A DNA stretch of 63,829 nucleotides, counting the filler, from Octopus bimaculoides (Eukaryota): the NCBI RefSeq assembly GCF_001194135.2. It is 7 parts of 6 records of this genome, joined end to end, with 100 filler letters (N's around TTAATTAATTAA, not from the genome) between each part and the next. Parts side by side here need not be neighbours in the genome. Positions count along the whole stretch, not along the records: positions 28,907 to 43,798 come from NC_068987.1; 6 more parts are not named here. The stretch is one strand, 5' to 3'. The notes under the pieces were generated by a model. That model was not told the origin of the DNA. It saw only the letters and a program-made list of their open reading frames with translations, and did not search any database. Each line of letters starts with the position of its first letter. The stretch's first letter is position 1. The position numbers were made by a program, and so were the translations under genes. Positions 1 to 63,829 of this stretch are shown here, one piece after another.

Positions 1-85
1 AATAAGTACCAGTCGAGCATTGGAATCGATGAAACTGACTTCCCCTCCTTGAAAAATTTTAGTCCATGTGCGACAGTTGAAAGAA
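1..85 (+). mobile_element. 3' part of tRNA-derived SINE (family A in this report; Octopus OK/OR-type, naming unverified)
   Basis: AATAAGTACCAGT...GGAATCGATGAAACTGACT matches the 3' half of fuller copies at 10881-11290 and 51145-51356. Confidence 0.7.
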
Positions 86-699
86 TTTTTTTGGTAGTTG
101 CGGGAATCGATTTCAGACATGTTTGAATTTTATGATGACTCTGTTAGTAAAACAACTCCACCCTTTTTACCAATACAGTGAAGAAAGAATTCCCAAGAAA
201 ATATGCAAGAATCTGTATTGGTTAGCACAAAAATACACGTTTAAAGATAACCATCCACATAAAAAAAGTCGGCCCCCTTACTAGCCAATGTAATTAAAAC
301 AATATTAGTCAATGACTAATATACCTTTTCCTCACAGCATAATTATCTTTGGCTAGTTCTTAAATTCTTTACATTAACCCTTTGCCTATCATAGGAGTCA
401 GCAGTGATTCTCCATACTATATTCTTAATATAGTATGGGAGTTACCGGCGACTCACAATGATGAAGTACTCTTTTTTTTTATGGAGCTTCACATTACAGT
501 GGGTCAAACGACATTATTCGAATTTTAGGAAATGCACAGAACACATGTTTTTTGGGGGTTTTTTTTTGTATTTCTTGGAGGAATTCTATTTTGAATCAAT
601 AAAAACTGATATAGAACCTGGCAAGAAGGTCGCAACTCACTGTCACCTCCATTATTAGAGCGCTGCCCTCCACATAATTGTAGCAAGGCTTAGAATCAA

Positions 700-3110
700 A
701 ACCTCACAGGTTCAGTAACTCGGATCAGTGAACATTTAGATCAGGCGACGTACCCTGAATATTGAGCAGTCAGCTTGCAGAAACTGATAAGCTTCAGCTA
801 AAAGCTGTCAGTGAGAAACATTGACATCAGAGAAGAATAACCGAAAGAAAAACAATAAACAAAAAATTTAACCGGTTCCAGGCATCAGTGTACAGAGACA
901 TGAGAGGAGAAGCAGTAAATATCACAGAAGCTCCTGCTGGAGGAAAATCTGGAGCAAAGAGATGGAATTTAACTGAGATACTCTGTGGCTGGAAGAAATT
1001 CGAAGCAATTACTGTCCTTACATTCCACCCAAACCATACAGAAAAATACCCTTGTGGCTGTAATCCAGAAACTTCAAGATGGAAAAGCATCTGAAAGAGA
1101 TTTGATTATTGGATACTGGTACAAGAAGCTAATCTTCTATCGACCATATCTTATCAACCTATATCAGCAAACTCTCAAAGGGAATAGTAGCATACCAGAC
1201 TGGTTAGCTCTAGCAGGGACAAAACTGATCTCCAAAAGCAGAACCACCCATATGACAAAAAACTACCGAACTTAATGCCAGAACTTAATGTATAAAATAT
1301 ATACAGCATCTTTAGATCTCTTTCTCCAAGACCATTGTGAAAATAAAAATATCATCACAGCAGAACAAGCAGCTGGGAAGAAGGGAGTCTGGGAATGTAC
1401 CGAACAATTGTTGATAAACAAAACTGTAACGTCAGAGGAGTGGGTGCATAGGAGGAACCTAGTTTCAATATGGCTGGACAACAAGAAAGCCTTTGATTCT
1501 GTTCCCCAGTCATGGATGCTAGAAGCCCTTCGACTGGTTAAAGTTCCAGTGAGCATAGTCAAAGTCATAGCTGACTTGATTTCATCGTTGGCCACAGCCT
1601 TGAAGTTAAATACAAGGCGTGATTGTATTATCACCAATAAAATATAATATCGCAGAGGTATATTCCAAGAGGACAGCCTCTCTGTGATGCTGTTTCTACT
1701 TTCACTTTCTGTAAATCACTTGTCATTCATGTTAAGGAAGTTTGATTGGTATCTGGCTGGTTCAGAAGGTAACAAAAATACCAAAATTACACACTGCTTC
1801 TTTGTGGATGACTTGAAACTGTATGCCAAGAATATTCATGAGATGAAAAAGAGCTTTGACCTGGTTTCAACATTCCCAAAGGATATAGGGTTAGAGTTTG
1901 GTCCTGATAAATGTTGTTATATAGTTGTAAAAAGAGGTAAAACTGTAAACCAGACTAACAGCATCTCTATCAATAACTTAACTGTTTCCCCTTTATTTGA
2001 GGAGGAATGTTACAGGTAATTAGGGTTAAATGAAAACCACTAGCGTAGCTGGGTTGGGGAGGTCCGCCCTGGATGGCACTTATGTGTCTGCCGTAGGTAA
2101 TATGTGTTGTTGTGGGGTCCGGGGGCAGCAAACAGAAGGGCCTCCTCGAGCAGCACACACTCTAGCTACGCTAGTGATGGAAACATATCTTACGATGGTA
2201 CCCGTAACAAAACACGTGACACTATAGAGTATTACAGCCAAATAAAGAAAGTATGGATCTCATAATTCTTTGCATTCAATAAAACAGTAGCCAACAATGT
2301 GCTTTCAGTACTAGTACTCACACCAACATTTGGGCTACTTGATTGGATGCTTGATGAGATCCAAGCTACTGATCTAACCAGCACACAATTTCCACATCAA
2401 CCTAGAACGAAAACAAGGGAGACAGACTGCCTTTGAGTGTTATATCATATCTCTTCCGAAACATCTATTAACCACCAAGTATCGAAGCATATCCCTTGAC
2501 CAAATTTGCATATACAAGACAGATAACATCATGAGACTTGGAAAGTAGCTCCCTGAGCAGCATTCCTTATCTGATAAACTTGAGTACATGCCCAAAGAAG
2601 TCGCACGAATCTACCGCAACCTATCATCAGATGAAAGAATGAGCATATATCAGCAGATCATACATATGTTAGTTGAAAGCTCCAGGATGATACTAACATT
2701 GATAATCAAAGCAGTCTATCTTGGACCGACAACCGGATTGTTAAGTCCCACTTTGAAGGGTATGCGTTTGCAATCCAGGAGCAGGAAATATCAACCTGAC
2801 GCACAAAAGGGACTGAGACGCAGGCAGAATACCAAAATATGATAACCGATGCAGACTTTGGGGAGTTGATAACGAAGATATCCACATCATAAGCAGTTGT
2901 CCGAAAATATTATCGCAGTATTATCTGTCGATGCGACATGATCTTTTGGCTAAGGCATTGTATAATGAGATCCGTACGAAGGATAAATCCGATGCCAAAG
3001 AAATAAGAACCCACAATATGGTAAAGGTAATAACCACTCATAATAAGGAGTACTGCTGGGATGTCCAAGTGAAAAACCACAATAAAATATAAACGTAATA
3101 GACCTTTGGT
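700..3110 (+). mobile_element. Decayed non-LTR retrotransposon, R4/Dong/NeSL-like (RT + CCHC knuckle + start of RLE endonuclease)
   Basis: Frameshifted ORFs give LIIGYWYKKL, NYRT..MYKIYT, WLDNKKAFDSVPQSW, IFQEDSLS, HCFFVDDLKLYAK, DIGLEFGPDKC. From 2850: CRLWG..EDIHIISSCPK..YL.MRHD..AKALY..EYCWDVQVK, truncated near NRP. Multiple stops and frameshifts. Confidence 0.9.
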
Positions 3111-3119
3111 GTCGGAAGT

Positions 3120-4780
3120 TAAGGCTGACACGGTTGACTGAACATGTCCAAACAATCAATGCTCGAATGTTTTTTGTCAAGTGTTTAAAGAGAATGAACA
3201 CATGATTAAACTTATAACCTTTTGTACGTTTCTCGCTACGTCCGTGCGTTAGTGTCACGTGACAGTATATTTTGCGCCTAAAAAGAAGGCCGACACGGTT
3301 GAGTGAACATATTTAGTTATAACCAAGGCACTCCAAATTTAATCTGTTTGGTGGGAGGAATCGTTTGCATATAGTCCAGTGGCTAAAGTTTAGGTTGTTA
3401 GCTGTGTAGCTTCCTCATGATAGGTGGCAGAATAAGTTTTGAGTGAATAGTTATTTGTATATGTACCCTGTTAAAGTTTGTTAAGTCTTGGCTTGTACTT
3501 TTGTGTGAAAGTATTTTCTTTGTCCGTGCTTAATCTGTGGTATTCAATGAACAAAGGTAGAGTGGGAAGACCTGGAATTTGAGGAACTTATTTTTTGCAC
3601 ATATGTCAATGTGTCCACTCAGTAAAATCTGTCTAGTACTGGGGTCTCGTATTTATTGTTGGTGAATGGTCAGTCTGTTACTTTGAGTAATCTTTGTTTA
3701 ACCTATGTAATCTTCATTACATCCTTGACTTTTGATAGCGTATATTAAATTCCTTGAAGAACATGTAAAGCGATTTTTTACGGTAAAAATCTATTTTGAT
3801 TTGAATTTGTATGTTGTGTCTTTAATAAAGGTTAATGCAGGTCCCGCAGTTAGGGCGGCCACAGTTCTTAATTGTGGAAGATAATTTAGCACTTGTGAGG
3901 AATTTTTGAAGGACTTTGATTGACTTTTACTTTTGATTATTTTGTGTATTTCGAATGCTTGTTTCATTCTTGGGCTTTGTTTTAGTAGTAGGATGTTCTG
4001 GTGGATAATATTGCAAACCTTTGTGTTTCTTGGGTTGCGTGTTGTAATAAAGGGTAGAGTTTTTCGTAGTTCTTCGATATTTATTGCTTTGGTACGTTCT
4101 ATTCCGTTGTCTGTTAACATTAATGGATGATATTGTCTTTTAAGTAGTACGTATTCTAGTTTTTGGAGTATTTTATTGCGAGTTTCAGAGTTTGAGACAA
4201 TTGTGCAGATTCTTCCTACTAGATTAAAGGGGATATTATTCTTCGTGTGTTTGGATTGGCATGAGGAGAATAGTAAGTATTGTTTAGGATCTGTTTGTTT
4301 GTAGTGAATATTTGTTTCAATGTTTTTATCTCTTTTGATGATTAATATATCCAGCAATGGTAGTCGAGTTTTCCTGCATTCCCTGGTAAAGTTAATAATA
4401 TTGTTTATGCTGTTGATTAGATTTTTGAAATCTATAAGTTGTTCAAAAGTGTGCGTCCATAGGATTAGGCAGTCATCTAAGTAACGTTTCCAGTTTTCTA
4501 GTAGATATTTGTGGAAGTTCAAGCCATATATTAATTTAGATTGTCCATATATCTGGACTGTCATGTATGCCATGACTAGATTGGCGTAAGTCAGAGCAAC
4601 ATTTGTTTCCATCGCAGTCCCAGATATTTGTAAATATTCATGGAAATAAAAAAAATTGGTTTTCGAGGATAAACTTTTATTCTTCAGTGATGAAACTCTT
4701 TTCAATTCTGTCTGGAATTTCATGAACTCCCTATAAAAATAGGGCAAGCTTCAAACATTAGTCAAAAGCAAGACAGCTGC
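3120..4780 (-). mobile_element. Penelope-like element (RT + GIY-YIG endonuclease), 5'-truncated and decayed
   Basis: ORF 3791-4747 has RYLDDCLILW, FTRE..LPLLDILI, HYKQTDPKQYLLFSSC..HTKNNIPFNL. Downstream frame (3790-3471) reads FTCSSRNLIYAIKSQGCNEDYIG*TK...RLTIHQQ*IR (GIY-YIG). 25-bp direct repeat at 3121-3145 and 3286-3310 in the 3' region. Confidence 0.92.
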
Positions 4781-4971
4781 GACATAAGCCACGCCTTTCT
4801 ATTTGAACCTTTTGAAAATCAGTGTAAAGTTTGAAATCGGTTAAAGCTTTAAATATATTTAAAAAATATTTTAACTATTCTCAGTGCATGTTCAACTTCT
4901 ATTTTTCCTATATTTCTACCCGCGTGGAATAAAATAACTTTGTTTTATGTGTGTGTGTGCGTGCGTGTATG

Positions 4972-5013
<42 letters not shown>

Positions 5014-5023
5014 NNNNNNNNNN

Positions 5024-5058
<35 letters not shown>

Positions 5059-5063
<5 letters not shown>

Positions 5064-5095
5064 CAGAAATACCCGGCGTTGCCCAGGTTAAAGAC
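5059..5095 (+). mobile_element. Possible Helitron/Helentron terminal motif
   Basis: ACTAGCAGAAATACCCGGCGTTGCCCAGGT resembles non-autonomous Helitron termini (CTAG plus short GC hairpin); no other end identified. Confidence 0.35.
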
Positions 5096-5677
5096 AATAA
5101 TGAAATTTCAAAACGCCCTCTAGATTACGCAGGCCTCAACTGCTAGAAGCTGAAATACCAACTTTCTACATTAATAACTTTCCAACCCAAGCCAGCATAG
5201 AACATAGACGTTAAGTGAAATCTTAAAAGAAATGTTTCAACTCATATATGTACATAAAGTAAATACACGAAATTCAAAAACACATTTTGTGTAGCTTATT
5301 TCGTAACAAAAAATAGTTACAGATCATAAACAATGAAAGGCCAATTTTGGTGATTCATTTGACACAGGTAGTAGATAGCCAATCCGATGATAAATCTGAA
5401 CTTGGATCTTGAAAGTTTGCATGAATCCTGGCTCAGTTAAATCTCTTGTGGCTCCAAATGATGTAATTTGTTGTGCAGCATTGTATTGTATAATTTTATT
5501 TTGGAAGTGCTTGAAATCTTGGTCAGTTGATGATAACAGTTTCTTTAATGGATCTGGAGGTGAAACGAAGGCATTTTTCTTCTTCTTTCTTTACATATTT
5601 TCAACTCATAATTTTACCACGTGCTGTTTACTGAATCTCCAGTATTTTTGCTCCTTACATATTTTTATATATATATA

Positions 5678-5777
5678 NNNNNNNNNNNNNNNNNNNNNNN
5701 NNNNNNNNNNNNNNNNNNNNNTTAATTAATTAANNNNNNNNNNNNNNNNNNNNNNNNNNNNNNNNNNNNNNNNNNNN
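5678..5777. other. Assembly spacer N44-TTAATTAATTAA-N44 (scaffold join)
   Basis: The same 12-mer (stops in all six frames) flanked by N runs occurs at 5722, 15820, 28851, 43843, 58533 and 62189. Confidence 0.97.
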
Positions 5778-5820
5778 TACATATATACATATACATTATA
5801 TATATATATATAATTATATG

Positions 5821-5851
<31 letters not shown>

Positions 5852-6386
5852 ATACATTTATATGTATCAATATATACACATACATACATACAAATGAAAA
5901 CAATATATATATATATTATTAATTTTTTGTCCTTTATTTATTTCTTTCCTGCTCTCTTTCCCTAGTTCCTTCGCTCCTCTCTTTTATTTATCATTTAATA
6001 AAATCCTTCCCCCACTCCACATCCATTCTAAATCTGGATTTCAACTTGTCATGGCCTCGCTTTTCATCATTTGAAACTGTGCGATTGTATTAAAGATAAA
6101 CTATACACAAACCTGATTAGTTTGTATTAAAAAGCTTTATGTACGTCACCTTTATAAAGGTCCAAACACTTGTGTTGTTGTCGTTTATTTCTTTCTTTTT
6201 TATTTTTATATTTGCTCTTGTATCTTTATCCTCCGTTTACAGCTGCTATACAAATTGATTTGTAAATTTGTAACTTTGGTACAATCCCCCGTCAATTAAT
6301 TAGGTTATGTCATTCATCGCTTAGGAGATCTGATTAGATTTACATACATCCATATGTATATATTCATACGTACATACATACATGCA

Positions 6387-6424
<38 letters not shown>

Positions 6425-6825
6425 NNNNNNNNNNNNNNNNNNNNNNNNNNNNNNNNNNNNNNNNNNNNNNNNNNNNNNNNNNNNNNNNNNNNNNNNNNNN
6501 NNNNNNNNNNNNNNNNNNNNNNNNNNNNNNNNNNNNNNNNNNNNNNNNNNNNNNNNNNNNNNNNNNNNNNNNNNNNNNNNNNNNNNNNNNNNNNNNNNNN
6601 NNNNNNNNNNNNNNNNNNNNNNNNNNNNNNNNNNNNNNNNNNNNNNNNNNNNNNNNNNNNNNNNNNNNNNNNNNNNNNNNNNNNNNNNNNNNNNNNNNNN
6701 NNNNNNNNNNNNNNNNNNNNNNNNNNNNNNNNNNNNNNNNNNNNNNNNNNNNNNNNNNNNNNNNNNNNNNNNNNNNNNNNNNNNNNNNNNNNNNNNNNNN
6801 NNNNNNNNNNNNNNNNNNNNNNNNN

Positions 6826-6857
<32 letters not shown>

Positions 6858-7104
6858 GATGGATGGATGTATGTATGTATGTATGTATGTATGTATGTAT
6901 GTATGTATGTGTATGTGTATACTTGTGGTTGTGTATGTGTGTGTGTATTTACATATTAGTGGAGCAGAACTACGGATTTACAATATAGAATGGTGTAAAA
7001 ATATAACATCGGAGTCTGCTACAAGAATATGCAGAATTCTTTACTAATCTAAAGAATATTGTTAGCGTGATGTACTATCAGAGAGCTTATAAGCTTGCCG
7101 CCTT

Positions 7105-7165
7105 AATAATAACAACAACAACAACAATACTACTACTAATCATAATAATAATGATAACAATAATG

Positions 7166-7226
<61 letters not shown>

Positions 7227-7252
7227 TAATAATAATAATAATGATGATGATT
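7105..7252. repeat. (AAT)n/(AAC)n microsatellite
   Basis: Direct reading; source of the poly-Ile pseudo-ORFs. Confidence 0.97.
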
Positions 7253-7254
7253 TC

Positions 7255-7915
7255 ATTTATTTGCCACAAAGCCAAAGGATGAGTGGGGCAACAACAACAA
7301 GAACAACAATAATAATAATAATAATTTCTTTATTGGCCACAAGGGCCGAACACGAAGAAATTGGGGCAATACAATACAAGGGACAAGTGGGGTGTTGAAC
7401 AATGCCCTGTATACAACATAAAACAAAAATAATTAACAAAACAATTAAACAATGGTAATAGTTCCCCAAAAGCGAAATACTCTTCACAGGGACAAGGAAA
7501 GAACCCCACACATTCTGGTTGTGTCGACCACCAGATGCACCTCAGCAGATGCACCTCAGCAGGTGCACCCCAGCAGATGCACCTCAGCAGATGCACCCCA
7601 GCAGATGCACCCCAGTAGATGCACCTCAGCAAATGCACCCCAACAGATGCACCTCAGCAGATGCACCCCAGCAGATGCACCTCAGCAGATGCACCTCGGC
7701 AGATGCACCCCAGCAGATGCACCTCAGCAGATGCACCTCAGCAGATGCACCTCTCTACTTCTCAACTCCTCCGGTTTACAAAAGAAAGTTCAGAGTAGGT
7801 CCATTCACACGGGCCATCCTCGCTACATTCACCCACTTTTCAATAAATTTACTGGTGGGGCAGAACTTCCCTCTTTATTCTCACTTTTCTTTTTCAAGTG
7901 GATCTAACGATTCAG
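7255..7915 (-). mobile_element. 3' fragment of L1/Tx1-like LINE (ORF2 C-terminus + 3' UTR)
   Basis: Minus strand reads ..HLKKK.VRIKREVLP..KFIEKWVNVARMARVNGPTLNFLL*, then a UTR ending in (TTG/TTA)n; AAC/AAT repeats on both sides. Clade assigned from recalled C-terminal style. Confidence 0.65.
7532..7753 (+). repeat. 14-bp minisatellite (CAGATGCACCYCAG) x ~16
   Basis: 15 full units plus one 12-nt partial unit counted directly. Confidence 0.98.
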
Positions 7916-7944
7916 CCAAAACAACAACAACATAAACAACAACA

Positions 7945-8150
7945 ATCCTTTGTACTTGAGGAAATTTGTGGGGAGGGGACTAGTCGACTGAATCGCCCCC
8001 AATGTTTCACTAGTACTTAATTTATTGACCCCGAAAGGATGAAAGGCAAAGTCGACCTCGGTGGAATTTGAATTCAGAACGTAACGGCAGACGAAATACC
8101 GCTAATCATTTCGTCCACCGTGCTAGCGATACTACCAGCCCGCCGCCTTA
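7945..8150 (-). mobile_element. SINE family A
   Basis: Reverse complement of the GGCGGTGAGCTGGCAGAATCGTTAGCA...GAGTTCAAATTCCGCCGAGGTCGAC consensus. Confidence 0.9.
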
Positions 8151-8176
8151 CTTAATAATAATAATAACAATAATAC

Positions 8177-8224
<48 letters not shown>

Positions 8225-8227
8225 TAA

Positions 8228-8485
8228 TAATATAGAAAGGATTGAGGTAACTCCTCCTGAAGATATAGAGTCAAAATTAAAAGAAGAGTGCCATTGTTAT
8301 CTTGTGAACGATATTTCGACATCTCGTGTCTCTTCAACGGGTTTAAAAAATGATTTTGTCAATCTACTTAATTTTGATTAATATAGAAAGGATTGAGGTA
8401 ACTCCTCCTGAAGATATAGTTGTACCAGTTGAAGACACACAAGATATCGAAATATCGTTCACTAGATAACAGTGGCACTCTTCTT

Positions 8486-8490
<5 letters not shown>
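8228..8490. repeat. Composite direct + inverted repeat (41-bp direct pair, 67-bp inverted pair) between (AAT)n tracts
   Basis: 8228-8268 = 8379-8419; 8276-8342 is the near reverse complement of 8424-8490. Confidence 0.92.
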
Positions 8491-8554
<64 letters not shown>

Positions 8555-9257
8555 TTGGTAATGGTTTCAAATCAACAAACACCTGTTTATAGCATAATCA
8601 CGGAATAACTTTTGATGCGTTTATGCAATAAAAAGAAACAAAATAAACAATATTACACGCAGCAGATAGAAATTGGAATTCCAAATAAATATCGAAAATG
8701 AAAAAAAGAACAAAAACACCCCAAAAGAATGACAACTACAAAATGGTAGAAGTAGCGACATTGGAGACATCAGAGAAACCTCAAGACTCCATCCACTTCT
8801 TCACCCTCTTCTCAGGGTATTGGCTTACTCCCGACTGCAACCTTCAGACGAATGTAAACCACTGGCCGCCTTATGCACACAATAATCTCAGTAAATTCGC
8901 TTCAAGTTGGCTCCTCCTCCTCCTCCTCCTCCTCCGCCTCCTCCGTCTCCTCCTCGATCTTTCCCCTTGAAGTCAGATCTGAAGAAGCTGATGAGAGTGG
9001 GATGAGAGAACGAGCCTCCAGTTCAATACTCAGCGTCCGCAATGTAATTTCAATCGAAATCGCCACCAGACAGGGAAACGAGATTGCGAGTTGATACATT
9101 GCTAAAATAGGGAAGAAGAAGAAATCTTTTCAAGGGACTTGGCCGGCGGCTGTATAAGTCCCGCATTGGGACAACGGCCGATCGACATAACACTACCTGT
9201 CAGTAATTCTCGTAAGTTGAACAACGAGTACGTGAGGGACGGCTTCGTCGCTGTTCG

Positions 9258-9441
9258 ACAGAGAGAGAGAAGGGTGTGGAGAGAGAGAAAGTGAGAGAGA
9301 GGGAGAGAGAGAGGTGGAGGAGATGAAGAGAGAGAAACAGAGAGAGAAGGCAGACAGACAGACAAAGAAGACACAGAGATAGACAGAGATAGACACAGAG
9401 ATAGACAGAGATAGACAGAGAAAGGGATAGAGAGACAAAAT

Positions 9442-9477
<36 letters not shown>

Positions 9478-9905
9478 AAGAGAGAGAGAGGGGGAGATGG
9501 CGAGAGAGAAAGAGAGAGAAACAGGTTAACAAACACAGACAGAAGACAGAGAGATGGAGAGAGATAGACTTAGAGACAGACAGAGAAAGAGATAGAGAGA
9601 CAATGGCAAAGAGAGAGGGAGGAGAGAGGGGATATAGGAAAAAGAGAGAGGGGAGATGGAGAGAGAGAAAGAGAGAGAGGGAGATGGAGAAGGAAAAAGA
9701 GAGAGAGGGGGAGATGAAGAAAGAGAGAATGATAGGTAGACAGGACAGACAGACAGAAGACAGAGAAATAGACAGGGATACACTTAGAGACAGTCAGGGA
9801 AAGAGATAGAGAGACAAAGGCAAGAGAGAGAGAGAGAGAGAGAGAGGGGGGAAGAAAGACAGAAAGATACAGAGAGACAAAGAGAGAGAAAGATATGGAG
9901 CAGAA
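9258..9905 (+). repeat. GA-rich low-complexity tract
   Basis: (GA)n, (GACA)n and (GATA)n mixture. Confidence 0.95.
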
Positions 9906-10404
9906 GAAAGAGTGTCTTTGGAGTTATGAAATAACTGTTATTGAAGTCGGATAATCTGTCTCAAATCATACCCTGCTATTTATTCTTCTTTTTTTTTTAG
10001 ATAAAGAACACTGGATAATATCGCCATAACATTTTGACCATAGGTTTGTTCACAAAGGTTTGATCTAAGACTAAACAACAACTGTAGCAGCTAATAATGC
10101 TAATAATAGAATGTGATAAACAATATAGAATAAGTTGTATGAGACTTTAACGTCTGCAGTCCATCTGTTCCTTCAGACAATTTGGCAAAGTGCTGCTACA
10201 AAATGGCGTACACCTGAGTGAAATTAACCAACCACACACCCATCGCGGCCCACCACAAACGGTGTAGACTCTTTTGTTGTCACGTTGTACCTCTGGACGG
10301 CCGTCGAACAGATTTTGTGATTTAGTATTTTAGCGCCTCTTCAAACTCTAGCCTCTTTATTCATCGGAAATCTAGAGTTTCTTAACATTGCTTCTTTACT
10401 AATT

Positions 10405-10615
10405 TGTTCCAAATCTTGGCACAAGGCTAGCAATTTCAGGGAAATGGGTAAGTCGATAAATCGATCCAGTGTCCAACTAGTTCTTATTTTAGCGACTCCA
10501 AGAAGATGAAAAGCAAGCACGACCTCGGCAGAATTTGAACTCTGAAAGTTAAGTTGGAAGGAATACCGCTAAGCATTTTGCCCGGCGTGCTAACGATTCT
10601 GCCTGTCCACCATCT
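10405..10615 (-). mobile_element. SINE family A (diverged)
   Basis: Reverse-complement match to family A. Confidence 0.85.
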
Positions 10616-10634
10616 TAGGTTCTCAACTAATATT

Positions 10635-10850
10635 GGTTTCTAACTTTGGAACAAGGCCAGCAATTACGAGAAAGGGCGCATGTCGATTATATTGACTCCA
10701 GTGCTCGACTGGTACTTATTTTATCGAGCTCCGAAAGGATGAAAGACAAAATCAATCCCGGCGGCAACTGATCTCCAAACATAAAGTCGGAAGAAATACC
10801 GCTAAGCACATTCCCAGCGAAATAACGCAGCTCCTGCCAGCTCGCCATCT
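10635..10850 (-). mobile_element. SINE family A (diverged)
   Basis: Reverse-complement match to family A. Confidence 0.85.
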
Positions 10851-10880
10851 AGAGTTCTTCACTAAAATTGACAGGCTGAA

Positions 10881-11299
10881 GGTGGTGAGCTAGCAGAAAC
10901 GTTAGCACGCCGAGCGAAATGCTTAGCAGTATTTCGTCTGTCTTTACGTTCTGAGTTCAAATTCTGCCGAGGTCGACTTTGCCTTTCATCCTGCCGGGGT
11001 CGATAAATTAAGTACCAGTTGCGTGCTGGGGTTGATCTAATCGACTGGCCCCCTCTCCCCCAAACTTCGGGTTTTGTGCCTAAAGCAGAAAAGAAACGTT
11101 AGCACGCCGGGCGAAATGCTTAGCAGTATTTCGTCTGTCTTTACGTTCTGAGTTCAAATTCTGCCGAGGTCGACTTTGCCTTTCATCCTGCCGGGGTCGA
11201 TAAATTAAGTACCAGTTGCATACTGAGGTCGATCTAATCGACTGCTCCCCAACCTCGCCCCCAAATTTCGGGCCTTGTACCTAGAGTAGAAATGGAAAG
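10881..11299 (+). mobile_element. Head-to-tail SINE A dimer flanked by 18-bp target-site duplication
   Basis: Two near-identical units (10881-11093, 11094-11290); TAAAATTGACAGGCTGAA at 10863-10880 and 11300-11317. Confidence 0.93.
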
Positions 11300-11469
11300 T
11301 AAAATTGACAGGCTGAATACTTAAGAAGATCGTTTCGCAATTGTGAGGCTTCGGGTTCGATCTCACAGCATGTCGTAACAGGGATGAGTTTTTTAGCATA
11401 GCCTCAAATCAATACAAACCTTGAAAGTGAAATTGGCAAGATAGAAATTATGGACGCATATCGAATGAA

Positions 11470-11680
11470 CTGAAGCTGGCGAAGAAGTTTAAGCATCTCG
11501 GGACTGTATTCATGAATGATGGGAGGCAAGAGGCGGAATTGGATGCTAGAATTGCAGGAGTTGGCACAGTAGTGAACCAGCTTTGCATTCGACCCTCAGA
11601 AAAAGAGAGAGGCTGGTTAAAATAACGAAACTCTGATTTCAGTTCGGTTTTTGTGTCTCTCCTCACCTGCGGCTATGAAT
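11470..11680 (+). mobile_element. RTE-clade LINE fragment
   Basis: Translates LKLAKKFKHLGTVFMNDGRQEAELDARIAGVGTVVNQL, typical of the RTE post-RT region (KFKYLG..FTSDGRQ.EELD.RIG). Confidence 0.8.
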
Positions 11681-11714
11681 ATTGAAAATGAGAGAAAGAG
11701 CACGATCGGAAATC

Positions 11715-12042
11715 GTTGGCACTCCGTCGCTTGCGACGTCGAGGGTTCCAGTTGATTGATCCAATCAATGGAACAGCCTGCTCGTGAAATTAACGTCCAA
11801 GTGGCTGAGCTCTCCACAGGCATGCATATCCATAAAGTAGTTCTCAAGGAGATTTAGCACGACACAGAGTATGGAAAAGCTGACCTTTTGAAATACAGGC
11901 AATATTCATTTTTGCCAGCTGAATGAGCTGGTACGATGTGAAATAAAGTGTCTTGCTCAAGGAAACAACGTGTCGCCAGGAATCGAACTCACAACCTTAC
12001 GATAGCAAGACGAATACTCTAACCACTAAGCCACGGGCCTTC
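11715..12042 (-). mobile_element. tRNA-derived SINE family B, variant with Deu/Nin-like core
   Basis: tRNA-like head (GGCCCGTGGCTTAGTGG..GTTCGATTCC), core AAAGTGTCTTGCTCAAGGAAACAAC, tail shared with 19294-19708. Confidence 0.85.
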
Positions 12043-12439
12043 ACTATATATATATATATATNNNNNNNNNNNNNNNNNNNNNNNNNNNNNNNNNNNNNNN
12101 NNNNNNNNNNNNNNNNNNNNNNNNNNNNNNNNNNNNNNNNNNNNNNNNNNNNNNNNNNNNNNNNNNNNNNNNNNNNNNNNNNNNNNNNNNNNNNNNNNNN
12201 NNNNNNNNNNNNNNNNNNNNNNNNNNNNNNNNNNNNNNNNNNNNNNNNNNNNNNNNNNNNNNNNNNNNNNNNNNNNNNNNNNNNNNNNNNNNNNNNNNNN
12301 NNNNNNNNNNNNNNNNNNNNNNNNNNNNNNNNNNNNNNNNNNNNNNNNATATATATATATATATAAAACACATACGCACGCACCCACGCACACACATACA
12401 TATATACACTGACATTTGTATGTTTACGTATGTATATGT

Positions 12440-12650
12440 CTGACAGTGTTTCTGTCTGTCCATTACCATCACCACTTGACAAATGGTGTTGGTTTGTTTA
12501 CAACTTTGTAACATTAACGGCTGGACCGAAAGAAACCGATAGAATCAGTACCAGTCTTTAAAAATAGTGCTGTGGTCAATGAATTCGATTAAATTCTTCC
12601 AGGTGGTTCTCCAGCATGGCCACTGCCCAATGACTGAAACACGTAGAAAG
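12440..12650 (+). mobile_element. SINE family C, 3' half
   Basis: ..ACCGATAGAATCAGTACCAG..CTCCAGCATGGCCAC..ATGACTGAAAC. Confidence 0.8.
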
Positions 12651-13199
12651 TAAAATTAATAATTAAAAAAAACTCTAAGTAGTTGAGGTCTGAAAGAAAT
12701 AATTAGTTACAAGATATGCGTAAAAGGAGGTCAAAGAACAGCATGAAAAAGGAAAGAATGATAACAGCTGAAGATAATATAAGGCAAAAGTCGGAGTATT
12801 AAGGTTGTTAAGGTTTGAAATAATTACAGTGATAAGGCAAAATATACCGGAGCAATAACTGATAAAAAATAATTGAGACACAGTAAGGAAAAATTATGTG
12901 CATCTGGACTAGTAGTAGATATTTCCAATGAGAATGGTGCCACTTATTAAGCGTCAATGATTTGACGCTGACTTATATGACATCCGATGTCTTAATGTTT
13001 CTCTCATTTTGATATTTCTTTCGTTCTCTCCCTCCTCTTTCTAATTGTCGTTTTCTCTTTCTCCCTGTCTCTTCTTTCTCACTGTCTCCTTCTTCTCACT
13101 CACGACTCTCTCGCTCCCTCTCTCATTCTCTCTCTCTTAGTCTCTATCTATATGTGGATATTTTTGTGCGTGTAAGTGTGCTTTCTTTCAGTATGAAAA

Positions 13200-13625
13200 C
13201 AGGTTGAATGTCCAATGCCAAATCCACAATGTCCAAACAGCAACGCAAAATCGTTACGTTCCGGTTTCCTGTAGGCTTGTACGACCTGAATCAGAGTTTG
13301 TTGATGGATGAATCATTACCTTCAATGTAAAGTCGAAGATTTGTTGTAGTGGCAGGATTCAGGGACCCTGCGTTTACACGAAGAGATCATTTCCATGTAT
13401 TTATATAGTACATCGCCCTTTACAGATATATTTTCTGTCAAGCACAAATTGCATGGTCCCTTACTTCCAACATAGTACCTGACCTTAAAAACTACAGTCT
13501 GTCTGAGAATATAGTTAATAGTTTTCGCCTTTTGCTCCCAAAAGATTTCAAGAGATATACTTTTTATTACTCCAGTTTCTAAATGTGTGAGTATGATTGT
13601 TGTAGCGTAGTTTAAATGTGGAAAA
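13200..13625 (-). mobile_element. Penelope-like element 3' fragment (GIY-YIG C-terminus + 3' UTR)
   Basis: Minus strand reads KLRYNNHTHTFRN..IFWEQKAKTINY....VRYYVGSKGPCNLCLTEN..YMEMISSCK, matching the PLE CNLCLTEK..ELISKCRH terminus; decayed HHR-like motif at 13259-13296. Confidence 0.8.
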
Positions 13626-13916
13626 GGAATAACTAATGGTAATATTACATTGGTGGGCTATATAAGTATTTAGATGTTTAACGTCTGAAATGTATTTCCT
13701 AAGTTGCAGTTGCAATCGATAATCCTGTGTATGTTAGCAATTCAGCTTTTGTAAGGTGGTGGGCGGTAGGGTTTGAGAAAAGACAGGCGTGGGAGTCAAA
13801 TAATTTTATAGATAGTATATACACAACACTCGCAGGCACACATGCATATACACACGTACGCATGTTAGCACGCACACACAGCCACACACCAGTCTATCTA
13901 CCTATCTGTCTGTCTC

Positions 13917-13973
<57 letters not shown>

Positions 13974-14742
13974 NNNNNNNNNNNNNNNNNNNNNNNNNNN
14001 NNNNNNNNNNNNNNNNNNNNNNNNNNNNNNNNNNNNNNNNNNNNNNNNNNNNNNNNNNNNNNNNNNNNNNNNNNNNNNNNNNNNNNNNNNNNNNNNNNNN
14101 NNNNNNNNNNNNNNNNNNNNNNNNNNNNNNNNNNNNNNNNNNNNNNNNNNNNNNNNNNNNNNNNNNNNNNNNNNNNNNNNNNNNNNNNNNNNNNNNNNNN
14201 NNNNNNNNNNNNNNNNNNNNNNNNNNNNNNNNNNNNNNNNNNNNNNNNNNNNNNNNNNNNNNNNNNNNNNNNNNNNNNNNNNNNNNNNNNNNNNNNNNNN
14301 NNNNNNNNNNNNNNNNNNNNNNNNNNNNNNNNNNNNNNNNNNNNNNNNNNNNNNNNNNNNNNNNNNNNNNNNNNNNNNNNNNNNNNNNNNNNNNNNNNNN
14401 NNNNNNNNNNNNNNNNNNNNNNNNNNNNNNNNNNNNNNNNNNNNNNNNNNNNNNNNNNNNNNNNNNNNNNNNNNNNNNNNNNNNNNNNNNNNNNNNNNNN
14501 NNNNNNNNNNNNNNNNNNNNNNNNNNNNNNNNNNNNNNNNNNNNNNNNNNNNNNNNNNNNNNNNNNNNNNNNNNNNNNNNNNNNNNNNNNNNNNNNNNNN
14601 NNNNNNNNNNNNNNNNNNNNNNNNNNNNNNNNNNNNNNNNNNNNNNNNNNNNNNNNNNNNNNNNNNNNNNNNNNNNNNNNNNNNNNNNNNNNNNNNNNNN
14701 NNNNNNNNNNNNNNNNNNNNNNNNNNNNNNNNNNNNNNNNNN

Positions 14743-14780
<38 letters not shown>

Positions 14781-15727
14781 GTTCATATGTGTCTGTGTAT
14801 GTGTATTTGTGTGTGTGTGTGTGTGTGTGAGTGTTGTATATTAAGTATATACTGCATATATTTCTGTATGCATGTTTGTGAGAGTAAGAGAGAAAAAGAG
14901 CGATGCATATATATATTTTCAGTATGTAGGCCTCCTTCATTGCAAGCGAATGTAAATGTTCTTTTTTGCATCAAGTCATTTGCCTGTAAATTTAGCCATT
15001 AAAACCGTTTCCTAACACTTATCCAGTACCGCACCATATGCCGTCTTCGATTTACCATAATATTAATAAAAAAACACCATAAAATGTCATATACTAATTT
15101 AGTTACGACATCACAAATCTCGTCCGGATCGTAATGGCAAATGAGAATTAGACTTGTATTCAAATCTCGCGTTATTTACGAAACAACATTCCGCGAAAAA
15201 CAACCGAAGTATATCGATAACTGCTGAGCCGAGAAACGAAAGTAAGAGGGTGAATTTAAAAACAAAAAAACCAAAAGAATGTAATGTGAAAGGAAGTAAA
15301 ACAATAAAAAACACGCTTATGATGTCAATTGCTTCTTGAAACAGAAAATAATAATAGTAATACTTAGAAGAAGACGAAAAGGAAGATGAAGAAACAGAAG
15401 GAACGATGATAATAAAGGAGAAAATATAAAATGAAAAACAAAAAAGCGAGACAGGAACAAAAACTTGAACGTTAAAAACAGCAGAAGCGATAAGTGAATA
15501 TGGAGGAAAAGAAATTTCTAACCTATGTGTTTTTTATAGATTTTTTGTAAAAAGTTGGTGAATATATATTTCTTTTATATAAATATATGCATGCATATGT
15601 ATGTGTGTGTGTATATATGTATGTATGTGTGTATATATGTATATATGTATGTATGTATGAATGTATATTTGTATATATATAGACAGATATATAGATACAT
15701 ACATATATGTATGTACCCACATATATA

Positions 15728-15775
<48 letters not shown>

Positions 15776-15957
15776 NNNNNNNNNNNNNNNNNNNNNNNNN
15801 NNNNNNNNNNNNNNNNNNNTTAATTAATTAANNNNNNNNNNNNNNNNNNNNNNNNNNNNNNNNNNNNNNNNNNNNTATATATATATATACATACACATAC
15901 ATACAAGTATATACATATATATATATATATATATACACACATACATACATATATATA

Positions 15958-16236
15958 CATGCAAGTGTGGCTGTGTGGTAAGAAGTTTGCTTCGCAACCT
16001 CATGGTTTGGGGTTTAGTCCTACAGTGTGGCACCTTAGGCAACTGTCTTCTACTATAGCCTCGGGCCGACCAAAGCCTTGTGAGTGGATTCGATGTTGGT
16101 GTGTTTACGTCCTTAGCGGTTCGGCAAAAAAAGGACCGATAGAATAAGTACTAGGATTACAAAGAACAAATCCTGGGGTCGATTTGTTCAAGTAAAGGCG
16201 GTGCTCCAGTATGGCCGCATTCAAATGACTGAAACA
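15958..16236 (+). mobile_element. SINE family C with internal deletion
   Basis: Head GTGGCTGTGTGGTAAGAAGTTTGCTT joined directly to the CGATGTTGGTGTGTTTACGTC tail; central microsatellite block absent. Confidence 0.9.
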
Positions 16237-16838
16237 AATAGAAGAATATATTTGCATACCTACATACACATATACACGCATACATGCACACACATATGTA
16301 TGCATGCATGCACAAATGCATATATAGATCCTATGATACTTTATTTTTCTTTGATATTCTGTCCCATTTTCATGAATTTTTGGTTTTCTGATTTGTAAAC
16401 CCTCAGTTGTCTATTATATTTTATGATAATGCAGTCAAGATCTATTCCAAATAGAAAGCTTTTCTCGCTCTGTTATACAACGCAATAACGCAGTACTGGT
16501 GTTTCGATTTGAACCTTCGATCATTTACTTTGAAGTAGCTACATTCTTATTTCATACCAAGTGCTAAAAGGTATACAGCTCATATGAATATTCAGTACAT
16601 TTATTATTTTACGTTTTTTGGGGGGTTGTAAGCTGCTAAAATATTTGTGGTAAAGAAATCTTTATCTGTTCAATCAGATACAAATATATATANNNNNNNN
16701 NNNNNNNNNNNNNNNNNNNNNNNNNNNNNNNNNNNNNNNNNNNNNNNNNNNNNNNNNNNNNNNNNNNNNNNNNNNNNNNNNNNNNNNNNNNNNNNNNNNN
16801 NNNNNNNNNNNNNNNNNNNNNNNNNNNNNNNNNNNNNN

Positions 16839-16898
<60 letters not shown>

Positions 16899-17614
16899 TG
16901 CATGTATGTATGTATGTATATATATATGTATATATATATTTATATAAACGTATGAATGTATATATGTATATATTGGGAGCGCGCGCGTGTTTGTAAGAAG
17001 AGAAAGTGAATATAATGAGAGAATTCGAGAATTATTTCTCCATGAAAGAAAATGCTAACAGAATGGCGGTTCTATTTGAGGATAATCCTGTCAAGTCACT
17101 GCAGCTAATGCAATACATTTTGGAATAGCTTTGTTTCCAACAGACGTTTCTGGCTGAGACAAACGTTCTTAGATATATCTAATCACATTCATGTAGCAAC
17201 ACAAGCAGATAAAATAAATGTAATATTTGTATAGAATATCTTGAACTGCCTTGGAAGCTTTCTGCCTGAGGATGACGCTATAAAACATAAATATATGGCT
17301 TGAAAATAGATAAAATATACGCCAATGTAATTTACAGTAAGTGTCTTACCAAATATAGTTGTCCAACCTTGTTAATTTTGCTAGTACCACAGCAAAATCC
17401 GTCTAGAATTCTAATATCAACTGTTGGAATAGACTCCAGGATCTGAACATACGTCTACATCCTGAGAAGGTGTTTTAGCTGCATTAAATGTAAGGAGATG
17501 CCATGAAAGTTTATCAAAAGTTGTAGAGCCTAAGGTGTGTAATGGAATATTTGTCTCTCTATAACAAAAATTCTCACTTCATAAAATATTTCATTTCTAG
17601 ACTTTAGATTACAT

Positions 17615-17797
17615 CGTCTTTAACTTGTTTCAGTTATTAGACTGCGTCCATTCTGGTGCACCACTTATTTGTTTTAACGCCTGGTACTTATTCTATCAGT
17701 CTTTTGCCGAACCGCTAAGTCACGGGAGATAAATTCAGCAACGCCGGTGGTAAGGAACAAATGCAGACATAAACGCGCGCGCGCGCACACGCACACA

Positions 17798-17834
<37 letters not shown>

Positions 17835-18250
17835 NNNNNNNNNNNNNNNNNNNNNNNNNNNNNNNNNNNNNNNNNNNNNNNNNNNNNNNNNNNNNNNNNN
17901 NNNNNNNNNNNNNNNNNNNNNNNNNNNNNNNNNNNNNNNNNNNNNNNNNNNNNNNNNNNNNNNNNNNNNNNNNNNNNNNNNNNNNNNNNNNNNNNNNNNN
18001 NNNNNNNNNNNNNNNNNNNNNNNNNNNNNNNNNNNNNNNNNNNNNNNNNNNNNNNNNNNNNNNNNNNNNNNNNNNNNNNNNNNNNNNNNNNNNNNNNNNN
18101 NNNNNNNNNNNNNNNNNNNNATATATATATATATATATATATATACGACAGGCTTCTTTCAATTTCTGCTTATCAAGTCTACTCACAAGGATTTGTTCGG
18201 CCCTAGGTTATAGTAGTAGACACAGTGGGACCGAACTCGGAATCATGTGG
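17615..18250 (-). mobile_element. SINE family C; internal microsatellite lost in N gap
   Basis: Tail at 17670-17760 and head at 18145-18250 flank the gap. Confidence 0.8.
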
Positions 18251-19293
18251 CAAACTCCAGAATGAAATGGTGCTATAAATATTGATACGTTCGTAATAAG
18301 TAAGCAAAAATATAACAATTAAATATAATTAATATATGCATCTTATATATTCTTCAACTTCAGATTCGTACTTATAATCCCGCCCAATATAATGAACAAT
18401 GTTTTATCTCCCTTGTACTAACTACCCGCTAGATAACTCCACGTACTAGGATAACATCCCCTCTGAATTATTGATTTTTCTAAAATTATGCCATGATTCT
18501 ACACCTCTTCTCATTCTCCTTGGCTCTTATTGTGTGTTGCCACAACATGAAAAAAGATTATACTTGTTAAACATCACTTTAAGAACATCTTCCACTCTCT
18601 GACTTCATATATTTATTCAACATGAACATTACAAAAACCCACTTTATCACTCCTGGTTCATCCATCATCATTCATAGTTCTAATGACAATACATCCCTTC
18701 CTTTCTATTCAACAAATACACACAAAATTAATGACTCTTATTTCCCCTGATAATCAGTAATTCGATTTTCTTTTCCTTTTTTTTTTCAATTTCTTCTCAC
18801 AGTAATGCGTCTGCTCATAACCATATCTTCAGTTAATGATAAAGAAAGACATTGTTTAGTGCATTTTTAAGGATGGAGAGAAATTATTGAAGACAATATA
18901 TTCCAATTTCCATTTTAACTCTAAGCCATTCAACAGACATTTTCTTTAAAAAATAAAAAATCAAATGAAACAAAACTTCTCATATTTCTTCATAAAAAAC
19001 AAACCATTTCTTGCAGCAATGATGGATGTTATCATAAATCTTTTGCCAGTAGATTCAGAAATTCTGAAAAACGTGATAGTCCTTTGACTACTCGTAATAT
19101 AAACGAAACAGTTTTTGTCAAAGTAAATTATACATTAAGCTATTATTACTTAAAGAACCATGTTCATATGTTTATACATAATTTGATTATGAACAAGGAC
19201 AAGACATAACGAGAAGATGAAAATAATGGAGCGCGTTCGCTATTATTCTTTCTCCTTTTGTATTATATGTTTTTTCTATATCTATATTCAGAT

Positions 19294-19708
19294 CAGTGGA
19301 GGCGCAATGGCCAAGTGGTTAGGGCAGTGGAGGCGCAATGGCCCAGTGGTTAGGGAAGTGGACTCGTGGTCATAGGATCGCAGTTTCGATTCCCAAACCG
19401 GGCATTGTGAGTGTTTATTGAGCGAAAACACCTAAAGCTCCACGAGGCTCCGGCAGGGGATGGTGGCGAACCCTGCTGAACTCTTTCACACAACTTTCCC
19501 TCACTCCTCCTTCCTGTTTCTGTTGTACCTGTATTTCAAAGGGTCAGCTTTGTCACACTGTGTCACGCTGAATATCCCCGAGAACTACGTTAAGGGTACA
19601 CGTGTCTGTGGAGTGCTCAGCCACTTGCACGTTAATTTCACGAGCAGGCTGTTCCGTTGATCGGATCAACAGGAACCCTCGACGTCGTAAGCGACGGAGT
19701 GCCAACAA
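19294..19708 (+). mobile_element. SINE family B, full length, with 31-bp duplicated head
   Basis: A-box GGCCCAGTGGTTAG duplicated (19294-19324, 19325-19355); B-box GTTTCGATTCCC; tail GGAACCCTCGACGTCGTAAGCGACGGAGTGCCAACAAC. Confidence 0.93.
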
Positions 19709-21110
19709 CAAGAACATATTCAGATCAAATAAAGGAAAGATTCTTTTTATCAAATTATCTGAAGGAAATAAATTTATAACTGTTTTCTACCCCGCCAGAA
19801 AATTGTTTCGGACATGACGATATCACCTATAAATTCATGTTTCGCAGATATTATATCCAATATCAATTACCAAGAATTGCCTTTAATTAAGGGGCTATCG
19901 CATGAAACCTTAAAATCAATTCTAGATACAGACATAGAGTATGAATTTATGAATTTGTGTGAATGATATAGAGAGTTACCTTGATCCTAGAATGCTTACA
20001 ACACCAAGTTTTCGGACACTAATAGTTCAGAAACTTATAACTAGCACTGATTTACTGGCAGGAACTTCAAATTCCCCTGACCGGCAGGTCAGTGGCCTGA
20101 TACCAAGCACAACACAGACTAGTATCTTGCACAGGATAGAAGTAATAAACTTGTATCATTTATACAGGTATCTGTATTTCATTTCATTGTTTAAGTATAT
20201 TTAATATTTAGTAAATTTAACCCAGGTGTCCACCGCTGGTTCGGAAAACTCAGTAATCCGGAAACGCTTTTGACACAAAGGTTACATCAAATTCATGATG
20301 TACCTATACTTGTTTGGTACAATTTCACCGACATGTAGATTTCGGTAAGATTTGAACACAGAAATACAAAGAATTGTATCTACCTAGGTAAAGACTGTAA
20401 ATCGTTTCATATAATGCTTATACACTTTTAACACCTTCACCAATCTACCATCGCTGATGTCCTCTATAATGTCAGTTATTGATAAATTTATGATTAATTG
20501 AATACTTTGGTCATGGCTTCTATTATCATATACTTCACACAAGGACTCACATATCCAGCGTTGTGGATTAACATCCTGTTTAGTGGAATGCAGTTCGTGA
20601 TACGTGATTACACTTTCAAGTAGATAATTCGTGTTTGCGCACCAGACGATTATTAACTTTAATATGGTGTTATAACAGTCGCAATAATAAAGATAATTTT
20701 ATCAAATGAATGATCTACAGTTGGTCTTTTTATTCAGCAACAATATATAATCAAAATGCAATACTCAAGTAGATATGACAGTCAGACGTATATGTGAGCG
20801 TTTGCGAGAGAAGGGAAGACAGTGAAATAAAAAGAGAGAGTGGGGAGTAGTATTTTCCTTTACAGATTAATTTAATTCCAGTATAGTGAATGCGTCTAAC
20901 TTCATTGACGTGTAACAAGTGTAACAGCTCCATTTATTCAGAAGAAAGAGTTCCATACACAGAAACATGTTCATTTACATAATTGGAAATTATGCAGATG
21001 AAACACATCTTTGCGCCCACAGTCATGAAGGCATGAAGGCATGAAGGAACAATACATACACGAATACACATGCATGAGTGTATGTTTGGGCGTGTCTATG
21101 TGTGCGTGTT

Positions 21111-21199
<89 letters not shown>

Positions 21200-22138
21200 C
21201 TATATATTTGTATCTATGTGTGCGTATATACGTATCTTTATCTATCCATATCTCTCTNNNNNNNNNNNNNNNNNNNNNNNNNNNNNNNNNNNNNNNNNNN
21301 NNNNNNNNNNNNNNNNNNNNNNNNNNNNNNNNNNNNNATATATATATATATATAATGAATTTTTCCTGCTGATTTTAACCTATGTTAGACAGTCTATGGA
21401 GGTGATTTGCTTTCAGTGGCTCGGTATGGCCAGCCACATTTTTCGGAAATGCTGACAATAGAAAATTTGTGTGAATGTTTGCCATAAATTCAATGAAAAA
21501 CTCACCTCAGACATTTCTGTTAAAGATATATATTTCCTGTATTAGTTACCTTCGACACAGCTTAGGAATTTAACCCGGCCTGATTGGTTAAATGAGTGCC
21601 TGAGTATCAAAACAAAGCCTAGTAACTGCTAGCGCATACATACATGTTTACATACAAACAGGCATACATACATATAGGCAGATATACATCCACACACACA
21701 AAAACACAAACCCACACACACGTATATATTTATATACATACATACACACACTTGCATGATTGACATAGATGTCTGCTCAAAATTCGTTACAGAGCTCCAT
21801 CGGGAAATCCATGTGCATCCGACCGTGAGGAGAGAGCTAGCGAGTTGCAGTAGATGTGAGTCAGGCTTCGTGAAGCGGCTATAATGTGCTGCCGTTACAC
21901 TATATGCAACCGACTCTACAACGTAAACAGTGCAGCAATGATTGCAAAACTCTGCTTTATGACTGCACATGCTTTGGGAAGTCAGGCCAAGAATGTACAC
22001 AAACCACAGAAGGTGACGTTCACACGGGAAGTCTGAAACAGCATGGTCGCATGGATCATATCTGACCTGCTTTCAAAATGCTGTAGTGAGTACATTTATC
22101 TTAACAAGTCAAGGGTGGACTACCAATATATAAATATA

Positions 22139-22352
22139 TATTCGGGGCGGTGGCTGAAAAGTTCCTAGCTTTGGGTGAAAGACAAAAACAGGAAGGTTAG
22201 TTAATTATGAGTTTATTCAACATATTCCCCTCTCAGATTCACACACTTATTGCAGCGATCCTTCAGTTTTCCTAAGCCCCATAAAAGAACGCGGAAAGTT
22301 GCATCTTACCCAGGCCTTTTACGATACCCTTAAATCGAGAAACCTTTCACTA
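22139..22352. mobile_element. Mariner-type MITE (degenerate TIRs)
   Basis: 5' TIR-like CGGGGCGGTGGCTGAAAAGTTCCTAGCTTT; related TIR fragment TACGAGGGATTGCTGAAAAGTTTC at 53161. Confidence 0.65.
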
Positions 22353-22394
22353 CAAACTCTTTATATGTGTGTGCGTGTGTGTGTATATCGTTGA

Positions 22395-22590
22395 ATTTAC
22401 AAAAAAAAACCCAAAACAAAGCAAAAGTCAAAGACAGATGTGTAAATAACAAACAGTTGCATTAGTTTAATGCTCGGGGAGGGAGAAAATCTTTTACGTT
22501 TCGAGCCTACGCTCTTCAACAGAAAGGAACGCAGAAATAAACAGAGAGAGAAAATAAAATAAAAAGGTTTAGTGGTTCGCGATTTATCCC
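22395..22590 (-). mobile_element. Non-autonomous HHR-bearing repeat (PLE-associated type); second copy at 41295-41495
   Basis: Shared sequence with 41295-41495 around the HHR; no ORF. Confidence 0.7.
22491..22526 (-). ncRNA. Minimal type I hammerhead ribozyme motif, A6U core variant
   Basis: CTTT-CTGTTGA-A-GAGC-gtag-GCTC-GAAA-CG-T-A-AAAG: stem I 4 bp, stem II 4 bp, palindromic ACGT stem III, GUA triplet. Confidence 0.75.
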
Positions 22591-22888
22591 CTTTCATTTG
22601 ACAATCTAAATGTGTGCTAGCCGCCCCCTCCTTCCTTCTCATTGCTATTACTTCTTCCCCACCAGTCATTCTCTTACTAACAGCTCTGAGACATATCCTT
22701 TTATGTAGATAAAGCGAGATTTATGGTCCCAGTAAAATAATGGTTGGGAAGAGAATCTGATACTAATTAATTTCTCACCATCAACTGGAACTTAACTGTC
22801 AACATCCAATTGATTTAATTCTAAAGGGCTCTATACTACATGCTGCATATAATCTTATAAATAAAAATATATATACAATATGTGTGTG

Positions 22889-23001
<113 letters not shown>

Positions 23002-25280
23002 GTATGTAACTATGTATAGTCTGTCTAAGTGATGCGATACAGGGTTAGAAGTCCCCAGAGAAGCCACGCGCACACAGGGTAGTTGTTAACTAAACATTAT
23101 ACGGTATCTACAGATGATGAGAACATGGAATATAATGCGCAGGGATTTTGAAAACAAATGTAAGTCAGAAGGCGGTCTGAATAAAAATGTTCTCACTTGA
23201 AAGTTGAACGTAATCGGAAAATTTAATTATTTACTTGCTTCCTAACAAAAAATACGAGAGATATTGAAATCAAGATGGTTTCCCACTCAAATTCAAATAT
23301 AATAAATATAATATACAGTTTAGGAAATTTCCAAGCGAGGATTCTTATGTAATATTTCTTCCGCAATATAGTTCTCAATTGAATTTCTTCATATTTCTTG
23401 TTTCCTTTGAATGGACAAAAGAATGAATTGTAATGTTAGAACAATAGATGAAAGAGAATGTCAGTACGACAAAATGAAACTAGATATACGAGATCCTTAT
23501 CATTATCATTTACGCTCAAATTTTATTGTCTTCGCCTTTGTAAAAGATTCAAATATTCTGTCCATGTCTCCCTCTCGCTCATACTATATATATGTATGTG
23601 TGCATGTGTGTATAAACATATATATACGTATGTAAATATGTACATATGTGTACATATGTATATATATGCATATCTATATATATATTTATGTATGCATGTA
23701 TACATGTTTATATATATGTTTATACATATATATACATATATATATANNNNNNNNNNNNNNNNNNNNNNNNNNNNNNNNNNNNNNNNNNNNNNNNNNNNNN
23801 NNNNNNNNNNNNNNNNNNNNNNNNNNNNNNNNNNNNNNNNNNNNNNNNNNNNNNNNNNNNNNNNNNNNNNNNNNNNNNNNNNNNNNNNNNNNNNNNNNNN
23901 NNNNNNNNNNNNNNNNNNNNNNNNNNNNNNNNNNNNNNNNNNNNNNNNNNNNNNNNNNNNNNNNNNNNNNNNNNNNNNNNNNNNNNNNNNNNNNNNNNNN
24001 NNNNNNNNNNNNNNNNNNNNNNNNNNNNNNNNNNNNNNNNNNNNNNNNNNNNNNNNNNNNNNNNNNNNNNNNNNNNNNNNNNNNNNNNNNNNNNNNNNNN
24101 NNNNNNNNNNNNNNNNNNNNNNNNNNNNNNNNNNNNNNNNNNNNNNNNNNNNNNNNNNNNNNNNNNNNNNNNNNNNNNNNNNNNNNNNNNNNNNNNNNNN
24201 NNNNNNNNNNNNNNNNNNNNNNNNNNNNNNNNNNNNNNNNNNNNNNNNNNNNNNNNNNNNNNNNNNNNNNNNNNNNNNNNNNNNNNNNNNNNNNNNNNNN
24301 NNNNNNNNNNNNNATATATATATATATATATATATAAATACATATATATTTTTACATAAACACACTTTTGTATAATCAGAGAGACGGGGAAGGAGAGAAG
24401 CAAATATAATACACATTCTGTATGTGTGCATTTGTTTGATGCAAAGTATGATGTATATTAAAGGGAACAGTATACTTTGTTTATACATTTATTATATATT
24501 TCATTCAGTTATCGTAATTCATTAACATAATTAATGCCCACATTGTTATAACGTGTATCAGGACTTTGATGATAACATCTTAAGGTTTTACTAGCTTTCC
24601 TGGCAAATTTGAATAAGTTTATCTAAATAATATCTATATTTGTCGTGATGCCTGTTTCTTAGGGATATTTTACTCTTTTATGTTACTTCAGTTTCTGTCC
24701 TTCCTTTTTAGTGTTACTTCGCACAGACAGTTTTAGACGGCAGGGATACAAGATTTCACAGGCACAGGGAGGAATATCGATGTTGCACGCACAACGGCCA
24801 GCCAAGAAAGAAAGATCGGGCTTGGTCAAACGCCGGTCACGTGGGAAGAGAAGAGTGAGAGGTAGAGGTAGAGGGACAAAAGAATTAAGGAGGGGCGAGA
24901 AAAAAATGACAGGGACACAGTGAAGTGAAAAGTGGAAAGAAAGTGAGCAAAAACTGAAGGCAAGTAAATGTGAGCAGGGGGGGGGGCGAAAGAACGAAGA
25001 GTGGAATGAACGAATAAGAGTGAAAGGGCTGATATATGCATGCATATCTTTTTTTTATATAAAGATATTTTCAATGTTCTTTTATATTAGTTTACCCGAT
25101 ACAAAATAATACTTATTTTATTTTGGACTTTTAATCATGTAATATTCAACAAATAGGTTTAGATTTTACTTCCGTTTGTANNNNNNNNNNNNNNNNNNNN
25201 NNNNNNNNNNNNNNNNNNNNNNNNNNNNNNNNNNNNNNNNNNNNNNNNNNNNNNNNNNNNNNNNNNNNNNNNNNNNNNNN

Positions 25281-25586
25281 TGAGTGTTTATTGAGCGAAA
25301 ACACCTAAATGCTCCATGAGGCTCCGGCAGGGGATGGTGGCGAACACTGCTGTACTCTTTCGCCACAACTTTCTCTCACTCTTTCTTCCTGTTTCTGTTG
25401 TACCTGTAATTCAAAGGGGTCAGACTTGTCACACTGTGACACGCTGAATATCCCCGAGAACTACATTAAGGGTACACGTGTCTGTGGAGTGCTCAGCCAC
25501 TTGCACGTTAATTTCACGAGCAGGCAGTTCCGTTGATCGGATCAACTGGAACCCTCGACGTCGTAAGCGGCGGAGTGCCAACAACA
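25281..25586 (+). mobile_element. SINE family B (head lost in gap)
   Basis: Near-identical to 19405-19708. Confidence 0.92.
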
Positions 25587-26134
25587 AATATGCTTAGTTC
25601 ACCTCTAATTTAAATACTCCTGACAGTCAATTCTATATTTTAGATATCTTATACTTATCCGCCCGTAATAAGAATATTTATCCTGGTTTTGATTTTATAT
25701 AAACTAGTACTCCTACTCAGATAATAATTTAATTTACATATAAATTCATTGAGGAATAGTTTTATCATGACCATCTTAGCAATATGCTTAGGATAGACCT
25801 TATGAACTTCCTCATATATTAAAGTACCCCATTTTTAAGGTTTAAGTTTAATTATCTATCCTTTTTTTCTTTATATTGTTCTAAAATTCTTTTCCAAATT
25901 TTTTAATATATTAAATTGGCCGTTATAATATACCTCGTAACCCTACGTCCTAATTCCAACCCTTAAATCTTATCTTGATCTCTTTTGTTTTCCACTCTAT
26001 TCCCCTTTCATTTGACAATCTAAATATGTGCTAGACACCCCCACCCCGTCTTTCCTTCTTATTGTTTTTACTTCTTCCCCACCAGTCATTCAGTGTGTGT
26101 GTTTAAATGTATGTACCTATGTATAGTCTATTAT

Positions 26135-26335
26135 AGGAACATGAGCTGAAAATTTGGGAGAGTGGATAGTCGATCACATCAACCTCAATGCTTAACTGGC
26201 ACTTATTTTATCCACTCGAAAAGTATAAAAGGCAAAATCGACCTCGGTGGAATTTGAACTCAGAACGCATGGACGTACGAAATGCTGTTGAGCATTTTGC
26301 CCGTCATGCTAACGATTCTGCCAACTCAGCACCTT
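26135..26335 (-). mobile_element. SINE family A (diverged)
   Basis: Reverse-complement match to family A. Confidence 0.85.
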
Positions 26336-28499
26336 AACAATAATTATAAAAATAATAATGATGATGATGATGATAACTATGAAAATTGCTAGTAAACAAG
26401 CGTCACCTCAGTCTGCTGGCTGTCGAAAGCTGACACTTTCCATGGTACCAGCAAAATAAGCAGTGAGTTTTCATTACATAATAATAATGATAATAATACT
26501 AATGATGGTGAAGATGATTATGATGATGATGATGATGATGATTATAATGATGATGATGATGATGATGATGATTATAATGATGATGATATCAACAACAACA
26601 ACAATAGTAATGAACTGTCTTACTTGCCTCCGGGCCTATAGATGAATAAGGAAATTACAAACATGTTTTAGTGAACAAGCCGTTGCTCTGACAGCACAGC
26701 CTTCATTTTCCATCTTGAAAAAGTGGACGAGGACTATTCTCACCACTTGGATATCGAGTTCATTATGTCTTAATTTATCACCTATGTTAAATGTCTTACA
26801 AGCTAATCCTCTAATGTATTTCACTCCATCGCTAGTTCCTTAGAAGTGCTATCGATTTTTATCTCATAACTCTATGGTGTCCCACCAACGTTTGTGGGCG
26901 ATTGCCCTCAGCCGCTAAAGTAATTTGCTAATCCTGTTTCAGTAATTCTTATGCAGTGATAAAGACGTGAGTGATTTCCTGTAATCGTGTCCTATGTGTC
27001 TATATGTCCTATCAAAGCCGAGCATGTTAATTATAAATCCATGCTTTGTTTAGCCGAACAGTTTGATCTGTGGATTTCCTAACTTATTCTTTTCCCTTAG
27101 CCTAGCAAACTTACACTGCTAATGATATGCACAAAGTGTTTTCTTTTTTTCCTTTTTCGCTGCCCACAAACACTATGATGGAATGACAATGGGTTCCTCG
27201 TTAAAACTTACATTTGCAGCATTCAACCTATTCACAGTAGTAAACAGAATAATATTCAAACTTAAAAATACATATATACACACACAAACACACATGCGCA
27301 TGCACACACGCACGCACAAACACGCACACGTATGCATGTATGTATGTATCTATGTATGTATGTAGGCAAAATTTAATCATCACTAAAAGTGACGAAGGAT
27401 GTAAGTCTACACCAACTTTGCTAGAAATAAGAGTCAAAGAACTCTTAGCCACGAACAGCGCACGATTCTATTCACTAACAAGGAGCTAGCCACCTTAATA
27501 ATTATATATATATATATATATATNNNNNNNNNNNNNNNNNNNNNNNNNNNNNNNNNNNNNNNNNNNNNNNNNNNNNNNNNNNNNNNNNNNNNNNNNNNNN
27601 NNNNNNNNNNNNNNNNNNNNNNNNNNNNNNNNNNNNNNNNNNNNNNNNNNNNNNNNNNNNNNNNNNNNNNNNNNNNNNNNNNNNNNNNNNNNNNNNNNNN
27701 NNNNNNNNNNNNNNNNNNNNNNNNNNNNNNNNNNNNNNNNNNNNNNNNNNNNNNNNNNNNNNNNNNNNNNNNNNNNNNNNNNNNNNNNNNNNNNNNNNNN
27801 NNNNNNNNNNNNNNNNNNNNNNNNNNNNNNNNNNNNNNNNNNNNNNNNNNNNNNNNNNNNNNNNNNNNNNNNNNNNNNNNNNNNNNNNNNNNNNNNNNNN
27901 NNNNNNNNNNNNNNNTGTTTCGGGTATTGGACTGCAGACATGTTTGGGCACCGCGTTGTTGAAGCGTTTTACCCGAACGAATAGATGGCAGTACTTAGAT
28001 CTTACGTCACTATGGGCCTCTTTTATGCATACGTACACAGACAAATATATATACACAGACATACGTAAATGTGTACATACATACGTAAATATATACATAC
28101 ATAGACATGTTGCGTGTGTAAAGAGCAGCCTAAAATAGAAAACAGATTATATCGATTACATTCGTAGACATTCTTTCAGAAAAATACAAAAATGTGCCCA
28201 GAAAAGGTAATGTTTAAATGTATTGATTAATATAGTAGCTACACAAGTTATGACATTATACGTTACATTCATAATACTCCAAGGTCGGTCTCTATCATAA
28301 CAAGTAAATAGTTTTATACACAATGTTCAACACAAATAACACTTGTTGCTTTTTCCTTCTCATCTCTATTGACGTGTTCTTTACACCATTCCTATCATAT
28401 TGCGACACATTACTTCATACGCAAAGGGAATATCTTCAATATAATGAGACTACTTAATTAAGAAACCAAGAGGGACTCTGTAAATTATGGGAAAGCTCA

Positions 28500-28680
28500 G
28501 ACAGGTGCAGGTTTGGCTGTGTGTGTGGTTTATGAAGCTCACTTTGAAAACTTCTGGTTTTGGGGTTCAGTTCCACTGTGCGGCACCCCGTTCCGAAAGT
28601 GTCTTCTGCTATAACTTCTAGCCGAACAAAACGTTGTAACTGAACGTGATAGCCGGAAAACATACGGAAGCCTGTCGCAT
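28500..28680 (+). mobile_element. SINE family C head (diverged)
   Basis: GGCTGTGTG..GGGTTCAGTTCCACTGTGCGGCAC..GTGTCTTCTGCTATA. Confidence 0.7.
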
Positions 28681-28752
28681 ATATCGAATATGTATGTATG
28701 TAATGCATGTAGGTATGCATATATGTATACATATATGTGTGCTTGTGTGTGC

Positions 28753-28806
<54 letters not shown>

Positions 28807-31198
28807 NNNNNNNNNNNNNNNNNNNNNNNNNNNNNNNNNNNNNNNNNNNNTTAATTAATTAANNNNNNNNNNNNNNNNNNNNNNNNNNNNNNNNNNNNNN
28901 NNNNNNATATATACATACACACACACACATATACATACGTATACATATATATATATTTCAACAAGTATTACGCATATGCTGTTTACACACTTACCCACAC
29001 ACATACACGTGTGTGTGTGTGTGTGTGTGAGAGAGTGTGTGTGTGTGTTTGTGTGTGTCTGTGTGTGTGCAATTCTGTGATAGCGAGTAGTCATAACTCA
29101 TATTTTTTACCTTAGACATAATTAGAAATAGGAGCAAATTACGCCATACTATGACAACCGTAAACTAATTAGATGCATCTTATTTCGAAACAACTTGCGG
29201 CTATCTTTAATTAACAGAAAATGCTATTCAAGTATGCTTTTCAACAGGAGATATGATATATATATGTATGTGTGTGTGTGTTTGTTTGTGTATATGTGTG
29301 TATAAATGTATGTATGTATATATATATATATATATATAAGTGTGTGTGTGTATTTATGTATTTATGTATGCATGTATATATACAGATACGTAACAGCATA
29401 CATATGCGTGAGTGTTACCTGTTTTATAATGAGCATTTATCTAAGCTTACAGTGCGGTTGATGAATTTGATGGGTTTTGCGTGACTGCAAATAGCAATTT
29501 TAAAATTTTATGGATTAAATTTGTGGTAGGGCAAATACTTCAAATATAACATTAATTTAAAATCTTACATACACTCGCACACACACACACACACTCATAT
29601 GTATATANNNNNNNNNNNNNNNNNNNNNNNNNNNNNNNNNNNNNNNNNNNNNNNNNNNNNNNNNNNNNNNNNNNNNNNNNNNNNNNNNNNNNNNNNNNNN
29701 NNNNNNNNNNNNNNNNNNNNNNNNNNNNNNNNNNNNNNNNNNNNNNNNNNNNNNNNNNNNNNNNNNNNNNNNNNNNNNNNNNNNNNNNNNNNNNNNNNNN
29801 NNNNNNNNNNNNNNNNNNNNNNNNNNNNNNNNNNNNNNNNNNNNNNNNNNNNNNNNNNNNNNNNNNNNNNNNNNNNNNNNNNNNNNNNNNNNNNNNNNNN
29901 NNNNNNNNNNNNNNNNNNNNNNNNNNNNNNNNNNNNNNNNNNNNNNNNNNNNNNNNNNNNNNNNNNNNNNNNNNNNNNNNNNNNNNNNNNNNNNNNNNNN
30001 NNNNNNNNNNNNNNNNNNNNNNNNNNNNNNNNNNNNNNNNNNNNNNNNNNNNNNNNNNNNNNNNNNNNNNNNNNNNNNNNNNNNNNNNNNNNNNNNNNNN
30101 NNNNNNNNNNNNNNNNNNNNNNNNNNNNNNNNNNNNNNNNNNNNNNNNNNNNNNNNNNNNNNNNNNNNNNNNNNNNNNNNNNNNNNNNNNNNNNNNNNNN
30201 NNNNNNNNNNNNNNNNNNNNNNNNNNNNNNNNNNNNNNNNNNNNNNNNNNNNNNNNNNNNNNNNNNNNNNNNNNNNNNNNNNNNNNNNNNNNNNNNNNNN
30301 NNNNNNNNNNNNNNNNNNNNNNNNNNNNNNNNNNNNNNNNNNNNNNNNNNNNNNNNNNNNNNNNNNNNNNNNNNNNNNNNNNNNNNNNNNNNNNNNNNNN
30401 NNNNTATATATATATATATATGTATATACTCATATATTTATATATATGTGTACGTGTTGTGTACATGTATACAAATGTTTGTATATGTAAGTGTGTGTAT
30501 ATATATATATATATATGCATATTCAGTTACATTATATGTACCTCGGTAATATTGGATTATTATTCTTGACAGTTGACCAATAACAAAGCACTGATTTCCT
30601 TGCACAACTATGTTAAACACTTAGTTTACTGCTGCATCATTTCTTTTATTAATATTTACAATAATTACCCTTTCCTTCTAGTCTGCTATAGAATATTAGC
30701 TTATATCTCATGATACAATCGCCCGTCCTCTAATGAAACACACAATGAAAACTGAGCTGCATATTTGACCATAAGCAGTATTACATGTTTTTTTTTTTTC
30801 TAAGAACGAGAAACTTATTAAAAACTTTGTATACCGTTTATAGAGTCATTTACATTATGATACATGATTATAGATAAGATATATTGCTGCTGCATTTTAC
30901 TTGCCATCTACTAGTTATTTTGCGCATGCTAAGTCAGATAAATTTTAGGTGAAATGCACTCAAGAAAATATCTTTATGAGTTACAACATTTTTATTTTCT
31001 TTAAAAAAATCTACTAACAGCGACATATGAGGGTTGCAATGACTAATGACGTTTTTAATCTGTTCTATAAGCAATTTATTTTTAAGTGCTGGCATCGGAA
31101 ATATTACCGCACATAAAGTATGTTTGTTGAATAAATTATTGAAGTGTAAAGAACAAGATAATATTTGAAAATCATTTGTCAATGTCTTTTGTATTTAG

Positions 31199-31225
31199 GA
31201 AGCCTGAATTTCGACTTCCTTTGAT
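31199..31225 (+). CDS. Candidate 27-nt alternative exon (phase-1 reading xGA-SLNFDFL*; phase-2 reading KPEFRLPL)
   Basis: Acceptor gtcttttgtatttag|G, donor GAT|gtaggt, downstream ACUAAC/GCAUG cluster. Host gene unknown; no transcript evidence. Confidence 0.5.
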
Positions 31226-31314
31226 GTAGGTTAAATAATAAATAAGAGATAATTTTCCTGGAAACCTATTTGACAATATGGCTACCTGGAAATTGTAGCA
31301 GCCAACACACCGTG

Positions 31315-31519
31315 ACTAACACGCATGGATGCCTTGTATTTTTCATTATGTTAACGATTTACTAACATCATGTAACTTTACTGCTATACAAACTACTAAC
31401 AGCATGACAAGACATATATTACTGTTCACCAAAACTAACCGCATGATGGCTTCGAAACCATAACAATTTGCATGACTTTGTGAAAAATCATATTAACATT
31501 AAGCATTACTAACCGCATG
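31315..31519 (+). promoter_or_regulatory. RNA-level regulatory cluster: 5x ACTAAC (QKI/STAR) paired with GCATG (Rbfox)
   Basis: ACTAAC at 31315, 31361, 31395, 31434, 31508; GCATG at 31323, 31402, 31441, 31515; TGCATG at 31469. Confidence 0.75.
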
Positions 31520-32039
31520 GGGCTTTTTATATTCTTTATCATTATAGAATTGCTCGATGACAAGAATTCATTATGTAATATTTGTTATTTCAAACAAGAT
31601 AAATACAGTATTTACAAAATTCATCCACATAAATATGTGTAACAAATTGGTAATAAATATAATGAAATATGTATGATAGATTTGAAATTATTAACTCTCA
31701 GAGATTTACAAAAATCTTTGAGAAGAATTGCTGGTTATATATGTTTCTCTTTTCTTCGCATATTACTTAAACACTATTTTGTGAATAATTGAAACATGAA
31801 TATATTCCTTTGGAAATGTATCGCAGTATTTATTCATAAGAAATATGAAATACGGAAATAGGATTGAAAATACAATTCATAGATAGAAGCAAAAATGCAC
31901 ATATGAGTGTGTGCGTGTGTGTATAAACATATGTATATATGCATATACACAAATATATATATAATACATACTTTAAATGTTCAATATCTTTTGATAATTA
32001 TGCATAATTGCTTTATATATATGCACTGTGCATAATACT

Positions 32040-32161
<122 letters not shown>

Positions 32162-33097
32162 GTTTATATAATACTATGGCAAGATGGAAAGTATTGTCAT
32201 ATTAATGGGCCCAGTGTATAACGCAAATCTTAAGTAATAAGATCATTAATTTTAGGGCCGTTATCTACATCACATTATCATAAAAATTAAGGAACTCAAT
32301 GCTAGTATTATTTTAACGAAATTATGTTGAAATTGAAACTTATTTCCACTAAATTTAAATAAAAGGACTTGGAATTTTACCAGTAGATTATGATTTACTC
32401 GGCCATCATTCAGCAAATGCATCCTGAATAGCACTGTCCGAGAACACGATGGTTATTTCCATTCTAGCATTGTACCTAAATAACGCATAATCAAATTAAT
32501 GCCAAGTTCAGTATATCTTCCATTTCACAAGTTATTCGAAACTAAAATAGAATATATTGTAAAACAGTATAAAAGCTGCATAAATAAGGATAAAATGTAT
32601 TATGTTGGTCAATCATATGATAATTTCGATAAATTACAAATACACATTCTTTATTAAAGGATAAATTTTTTTAGTAAGCAGACCATCATAATATCATGAA
32701 TAAATACATTAAAAATGGATGAGTATAAAAGATAGAGGAATGGATATCAGTGGCCACATATCCACGAATTCATCCACTATCCAATAAATATTTTCCCAAT
32801 GTTCCAATGTTTAAATTTCAATTCTTCACAAAATTTCTAATATTTATTCATTTATCTGCCAAAGAGCATACGTAATATATATANNNNNNNNNNNNNNNNN
32901 NNNNNNNNNNNNNNNNNNNNNNNNNNNNNNNNNNNNNNNNNNNNNNNNNNNNNNNNNNNNNNNNNNNNNNNNNNNNNNNNNNNNNNNNNNNNNNNNNNNN
33001 NNNNNNNNNNNNNNNNNNNNNNNNNNNNNNNNNNNNNNNNNNNNNNNNNNNNNNNNNNNNNNNNNNNNNNNNNNNNNNNNNNNNNNNNNNNNNNNNN

Positions 33098-33129
<32 letters not shown>

Positions 33130-34215
33130 TACATAAATACATACATACATACATCCATACGCACACCAGACCTGGAGTGACAATATTCATGTTAAACAAT
33201 ACACCTAGGAAAAGCTTTTATATTCATCAGAGCTTTCATCTTATTCCTTTGTATTTCTTTTTACTTTGTGATCTGGAATAGTTTATTCTTAAAGATATTA
33301 TGGAGAAGATGAATGCATTCATATGAAATATCTCAAGGGGGTAGTGTGCTCCATTGCAATGCCTTTATGCAAAATCTGAAGTTTTCCTTTCGAGCTCAAT
33401 CGTGCTCTCCCGCCTTGAATATATGTGTTACCTCTCTATAGACAAAATATTGGATTTTTATGTTTATACGTCATTTACCAATGTGTCTGTTACCTGGAGA
33501 GATTTGGCGAAAGCACTGCTGGGAAAACGTTGCTAACTCCGACGTTAATAAAGCGTTCATTTTTCCTCAAGATGTTATATCCTACCGAAACTGTCCGTCG
33601 AGGGATGCTACAGTTTTCCCTTTGAACATCTAGCTTCCTATCAGATTATATTATTTCATCACTTTCTCTCTCATAATACTTCATTTCTGGTGAACTCAAG
33701 CGTTCGGCATGGTTCCCCACTCTCTTCCTTAGTACAGCAATCACTTACTTGTCACCAAGTCAAAAAGCGACTATTTATAAAGAATATACTAAACTCCATG
33801 CATAACGAATATTCTCCAAACTAGCATCATGTATACGCAACCAACAGAATAATCCATACCAGTACTCGTTCTAGGAACTATCCAAAACAACGAGCGCAAT
33901 GACTTGTCTTACAAAAACATCTATTGAGCATAAACATCTATTGAACATAAACAGCACTTAACAACAGCATTCACAATACTTCCAATTATAATTTCTATTA
34001 TATAACCTTCATTATAAAGGAGAATATGTCCAGGATTGAAAACCGTTTACAGAAAAAAAATCACGTTGAAAATGCAGACACTTTTAATTAAGTCCAGGAA
34101 AACATTTTGACACATTAAAGGAAACGTTAATCCCACTCATGTGAAAGTGTTTATGAGGGGCATGTGCGGTGCCCATTTCAGGTTCAGCGACTATATATAT
34201 ATTTATGCATATTTA

Positions 34216-34282
<67 letters not shown>

Positions 34283-34478
34283 GCATATATATGAAAGTAT
34301 AATTTTATAATCTAAATTTAATCAGAATTTAAAATATAGAGACATACGGCAAATTTTTAGCAGCCCATGCTTACTTTCGTCTTGACAAATTTACATTGTT
34401 TTTGTGTCATGTTATATTAAACTAACAACTAACAAACTGTTTTTTTTCTTTCTGCACAAATATTCGTACTTTCTTCAG

Positions 34479-34492
34479 ACCGCTACATATAA
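34479..34492 (+). CDS. Candidate alternative 3' exon start (phase-1 reading xAC-RYI*)
   Basis: Tandem ACTAAC branch-point motifs at 34421 and 34428, long pyrimidine tract, ttcttcag|A acceptor at 34478. Confidence 0.3.
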
Positions 34493-34744
34493 TCAACGTC
34501 ATTTCAATTAATTTTACACTTCCAATTTATTGTTTCATTAATGCTATCTAAATGAAAGTTATTTTTTATATGTTTTAACCTCCAGTGTTACTATTAACTA
34601 TTATGGAAATAAATATGCATTTAATTAATAAAGTATGGGAAACATTCTAATGTTTAATTACGTATTAATGAATATATTATATTGTAACCCATATGAAATA
34701 GTTTGTAAAGAGTTGGAATACGCAAGTTCACGTATTGCGATAGA

Positions 34745-35085
34745 CAGTGGCGGAGTGGCCGGGTTGCCAACTTGCCCGATGGCAAGTGGATCCCTGCACC
34801 ATTAGAGTTCATATATGGGGATCCATGGTATTATCTAAGGGACGCATCCCCTCGTTTTTTAGAATGTTTTCTTCACTCCTGGAAGAATGCATTAATCATT
34901 TCAGCTTGGCTGTGTTTGTAGACAGTTGAAAAGAATACTTTTAGCAAAACAAAAAAAAAAAGAAATAGATGATCGCATTATAGTTGCGGGTGGGCCCCCT
35001 TATAGTCGCAGTGGGCCCCCTTGTAGTTGCAATGGGCCCCCTTAGTCTTCTGGCAAACAATATTTTTAGACCCAGTCCGCCACTG
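34745..35085. mobile_element. hAT-like MITE (341 bp)
   Basis: TIRs CAGTGGCGGAGTGG / CCAGTCCGCCACTG (13 of 14 complementary); 8-bp flanks GCGATAGA vs GTGGTAGT (5/8, decayed TSD); three ~21-bp GGGCCCCCTT subterminal repeats. Confidence 0.8.
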
Positions 35086-36846
35086 GTGGTAGTGATTATG
35101 TGCAAATACATACGTATTTACACACTGGGTGTGTCTGTTAGTGAAGTGTTTCTTAGGGCAATTTCGAGACACGGTAATCGATCTATACCCTAGAAACTGA
35201 GAGTCAGTGTACATCCGTGAAGAATAACGGCTAAAAAGCACTTCCATACTTCCCAAACCCAGGAACTCCCGAACTGCATATATATATGCAGGCGGGGCTG
35301 TGTAGTATGTATGTATGTATATTTATCAACCCATGTAATTAATTAATTAACGAGCAAATTCTTTAAATTTATAAATATCAACAGCACAGTAATATGATAC
35401 GTATAATAGCATCACCGACTACGAAATAAACCACTCACGTAATACAATATGAATGTATACATTTGTATGTATACATATGTCGTCACTCGTATTGTAACTG
35501 AAATGGTGAAAATATTTGACAGCATATCAGCCTGCATTCATACCATTACAATAACTATAATATATATTTTCCAATATTTTGGATGCATCTATCATTTCTT
35601 TAAATGAGTTCGCATCATAATAAGTCATTGCAAAAATTGCTGCCAAACAAAAGCTCAACGATTTTGTAAATCCTAACATATTGACACATGTTATTTGAAG
35701 CTTTAGTTTCATAGTTACGAGATCATATATTTTGCACTAGTGTGGAGTAAGCTAATTTAATTGCAAAATATTTAATGCAAGAAAAAACCAACATATCACG
35801 TTACATTGTTACATATATATTCATTATTAATCATAATATGTATTTACTAGACAAATCATGGAGAAACATTTTAGCTATGAAACAAACCATCTGTAAGTTC
35901 ACCTTAATGTCTCTATTTGATTTTGTCCTTTATTTAAAGGGAAACGGCATTTGGATAGCATTATAGAAAGGAAAGTTTAAATTTGAAAGTCATTTATTTT
36001 GGGTTTCATTTGTATATTTCCATAAATATGCTAACAGGTATACATAATGCGTACATAATGTGTATATATATATATATATATATATGTATATANNNNNNNN
36101 NNNNNNNNNNNNNNNNNNNNNNNNNNNNNNNNNNNNNNNNNNNNNNNNNNNNNNNNNNNNNNNNNNNNNNNNNNNNNNNNNNNNNNNNNNNNNNNNNNNN
36201 NNNNNNNNNNNNNNNNNNNNNNNNNNNNNNNNNNNNNNNNNNNNNNNNNNNNNNNNNNNNNNNNNNNNNNNNNNNNNNNNNNNNNNNNNNNNNNNNNNNN
36301 NNNNNNNNNNNNNNNNNNNNNNNNNNNNNNNNNNNNNNNNNNNNNNNNNNNNNNNNNNNNNNNNNNNNNNNNNNNNNNNNNNNNNNNNNNNNNNNNNNNN
36401 NNNNNNNNNNNNNNNNNNNNNNNNNNNNNNNNNNNNNNNNNNNNNNNNNNNNNNNNNNNNNNNNNNNNNNNNNNNNNNNNNNNNNNNNNNNNNNNNNNNN
36501 NNNNNNNNNNNNNNNNNNNNNNNNNNNNNNNNNNNNNNNNNNNNNNNNNNNNNNNNNNNNNNNNNNNNNNNNNNNNNNNNNNNNNNNNNNNNNNNNNNNN
36601 NNNNNNNNNNNNNNNNNNNNNNNNNNNNNNNNNNNNNNNNNNNNNNNNNNNNNNNNNNNNNNNNNNNNNNNNNNNNNNTATATATATATATATATATATT
36701 TAGATATATATATATATTTAGATATATATATAATTTACGATGAATTTCTTGACCATACAATTATATTCCATAATGTATAACCTTTTATGAAGGACTATTT
36801 TAATAAAACATAGACTCAATTCATTCTGCCATATTCCTCTTTTCAG

Positions 36847-36902
36847 GTTTGAAGCGCTGTGTGATAATTTCAATCTCAAGTCATCGATCTGAAACAATTT
36901 GA
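36847..36902 (+). CDS. Candidate alternative 3' exon (phase-1 xGT-LKRCVIISISSHRSETI*; phase-2 FEALCDNFNLKSSI*)
   Basis: Strong acceptor gccatattcctcttttcag|G at 36846; all three frames stop within 56 nt. Confidence 0.3.
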
Positions 36903-38651
36903 AGCCAAAATAATTTACCATGTATCATTTTTTATTATATGTTTCTCTGAAGAGTTCCCTTAAAGCGGGTTTCAGAAAGAAACCATTAACTGATGTAGTC
37001 CATGAAATTTGAATCGACGGAAATTCACAATATTAAATTTAAACTGGGTTTTTTTTCTTTCATCATTTTTTCTCTTACTTCGTAGTCTGAAAAAGTCCAT
37101 GCATTTTTTATAAGCCGCTAATTAATTATCAATGAATACATTATTTGACACCCTTGGTAATATAAATTTGCGCTAATAATATGTCTAGTGTGTAGTTGAA
37201 TAATATTACATCTGCAATTATGCATAACATTTCACTGAAGTATTAAAACCTGCGTACAAATTTAGTTTACTTGTTTCATTATATTTAACAATTAATTATT
37301 ATTTCTTAGTTTACTCAAAGATAATCATATAAGTAATCCACGCTTGAATTTAGTGTGATGATGAAGCAATTGTACTCACGTATATGATATCTTAGTCATA
37401 TTTAAGACGGAAGCGTATAAAGACTCTTGAACAACTTAAAGTACATGATATGTAATAGAAACATGTTAGTACATTGTTAGGGGTAAGATAAAGTTAATCT
37501 GATCGAATTGACTTTTAAACAAAAGGACACAGTTTGAACGGAAATGAGTATAACCAATATCGCAATAAGAATGCGTAAAGAGAAATTAATTGTAGATTGT
37601 GTTTATTTTTAGACACAATGTCATACTTAGCCACGCTACATTTTTTTGCAAGACACCTATTATAAACACGATTTTTTGCATTGCTAAACATGGTGTATTC
37701 ATAGTAGATTGCTTTCAATTATGAGGCAAAATTGCACCGCCCATGCAATGAAATTGATATTGGATTTTCAAAGCTTTTCTTCATACTGTAGATATTTACA
37801 GCTCGTATAATGTGTTACTCTGCATGAATCATTATGAGCCTCATCATACGTGGTTTTCAAACAGCTTCCGTATACTTAACATCAACGAATTTTACTAGAA
37901 GAAGTCCATATAGTATTTTATAATCAATATACAAAACACTGCAGGGTTATACTTTAGCTCTAATGAAAATTAGCTATTTATTTAAATTCATATTAATATT
38001 GTTAATACAAAAAGTAGTTATTTCATCAGGAAAAAATAGAACGGTATCAGTTTAAATACATTGAATAATTAGTTCCTCATTAGTTGTAAATGAAAATGTC
38101 TGCGGTCAAATTACATTTTGATGGTTCCGATATCAATGATATTAGGTCGAGTAATTACCTTTATAAAAACGAAAAAAATTGATTCCATGCAATTATTGTT
38201 ATTTGGCCAGGACAAACGTAATTGCACATATTTTAATGTTATATACAAAGGGGTAGATAATGAACTGCAAAGAGGAGGCTTTAGTTTATTCTTAATTTCA
38301 CATTGTGAGATTGAAATGATGTAGTAGGCAAGGGTAAACTGAGTAGAAGTCAAACGTTTTTTACCAAGAGTAGTTGTTTGTGTGTCTATTTCAGAAATCA
38401 ATATTATATTAATATATCGGTATTATACTATTCGGACCACTTTTGCGAGCTTCATTATGGAATAAGATTTAGAACATAACTCTAAGACATTAACATAATC
38501 AAATATATTACAACAATGTAAAGCTTTCAGCAAACTTAACAACGGTATACAATAGAAAATATAATATATAACCTTTAATATGAAGAAGCAAGTTCGTGTA
38601 TTAGGCTCACTTAAAACAACTCTACATAATGAAATAACAATAAATATTGTA

Positions 38652-38701
<50 letters not shown>

Positions 38702-39544
38702 ATAAGGGCATTACTATACAGTAATGCCTCACGCTTAGAGGGACTTTATAAGTAAAAACTACCAAAATAAGCACTTATTTACCGATCGCGAGGGAATGCA
38801 ACTTTCAAAGCTAACCTCCTAAAAACTTTTAACTTAACGGCAAACCACTGGTTTCATAACTAATACAGCAAAACTATGCAGTAAGCTGCATCTTTTGTTC
38901 ATCAGTGCACGTATGGTCAAGACACATAAAGAATAAACAAAAATCAACATACCCTGATGTACCCAACACATTACAATGACTCCTGTTCATCCTTATATAT
39001 CCGTGAAAGGGTCGGGCTTTTCAAGTTACACTTCGGCAACATGTGCTTTTACAGAATAATATTCAGCACTGAATATATTCTAATTATTTATAATATAATA
39101 TAAGGATAAAATCTTTATAAGAATTTATCAAGTAGTCAGCGTGAAAAAACCTCATAAGGAAAAAAAACATCATTTTTTTCCATAAATATATATAATATAA
39201 TTTATATAAGGGCATTACACACACACACACACACACACACATACATACACACTCGCACGTCCCCTCCACATATATATATATAAGAAGAAATTTTGCCGGA
39301 AGTTAACGGGAATTTAACAACAAGGAATTTAACAGTAGGATATGAGAATCGTGATTTACTCTCTGTAAGAAAATACCAAGCGAGATTTACCAACAGCCAT
39401 TTACACTCTGAGTCCTATCACCTGGGGGTCAAATAAGGTACTTGTCAGCACTAAAATAGGTATGATTTACAGCTCTCTTCTGAACCAAATTTTCAGACAT
39501 GAAACCATTATTATTATTATAGATATTTCTTTTGTTATCGTTAT

Positions 39545-39728
39545 TAAGGTTGTGAGCTTATTGAATCGTTAACAAAGAGGATAAAATGCTTAGCGGCATT
39601 TTGTTCGACGATTTACATTTCATCATTTCGAGGTCGATAAAATAACTGCGAGTGAGCACTTGTGTCGATGTAATCGACTAAAACCCGTCCCCGAGATTAC
39701 TGGCCTTGTACCAACATTTGAAACCAAT
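39545..39728 (+). mobile_element. SINE family A (old)
   Basis: Diverged match to family A. Confidence 0.7.
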
Positions 39729-39863
39729 TTTATAACACAATTATTCATTGTTTTATGATCAAAGACTTGAGAACAAATTGCCGCACAAATTTTCTTATGT
39801 AGAACTTATACTAACAACGGAATGTTTATGTAGATGTTTACTAACAACTGCTCCTTATTTCAG

Positions 39864-39939
39864 AGCATGACGATGAATTCGATGCGACCACCTCTCTTCT
39901 TGCCTAAAAATAAAACTGAAAGTAATTTTTTGTTTCGCG
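39864..39939 (+). CDS. Candidate 76-nt exon (phase-1 xAG-HDDEFDATTSLLA*; phase-0 open SMTMNSMRPPLFLPKNKTESNFLFR)
   Basis: TACTAAC at 39809 and 39839, acceptor ctccttatttcag|A, donor GCG|gtatgt. Confidence 0.5.
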
Positions 39940-41387
39940 GTATGTCATTTTGCTCCTAATGTGTATATATATGTAAATATATATTCTGCTTTGTTTCCAT
40001 CACTGTTTATTTCTTTTATTATTTTATTTTTTGTTTTACACTAACAAAGTATTGATATATTTTTTATTTCATGAATTTTATTTTTTCTTAAACTTTTCGT
40101 TAATTTTTCGTTTTACTTTATTTTCTTTATATATGTTTTTTTACACTTATTTAATCCTAGAATCTGTGTTTGAATGCCAGGCTTTATACTAACCCGGATG
40201 CCTAATTAACAGGTGCCATTTCTAATTTTTCATTCTTGCCCCGTATGAAGCTACCTTATCGGTAGGTCTCTTTCAATTTTTAGATGTTTTACACTTTAAC
40301 GCATATGCCCAAATACTTTATATACGTAAAGTGAAATATATATATATATATACATATATATATANNNNNNNNNNNNNNNNNNNNNNNNNNNNNNNNNNNN
40401 NNNNNNNNNNNNNNNNNNNNNNNNNNNNNNNNNNNNNNNNNNNNNNNNNNNNNNNNNNNNNNNNNNNNNNNNNNNNNNNNNNNNNNNNNNNNNNNNNNNN
40501 NNNNNNNNNNNNNNNNNNNNNNNNNNNNNNNNNNNNNNNNNNNNNNNNNNNNNNNNNNNNNNNNNNNNNNNNNNNNNNNNNNNNNNNNNNNNNNNNNNNN
40601 NNNNNNNNNNNNNNNNNNNNNNNNNNNNNNNNNNNNNNNNNNNNNNNNNNNNNNNNNNNNNNNNNNNNNNNNNNNNNNNNNNNNNNNNNNNNNNNNNNNN
40701 NNNNNNNNNNNNNNNNNNNNNNNNNNNNNNNNNNNNNNNNNNNNNNNNNNNNNNNNNNNNNNNNNNNNNNNNNNNNNNNNNNNNNNNNNNNNNNNNNNNN
40801 NNNNNNNNNNNNNNNNNNNNNNNNNNNNNNNNNNNNNNNNNNNNNNNNNNNNNNNNNNNNNNNNNNNNNNNNNNNNNNNNNNNNNNNNNNNNNNNNNNNN
40901 NNNNNNNNNNNNNNNNNNNNNNNNNNNNNNNNNNNNNNNNNNNNNNNNNNNNNNNNNNNNNNNNNNNNNNNNNNNNNNNNNNNNNNNNNNNNNNNNNNNN
41001 NNNNNNNNNNNNNNNNNNNNNNNNNNNNNNNNNNNNNNNNNNNNNNNNNNNNNNNNNNNNNNNNNNNNNNNNNNNNNNNNNNNNNNNNNNNNNNNNNNNN
41101 NNNTTTTATGTTTATATGAGTGTAAAAGAGAGTTTTAACATATTTTAAACTATTTCTCGCTCTGCTTTCTGAATATGAATATGGTTTTGCACAATTGTAT
41201 AATATAAAGATATAAATAAAAACTAAATTCTCTTTCCAGTAACGTAAACTTTTAAAGTGATTTTTAAATGTTTGCATGTATATGTGCATTTATAGGGGGA
41301 ATTCACAAAAAAAAAACAACAGATGAAGTCAGGTGGTGTAGAAAACAAATAGATGTATTAGTATAACGCTCAGGAATTGAAAAAGTT

Positions 41388-41423
41388 TTTTAACGTTTCT
41401 AGCCTACGCTCCTCCACAGAAAG
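41388..41423 (-). ncRNA. Minimal type I HHR motif, A6U variant, damaged stem II
   Basis: CTTT-CTGTGGA-G-GAGC-gtag-GCTA-GAAA-CG-T-T-AAAA; paralog of 22491-22526. Confidence 0.6.
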
Positions 41424-41725
41424 GAACACAGAAAGAAACAAGGAAAGAAACAAGGAGAGAAAAAATGTGTGTAGTTGTCAGCGATCTACCTCTGTGTGTT
41501 GCCTCTGAGTACGTATGTATGTGTGTGTGTGTGTGTGTCTGTGTCTGTATGTGCTTGTGTGTGTCTTTGTGTGCATATGCATGAATTTATATAGATGTGT
41601 ATACCTATCATTTAAGGAATTGTAAAATATAAAAACATATTTAGCATCACAAGATCTATGGTGTTTACTTAGCGAATGAAAATAAAACTTATTATTACCC
41701 TCCCTGCAATCTCTCTCCCTTTTTC

Positions 41726-41782
<57 letters not shown>

Positions 41783-42001
41783 ACATCTATGTTCTTTTAA
41801 TATGGGATAAAATGTTTTCAAAAATTTCATCCATTATGAAAATTATAAACAATTACAAATAAGGGCAAAAAATAGAAAATTCTATGGCAATATGCTGAGA
41901 AATAAAATGTAAATCGTCAACCATCACAATTTACACCACTATGAATACACATTGTGCTGAATCCAGGAAAGTAAGCTAACAGAATTTTTTCAAATGCGTT
42001 A

Positions 42002-42051
42002 TCTCTATATTTCGGGATTAATCAAACGGATTTTCCCCTCATCAGTAGAGA
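42002..42051 (-). ncRNA. Type I HHR, copy 1 (core intact, stem III deleted)
   Basis: TCTCTA-CTGATGA-GGGGAAAATCCGTTTGATTAATCCC-GAAA-T-A-TAGAGA. Confidence 0.75.
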
Positions 42052-42488
42052 ATACTATAAGAAATAAATCAAATGTTTACAAGCATCCATGGAAAAAAGC
42101 AGAAGCAAATGTCATGTGTACACATAAGTACCCCAATTATATCTAAATATAAAATTTTGTAGTGAGCCTCAGCACACGTGGGATTGGTCAGGAACCACAA
42201 CTTAGAGTGGACATCAGTCCCGATGTGAATGGCAATAAATTTAGTTTTAATACAGGATACATTTTTTTTCAAAAACTTCAACAAGTGGCCCGCATATTAA
42301 AATATCTTTAAGGGAGAAAATTATAAACAATTATAAATAGATATGGGCAAATGAAAAAAAAATCTATACCAATATGCTGAGAAATAGACTTTAAATCGTT
42401 AATCAGCTCATACAATATCCATCAGTATGAATACACGTCGTGCTGAAATCGAGGAAAGCAAGCTAACGGAACTTTTTTAAATGCGTTA

Positions 42489-42546
42489 CCTCTATATTGA
42501 ATCAATTTCGGTATTAATCCAACGGATTTCCCCTCATTAGTTGAGA
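42489..42546 (-). ncRNA. Type I HHR, copy 2 (G5A lesion)
   Basis: TCTCAA-CTAATGA-GGGGAAATCCGTTGGATTAATACC-GAAA-TTG-ATT-CAA-T-A-TAGAGG. Confidence 0.75.
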
Positions 42547-42931
42547 ATACGATAAGAAATAAATTAAATACTTACAAGCACCCATAGAAAAAAGCAGAAG
42601 CAAAAGTCATGTGTACACATAAGTACCCCAGTTATATCTAAATATAAAATTCCGTAGCGAATCTCAGCACACATACTTTTGCTTCTGCTTTTTCTCCACT
42701 TGGTGAAATTTTTGAATGATATTTATCCTATACTAAAAGTAAATTTATTGCCATTCACTTCGAGACTGGTGACCACTCTAAGTTGTGATTCCTGACCAAT
42801 CCCACGTGTGCTGAGGCTCGCTACGGAATTTTATATTTAGATATAACTTGGGTACTTATGTGTACACATGACTTTAGCTTCTGCTTTTGTCCATGGGTGC
42901 TTGTAAGTATTTCATTTATTTCTTATCATAT

Positions 42932-42990
42932 TCTCTACTGATGTGGTGCAAATCCGTTGGATTAATTCCGAAATTGATTCAATATAGAGA
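42932..42990 (+). ncRNA. Type I HHR, copy 3 (A9U lesion)
   Basis: TCTCTA-CTGATGT-GGTGCAAATCCGTTGGATTAATTCC-GAAA-TTG-ATT-CAA-T-A-TAGAGA. Confidence 0.78.
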
Positions 42991-43171
42991 TAACGCATTT
43001 TAGAAAATTCTGTTAGCTTGCTTTCCTGGATTCAGCACAATGTGTATTCATAGTGGTGTATACTGTATATGGTGATTGACGATTTAAATTCTATTTCTCA
43101 GCATATTGACATAGACATTTTTTCATTTGCCCTTATTTATAATTATCTCTCTTTCTCTCTCCATTTATCTA

Positions 43172-43210
<39 letters not shown>

Positions 43211-43387
43211 NNNNNNNNNNNNNNNNNNNNNNNNNNNNNNNNNNATATATATATGTATGTATATATATATATATATACTCGATTCAAACATGAACAAGCA
43301 AGAAAAAACTCGAGCAAACAACAACGCGAGGACGTGGAATAAGTACAGTGTTATTGGACGCACAGGTGTGGAAACAAAAGAAAGAGG

Positions 43388-43422
43388 ATTTAACGTTTCA
43401 AATGGAGCTCTTCGTCAGAAAT
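43388..43422 (-). ncRNA. Minimal type I HHR motif, stem II decayed
   Basis: ATTT-CTGACGA-A-GAGC-tcc-ATTT-GAAA-CG-T-T-AAAT; the 3' arm GCTC appears to have decayed to ATTT by transitions. Confidence 0.6.
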
Positions 43423-43571
43423 ATAGGAAAAGTCCAAAGAAGGGAAAACAGAGAAAGAATATATATATATATATTTATACATTCTTTTAATACAGTTCTA
43501 TATTTAAGAGATGAGGAATTATGTACATTATTTACATTTGATAAATATATGTCCTCATCTTGCTTGTTGTT

Positions 43572-43617
43572 AACACTACCTTTCGGCTGATATACCCTGC
43601 AGCCATCATCAGGTGTC
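43572..43617 (-). ncRNA. Minimal type I HHR motif with intact catalytic core
   Basis: GACAC-CTGATGA-T-GGCTG-cagggtatat-CAGCC-GAAA-GG-T-A-GTGTT: stem I 5 bp, stem II 5 bp, GUA triplet. Confidence 0.8.
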
Positions 43618-43665
43618 TTGGGGAAATGTCGATCCTGAGTTCTCATTAATAAGGTATTTTTCAAA

Positions 43666-43789
<124 letters not shown>

Positions 43790-43898
43790 CGGGTCCCTNN
43801 NNNNNNNNNNNNNNNNNNNNNNNNNNNNNNNNNNNNNNNNNNTTAATTAATTAANNNNNNNNNNNNNNNNNNNNNNNNNNNNNNNNNNNNNNNNNNNN

Positions 43899-43933
<35 letters not shown>

Positions 43934-44773
43934 TCTGAATTCATATATGTATAAATATTTTAAATATTATCTAGGGAATAACCTCACAATGCGCATTTTG
44001 AAGCTCCTATACTGTTATCGGCTACCATATGCCATCATAGAGCACGTTATTCCCTAAGTTAGATAAACGCGTGTAAAGAACTCGTATACATTTATACAAG
44101 ATAAGAAAGAAAACAGGTTTGGTAACAAATTACAACTTTGTTGTATAAAGCCAGACATTGTTGTATGGGTCAGCGAGCAAAAGTCATGCGCTTTTATAAA
44201 GATCAGCTGCCCAGCAGATGCGAATGACATTTCAAAATTAGTAGATATGATGAGAAACCTATTTTCATATGTAAACTATTCACATATATATTCCGGGGTT
44301 CGTAACGAAAGGTCTGCCTAGAAGCATAGAAATTGTCGGGTACCCCAAAGAAGAATAGAATAAATTGATTGGCATACCCCAGATACAATCAATTAAATGT
44401 CCAGTGAAAGGATCTAAAACGTTTCAAGGATTCTGTTTGAAGTTCTTGGGCTGAACACATGCCCACAATCACAACCCGATTTCAAGTTTATACACAAATA
44501 CATATGTGAGTATCTGTGAGTGTGTATGTATATATGTGGGCATGCACGCATATATCTTTTGTCTTTCTTTTTCATTGTTTTTTCCTATTTCAGTCATTAG
44601 TCAATGGCCAAGAATTTGATTTCAGATGCTGAGTTTCTACAACTGTCCTTACCGAGAATTCTTGAAAAGATTTTCATACTTGCTCCTTTACGCTGCCTAC
44701 CTCCTGATGATAACCGAAATAATAGCTTAGAAATCGCTTGGTACTCAGCCGTGTGGCAACGGCCATCAAAGCG

Positions 44774-44810
<37 letters not shown>

Positions 44811-45786
44811 NNNNNNNNNNNNNNNNNNNNNNNNNNNNNNNNNNNNNNNNNNNNNNNNNNNNNNNNNNNNNNNNNNNNNNNNNNNNNNNNNNNNNNNNNN
44901 NNNNNNNNNNNNNNNNNNNNNNNNNNNNNNNNNNNNNNNNNNNNNNNNNNNNNNNNNNNNNNNNNNNNNNNNNNNNNNNNNNNNNNNNNNNNNNNNNNNN
45001 NNNNNNNNNNNNNNNNNNNNNNNNNNNNNNNNNNNNNNNNNNNNNNNNNNNNNNNNNNNNNNNNNNNNNNNNNNNNNNNNNNNNNNNNNNNNNNNNNNNN
45101 NNNNNNNNNNNNNNNNNNNNNNNNNNNNNNNNNNNNNNNNNNNNNNNNNNNNNNNNNNNNNNNNNNNNNNNNNNNNNNNNNNNNNNNNNNNNNNNNNNNN
45201 NNNNNNNNNNNNNNNNNNNNNNNNNNNNNNNNNNNNNNNNNNNNNNNNNNNNNNNNNNNNNNNNNNNNNNNNNNNNNNNNNNNNNNNNNNNNNNNNNNNN
45301 NNNNNNNNNNNNNNNNNNNNNNNNNNNNNNNNNNNNNNNNNNNNNNNNNNNNNNNNNNNNNNNNNNNNNNNNNNNNNNNNNNNNNNNNNNNNNNNNNNNN
45401 NNNNNNNNNNNNNNNNNNNNNNNNNNNNNNNNNNNNNNNNNNNNNNNNNNNNNNNNNNNNNNNNNNNNNNNNNNNNNNNNNNNNNNNNNNNNNNNNNNNN
45501 NNNNNNNNNNNNNNNNNNNNNNNNNNNNNNNNNNNNNNNNNNNNNNNNNNNNNNNNNNNNNNNNNNNNNNNNNNNNNNNNNNNNNNNNNNNNNNNNNNNN
45601 NNNNNNNNNNNNNNNNNNNNNNNNNNNNNNNNNNNNNNNNNNNNNNNNNNNNNNNNNNNNNNNNNNNNNNNNNNNNNNNNNNNNNNNNNNNNNNNNNNNN
45701 NNNNNNNNNNNNNNNNNNNNNNNNNNNNNNNNNNNNNNNNNNNNNNNNNNNNNNNNNNNNNNNNNNNNNNNNNNNNNNNNNNNNNN

Positions 45787-45817
<31 letters not shown>

Positions 45818-45839
45818 ATGTATATATATATATATGTGT

Positions 45840-45990
45840 GTGTTATTGGTTGTGGTTATGCTGGGGCACCGCCTTGAAGGGTTTTAGTCGAACTAGACGA
45901 CCCCGGTACTCATTTGTTTAGAGTCTTTTATTTTACGCCACTGCTAGTCTACGAGAACGCAAACAAGCCAACACCGGCTGTTAAGTGGTA
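45840..45990 (-). mobile_element. SINE family C 3' half (diverged)
   Basis: Reverse-complement match to family C tail. Confidence 0.65.
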
Positions 45991-46243
45991 TATATACAAG
46001 CACACATATGTATATATGTATAAATAGATAGACAGACACGTGTGTTTATGTGAGTCTGTGGTGTGTTTGTGTGTGTGTGAATGCATGCATATAAATTATT
46101 TAATTTTTTCAGTGATATACTTGATCTATACCTGTGAAAAACACAAATAGATTTAGCATTTCGGAACTCCTTGATACGATAAGATCATAAAGGGCGCAGC
46201 ACTTCCGTAACATAGGGAAGGGAAAGTCATATGTCTGTAATTA

Positions 46244-46296
<53 letters not shown>

Positions 46297-47192
46297 NNNN
46301 NNNNNNNNNNNNNNNNNNNNNNNNNNNNNNNNNNNNNNNNNNNNNNNNNNNNNNNNNNNNNNNNNNNNNNNNNNNNNNNNNNNNNNNNNNNNNNNNNNNN
46401 NNNNNNNNNNNNNNNNNNNNNNNNNNNNNNNNNNNNNNNNNNNNNNNNNNNNNNNNNNNNNNNNNNNNNNNNNNNNNNNNNNNNNNNNNNNNNNNNNNNN
46501 NNNNNNNNNNNNNNNNNNNNNNNNNNNNNNNNNNNNNNNNNNNNNNNNNNNNNNNNNNNNNNNNNNNNNNNNNNNNNNNNNNNNNNNNNNNNNNNNNNNN
46601 NNNNNNNNNNNNNNNNNNNNNNNNNNNNNNNNNNNNNNNNNNNNNNNNNNNNNNNNNNNNNNNNNNNNNNNNNNNNNNNNNNNNNNNNNNNNNNNNNNNN
46701 NNNNNNNNNNNNNNNNNNNNNNNNNNNNNNNNNNNNNNATATATATATATATATATATGCATACATACATATATATATATATATATATGCATACATACAT
46801 ATATATATATATATATGCATATATATGCATTTATGTATGTATCTATGACACATATATACATAAAATACGTATATATATATATATGTCTGTATATATGTAT
46901 GTATAACACATGCATACATAAAATGCGTATATATTTTTTTATGAAAAATATATCATCCATACAAACCAAAAACAAAATAACAATAAATAACAAAGACAAA
47001 AAAAACCCAAAATAACAAAGTACAAACCCCATAAAAGAAAAGGAAAATAATTAACAACATAAAATGAAAGAAAACGAGACAACAAAAAAAAAGACGACAA
47101 CAAAACAGAGAAAGAGAAATTTACAAACAAATATGAGAAAAATAAAAAATAAATAATAAAAAATTCTACTAGGACCATATATTTTAAATCAC

Positions 47193-47324
47193 CTGTAGTG
47201 CCGAATATAGAATGTGTCAAATCATTGCCATCGGCCATTAATGATTCATGGACGCCATGATGGATCTCACACCAAGAGAATAATATGATTAAAACCGTAT
47301 CAATAGCATAGCGACGTGGAACAC
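47193..47324 (-). CDS. Candidate 132-nt exon (phase-1 open: VPRRYAIDTVLIILFSWCEIHHGVHESLMADGNDLTHSIFGTT; phase-2: CSTSLCY*)
   Basis: Acceptor tttttcgtttctgtcatttctcgatag|G, donor CAG|gtgatt; length divisible by 3; GC and CpG above background. Confidence 0.45.
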
Positions 47325-47478
47325 CTATCGAGAAATGACAGAAACGAAAAATATATTACATCTGTCTCCTTTCTGTCAATTTCTGTCTCTTATTCTCTTG
47401 TCTAAAAAGACAGAGGTTGGCGTACAACTTACGGCACTTCGATTCACACTCATGCAAGACATGCCGGCATATACACAC

Positions 47479-47510
<32 letters not shown>

Positions 47511-48175
47511 NNNNNNNNNNNNNNNNNNNNNNNNNNNNNNNNNNNNNNNNNNNNNNNNNNNNNNNNNNNNNNNNNNNNNNNNNNNNNNNNNNNNNNNNNN
47601 NNNNNNNNNNNNNNNNNNNNNNNNNNNNNNNNNNNNNNNNNNNNNNNNNNNNNNNNNNNNNNNNNNNNNNNNNNNNNNNNNNNNNNNNNNNNNNNNNNNN
47701 NNNNNNNNNNNNNNNNNNNNNNNNNNNNNNNNNNNNNNNNNNNNNNNNNNNNNNNNNNNNNNNNNNNNNNNNNNNNNNNNNNNNNNNNNNNNNNNNNNNN
47801 NNNNNNNNNNNNNNNNNNNNNNNNNNNNNNNNNNNNNNNNNNNNNNNNNNNNNNNNNNNNNNNNNNNNNNNNNNNNNNNNNNNNNNNNNNNNNNNNNNNN
47901 NNNNNNNNNNNNNNNNNNNNNNNNNNNNNNNNNNNNNNNNNNNNNNNNNNNNNNNNNNNNNNNNNNNNNNNNNNNNNNNNNNNNNNNNNNNNNNNNNNNN
48001 NNNNNNNNNNNNNNNNNNNNNNNNNNNNNNNNNNNNNNNNNNNNNNNNNNNNNNNNNNNNNNNNNNNNNNNNNNNNNNNNNNNNNNNNNNNNNNNNNNNN
48101 NNNNNNNNNNNNNNNNNNNNNNNNNNNNNNNNNNNNNNNNNNNNNNNNNNNNNNNNNNNNNNNNNNNNNNNNNNN

Positions 48176-48209
<34 letters not shown>

Positions 48210-48449
48210 CACATGTGTTTATATATAATTAGATGCATGTGTACATGTGTGTTTATTCGTGTGTATATATATATATATACACACACATATATATACACCC
48301 ACATATATTTTCGTGCGTTTTATTTTAGTGTGTATATGTACTTCAATGTGCGTGTTTTCAACCCATCACGAATATATATAGCCATTAGCCATGAACGTTG
48401 TGTATATTATATGAATGCAAATATCCGTATTGATGAATATAGATTCACA

Positions 48450-48490
<41 letters not shown>

Positions 48491-48783
48491 TCAAATAGAA
48501 AGGATATTCTGTTTAAAATCATAAATATTTCTGTAACTATGAATGCAAAATCATTGACATATTTTTCAAGTATATAGTCTGTCTCTCTGTCTGTCAGTAT
48601 GTATGTATGTATGAGTGTGTGTATATATCTATTTATCTATCTATCTATATATTGTATCTATCTTTTTATATATCTATGTATTATCATGCATATACGGATA
48701 AATAGATATAGTTATATGATTAGATCAACATTCTCTGTGTGTGCATGTGAAAGTTTGTGTATGCATATGTGTATGTCTTAGTG

Positions 48784-48856
<73 letters not shown>

Positions 48857-49949
48857 NNNNNNNNNNNNNNNNNNNNNNNNNNNNNNNNNNNNNNNNNNNN
48901 NNNNNNNNNNNNNNNNNNNNNNNNNNNNNNNNNNNNNNNNNNNNNNNNNNNNNNNNNNNNNNNNNNNNNNNNNNNNNNNNNNNNNNNNNNNNNNNNNNNN
49001 NNNNNNNNNNNNNNNNNNNNNNNNNNNNNNNNNNNNNNNNNNNNNNNNNNNNNNNNNNNNNNNNNNNNNNNNNNNNNNNNNNNNNNNNNNNNNNNNNNNN
49101 NNNNNNNNNNNNNNNNNNNNNNNNNNNNNNNNNNNNNNNNNNNNNNNNNNNNNNNNNNNNNNNNNNNNNNNNNNNNNNNNNNNNNNNNNNNNNNNNNNNN
49201 NNNNNNNNNNNNNNNNNNNNNNNNNNNNNNNNNNNNNNNNNNNNNNNNNNNNNNNNNNNNNNNNNNNNNNNNNNNNNNNNNNNNNNNNNNNNNNNNNNNN
49301 NNNNNNNNNNNNNNNNNNNNNNNNNNNNNNNNNNNNNNNNNNNNNNNNNNNNNNNNNNNNNNNNNNNNNNNNNNNNNNNNNNNNNNNNNNNNNNNNNNNN
49401 NNNNNNNNNNNNNNNNNNNNNNNNNNNNNNNNNNNNNNNNNNNNNNNNNNNAGAGAGAGAGAGAGAGAGAGAGAGAGACTGAGAAATAGATTGATAGATA
49501 GAGAGATAAATAGATAAACAGTGATAGATAGCTTGACAGATAGATAGACAGATAGATAGAGAGAGAAACAGTATAAAGTATAAAGTTATATTGAACATAT
49601 ATGAATATAAGCATATTTGCATGTATATGAATTTATTTTATATAAATATATATACGTATGTCTGTACATACTTTTCTATCTTCATGCGTATATAAACGAA
49701 TTGTAATGGTTGTCTGTGTGCGCGTTTTCATATATACATATATAACTATGTATATTGTAAACATATATTATATATATATATATATAAATACATACATGCG
49801 CATACAATCACATAAACTCAGTTTTCTCCTGCACACTCACACATATGCACACAGACACAGACACACAAACAAAAACAAACACATATAACATCCACAATGC
49901 TGTACTCACATCTTCATTAAAACGAGAATACAATCATTACTTCATATAT

Positions 49950-49993
<44 letters not shown>

Positions 49994-50218
49994 CTTCAAT
50001 TCCTGTACGATTTTCCACGCGCCTGTGCATTTGTATGTCTATGTATTTGTTTATATATATGTGTGTGTGTGTGTGTGTGTTATGTGTATACGTGTGTGTG
50101 TGTATACACATGTATGCATATATGCATGTATGCACACACATACACACACGCGAATATGTAGCCATGTATGCATATATATATGTGTATATATATATATACA
50201 TTTATATATGTATGTATG

Positions 50219-50250
<32 letters not shown>

Positions 50251-51090
50251 CGTGCGTGCGTGAGTGTGCGTATGTGTGTGTGAATGTGTATGTGTGTACG
50301 TAAAATAATCTGGTAATCCATGCATGCCCAAGTATTTACCTGCTTGTCTATCTTTCTGCCAACATTAGTATATCTTACACATACATACATATATATATAT
50401 ATATGTATATTCATGCATATCATACAATAATTCATTCACGCTTGTATGCGTCACCATATTCATACATAGATATGAAACTACATATAGATATATATATATA
50501 GATATATATATATATCATGCATGCAATCATTCTTGCATGAATGCATAGTTGTATACGTAAATGCATTCCTACATGCATACATACATACATACATACATAC
50601 ATACACGTATACACTGTTTGTATCTGCGCTCTGCCGCCCGTAGGACATGGTAGAGAAATTGCATTATATTTACTTGGCATGATGTTCTGTGTTGTAGAAT
50701 GATGGCTGACTGTCAAATGTAGGATACCATTGTTGGAAAAGCTCTTATTTATCAAAGGTCATGTATCGTTCTCTTCCACTTGATTCTTCAGATTAAAGGT
50801 TTCAAGGATCGTGTCCTATCCCATCTGTGATATAAACCATTCACATTTACACAGTGGAATTTTGTTTGTTTTTTTAAAGAATTTTCTTCAGTGATATGTT
50901 TTATTATTTTTTTTGCGGTTTTCTTTTTTGCATCTTCTTTGAATATTGTTTCTATTTCTTACATATTCTCAGTTAACTACTTACATTTCTTAACGCTAAC
51001 CCCCACCATGTATGTAATTTGTTCCTCTAATACCTACTTATCTGTTGCCCTTGTGGCAAATAAAGATATTTATTACCATCATGACCGTTA

Positions 51091-51121
<31 letters not shown>

Positions 51122-51144
51122 GATCATCATCATTACAATTAATA

Positions 51145-51356
51145 CGGTGAGCTGGCAGAATCGTTACCGTGCCGGGTGAAATGCTTAACGGCATTTCGCC
51201 AGGCTTTACTTTCTGAGTTCAAATTCCACCGACGAGGTCGACTTAGCCTTTTATCCTTTCGGGATCGATAAATTAAGTACCAGTTGCATCATTTGGTCGA
51301 TCTAATCGACTGGCCCCACTCACCCAAATTTCAGGCCTTGTGCCTATAGTACAAAG
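51145..51356 (+). mobile_element. SINE family A, full length, between (ATT)n tracts
   Basis: ACGGTGAGCTGGCAGAATCGTTACC...TTTCAGGCCTTGTGCCTATAGTACAAAGG. Confidence 0.92.
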
Positions 51357-51357
51357 G

Positions 51358-51398
<41 letters not shown>

Positions 51399-51404
51399 CA
51401 TCAT

Positions 51405-51900
51405 CATCATTGAGTGAGAGAGCAGGGCATGCCATCAAAGTGACACTGGGGTAAAATATACGAAGCCCATTATACCCATCATGACTACCGGTCTGATAAG
51501 GGTACACCAGGCACATGCATCACAACTATATGTGCGTGACATGGTGATCTCATATCAAGATAAACAGCACATGACCTCGCAGGTGGGGCCCAGTTAGAAT
51601 TTTCTTCAGGTCGAGTAGCCCATCCCACTCAAAAGGACCCTGAATTAGGTTTGTTTAAGGACGTTGAGCAAAATACCCATGTTTCCAAAGGTGAATTATT
51701 CAAAGCACAAAGAATTCCTCTCAACACATGGCTACGATGCTCCCCCACAACCTCTGCTCATGATCAGAGATGCACATATCATCAGCCACCAGGGGATATG
51801 CTCAACTGGTTAAGGTCAAACAACTGACAAGCAAATTTGTGGTATTAAGGAGAATATTTGTTTTAGCCCATCTTTTATACCAAGACAAAACAATGTACAA
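51405..51900 (-). mobile_element. Interspersed repeat, probable LINE 3' region or SINE ending in (TGA)n; unclassified
   Basis: Non-coding ~500-bp block abutting a CATCATCATT tail; recalled as resembling a common Octopus repeat, not verified. Confidence 0.45.
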
Positions 51901-52160
51901 AAACAAAGATCAGAAGCCATGAGAGCCACTGCCTAGTACTGCATCCGGGCATATTATTATCATTATTATTATTACTATTATTATTACTATTATTATTATT
52001 ATTATTATTATTATTGATGGTGGTGGTATAATTATTATTACGAATTTGTTTACACACAAGTGCCATGATTCGGATCGAACCAGTGAATTTCTTATTACTA
52101 AATCGGCAGATTTCATAGCAAATGAAGAAAAATGAATGATGCTATTGTAAAGAGAGCCTG

Positions 52161-52418
52161 TCATCCGTTTAGAGTGTCACCATGACGTAAACCATATCGG
52201 CAGTGTTCATCCACGGCTGCCATTTTGCCAGAGCCATAGGAAGCATCCATTTTTCGCAGCTCGCTCTTCGGCGTCTTTCCTGTCGACAGAACAAGTGAAT
52301 ACCTTGGTGGTACAGATTCCTGCATTAGCGCCTTTTGCAACACAGAACCCTGCTTGGGCGGTATTCCTCTCAGTGAGTTTCGCCGAAGGTTGTCGTCTAT
52401 AAATCTCTCTTTTGCAAG
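52161..52418 (-). CDS. Candidate terminal coding exon, 85 aa: LAKERFIDDNLRRNSLRGIPPKQGSVLQKALMQESVPPRYSLV...DTLNG*
   Basis: Acceptor ttttgattttattgtattcag|C at 52419; ~50% GC against an AT-rich background; RRxS and PPxY motifs; internal donor AAG|gtattc at 52303. Confidence 0.65.
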   Translation of the reverse strand, partial: LAKERFIDDNLRRNSLRGIPPKQGSVLQKALMQESVPPRYSLVLSTGKTPKSELRKMDASYGSGKMAAVDEHCRYGLRHGDTLNG

Positions 52419-52859
52419 CTGAATACAATAAAATCAAAATAAAAATGCTACGAAGGTAGCTTTGAATCATCTCTATCTCCTGTAACAATTTTACTGGCCC
52501 CAAACCCAATTGGACCTTCAGCAGGCACCAAAGCTACACATTCCACAGTAAATACCAGTTACATTAGCCACGAGCAATATCCACCATCATTTTCTATACA
52601 GTAATACACGCTGTATTGACACAGCATAGCCGCTAACGCTTCTCCATTGACTGTGTTTTGCAAAAAGTCATGATGCAACAGCATTAGTTACCCATGGTTT
52701 ACACAACAGTAGCAAAAGCCCTTCTTGCAAGGAACGAACAATTGATCGTACCGTTAGCATTTATCACAAGTTAAGACAAACGCCCTACGACAAATCAATG
52801 AGTACAACGTTTCACTCAGGAAACAACCGGCAGTTTTACAGCTACAAGCTACTGCAACT

Positions 52860-52964
52860 TCAACTTCCACAAGCTGCTACAGATTCTTTGGTCAAGCTAT
52901 CAGTACCCCAGGAATCAAACCATTCCAACAAATTACAATACGAAAAACAGTCTGCACATTTAAG
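52860..52964 (-). CDS. Candidate alternative terminal exon, 34 aa: LKCADCFSYCNLLEWFDSWGTDSLTKESVAACGS*
   Basis: Acceptor gaattgtcatttttcag|C at 52965; same phase and first codon (CTT) as the 52418 exon. Confidence 0.4.
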   Translation of the reverse strand, partial: LKCADCFSYCNLLEWFDSWGTDSLTKESVAACGS

Positions 52965-53203
52965 CTGAAAAATGACAATTCGCAGTGAGACATTTTCTCA
53001 TCTATTTTCTTTTTGTTTTTCCTCATCAAAATTTTGTGAATATTTCTCAATTTCTTACATTATTTTCCCACCAGAGATATTACACTCTGTAAACAATGTG
53101 GTACTGGAAAAAGAAACTATCATTCATAGATATTAAGTAAAACATATTTTCTACAACACATACGAGGGATTGCTGAAAAGTTTCTGTGTAAAAGAAAGTA
53201 AAA

Positions 53204-53348
53204 GAAACGTTAGCACGCCGGGCGAAATGCTTAGCGGTATTTCATCTGTCTTTACGTTCTGAGTTCAAATCCCGCCAACGTCGACTTTGCCTTTTATCCT
53301 TTCGGGGTGGATAAATTAAGTACCAGTTGCGTACTGGGGTCGATCTAA
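53204..53348 (+). mobile_element. SINE family A, truncated at both ends
   Basis: Begins GAAACGTTAGCACGCCGGGCG, the same truncation point as the second dimer unit at 11094. Confidence 0.9.
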
Positions 53349-53537
53349 ACCTTATAACGTAATTGGAGCCTCGAATATGAAGTTTAATTTATCTGGCAAT
53401 TACATTTATCTCTATGTATGTATGTATGTATGTATGTATGTATGTATGTATGCATGCATGTATGTATCTATCTATCTATATACATACATATTTACATATA
53501 TCAATCTCTCACACATTGTCGCCTTCCTTCTGACTGA

Positions 53538-53571
<34 letters not shown>

Positions 53572-53588
53572 GTATATAAGTGTGTGTG

Positions 53589-53629
<41 letters not shown>

Positions 53630-53694
53630 AAGTATATGTATCTGTGATATCGTGTTTCTTTGCATCACTATCAATGTATGCACACACATAAACA

Positions 53695-53788
<94 letters not shown>

Positions 53789-53939
53789 GGAATGTATGTA
53801 TGTACACTTATAGAGACAGGTAGATGTGAAGAGAAAAAAAAGATGCATGGTGCAAAAGCCTTCAATAGCACAGAGCAGAATGCGTGAACAGCAAGAAAGT
53901 GTACATTCTTCATATAGCTTGAGTTTCACATCGATGCCC

Positions 53940-54125
53940 GCCAGACGGCGCTAATGGTTAGTATGAAATCGTGACAAGCTGAAAATTTGGGGTTCGATCT
54001 ATTGTTTTAAGGCAAGGAGTCATACATGCGAGTGTGCCCCTACCCTAAACCTACCATGTCGTACTTTGGGAGCTCGCTGCAATCCCAACGGATTTACCAA
54101 ACAAGTCTAGTCTACAGCAAACTAC
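53940..54125 (+). mobile_element. Old tRNA-derived SINE-like fragment
   Basis: A-box-like GGCGCTAATGGTTAG, B-box-like GGTTCGATC, ending in (ATG)n. Confidence 0.45.
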
Positions 54126-55077
54126 TAGAATGATGATGATGATGAAAACGACGACGACGACGATGATGATGATGGGGAAGGAGGATAATAATTCTCATTG
54201 CAAAAATAGTAGCTATGAAGATGACGAGAATGACAGTGAGAAAAAATACTGCGATATGTATGCGTGCGTGCGTGTAGATATATAGATAGATAGGTAGGTA
54301 AACACAACCTGCAGAAGTAAGATTGGAAAACTAGACTGGTAGAAAACCAGAGAGATAGATATATATATATATACCTGTGTGGGTATGTGCGTATATATGT
54401 GTGTGTGTGTGTGTGTAATATATATATGTAAGCGTGTCTATGTATATATATATATATATTTATACATATATATAGGTATACATATACATATATATATATA
54501 TATATATATATGTAAGTGTATGTATGTATATACATCTATATTCATCATGTTTACTAACAGGCACGCTCGCACACCTAGGCACACACACACACACACACAC
54601 ACACACAGATGTATATAACTGCACCCACACAAGACGTTACCATTAGTGGAAAGAAACAGTGCGGCATGTATACATATATATAGATTTTTGTGTCTATATA
54701 TAAAAGAATGAGTACATGAATTGTTCAAAGACACATTTCCCCATCCCTCAATCACCATCACCACCACCACCACCATCATCATCATCGTCGCAGCACTAGT
54801 ACTACTTCGATATGCTACCCTCCAACACGCCTCTGCTCCATCGCCATACCTCAGATCATGCATGATGCATGCACAAACGAGCGAACATACAAAGACAGCG
54901 ATGTGTGCTCAGTGCACCAGTAACAATACAGATCTCTGATTCCGTAGGGCGTAGATAGTGTTTGTTTCGGGAGTGTACACACACACACACACACACACAC
55001 ATGCACAAACGCACATGTATGTATGCGTGTGCACGTGTGAATAATTGTGTGAATGTCGGTGCAAGTGCGGGCACCTG

Positions 55078-55137
<60 letters not shown>

Positions 55138-55468
55138 ATGATATGTCTTTGTATATTATATATGTGTGTATACATGTGTAAACATATAGGTGAAAAACAT
55201 CAAAATAATCCTGCACATATACACACACACATGTATGTACGTATGTATACGTGTGTATGCGAATTATATATTATATGCATTATAGTTTATGTGCATAATA
55301 TATACATAGAATATATATGCATGTATATATATACATATATATATACATATATATATATGATTGTGTGTATGTTATACAGATTTGTCAACCTATCTATCTA
55401 TTCCTTTGAATGTACTTCTTTATGCACAAATCCATCTATTTAAAACATACATACACGTATATTATATA

Positions 55469-55538
<70 letters not shown>

Positions 55539-55780
55539 CATTTGTACATATACACGCATGTATACATATGCGCATATATGCATATGTAAACGCTCTCACT
55601 TAGACATTGATTGACCATAATGCTCTGTGCACCGATAACAATGTAAGTTTGATTCTCTGTAGGGATTCCCTGTTTATATGTGTGGGTGCATATTCCGGTG
55701 TTTGTACACACTGCCATGCATTTCCTGTATATATTCATAAACGTATATACATATACAGCTATCTATATCCATATCTATGA

Positions 55781-55816
<36 letters not shown>

Positions 55817-55829
55817 ATATATATACATA

Positions 55830-55863
<34 letters not shown>

Positions 55864-56105
55864 TGTATGTGTGTGTGTGTGTGTGTGTGTGTATGCATAT
55901 TTGTTTGTCTATTGGTCTGTCTCTCATCTATCTATCTATCTATCTATCCATCCATACATATATGTGCGTGCGTGTGTGTGTGTGTATACAGGTATATTGT
56001 GCGTTAGTGGAGACTCGTTATCTGTTTGTGCGTGCATGCAATGTTATATATATGAAAGTACACAACAGCATATTGAAGCGTGTGCATTTAATTGTAAATA
56101 TAAAT

Positions 56106-56148
<43 letters not shown>

Positions 56149-56989
56149 ATATATACAGTTAATGTACATTTACACATACATACATACATATATATATATA
56201 CGTATATTTGTATTTATATATACATGTGTATACATGTGAGGAAGCATATATGGAACCAGCATGTTGCAACTCCTCCTGTGAACAGTGGTGCACCAGCGTA
56301 TCTGTGCACGATGTGCACCGCTTCTATCAGCAGCCACTATTACTAATTGTCAATAATATGAAAGACATGCGACGTGAAAGCATATTATAGCAGTATGCCA
56401 GTCATCCTCTTTAGATTATTCCTAGTCTTTTAACGATGTTTCGTTTATCCTTGCTGGTACGGTAAAACAGGAATACTGCAGTATCAATACCATGAAAAGT
56501 CTACATCGAGTTGCTTCCTGTTGTTTACAGCAAGGAGGACAAGAATGGATGATAGAGGAGGGTAAGCAAAGGAAAGCGAATCGCACAAACTTCTGAATGG
56601 TGCTAATGAGTCAGAAAGCCGAAGTGGATTTGAACGAATCGGCTTATGTTCTTCAAACATGCTGCAATAACGAAGCAACGCTCTGAACATCTGACATGGT
56701 CTGAATTGTAAAAAATAAACAAAATGGAAGGTAAAAGAGAGAAAGCTTTCCGGTTAATGAATTGACCTTGAGGAGGCATTAGGATATCACTGTATGAAAG
56801 GACGGATTTGAAATATGAATGACTTAGAGAATCGCGTGGGAGAGTCAGATGGATGTGTACAGTAATGATATCGAGGATTTGTAATTAGATCAATCTCGTC
56901 TTTCTCAACGTCGTCTTTAGATTAACTTCGTCTTTCCCGAATCATGATTTGTGGATATTGAACTTCAGAAAGAAGCTAAGTATACTTTT

Positions 56990-57600
56990 ATAGTTACTTG
57001 ATAGAGATATATAAGAGCAAAATTAAAGGTGAGAGCAAAGAATAAGTTTTTAGCAATTAGTAACACCAAATATTTGCTGCGTGGATAAAGCAATTCATAG
57101 CTAAACTCGCTAACTGAGGTTGCTGTAGAAATAGTAAGATAAAATGTTTCCTTCAAATCGTGCTACGACCAGCCTGTGCCTTATGTTGCATCAAGAATTT
57201 TGTCGTCCCCAATGGAAGGAGTGATACTGTCGAAAGGTGTCGAAATGATAATGATGCCTAGGTGGTAGCTGATAAAGTCATCTCGAGCCGGTTGTAAATA
57301 AAATAGTGGATTTCTCAAAAGAATATTCTAGAGGATCTCAATGGTATTACTTGATAGGAATATATAACAGTAAAATCAAAGGAGCGAGAGTAAAGAACAA
57401 GTTCTTATCGATTAGTGAAACCAAATATTTACTGAGATCGATGGATCAGTTCATAGCTATACTTGGTTAAGTATATTTGCCATAGAGGTTATAAGACAAA
57501 ATGTTTCCTCTAGTGTGGGCTAAAACCAGCCTGGAACTTACTTTGCATCAACAATTTTTCCAGCCTCAGTAGAAGTAATGATACTTTCAAATGGCACCAA
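56990..57600 (+). pseudogene. Diverged ~350-bp tandem duplicate of decayed protein-coding sequence
   Basis: Copies at ~56995-57250 and ~57346-57600 translate (with stops) RAKNKFLAISNTKYLLR / RVKNKFLSISETKYLLR, AVEIVR*NVS / AIEVIRQNVS, EGVILSKG / EVMILSNG. Confidence 0.5.
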
Positions 57601-58104
57601 CTTAGTACGAGACAACCAGCTCGAATCTAGAAACATTGCAGACTTTCTTCTAAGCGTGATACTAATAATACCTATATCAAAACTAATATATATGCAGAAG
57701 ATAAATTCTCTACTGTGCTACATGCACTTTTAACATATATGGGAGTTTGACTGCTATTTTTAGCAAATCTTTCACATTGTAAATGTTTTAAGTTGAATCG
57801 TTCAGACATTTTATGGTTGCCTTTTGACTTTTGTTTTAATTAGTTTTTTTTTTTTTTTGTATGTCTAGTTTATGATCTTGTTGCTTTATTTCTTTTTGAT
57901 GTTTAGATGAAAGAAAACAGAGTCAATGGCTTTGGAAACTGTCTGTATAGAACTATTAGTAGCTTATTATATCGTAACTTGAGGCTAATGAATGGTACGG
58001 CAGAATGGTTATGGTTAAAAACTGACACAAACTGATCATACATAGAGGAAAAACACACGCACGCAAACACATATAAACACACACAGACACACTCACACAC
58101 ACAC

Positions 58105-58430
58105 TTTACCTTTCATCCTTTCAGTATAGATAAAACGAGTGCCAGTTGTTCACCCTGGAGTCTATGTAATCGACTTACCTCCTCACCAGAAATCGCTTTC
58201 CTTGTTCCAAAATTTGAAATCAACATGGTATTGAATTAACTGCTGTATCTATGCAGTACTTTCCCCCAGTTATGCCTGTGGTACTGCTCAGGCGTCGAAA
58301 CAATCATAAGACACCGATAAAATAAGTACCAGGTTTAGATAATGTACTAGGGTGGATTCATGCGACCAACGTTACTATAGGCGGTGACTTACAAAACCTA
58401 AAGTCTAACGACTGAGACAAGCAAAGGATA
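58105..58430 (+). mobile_element. Old SINE A 3' fragment followed by SINE C tail
   Basis: CTTTCATCCTTTC..GATAAAACGAGTGCCAG; ACCGATAAAATAAGTACCAGG. Confidence 0.6.
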
Positions 58431-58599
58431 AAATATACATATATTTATATATATATCTCACTTTCTCGCTAAATACATATGTATGTATNNNNNNNNNNNN
58501 NNNNNNNNNNNNNNNNNNNNNNNNNNNNNNNNTTAATTAATTAANNNNNNNNNNNNNNNNNNNNNNNNNNNNNNNNNNNNNNNNNNNNCGCACAGCGTA

Positions 58600-58885
58600 A
58601 TTTATTATATAAACAATATATGCGTATAAATTACGATTAAACCGGATGAAATATGTCACAGGGAATAACATTTTTATGAGCGGGCAGCGGTAACTGTATT
58701 CAGCTGAATAGACGTCAGTGATTGGTTGAAATTACAGAAATACAACAACTTTAACATGAAATAACTTGCGATGTACAAAATTTTGTTAAGAAGGTTAAGA
58801 GAAGAAGTTGTTTTATATGACACATTCTATCAGTGTCCCAAGTTTGAAAGTGTTTCGTTAAGAAAACAAATGTTGCCCGTCAAAC
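58600..58885. mobile_element. Unclassified non-autonomous DNA-type repeat
   Basis: GTCAGTGATTGGTTGAAATTACAGAAATA..CTTTAACATGAAATAAC resembles a recalled Octopus repeat; not verified. Confidence 0.4.
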
Positions 58886-58894
58886 CCCAAAGAT

Positions 58895-59010
58895 CCCACA
58901 AGGCTTTGGTTGGCCCGAGGCTATAGAAGAAGACACTTGCCTAAGGTGTTACGCAGTGGGACTGAACCCGCAACCATGTGGTTGGTAAACAAGCTACTTC
59001 CCACAGCCGC
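58895..59010 (-). mobile_element. SINE family C head
   Basis: Reverse complement of GTGGGAAGTAGCTTGTTTACCAACCACATGGTTGCGGGTTCAGTCCCACTGCG. Confidence 0.85.
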
Positions 59011-60515
59011 TCCTGCGGATATATACGTATGTCTCTCCCTCTCTCTCTGCAGAGAGAGAGAGGAGAGAGAGGGAGAACAGACATACAAAAAGAGAAATAG
59101 AGTGAAAGAGAGGTAGAGAGAGAGAGAGTGGCAGGAACAGAGAGTGAGTGACACAGTGTGACAGAGAGACAGTGTCAGAGGAAGGGAGTGACACAGAAAA
59201 GAGAGAGAGAGAGAGAGAGAGAGACATCGAAAGAGAAAAAGAGTGACATAGAGAGAGAGAGAGAATGACATAGAGAGAGAAAGAGAGAGAGAGAGAGAGA
59301 GCCAAACAGAGAAAGAGGATATATGAAATGTAAAGGACGTGTCCCTCCTCCTCGGCCCCCACCACCGCTGCCATCGCCACCGCCACCACTCCCACCCTCG
59401 TCACTGCAACCGACATGACTATTAAGCGAAGACATCAAACGAAGCGTTAAGTGATTAATTAGACGTGGGTCAGGAATTCTTTAATTACACACGATTCTAN
59501 NNNNNNNNNNNNNNNNNNNNNNNNNNNNNNNNNNNNNNNNNNNNNNNNNNNNNNNNNNNNNNNNNNNNNNNNNNNNNNNNNNNNNNNNNNNNNNNNNNNN
59601 NNNNNNNNNNNNNNNNNNNNNNNNNNNNNNNNNNNNNNNNNNNNNNNNNNNNNNNNNNNNNNNNNNNNNNNNNNNNNNNNNNNNNNNNNNNNNNNNNNNN
59701 NNNNNNNNNNNNNNNNNNNNNNNNNNNNNNNNNNNNNNNNNNNNNNNNNNNNNNNNNNNNNNNNNNNNNNNNNNNNNNNNNNNNNNNNNNNNNNNNNNNN
59801 NNNNNNNNNNNNNNNNNNNNNNNNNNNNNNNNNNNNNNNNNNNNNNNNNNNNNNNNNNNNNNNNNNNNNNNNNNNNNNNNNNNNNNNNNNNNNNNNNNNN
59901 NNNNNNNNNNNNNNNNNNNNNNNNNNNNNNNNNNNNNNNNNNNNNNNNNNNNNNNNNNNNNNNNNNNNNNNNNNNNNNNNNNNNNNNNNNNNNNNNNNNN
60001 NNNNNNNNNNNNNNNNNNNNNNNNNNNNNNNNNNNNNNNNNNNNNNNNNNNNNNNNNNNNNNNNNNNNNNNNNNNNNNNNNNNNNNNNNNNNNNNNNNNN
60101 NNNNNNNNNNNNNNNNNNNNNNNNNNNNNNNNNNNNNNNNNNNNNNNNNNNNNNNNNNNNNNNNNNNNNNNNNNNNNNNNNNNNNNNNNNNNNNNNNNNN
60201 NNNNNNNNNNNNNNNNNNNNNNNNNNNNNNNNNNNNNNNNNNNNNNNNNNNNNNNNNNNNNNNNNNNNNNNNNNNNNNNNNNNNNNNNNNNNNNNNNNNN
60301 NNNNNNNNNNNNNNNNNNNNNNNNNNNNNNNNNNNNNNNNNNNNNNNNNNNNNNNNNNNNNNNNNNNNNNNNNNNNNNNNNNNNNNNNNNNNNNNNNNNN
60401 NNNNNNNNNNNNNNNNNNNNNNNNNNNNNNNNNNNNNNNNNNNNNNNNNNNNNNNNNNNNNNNNNNNNNNNNNNNNNNNNNNNNNNNNNNNNNNTATATA
60501 TATATGTGTGTGTGT

Positions 60516-60725
60516 GTGTGTTTGTGTGTCTGTGTTTGTCCCCCCAACATCGCTTGACAACCGATGCTGGTGTGTTTACGTTTCCGTAACTTAGCGGTTC
60601 GGCAAAAGAACGGATAGAATAAGTACTAGGCTTACAAAGAGTAAGTCATGAGGTCGATTTGTTCGACTAAAGGCGGTGCTCCAGCATGGCCGCAGTCAAA
60701 TGAGTGAAACAAGTAAATAAATAAA
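60516..60725 (+). mobile_element. SINE family C 3' half
   Basis: CCCCCAACATCGCTTGACAACCGATGCTGGTGTG...CAAATGAGTGAAACAAG. Confidence 0.9.
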
Positions 60726-60859
60726 AGAATATATAGATATATTATACACACACTCTCAAAGATACACACACATACACACACACACTAAAACATTCATACA
60801 CGCATACACACGTAATTGATCATAAGCGCGTGACGAACATAACGTTATTATATTTATTC

Positions 60860-61180
60860 TTTGGAAGCCTAGGACTTATTCTATCAGCCCCTTAGCCGAA
60901 CTGCTAGGTTACGGGGACGTGAACACACCAACATCGGTTGTCAAGCAACGATGGTGGGGGGGGGGACAAACACAGACACACAAACATATACGTATATATA
61001 TATATTATATATATATACGACGGGCTTCGTTCAGTTTCCGTCTACCAAATCCACTCACAAGGCTTTGGTCGGCCTGAGGCTAAAGTTGAAGACACTTGCC
61101 CAAGGTGCCACGCAGTGGGACTGAACCCGGAACCATGTGGTTGGTAAGCAAACTACTTACCACACAGCCAGTCCTGCGCC
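60860..61180 (-). mobile_element. SINE family C, inverted relative to 60516-60725
   Basis: Reverse-complement head and body. Confidence 0.88.
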
Positions 61181-61224
61181 TAGCATGGCTGCTGTCTAAT
61201 GGCTGAAATAAATAAAAGATAAAA

Positions 61225-61400
61225 GATATTATATACGACGGCCTTCTTTCAGTTTCCGTCTACCAAATTCACTCACAAGGAATTTGGCTAATCCGAAGCT
61301 ATAGTAAAAAAACACTTGTCGAAAGTTCAACGCAGTGGGACTGAACCCAGATCCGGGGGGTTGGTAGCGGACTTCTAACCGCACTGCCACGCCTGCGCCT
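61225..61400 (-). mobile_element. SINE family C head (diverged)
   Basis: Reverse-complement match. Confidence 0.8.
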
Positions 61401-62081
61401 TTTGCAAGGTTTTGTTATGTAACTTCACAATGGCGTCTTTCTTAGCGCCCTCGTGGCTATTAAAGACATATTTCCCCGTAATTTATTGTTATAAAATATA
61501 GTGAAATGAAAGAGTTTGGAAGAAAAAAGAATTATGAATGATGTATGAATCTATATTAAATATATTTGAACTGAGATCAGAGGGAACGACACACACACAC
61601 ACAGACACAGGCGCAGTGCCCAAGGGGATCGTACACACATACGCTGACGTACACGTATATGGTCTCTTCTCATTTATATTGAAAGGGACAAATGACATCA
61701 ACCGCTCGAACAAGTAAGCTACCTTGCGCATTACACAAGGGGCATGTAGAGAGAGAGACACACACACACACACACACACAGACACATACACACAAAAGGG
61801 ACACACAGACACGTACACACATACGCACACGCGCGCGCATACACATACACACGCTCAAGGGACACCAGCGACAACGTAACACGTCCGGTCCATTAACGTA
61901 CGGCACGCACGCACACGCACACATACATTCACGTGCGCGCGCGCGTACACACACACACACACACACACGCACACAAACACAACGCGCGTGCGTGCACACA
62001 CACATACACACACGCACTCACACACACACACACTCAGGGGACCCTAGCGACGACAAAATAACAAGCCCTGTCCCTACACGT

Positions 62082-62126
<45 letters not shown>

Positions 62127-62244
62127 ACACACACACATGCTCTCNNNNNNNNNNNNNNNNNNNNNNNNNNNNNNNNNNNNNNNNNNNNTTAATTAATTAA
62201 NNNNNNNNNNNNNNNNNNNNNNNNNNNNNNNNNNNNNNNNNNNN

Positions 62245-62303
<59 letters not shown>

Positions 62304-63094
62304 TCCATGAAATTTTAAAATCTATTCGTTTCAGACTATTTGGAAATTAATATAAATAAACTAACTATCAGCTTTGCGAATGTTCGAAATTTCCTCAAAT
62401 CACTTTCCGTTGTTTTAATCAGGATAAATTACGTAGTCCTCGTACATTGTTAAAAAAGAGACAGGATGGTCATCACTGGAGCGCTTTTGGTGGTGGGTCT
62501 TCTCAAGAAAAGCTAGAATTATTTTTATGTGTTAAAAAGATACAATTATTTATTTAATTCCAGTTAAAAATCAAAATTAATTATAAACTAATTTTTCTTG
62601 ACACAATCTTCGTATAAGATTTATGGGTATCCCTTTTTTCTTTTTCCTTTTTTCTTTCATTCACATTTATCCTAAGTTTAAATGACTATTTTCGAAAGTG
62701 GCTTAAAGGCTAATTTTTTAAAACTAGGATTTCTCTCAGTGAAGTCGGTAATAACCTTAATATACATGTTACTTTCGTGTGGATCCTTCGGACAAACGTA
62801 AATTACCACCGATTGTACGCGCACTGGTGTATGCAAAATTCAACGAAACGAAAGTCGAACCGAAACTAAATAAACTTGGATATAAGAATGTAAGAAATAC
62901 TCAAGAGTTAAACATGTGAACCTTGATGATAAAATGAATTTTGATGCGATTCACATACCGAAATATACTGTAATACAGAGGGTAATATCTTACTTCTACT
63001 ATAAGAGATATTAAATATATTTTAACAAGAACTTGGGTGATCTTAAAATAAATACCAGTCACATACGAGATATCCATTTGACTCTCACACATGC

Positions 63095-63440
63095 ACACAC
63101 ACTGCGACCATGCTGGAGCACCGCTTAAAAAAGGTTTTAGTTAAAGAAATTGACCCCAGGACTTATTCTATGTAAGCCTAGTATATTTTTTATCGGTTAT
63201 CAAGTGATGGCAGACTCACATTCTCTCTCTCTCTCTCTATGTGTATATATATATATGTATATATATATATCCACACACACATACGATGGGCTTTCTATCA
63301 GTTTCCGTTTACCAAATCAACTCACAAGGCTTTGGCCGGCCCGGGGCTATATAGTAGAAGACACTTGCCCAAGGTGCCACGCTGTGGGATTGAGCCCGGA
63401 ACCATGTGGTTGGGAAGCAAGCTTCTTCCCACACAACCAC
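63095..63440 (-). mobile_element. SINE family C (tail 63095-63200, head 63280-63440)
   Basis: Reverse-complement match with internal microsatellite. Confidence 0.85.
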
Positions 63441-63773
63441 GAAAAGTATATTAGGAAAGGTAGAAATCAACGTTTTATGTCATATTTTCCCTCCCTAACT
63501 CACTCTTTCTATATGCATATATGTATGTGTGCATTGTGTGTGACTTCATTGTTACTAAAATGTTGTGCTTCGGACTGGCTTGTGTTGCATTATTGCTTAT
63601 AGTTTGTCGGTCAGGCTGCGCGAAACCTATTAGGCCGACGTAGATAGATTAAACGTGTGGCCTGTGCAATAAATTTGAAGGTTGCATAATATACATAAAA
63701 TGAAAGCATACGTGTACAAGGGTTGTGCGTATGTTGTTCATACATAAACTCTTAAGGGAATGTAGGTTATTTA

Positions 63774-63829
<56 letters not shown>

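What the first reader, a model, noticed from the sequence alone, without database searches (positions are those of the whole stretch)
31315..31519. Dense composite ACUAAC + GCAUG (QKI/How + Rbfox) cluster
Seen: five ACTAAC in 205 bp (rough expectation ~0.07 at ~65% AT). Four are followed 1-2 nt later by GCATG and the fifth by ATCATG, and there is one further TGCATG. The spacers are unrelated to each other, so this is not a simple tandem repeat. It starts 90 nt downstream of a candidate 5' splice site. Known: STAR proteins (QKI/How) bind ACUAAY, Rbfox binds (U)GCAUG, and both enhance inclusion from the downstream intron. Inference: a hard-wired tissue-specific (muscle, glial or neuronal) splicing or 3' UTR switch with an unusually fixed motif spacing that suggests cooperative binding.
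Basis: partly seen in the sequence, partly recalled or inferred. Interest (0 to 1): 0.8.

Follow-up and report, generated by a model that had tools for sequence, protein, structure and literature searches.

The report
Branchpoint-like plus Rbfox motif cluster
Five copies of a 12-13-base composite (ACTAAC, 1-2 bases, GCATG) sit in 205 bases of otherwise unrelated, non-coding animal-like DNA; this is far beyond chance and looks like a docking array for two known splicing regulators, but no gene, transcript or related species could be found to test that.

Summary
ACTAAC occurs at 31315, 31361, 31395, 31434 and 31508 (+). Four copies are followed after 1-2 nt by GCATG and one by A-TCATG. A further TGCATG lies at 31469, preceded by cATAAC. 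No dinucleotide shuffle (0 of 2000) gave two or more composites in the whole piece; four are observed. The flanks and spacers are no more alike than random sequence, TRF finds no array, and the piece holds no other copy or inverted partner. So this is not a simple tandem repeat, and neutral decay of one is implausible.

All copies face the same way and neither strand folds unusually. The last TACTAAC sits 34 nt upstream of the first AG, behind one of the best polypyrimidine/AG acceptors in the piece (31547/31548). The most likely reading is an RNA-level array on the + strand: branchpoint-like STAR/SF1 sites, each abutted by an Rbfox site, acting in splicing control.

This remains an inference. 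No exon, protein match, transcript or orthologous sequence could be obtained. A DNA-level binding array or a mobile-element origin is not excluded. Metagenome minisatellites with the same core look like chance. Interest is moderate.

The parts
31315..31327 (+). Composite unit 1: ACTAAC-ac-GCATG (2-nt linker)
31361..31372 (+). Composite unit 2, degenerate: tACTAAC-a-TCATG (one mismatch in the Rbfox half). Followed by TAAC at +7, the only canonical QKI half-site in the cluster.
31395..31406 (+). Composite unit 3: tACTAAC-a-GCATG
31434..31445 (+). Composite unit 4: aACTAAC-c-GCATG
31459..31474 (+). Possible degenerate unit: cATAAC-aatt-TGCATG. This is the only full UGCAUG hexamer in the cluster.
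31508..31519 (+). Composite unit 5: tACTAAC-c-GCATG. It also sits in branch-point position for the acceptor at 31547/31548.
31520..31547 (+). Pyrimidine-rich tract (gggctttttatattctttatcattat) ending in the first AG after unit 5. Candidate 3' splice site; acceptor score at the 99.5th percentile of all AGs in the piece; 34 nt from the branch A.
31199..31225 (+). Acceptor at the 98th percentile, donor GAT|GTAGGT at the 96.6th. Not verified and not statistically distinguished.
31013..31021 (+). Isolated tACTAAC-a-GC..., about 300 nt upstream of the cluster. Possibly a decayed further unit, or chance.

Best explanation
The cluster is most likely an array of composite protein-binding sites read on a + strand transcript. 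Each unit joins two motifs:
- a perfect branchpoint-like ACUAAC, the site of the KH/STAR proteins SF1, QKI/How and their relatives;
- a GCAUG Rbfox site, 1-2 nt further downstream.

The two sites abut, so a protein on one half is placed against, or in the way of, a protein on the other half. There are two possible modes, and the position-dependent rules known for both protein families allow both at once:
- Rbfox and a STAR protein co-occupy the array and enhance use of an upstream 5' splice site or exon.
- Rbfox and/or QKI occlude SF1/U2 at these branch points and so repress the strong 3' splice site at 31547/31548.

Shown: the motifs, their non-random juxtaposition, one orientation, unrelated spacers, no RNA structure, and a strong branchpoint/polypyrimidine/AG arrangement at the 3' end of the cluster.

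Inferred: that the + strand is transcribed, that these proteins bind, and that splicing is the process affected.
For: - Five ACTAAC and four exact composites in 205 nt; 0 of 2000 shuffles give two or more composites.
- The cores match at 54 of 55 specified positions, while the flanks are at random identity (0.28-0.29 against 0.29) and the spacers score like shuffled sequence. By my own reasoning (not a computed test), neutral decay of a repeat should not spare only the core, so the core looks selected or recently laid down.
- All units have the same orientation, there is no inverted copy in 12.5 kb, and the piece holds no other copy.
- Folding energy is at the level of shuffles on both strands (z = 0.29 and 0.28), as expected for linear single-strand sites rather than a structured RNA.
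- The last TACTAAC lies 34 nt before the first AG, behind an acceptor at the 99.5th percentile.
- Elsewhere in the piece, + strand CTAAC is again followed by top-3.5% acceptors (34481, 39864, 40161), and never on the - strand (P about 0.02).
- Literature: ACUAAC and UGCAUG are co-enriched in the 200-300 nt downstream of muscle-included exons, with multiple UACUAAC-like copies (matching the branchpoint-like motif) downstream of Vldlr exon 16 (PMC1950531, PMC1331982). QKI and RBFOX2 jointly activate the Snap23 microexon from downstream sites (PMC12064062). Fox proteins bound next to a branch point block SF1 (review PMC2777236). QKI competes with SF1 at ACUAAY branch points (PMC3983035).
Against: - There is no evidence that the locus is transcribed at all. 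No protein-coding exon was detectable: two database searches with about 5200 aa of translated ORFs from both strands returned nothing.
- Conservation could not be tested.
- None of the five composites has U before GCAUG, the preferred Rbfox hexamer.
- Only 1 of 5 units has the QKI half-site UAAY within 20 nt.
- The strand evidence is weak (P about 0.02, threshold chosen after the fact).
- The motifs were recognised after the fact by a reader who was looking for known motifs.
Confidence: 0.4

Rival explanations
1. The cluster is part of a mobile element. It could be subterminal transposase-binding repeats of a DNA transposon (as in En/Spm or Ac), or an internal binding-site array of a retroelement. 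The 12-mer would then serve the element rather than the host, and its likeness to RNA-binding motifs would be coincidence.
For: - Short motifs repeated at irregular spacing among unrelated spacers are typical of subterminal regions (established knowledge).
- The piece does contain dispersed repeats (41821-43031).
- Only 12.5 kb of the genome is available, with assembly gaps at 29608-30404 and 32884-33097 that could hide the other end.
Against: - There is no inverted copy of the motif, no terminal inverted repeat and no second copy in the piece.
- All units are in direct orientation, whereas subterminal repeats usually occur in both orientations and at both ends.
- There is no transposase or reverse-transcriptase ORF, and no protein hit from either strand.
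- Both halves match canonical RNA-binding motifs exactly.
Confidence: 0.2
2. [quoted passage not shown] It would then be an enhancer or insulator module of the kind seen in the gypsy Su(Hw) array, where about a dozen sites in one orientation are separated by AT-rich spacers.
For: - A conserved core of about 12 bp repeated 5-6 times in about 200 bp, with unconstrained spacers, is the anatomy of a homotypic binding-site cluster.
- There is no proof of transcription.
Against: - The linker varies in both length (1 or 2 nt) and base. A single rigid DNA-binding surface tolerates this poorly, while two independent RNA-binding modules tolerate it easily.
- The nearest DNA motif I could name, Myb YAACNG, fits only 3 of 5 units, and with the disfavoured A or C at the variable position (read from the sequence; motif from memory).
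- Strict same-strand orientation is not needed for DNA sites.
- The last unit fits a branchpoint/polypyrimidine/AG arrangement.
Confidence: 0.15
3. The two proteins are the same, but the setting is a 3' UTR or a non-coding RNA rather than an intron. The array would then control mRNA stability, translation or localisation, or act as a sponge for cytoplasmic QKI/How and Rbfox isoforms.
For: - No coding exon is detectable anywhere in the piece.
- Candidate + strand exons at 40161-40261 and after 31548 have stops or AT-driven frames, read directly from the sequence.
- AATAAA-like signals are frequent.
- STAR proteins are classic 3' UTR regulators (PMC1331982 discussion).
Against: - There is no transcript evidence either way.
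- The branchpoint/polypyrimidine/AG arrangement at 31508-31547 points to splicing.
- AATAAA is expected often by chance at 70% A+T.
Confidence: 0.12
4. The cluster is a relic of an ordinary minisatellite whose unit happened to contain the 12-mer, and it has no function.
For: - The same composite is the core of about 21 unrelated, apparently neutral minisatellite families in metagenome contigs. Such arrays therefore arise by chance in repeat-rich animal DNA.
- Units 4 and 5 share ATATTA at -18 and the same linker.
Against: - The spacers are at random identity and differ in length (22-62 nt), while the cores match at 54 of 55 positions. Neutral decay would erode the cores equally.
- TRF detects nothing.
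- In the metagenome arrays the cores mutate as freely as the rest of the unit, which is the opposite of what is seen here.
Confidence: 0.08

Closest known systems
Intronic splicing enhancers downstream of muscle- or brain-specific exons that combine (U)GCAUG (Rbfox) with ACUAAC (QKI). Examples: the motif sets of Das et al. 2007 and Sugnet et al. 2006, Vldlr exon 16, and the Snap23 microexon.
   Same: The two motifs are identical, they lie on the same strand, there are several copies within about 300 nt, and the position downstream of a candidate small exon fits.
   Different: In the published cases the two motifs are scattered independently. Here they are fused at a fixed 1-2 nt distance in every unit and repeated five times. 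The regulated exon is unproven, the organism is not a vertebrate, and nothing is known of conservation.
Repression at the branch point: Fox-1/2 at the -34 UGCAUG of calcitonin/CGRP exon 4 blocking SF1, and QKI-5 competing with SF1 at the NUMB exon 12 branchpoint.
   Same: A regulator site overlaps or abuts an SF1-type branch point just upstream of a polypyrimidine tract and AG. Unit 5 (31508-31519) with the acceptor at 31547/31548 has this layout.
   Different: The known cases have one site at one branch point. Here five branchpoint-like sequences, each with its own GCAUG, stretch over 205 nt, and four of them are too far from the AG to be ordinary branch points.
Juxtaposed cooperative sites in C. 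elegans egl-15: UGCAUG for ASD-1/FOX-1 next to GUGUG for SUP-12.
   Same: An Rbfox site directly abuts the site of a second tissue-specific RNA-binding protein, upstream of a regulated 3' splice site.
   Different: The partner motif is ACUAAC (STAR/SF1) rather than GUGUG. It lies 5' rather than 3' of GCAUG, and the unit is repeated.
Homotypic DNA binding-site arrays such as the gypsy Su(Hw) insulator, and the subterminal repeats of DNA transposons.
   Same: Several copies of a core of about 12 bp, in one orientation, lie among unconstrained AT-rich spacers.
   Different: No element ends, inverted copies or further genomic copies were seen. The linker length varies, and the core splits cleanly into two RNA motifs.

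Membership tests
Rbfox-dependent intronic splicing element | One or more (U)GCAUG on the transcribed strand | tested here: inconclusive
   Five GCATG and one TCATG lie on the + strand in 205 nt. Only one is the full TGCATG. Which strand is transcribed is unknown.
Rbfox-dependent intronic splicing element | Location within a few hundred nt of a regulated exon | tested here: inconclusive
   A candidate exon at 31199-31225 lies 90 nt upstream, and a candidate acceptor at 31547/31548 lies 28 nt downstream. No transcript or protein evidence exists.
Rbfox-dependent intronic splicing element | Motifs conserved between species; Rbfox binding and dependence | not testable with these tools
   No orthologous DNA or RNA data could be reached. 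Both protein searches returned nothing, and the metagenome contigs are unrelated.
QKI/How response element (bipartite STAR site) | Core NACUAAY | tested here: met
   Five exact ACTAAC on the + strand.
QKI/How response element (bipartite STAR site) | Half-site UAAY 1-20 nt downstream of the core | tested here: not met
   Only unit 2 has TAAC at +7. Unit 4 has TAAC at +22. Units 1, 3 and 5 have none. Neighbouring full cores 34-74 nt away might substitute, but that is inference.
Spliceosomal branch point with 3' splice site | UACUAAC-like sequence 18-40 nt upstream of the first AG, with a polypyrimidine tract between | tested here: met
   Met for unit 5 only: TACTAAC, 34 nt to the first AG, acceptor at the 99.5th percentile. 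For units 1-4 the first downstream AG is weak (21st-70th percentile).
Tandem repeat / minisatellite | Head-to-tail units that align along their whole length | tested here: not met
   TRF finds no array. Spacers of 22-62 nt are at random identity, and MAFFT aligns only the cores.
Dispersed repeat / mobile element | Further copies in the genome, terminal repeats, element-encoded ORFs | tested here: inconclusive
   None were found in the 12.5 kb available. The rest of the genome could not be searched.
Structured non-coding RNA | A fold more stable than shuffles, or a match to an Rfam family | tested here: not met
   z = 0.29 (+) and 0.28 (-). The only Rfam hits are sub-threshold microsatellite-driven miRNA look-alikes elsewhere in the piece.

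The most novel reading that the evidence does not exclude
The fixed fusion ACUAAC-N(1-2)-GCAUG may be a dedicated composite module. Every branchpoint-like sequence in a 205-nt zone would carry its own Rbfox site, so that Rbfox (with or against a STAR protein) gates SF1/U2 access to a whole set of real and decoy branch points. That would be a hard-wired, repeat-built tissue switch of a kind not described for Rbfox or QKI. My searches found the two motifs described as co-enriched or present together, but not as a fixed fused unit; the exact fused strings turned up only as unrelated sequences in other contexts (e.g. TCR, diagnostic and reference-gene papers).
Probability: 0.15. Interest if true: 0.7.

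Novelty: new variant of a known kind. Interest (0 to 1): 0.45.

Why it matters
Rbfox and QKI/How are conserved regulators of muscle and nervous-system splicing, and their motifs are known to co-occur. Whether the two proteins ever act through a fixed, abutting composite site is not known. The possibilities are co-binding, or mutual exclusion with each other and with SF1 at the branch point.

A natural array of five such units would be a ready-made substrate for asking this by binding assays and minigenes. If conserved, it would show that an invertebrate genome hard-wires the combination. If instead it proves to be a mobile-element fragment or an untranscribed site, it is a curiosity without wider meaning.

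Tried and rejected
1. **Tandem repeat.** Rejected: TRF finds nothing, spacers are at random identity, and only the cores align.

2. **Local dispersed or inverted repeat, MITE.** No second copy, no inverted motif and no terminal inverted repeats in the piece.

3. **Structured RNA, tRNA or Rfam family.** Nothing found.

4. **Finding the gene.** I translated ORFs around the cluster plus the candidate exon at 39864-39939 (557 aa), and then 4684 aa of filtered ORFs from both strands. Both searches against 5.8 billion proteins gave no hit at E <= 10 and E <= 1 respectively.

5. **Metagenome scan** for two composites 15-45 nt apart. It returned 43 contigs, all near-perfect minisatellites of about 21 unrelated families, mostly animal-like. 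Two carry insect-type BESS/C2H2 ORFs, and one carries a THAP/DDE transposase. I first took this as enrichment and then rejected that reading. These contigs carry one other minisatellite per 1.6 kb, so by my rough estimate an arbitrary 11-mer could plausibly turn up in dozens of arrays in a collection this large. In several arrays GCATG is a minority variant. Their cores mutate as freely as the rest of the unit. None resembles the window.

6. **A third conserved element** (CTT within 9 nt after 5 of 6 cores). The family-wise P is 0.08, which is not significant.

7. **Myb site (YAACNG).** It fits 3 of 5 units, and with disfavoured bases.

8. **Extended pairing of the 12-mer to U2 snRNA beyond the branch helix.** It does not fit (checked by eye against the human U2 sequence from memory).

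9. **miRNA-sponge reading.** Rejected because the linker base varies.

10. **A simple PWM exon finder** with a composition-corrected background. It was too strict to be useful and I replaced it with percentile ranking.

Full report
**Setting**

The piece (28907-43798) holds 12,522 real bases in six blocks separated by runs of N. It is 30% G+C and full of microsatellites such as (TA)n, (ATT)40 and (ACAT)n. It has no long ORFs, no tRNA and no Rfam family above threshold. This looks like eukaryotic, probably animal, non-coding DNA from a draft assembly. The finding lies in the block 30405-32883.

**The observation**

- ACTAAC occurs on the + strand at 31315, 31361, 31395, 31434 and 31508.
- GCATG follows after 2, 1, 1 and 1 nt at four of these. 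The fifth reads ACTAAC-A-TCATG.
- TGCATG at 31469 is preceded by cATAAC and may be a sixth, degenerate unit.

At this composition, 0.072 ACTAAC are expected in 205 nt, and 0.0035 composites per strand in the entire piece. None of 2000 dinucleotide-preserving shuffles gave two or more composites, against four observed. Only one shuffle reached 4 ACTAAC in any 205-nt window, and none reached 5.

**Not a repeat in the ordinary sense**

- TRF reports nothing here.
- MAFFT aligns only the cores.
- The 15 nt on either side of the cores are 28-29% identical pairwise, against a random expectation of 29%. Spacer alignment scores equal those of shuffled spacers, and spacer lengths are 22-62 nt.
- The cores match at 54 of 55 specified positions.
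- A sensitive self-comparison finds no other copy of 31100-31700 in the piece and no inverted partner. No inverted copy of the 12-mer exists with up to one mismatch, and nothing like terminal inverted repeats flanks the cluster.

A repeat decaying neutrally would lose its core as fast as its spacers. So either the core is maintained or gained by selection, or the whole segment is a recently laid-down unit, such as part of a mobile element whose design includes such motifs.

**What reads the core**

The core splits exactly into ACUAAC and GCAUG, joined by a linker that varies in base (A, C, C, AC) and in length.
- ACUAAC is the yeast-type branch point. It is the site of SF1 and of the STAR proteins QKI/How.
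- GCAUG is the Rbfox site.

A variable linker between two invariant halves suggests two modules rather than one rigid recognition surface. All units face the same way. Neither strand folds better than shuffles (z about 0.3). Both points fit linear sites on a single-stranded RNA.

The literature shows these two motifs enriched together in the 200-300 nt downstream of muscle-included exons in four vertebrates, with multiple UACUAAC-like copies downstream of Vldlr exon 16 (PMC1950531, PMC1331982). It also shows a microexon activated jointly by QKI and RBFOX2 from downstream sites (PMC12064062). In my searches the fused strings themselves turned up only as unrelated sequences in other contexts (e.g. 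TCR, diagnostic and reference-gene papers).

**Which splice site?**

I ranked all GT and AG sites in the piece with generic position weight matrices.
By my own rough estimate from the site counts (not a run test), several such pairs are expected in 25 kb of two-strand sequence by chance. The exon therefore remains a candidate only.
- The stronger signal is downstream. The last unit is TACTAAC. The first AG after it is 34 nt from the branch A, and the intervening sequence is a pyrimidine-rich tract. This acceptor (31547/31548) ranks at the 99.5th percentile.

Elsewhere in the piece, + strand CTAAC is followed by a top-3.5% acceptor as first AG at 34481, 39864 and 40161. None of the four minus-strand CTAAC is. 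Against randomly placed starts, this gives P about 0.02, with the threshold chosen after the fact. This is weak but consistent evidence that the + strand carries splice signals, and that ACUAAC serves as a branch point in this organism.

**Mechanism**

Two known mechanisms fit a regulator site glued to a branch point:
- Fox proteins at the -34 UGCAUG of calcitonin/CGRP exon 4 prevent SF1 from binding the branch point (review PMC2777236).
- QKI-5 competes with SF1 at ACUAAY branch points (PMC3983035).

By the position rules of both families, the same array could enhance an upstream exon and repress the downstream acceptor.

I rate an RNA-level splicing element on the + strand at 0.4. The same proteins acting in a UTR or non-coding RNA setting add about 0.12.

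**What could not be shown**

- Two searches of the 5.8-billion-protein collection returned nothing. One used ORFs around the cluster plus the best candidate exon. The other used 4684 aa of filtered ORFs from both strands. No gene, and hence no orthologous locus, could be fetched.
- Transcription, conservation and genomic copy number are untested.
- None of the five composites has the preferred U before GCAUG.
- Only one has the QKI half-site within 20 nt.

**The metagenome side-track**

A scan for two composites 15-45 nt apart gave 43 contigs. All are near-perfect minisatellites of about 21 unrelated families, with periods of 14-57 nt. Most sit in low-coding, animal-like contigs. Two carry insect-type BESS/C2H2 ORFs and one carries a THAP/DDE transposase.

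This looked like recurrent use of the composite, but I do not think it is, for four reasons:
- The same contigs hold one other minisatellite per 1.6 kb, so by my rough estimate an arbitrary 11-mer could plausibly turn up in dozens of arrays in a collection of this size.
- In several arrays GCATG is a minority variant.
- Cores and spacers mutate alike.
- None resembles the window.

The contrast is still useful: in those arrays whole units are alike, whereas in the window only the core is.

**Verdict**

This is a real, highly non-random and so far unique-looking cluster. It is best read as a composite STAR/SF1 plus Rbfox RNA element tied to splicing on the + strand. Mobile-element origin (0.2) and a DNA-level binding array (0.15) remain live rivals, and an inert repeat relic is unlikely (0.08). 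If real, it is a new variant of a known kind. Interest is moderate until transcription and conservation are checked.

Noticed in passing
L001-L043 (metagenome contigs): About 21 unrelated minisatellite families, mostly in animal-like contigs, have ACTAAC-N-GCATG in their unit. The linker is T (full UGCAUG) in about half of them. This is probably chance given one minisatellite per 1.6 kb in these contigs, but no scrambled-motif control could be run.
   Followed up: partly
L035 8464-9031 (-) and L022 0-218 (-): The 37-nt unit reads ACTAAC-g-GCATG-TGTGTTGTGTGCAG. It joins all three motif classes (QKI, Fox, CELF-like GU) reported downstream of muscle exons.
   Followed up: no
L015, L023, L028, L029 (e.g. 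L029 6626-7082 and 8318-8532): The same contig family holds two different arrays with a CTAAC...GCATG composite: a 57/114-nt unit ACTAAC-t-GCATG on one strand, and TTCTAAC-aa-GCATGC on the other. This is unlikely by chance in one contig, and it is unexplained.
   Followed up: no
window 39839-39945 (+): This is the cleanest candidate exon in the piece: TACTAAC, 18 nt, ttatttcag|AGCATG...CGCG|GTATGT (39864-39939, 76 nt, one open frame SMTMNSMRPPLFLPKNKTESNFLFR). It has no protein match.
   Followed up: partly
window 34420-34481 (+): A tandem AACTAAC AACTAAC is followed by a long T-rich tract and a 97.5th-percentile acceptor (cttcag|ACCGCT). It is another branchpoint-like arrangement on the + strand.
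   Followed up: partly
window 41821-43031: A dispersed element of about 480 bp is present as two direct copies (41821-42300 and 42299-42780, 78-90% identical in stretches), with a further inverted copy reaching 43031. It has no protein match and is unrelated to the finding.
   Followed up: no
window 32041-32159 and 43667-43787: Two perfect or near-perfect 40-copy trinucleotide arrays, (ATT)40 and (TTA)40, lie 11.5 kb apart. Every assembly gap is flanked by TA-rich microsatellites.
   Followed up: no
window 34978-35044: A 21-bp unit (TTATAGTTGCAGTGGGCCCCC) is repeated about three times in the most G+C-rich part of the piece (34.6-35.3 kb). This may be a SINE or other element fragment.
   Followed up: no
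window 31328-31528: CTT occurs within 9 nt after 5 of the 6 (G/T)CATG cores. It could hint at a third element (a PTB-like CUU), but the family-wise P is 0.08.
   Followed up: yes

What the first reader, a model, noticed from the sequence alone, without database searches (positions are those of the whole stretch)
41839..43144. Retrozyme-like array: ~480-bp repeat with one type I hammerhead per unit; consensus ribozyme is complete
Seen: three copies of a ~450-480-bp non-coding unit (41839-42288, 42317-42672 with a 478-bp period, and inverted 42696-43144), each with an HHR at the same position. Consensus: TCTCTA-CTGATGA-GGGG-AAATCC-GTT-GGATT-AATCCC-GAAA-TTG-ATT-CAA-T-A-TAGAGA, giving a 6-bp stem I, a two-part stem II, a 4-bp stem III and an AUA cleavage triplet. 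Each copy has a different lesion (stem III deletion; G5A; A9U), which implies descent from an intact master. Known: non-LTR retrozymes are ORF-less tandem repeats with one type I HHR per monomer that self-cleave and circularise into circRNAs. Inference: this is a cephalopod retrozyme family with a ~480-nt monomer. I do not know of a description for Octopus but cannot check the literature here.
Basis: partly seen in the sequence, partly recalled or inferred. Interest (0 to 1): 0.9.

Follow-up and report, generated by a model that had tools for sequence, protein, structure and literature searches.

The report
Decayed hammerhead-ribozyme retroelement (retrozyme) insertion
A 1.35-kb stretch holds three mutated copies of a ~480-base non-coding mobile repeat that once carried a self-cutting hammerhead RNA. 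It is a dead relic of a type of element already known in animals, including other molluscs, so it is real but fairly ordinary.

Summary
Three copies of a ~450-490-nt ORF-less, AT-rich unit lie at 41839-43144, 84-90% identical to each other. Each carries a hammerhead-derived segment at the same position.

None of the three passes a hammerhead (HHR) descriptor. Rfam reports no hammerhead, even at E<=10. Copy 2 has G5A, copy 3 has A9U, and copy 1 lacks the 9 nt of stem-loop III. The two-of-three consensus is a canonical type I HHR. The same descriptor found nothing in 20 Mb of composition-matched random sequence.

The layout is not a plain array. On the minus strand there is a 5'-truncated copy, then a full copy, then a 36-nt stub of a further unit. 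A full copy lies head-to-head on the plus strand, joined through a 30-nt filler with microhomology at both ends. Microsatellites abut both outer ends. This is the composite layout described for Penelope-like element (PLE) insertions.

Best reading: an old, dead insertion of a non-autonomous, PLE-dependent element of the non-LTR retrozyme kind.

I could not test for other genomic copies, RNA circles, self-cleavage or the source organism. I rate it a new member of a known kind, of modest interest.

The parts
41726..41790 (.). (TCTA)n microsatellite directly abutting the left end of the insertion. Putative target sequence.
   Evidence: TRF reports 16 copies at 93% matches.
41794..41829 (-). Copy 0: a 36-nt stub equal to unit positions 9-44. 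It is the start of a further unit downstream of copy 1 and ends at the microsatellite.
   Evidence: BLAST match at 80.6%. It is also inverted-repeat pair I7 with the 5' end of copy 3.
41839..42288 (-). Copy 1: a full-length unit.
   Evidence: 85.8% identity to copy 3 over 451 nt. Alignment A1.
42002..42051 (-). HHR of copy 1. Both catalytic boxes and the 6-bp stem I are intact. The 9 nt of stem-loop III (15.2-16.2) are deleted and the loop-closing pair of stem II is broken. The result has a 'min-HHR' architecture. The equivalent cleavage site is 42008|42007.
   Evidence: The min-HHR definition is in PMC4209133.
42291..42316 (-). A spacer of about 25 nt between the end of copy 2 and the start of copy 1. 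The copy 1 to copy 0 junction lacks it.
   Evidence: Alignment A1 and the sequence.
42317..42672 (-). Copy 2: 5'-truncated at unit position 111, in tandem upstream of copy 1.
   Evidence: 88.4% identity over unit 111-445. Alignment A1.
42489..42546 (-). HHR of copy 2. It has G5A (window 42538), an A.A mismatch in stem I and a G.A mismatch in stem II. The equivalent cleavage site is 42495|42494.
42669..42698 (+). A filler of about 30 nt at the head-to-head junction, equal to unit positions about 168-200. It shares microhomology with its neighbours on both sides (CACACAT on the left, TCCA on the right).
   Evidence: BLAST match of unit 169-193 at 92%. The junction was read. Together with copy 2 it forms the hairpin that Rfam scores as a weak microRNA-like match.
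42696..43144 (+). Copy 3: a full unit, inverted relative to copies 1 and 2. It is the copy closest to the local consensus, with 3.6% private differences.
42932..42990 (+). HHR of copy 3. It has A9U (window 42944), a U.U mismatch in stem II at 10.3/11.3 and one extra base in stem II. Stems I and III are intact. The equivalent cleavage site is 42984|42985.
   Evidence: Rfam gives no hammerhead match at E<=10 on 86 nt.
43145..43205 (.). CT-rich low-complexity sequence and a (CT)13 microsatellite abutting the right end of the insertion. A (TA)n tract and an assembly gap follow.
   Evidence: TRF reports 43178-43203 at 100% matches.

Best explanation
This is one old, composite insertion, about 1.35 kb long, of a short non-autonomous retroelement. 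The element is about 460-496 nt, has no ORF, and carries one type I hammerhead ribozyme per unit. It belongs to the non-LTR retrozyme kind, which is now regarded as a non-coding derivative of Penelope-like elements (PLEs).

Inferred life cycle of the active family, drawn from the literature and not shown here:
1. Multimeric transcripts are cut by the HHR after the AUA triplet.
2. The monomers are ligated into circles.
3. A PLE reverse transcriptase and GIY-YIG endonuclease copies the RNA into a nicked target, often a microsatellite.

What the locus itself shows:
- The left arm contains more than one unit length. It runs truncated copy 2, full copy 1, then a stub, spanning two uncut HHR sites. 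The template was therefore a multimer, or a circle read more than once.
- Neither outer end lies at the HHR cleavage site.
- Copy 2 is truncated at its 5' end.
- The two arms meet head-to-head through a 30-nt piece of the element's own sequence, with microhomology on both sides. This fits template switching during reverse transcription.
- Microsatellites abut both outer ends.

Since insertion the copies have drifted neutrally. All three ribozymes are disabled, so the locus no longer makes self-cleaving RNA.
For: -
- No ORF is conserved between copies and Pfam finds nothing.
- GC content is 34%.
- The consensus is a canonical type I HHR, and the descriptor gives 0 hits in 20 Mb of random sequence.
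- The core lesions are private to single copies.
- The unit cycles directly into the next unit with no coding body between them, at both the copy 2 to copy 1 and the copy 1 to copy 0 junctions. The full element is therefore about 480 nt.
- Partial tandem, an inverted copy, an extra short piece and microsatellite targets are the described PLE insertion pattern (PMC8557442).
- Pairs of HHRs 100-700 bp apart on opposite strands are described for PLE remnants (PMC4209133). Here h2 and h3 lie about 390 nt apart.
- The long helix II (4+5 bp, with an internal loop) resembles PLE-type HHRs.
- Retrozymes share their phylogenetic distribution with PLEs and resemble PLE pseudo-LTRs in sequence (bioRxiv 10.64898/2026.07.22.740005).
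- Microsatellites cover only 11.5% of the piece, yet both ends abut one.
- The consensus monomer folds better than shuffled sequence, at z=-2.68.
Against: - There are only three local copies. No other copy could be retrieved from anywhere, so family size and the existence of intact masters are unknown.
- RNA evidence was not obtainable.
- Rfam does not call any copy a hammerhead.
- There is no covariation.
- The real genomic monomers are not more structured than shuffled sequence, with z of +0.15, -0.89 and -1.32.
- The monomer of about 460-496 nt is longer than the ~170-400 nt reported for metazoan retrozyme circles.
- No PLE reverse transcriptase or endonuclease lies in the 15-kb piece.
- The piece is rich in microsatellites. 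About 36% of positions lie within 60 nt of one, so the flank argument is only suggestive.
- The two tandem junctions differ by about 25-35 nt. A single rolling circle does not predict that.
Confidence: 0.7

Rival explanations
1. The copies are remnants of an autonomous Penelope-like element. They would be 5'-truncated 3' ends (pseudo-LTR regions) of a 3-4 kb coding PLE, not a dedicated short element.
For: - The HHR has a PLE-like long helix II.
- Copy 1 has a min-HHR architecture.
- HHRs lie on opposite strands about 390 nt apart.
- There is 5' truncation, an inverted copy and microsatellite flanks.
Against: - Copy 1 is bounded upstream by the 3' end of copy 2. It is followed downstream by the same sequence that starts copies 1 and 3. 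One full cycle is therefore about 450-490 nt with no room for an ORF.
- No reverse transcriptase or GIY-YIG endonuclease signal lies in the piece.
Confidence: 0.15
2. It is a fragment of an HHR-bearing satellite DNA, like newt satellite 2, amplified by DNA-level mechanisms and locally rearranged by inversion. No retrotransposition is involved.
For: - There is head-to-tail repetition of an ORF-less unit with one HHR per unit.
- Such satellites are the classical home of type I HHRs.
Against: - There are only about 1.8 units plus a stub in tandem.
- A sharp 5' truncation, a microhomology-flanked filler and direct abutment on microsatellites point to an insertion event.
- The literature now treats these satellites as retrozymes anyway.
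Confidence: 0.08
3. It is an ordinary interspersed repeat, SINE-like or unclassified, in which a hammerhead-like consensus is a coincidence or a product of consensus building.
For: - No copy is intact.
- Rfam reports no hammerhead.
- There is no covariation.
- The HHR segment is not conserved above background.
Against: - The descriptor gives 0 hits in 20 Mb of random sequence, against a hit in a 477-nt consensus.
- All eleven box nucleotides, the 10.1-11.1 and 15.1-16.1 pairs and three helices are present in the right order.
- Each core lesion is outvoted by the two other copies.
- There is no tRNA-like head.
Confidence: 0.04

Closest known systems
Metazoan non-LTR retrozymes (Cervera & de la Pena 2020, PMC7229834), e.g. 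the Mytilus galloprovincialis 350-390-bp repeats
   Same: The unit is ORF-less and low in GC. It is repeated head-to-tail and has one type I HHR per unit. The host is apparently a mollusc, though that is unverified.
   Different: - The monomer is about 460-496 nt, longer than the 170-400 nt reported.
- Helix II is long and in two parts (4+5 bp).
- Helix III is a stable 4 bp with a triloop.
- Only about 2 units are in tandem, plus one inverted copy.
- All local ribozymes are mutated.
- Expression as circles was not tested.
Penelope-like elements and their pseudo-LTR hammerheads (Cervera & de la Pena 2014, PMC4209133; Craig et al. 2021, PMC8557442)
   Same: - The insertion has the same architecture: a partial tandem, an inverted copy, an extra short piece and microsatellite targets.
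- Helix II is long.
- HHRs lie on opposite strands a few hundred bp apart.
- Copy 1 equals a min-HHR.
   Different: - There is no reverse transcriptase or endonuclease ORF, and the whole element is about 480 nt.
- The consensus HHR has a real helix III, unlike the minimal PLE motifs.
Amphibian satellite 2 and the Schistosoma Sm-alpha hammerhead repeats
   Same: Both are type I HHRs embedded in short, non-coding, repeated genomic units.
   Different: - The amphibian helix III has 1-2 bp and needs dimers, whereas here it has 4 bp.
- Sm-alpha is SINE-like, whereas no tRNA-like head is found here.
- No long array is present here.
Rfam Hammerhead_1 (RF00163), with 235 hits reported in the giant squid genome (PMC6962438)
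   Same: Same ribozyme class and same topology (open helix I).
   Different: None of the three local copies scores against any Rfam hammerhead model, even at E<=10. The consensus could not be scanned with the tools on hand.

Membership tests
Non-LTR retrozyme | A type I hammerhead motif at the same place in every repeat unit | tested here: met
   An HHR-derived segment sits at the same unit position in copies 1, 2 and 3. The topology has an open helix I.
Non-LTR retrozyme | The HHR is intact in all units. This is the 'active retrozyme' definition of Li et al. 2026. | tested here: not met
   The lesions are G5A, A9U and a deletion of stem-loop III. The descriptor gives 0 hits in the piece. Rfam gives none. 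Only the consensus passes.
Non-LTR retrozyme | Short tandem repeats, from dimers to multimers, with monomers of about 170-400 bp | tested here: inconclusive
   Tandem repetition is present: a truncated unit, a full unit and a 36-nt stub. The monomer of about 460-496 nt exceeds the published range.
Non-LTR retrozyme | Low GC content (<45%) and no coding capacity | tested here: met
   GC is 0.34. The longest ORF is 71 aa, is not conserved between copies, and has no Pfam or protein-database match.
Non-LTR retrozyme | The monomer RNA is highly self-paired | tested here: inconclusive
   The consensus monomer gives z=-2.68. The genomic monomers give z=+0.15, -0.89 and -1.32.
Non-LTR retrozyme | Transcribed, self-cleaved and present as circular RNA | not testable with these tools
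No wet assay is possible.
Non-LTR retrozyme | A multicopy, dispersed family in the genome, co-occurring with autonomous PLEs | not testable with these tools
   No eukaryotic genome collection is on hand. Searches of proteins, metagenomes, viral contigs and prokaryotic genomes found nothing. The literature reports Penelope elements in Octopus (PMC13282606), but the source organism is unverified.
Autonomous Penelope-like element | An ORF with a reverse transcriptase and a GIY-YIG endonuclease between the pseudo-LTRs | tested here: not met
   One unit cycles directly into the next. There is no such ORF in 28907-43798.
Autonomous Penelope-like element | Insertion architecture: a partial tandem, an inverted copy (5'-truncated, as described), a short extra piece and a microsatellite target | tested here: met
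   compared with the description in PMC8557442. One departure: here the truncated copy is the upstream tandem one, and the inverted copy is a full unit. The 30-nt filler lies at the internal junction, not at an outer end.
Rfam hammerhead families (Hammerhead_1 and others) | A score at or above the gathering threshold | tested here: not met
   No hammerhead match at E<=1 on the piece, at E<=10 on 1361 nt, or at E<=10 on 86 nt around copy 3.
SINE with hammerhead (Sm-alpha type) | A tRNA-derived or other small-RNA-derived head | tested here: not met
   ARAGORN finds no tRNA. There is no small-RNA Rfam match in the unit.

The most novel reading that the evidence does not exclude
The fossil locus marks a still-active family, not yet described, in a cephalopod. 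Its monomers of about 480-490 nt would be the largest among metazoan non-LTR retrozymes. Its ribozyme would join a PLE-type long helix II to a stable helix III able to cleave as a monomer. It would yield abundant circular RNAs in octopus tissues.
Probability: 0.25. Interest if true: 0.5.

Novelty: new member of a known kind. Interest (0 to 1): 0.3.

Why it matters
If intact relatives exist, this would extend retrozymes and their circular RNAs to cephalopods. I found no such description in the searchable literature. It would also add a family whose insertion scars tie retrozymes to the PLE integration machinery: a partial tandem, an inverted copy, a microhomology filler and a microsatellite target. 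That link is currently argued mainly from shared distribution and sequence similarity in vertebrates. On its own, the locus is a dead transposon relic and has no consequence for the host.

Tried and rejected
1. Rfam scans at three scales found no hammerhead or any other ribozyme. They returned only spurious microRNA-like hits on microsatellites and on the junction hairpin.
I therefore made no read-level or circle test and did not attempt one by another route.
3. I tried to fish out other copies through spurious ORFs of the unit in the 5.8-billion-protein collection. Six word-sharing candidates came back and none scored. I ran no further search on the antisense frame.
4. Exact-pattern scans found nothing: the HHR 31-mer in metagenome and viral contigs, and an invariant 23-mer in metagenome and prokaryotic genome contigs.
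5. Covariation has no power with three copies, and no compensatory pairs were seen.
6. No target-site duplication can be read in the low-complexity flanks.
7. SINE, tRNA-head and coding explanations are rejected.
8. TRF does not report the ~480-nt period, because fewer than 2 units with indels are present.

Full report
**Observation**

The region 41790-43150 holds three large copies and two small fragments of one non-coding unit. BLAST of copy 3 against the piece gives the following:
- Copy 3 at 42696-43144 on the plus strand (unit positions 1-449).
- Copy 1 at 42288-41851 on the minus strand (85.8% over 451 nt, with homology running on to about 41839).
- Copy 2 at 42672-42337 on the minus strand (unit 111-445, 88.4%).
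- A 36-nt stub at 41829-41794 on the minus strand (unit 9-44).
- A short plus-strand match at 42669-42692 (unit 169-193).

The repeat finder gives the same picture, with direct spacings of 478-495 nt and inverted arms that are 84-94% complementary. Nothing else in 28907-43798 belongs to the family.

The phrase 'array of three' simplifies the layout. Read in the sense of the ribozyme, the minus strand carries, in order:
- a 5'-truncated unit (copy 2);
- a spacer of about 25 nt;
- a full unit (copy 1);
- the first roughly 40 nt of another unit (copy 0).

The plus strand carries one full unit (copy 3), head-to-head with copy 2.

**The ribozyme**

The HHR segments lie at 42002-42051 (-), 42489-42546 (-) and 42932-42990 (+). 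Alignment confirms the three lesions:
- Copy 2 reads CUAAUGA, which is G5A at window position 42538.
- Copy 3 reads CUGAUGU, which is A9U at window position 42944.
- Copy 1 lacks 9 nt.

The copies also carry helix mismatches: A.A in stem I and G.A in stem II of copy 2, U.U in stem II of copy 3, and C.U at the loop-closing pair of copy 1.

The two-of-three consensus is UCUCUA-CUGAUGA-GGGG(N)AAAUCC-GUU-GGAUUAAUNCC-GAA-AUUG-AUU-CAAU-A-UAGAGA. It has every canonical feature:
- boxes C3-A9 and G12-A14;
- the G10.1-C11.1 and A15.1-U16.1 pairs;
- A at position 17;
- a 6-bp helix I, a 4+5-bp helix II and a 4-bp helix III.

I wrote an RNAmotif-style descriptor to test chance. It hits the consensus once. 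It hits the real piece zero times on either strand. It gives zero hits in 20 Mb of first-order Markov sequence with the unit's composition. The motif is therefore not chance, and no local copy is intact.

Rfam reports no hammerhead at E<=1 on the piece, at E<=10 on 1361 nt, or at E<=10 on 86 nt around copy 3. The lesions and the unusually long helix II are the likely reasons.

From established hammerhead mutagenesis (my own knowledge), G5 is essential and changes at A9 strongly reduce cleavage.

Copy 1 needs a nuance. Its deletion removes exactly positions 15.2-16.2 and leaves GAAA-U-A|UAGAGA with both boxes and helix I intact. That is the 'min-HHR' architecture described for PLE pseudo-LTRs. 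Single min-HHR motifs showed no detectable cleavage, and dimers showed little (PMC4209133). The deletion is flanked by an AAT microhomology, so a slippage event after insertion is the simpler reading.

**No sign of selection on these copies**

The three copies show no compensatory pair, and most changes break pairs. The HHR segment differs by about 10% pairwise, against 11-16% for the rest of the unit. Private differences from the local consensus are 3.6-7.4%.

If the host is an Octopus, the calibration in PMC13282606 applies (JC 0.065 is about 18 My and JC 0.09 is about 25 My). That would put the insertion very roughly 10-20 million years ago. This estimate is conditional on an unverified host.

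**What kind of element**

- The unit has no conserved ORF and no Pfam match.
- It has no relative among 5.8 billion predicted proteins.
- Its GC content is 34%.
- It has no tRNA-like head.
- Copy 2's 3' end runs into copy 1's 5' end, and copy 1's 3' end runs into the same 5' sequence again. One full cycle is therefore about 450-496 nt with no room for a coding body.
- The distance between the cleavage sites of copies 2 and 1 is 487 nt, or 496 nt with the deletion restored.

A ~480-nt ORF-less unit with one type I HHR per unit, repeated head-to-tail at low GC, matches the definition of metazoan non-LTR retrozymes (PMC7229834). Those include 350-390-bp repeats in a mussel. The monomer here is longer than the 170-400 nt reported.

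The test for a self-paired RNA is equivocal. The consensus monomer gives z=-2.68. The real sequences give z=+0.15, -0.89 and -1.32.

**Insertion scars**

The head-to-head junction was read. Copy 2 breaks off at unit 111. A filler of about 30 nt follows (42669-42698, unit ~168-200, plus orientation). Copy 3 then starts at unit 1. The filler shares CACACAT with the broken end of copy 2 and TCCA with the start of copy 3. This is what template switching during reverse transcription, or microhomology-mediated joining, would leave.

The left end abuts (TCTA)16, and the right end abuts CT-rich sequence and (CT)13. Microsatellites cover 11.5% of the piece, and 36% of positions lie within 60 nt of one. 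The flank argument is therefore suggestive only.

Craig et al. describe PLE insertions as partial tandems, often with an inverted 5'-truncated copy and a 30-40-bp extra 'tail', biased towards microsatellites (PMC8557442). Cervera and de la Pena note pairs of PLE hammerheads 100-700 bp apart on opposite strands, and long helices II. Li et al. 2026 argue that animal retrozymes are non-autonomous PLE derivatives.

The locus fits that picture with one departure. Here the inverted copy is a full unit, and the truncated copy is the upstream tandem one.

Neither outer end is at the HHR cleavage site, and the left arm spans two uncut sites. The template was therefore a multimer, or a circle copied more than once. 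The two tandem junctions differ by about 25-35 nt, which argues against a single homogeneous circle or reflects later indels.

**What could not be done**

I did not try to reach reads by another route.

No eukaryotic genome collection is available. Pattern scans of metagenome, viral and prokaryotic contigs found nothing. Family size, intact masters, covariation across many copies and the host species therefore remain open.

**Comparison and novelty**

I found no paper describing retrozymes or analysing hammerheads in cephalopods. The giant squid genome paper does list 235 Rfam Hammerhead_1 hits (PMC6962438). Octopus genomes are reported to hold Penelope elements.

The finding is a new member of a known kind, seen here only as a fossil.

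**Verdict**

- Best explanation, at confidence 0.7: a decayed, PLE-style composite insertion of a retrozyme-type element.
- Interest: 0.3.

Noticed in passing
42002-42051 (-): Copy 1's 9-nt deletion removes exactly stem-loop III (positions 15.2-16.2) between two AAT repeats. It leaves both catalytic boxes intact. This converts a canonical HHR into the 'min-HHR' architecture known from Penelope-like elements.
   Followed up: partly
42585-42698: The 30-nt junction filler pairs with its inverted counterpart inside copy 2 to form a hairpin of about 110 nt. Rfam scores this hairpin weakly as plant microRNA families (MIR6024, MIR6019). These hits are spurious.
   Followed up: yes
41839-42672 versus 42696-43144: Copies 1 and 2 against copy 3 form an inverted repeat of about 450 bp with arms 84-94% complementary. 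A read-through transcript would fold into long double-stranded RNA, a possible substrate for small-RNA or RNA-editing pathways.
   Followed up: no
42955-42985 (+) and the equivalent part of copy 2: In the mutated copies 2 and 3 the 3' strand of helix II pairs with helix III (GUUGGAUUAAU with AUUGAUUCAAU) in the minimum-energy fold. This competes with the active hammerhead fold. The consensus does not use this pairing.
   Followed up: partly
29608-30404, 32884-33097, 36093-36678, 40365-41103, 43211-43244: There are five assembly gaps (runs of N). Four of them have (TA)n-type microsatellite sequence at one or both edges. This suggests a short-read assembly breaking in simple repeats.
   Followed up: partly
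28907-41600, e.g. 33096-33166, 31895-31963, 30434-30531: All Rfam matches to mir-297, mir-466, mir-3149 and similar families are far below the gathering scores. They fall on (TG)n/(TA)n simple repeats. They are artefacts, not microRNA genes.
   Followed up: yes
43667-43787 and 32041-32159: There are two long trinucleotide microsatellites of the same type, (TTA)40 and (ATT)n. About 11.5% of the non-N bases of the piece are tandem repeats with a period of 10 or less.
   Followed up: partly
43290-43660: This is a non-repetitive stretch with slightly more balanced composition, to the right of the gap. Its ORFs of 77-88 aa have no significant Pfam match. Its nature is unknown.
   Followed up: partly
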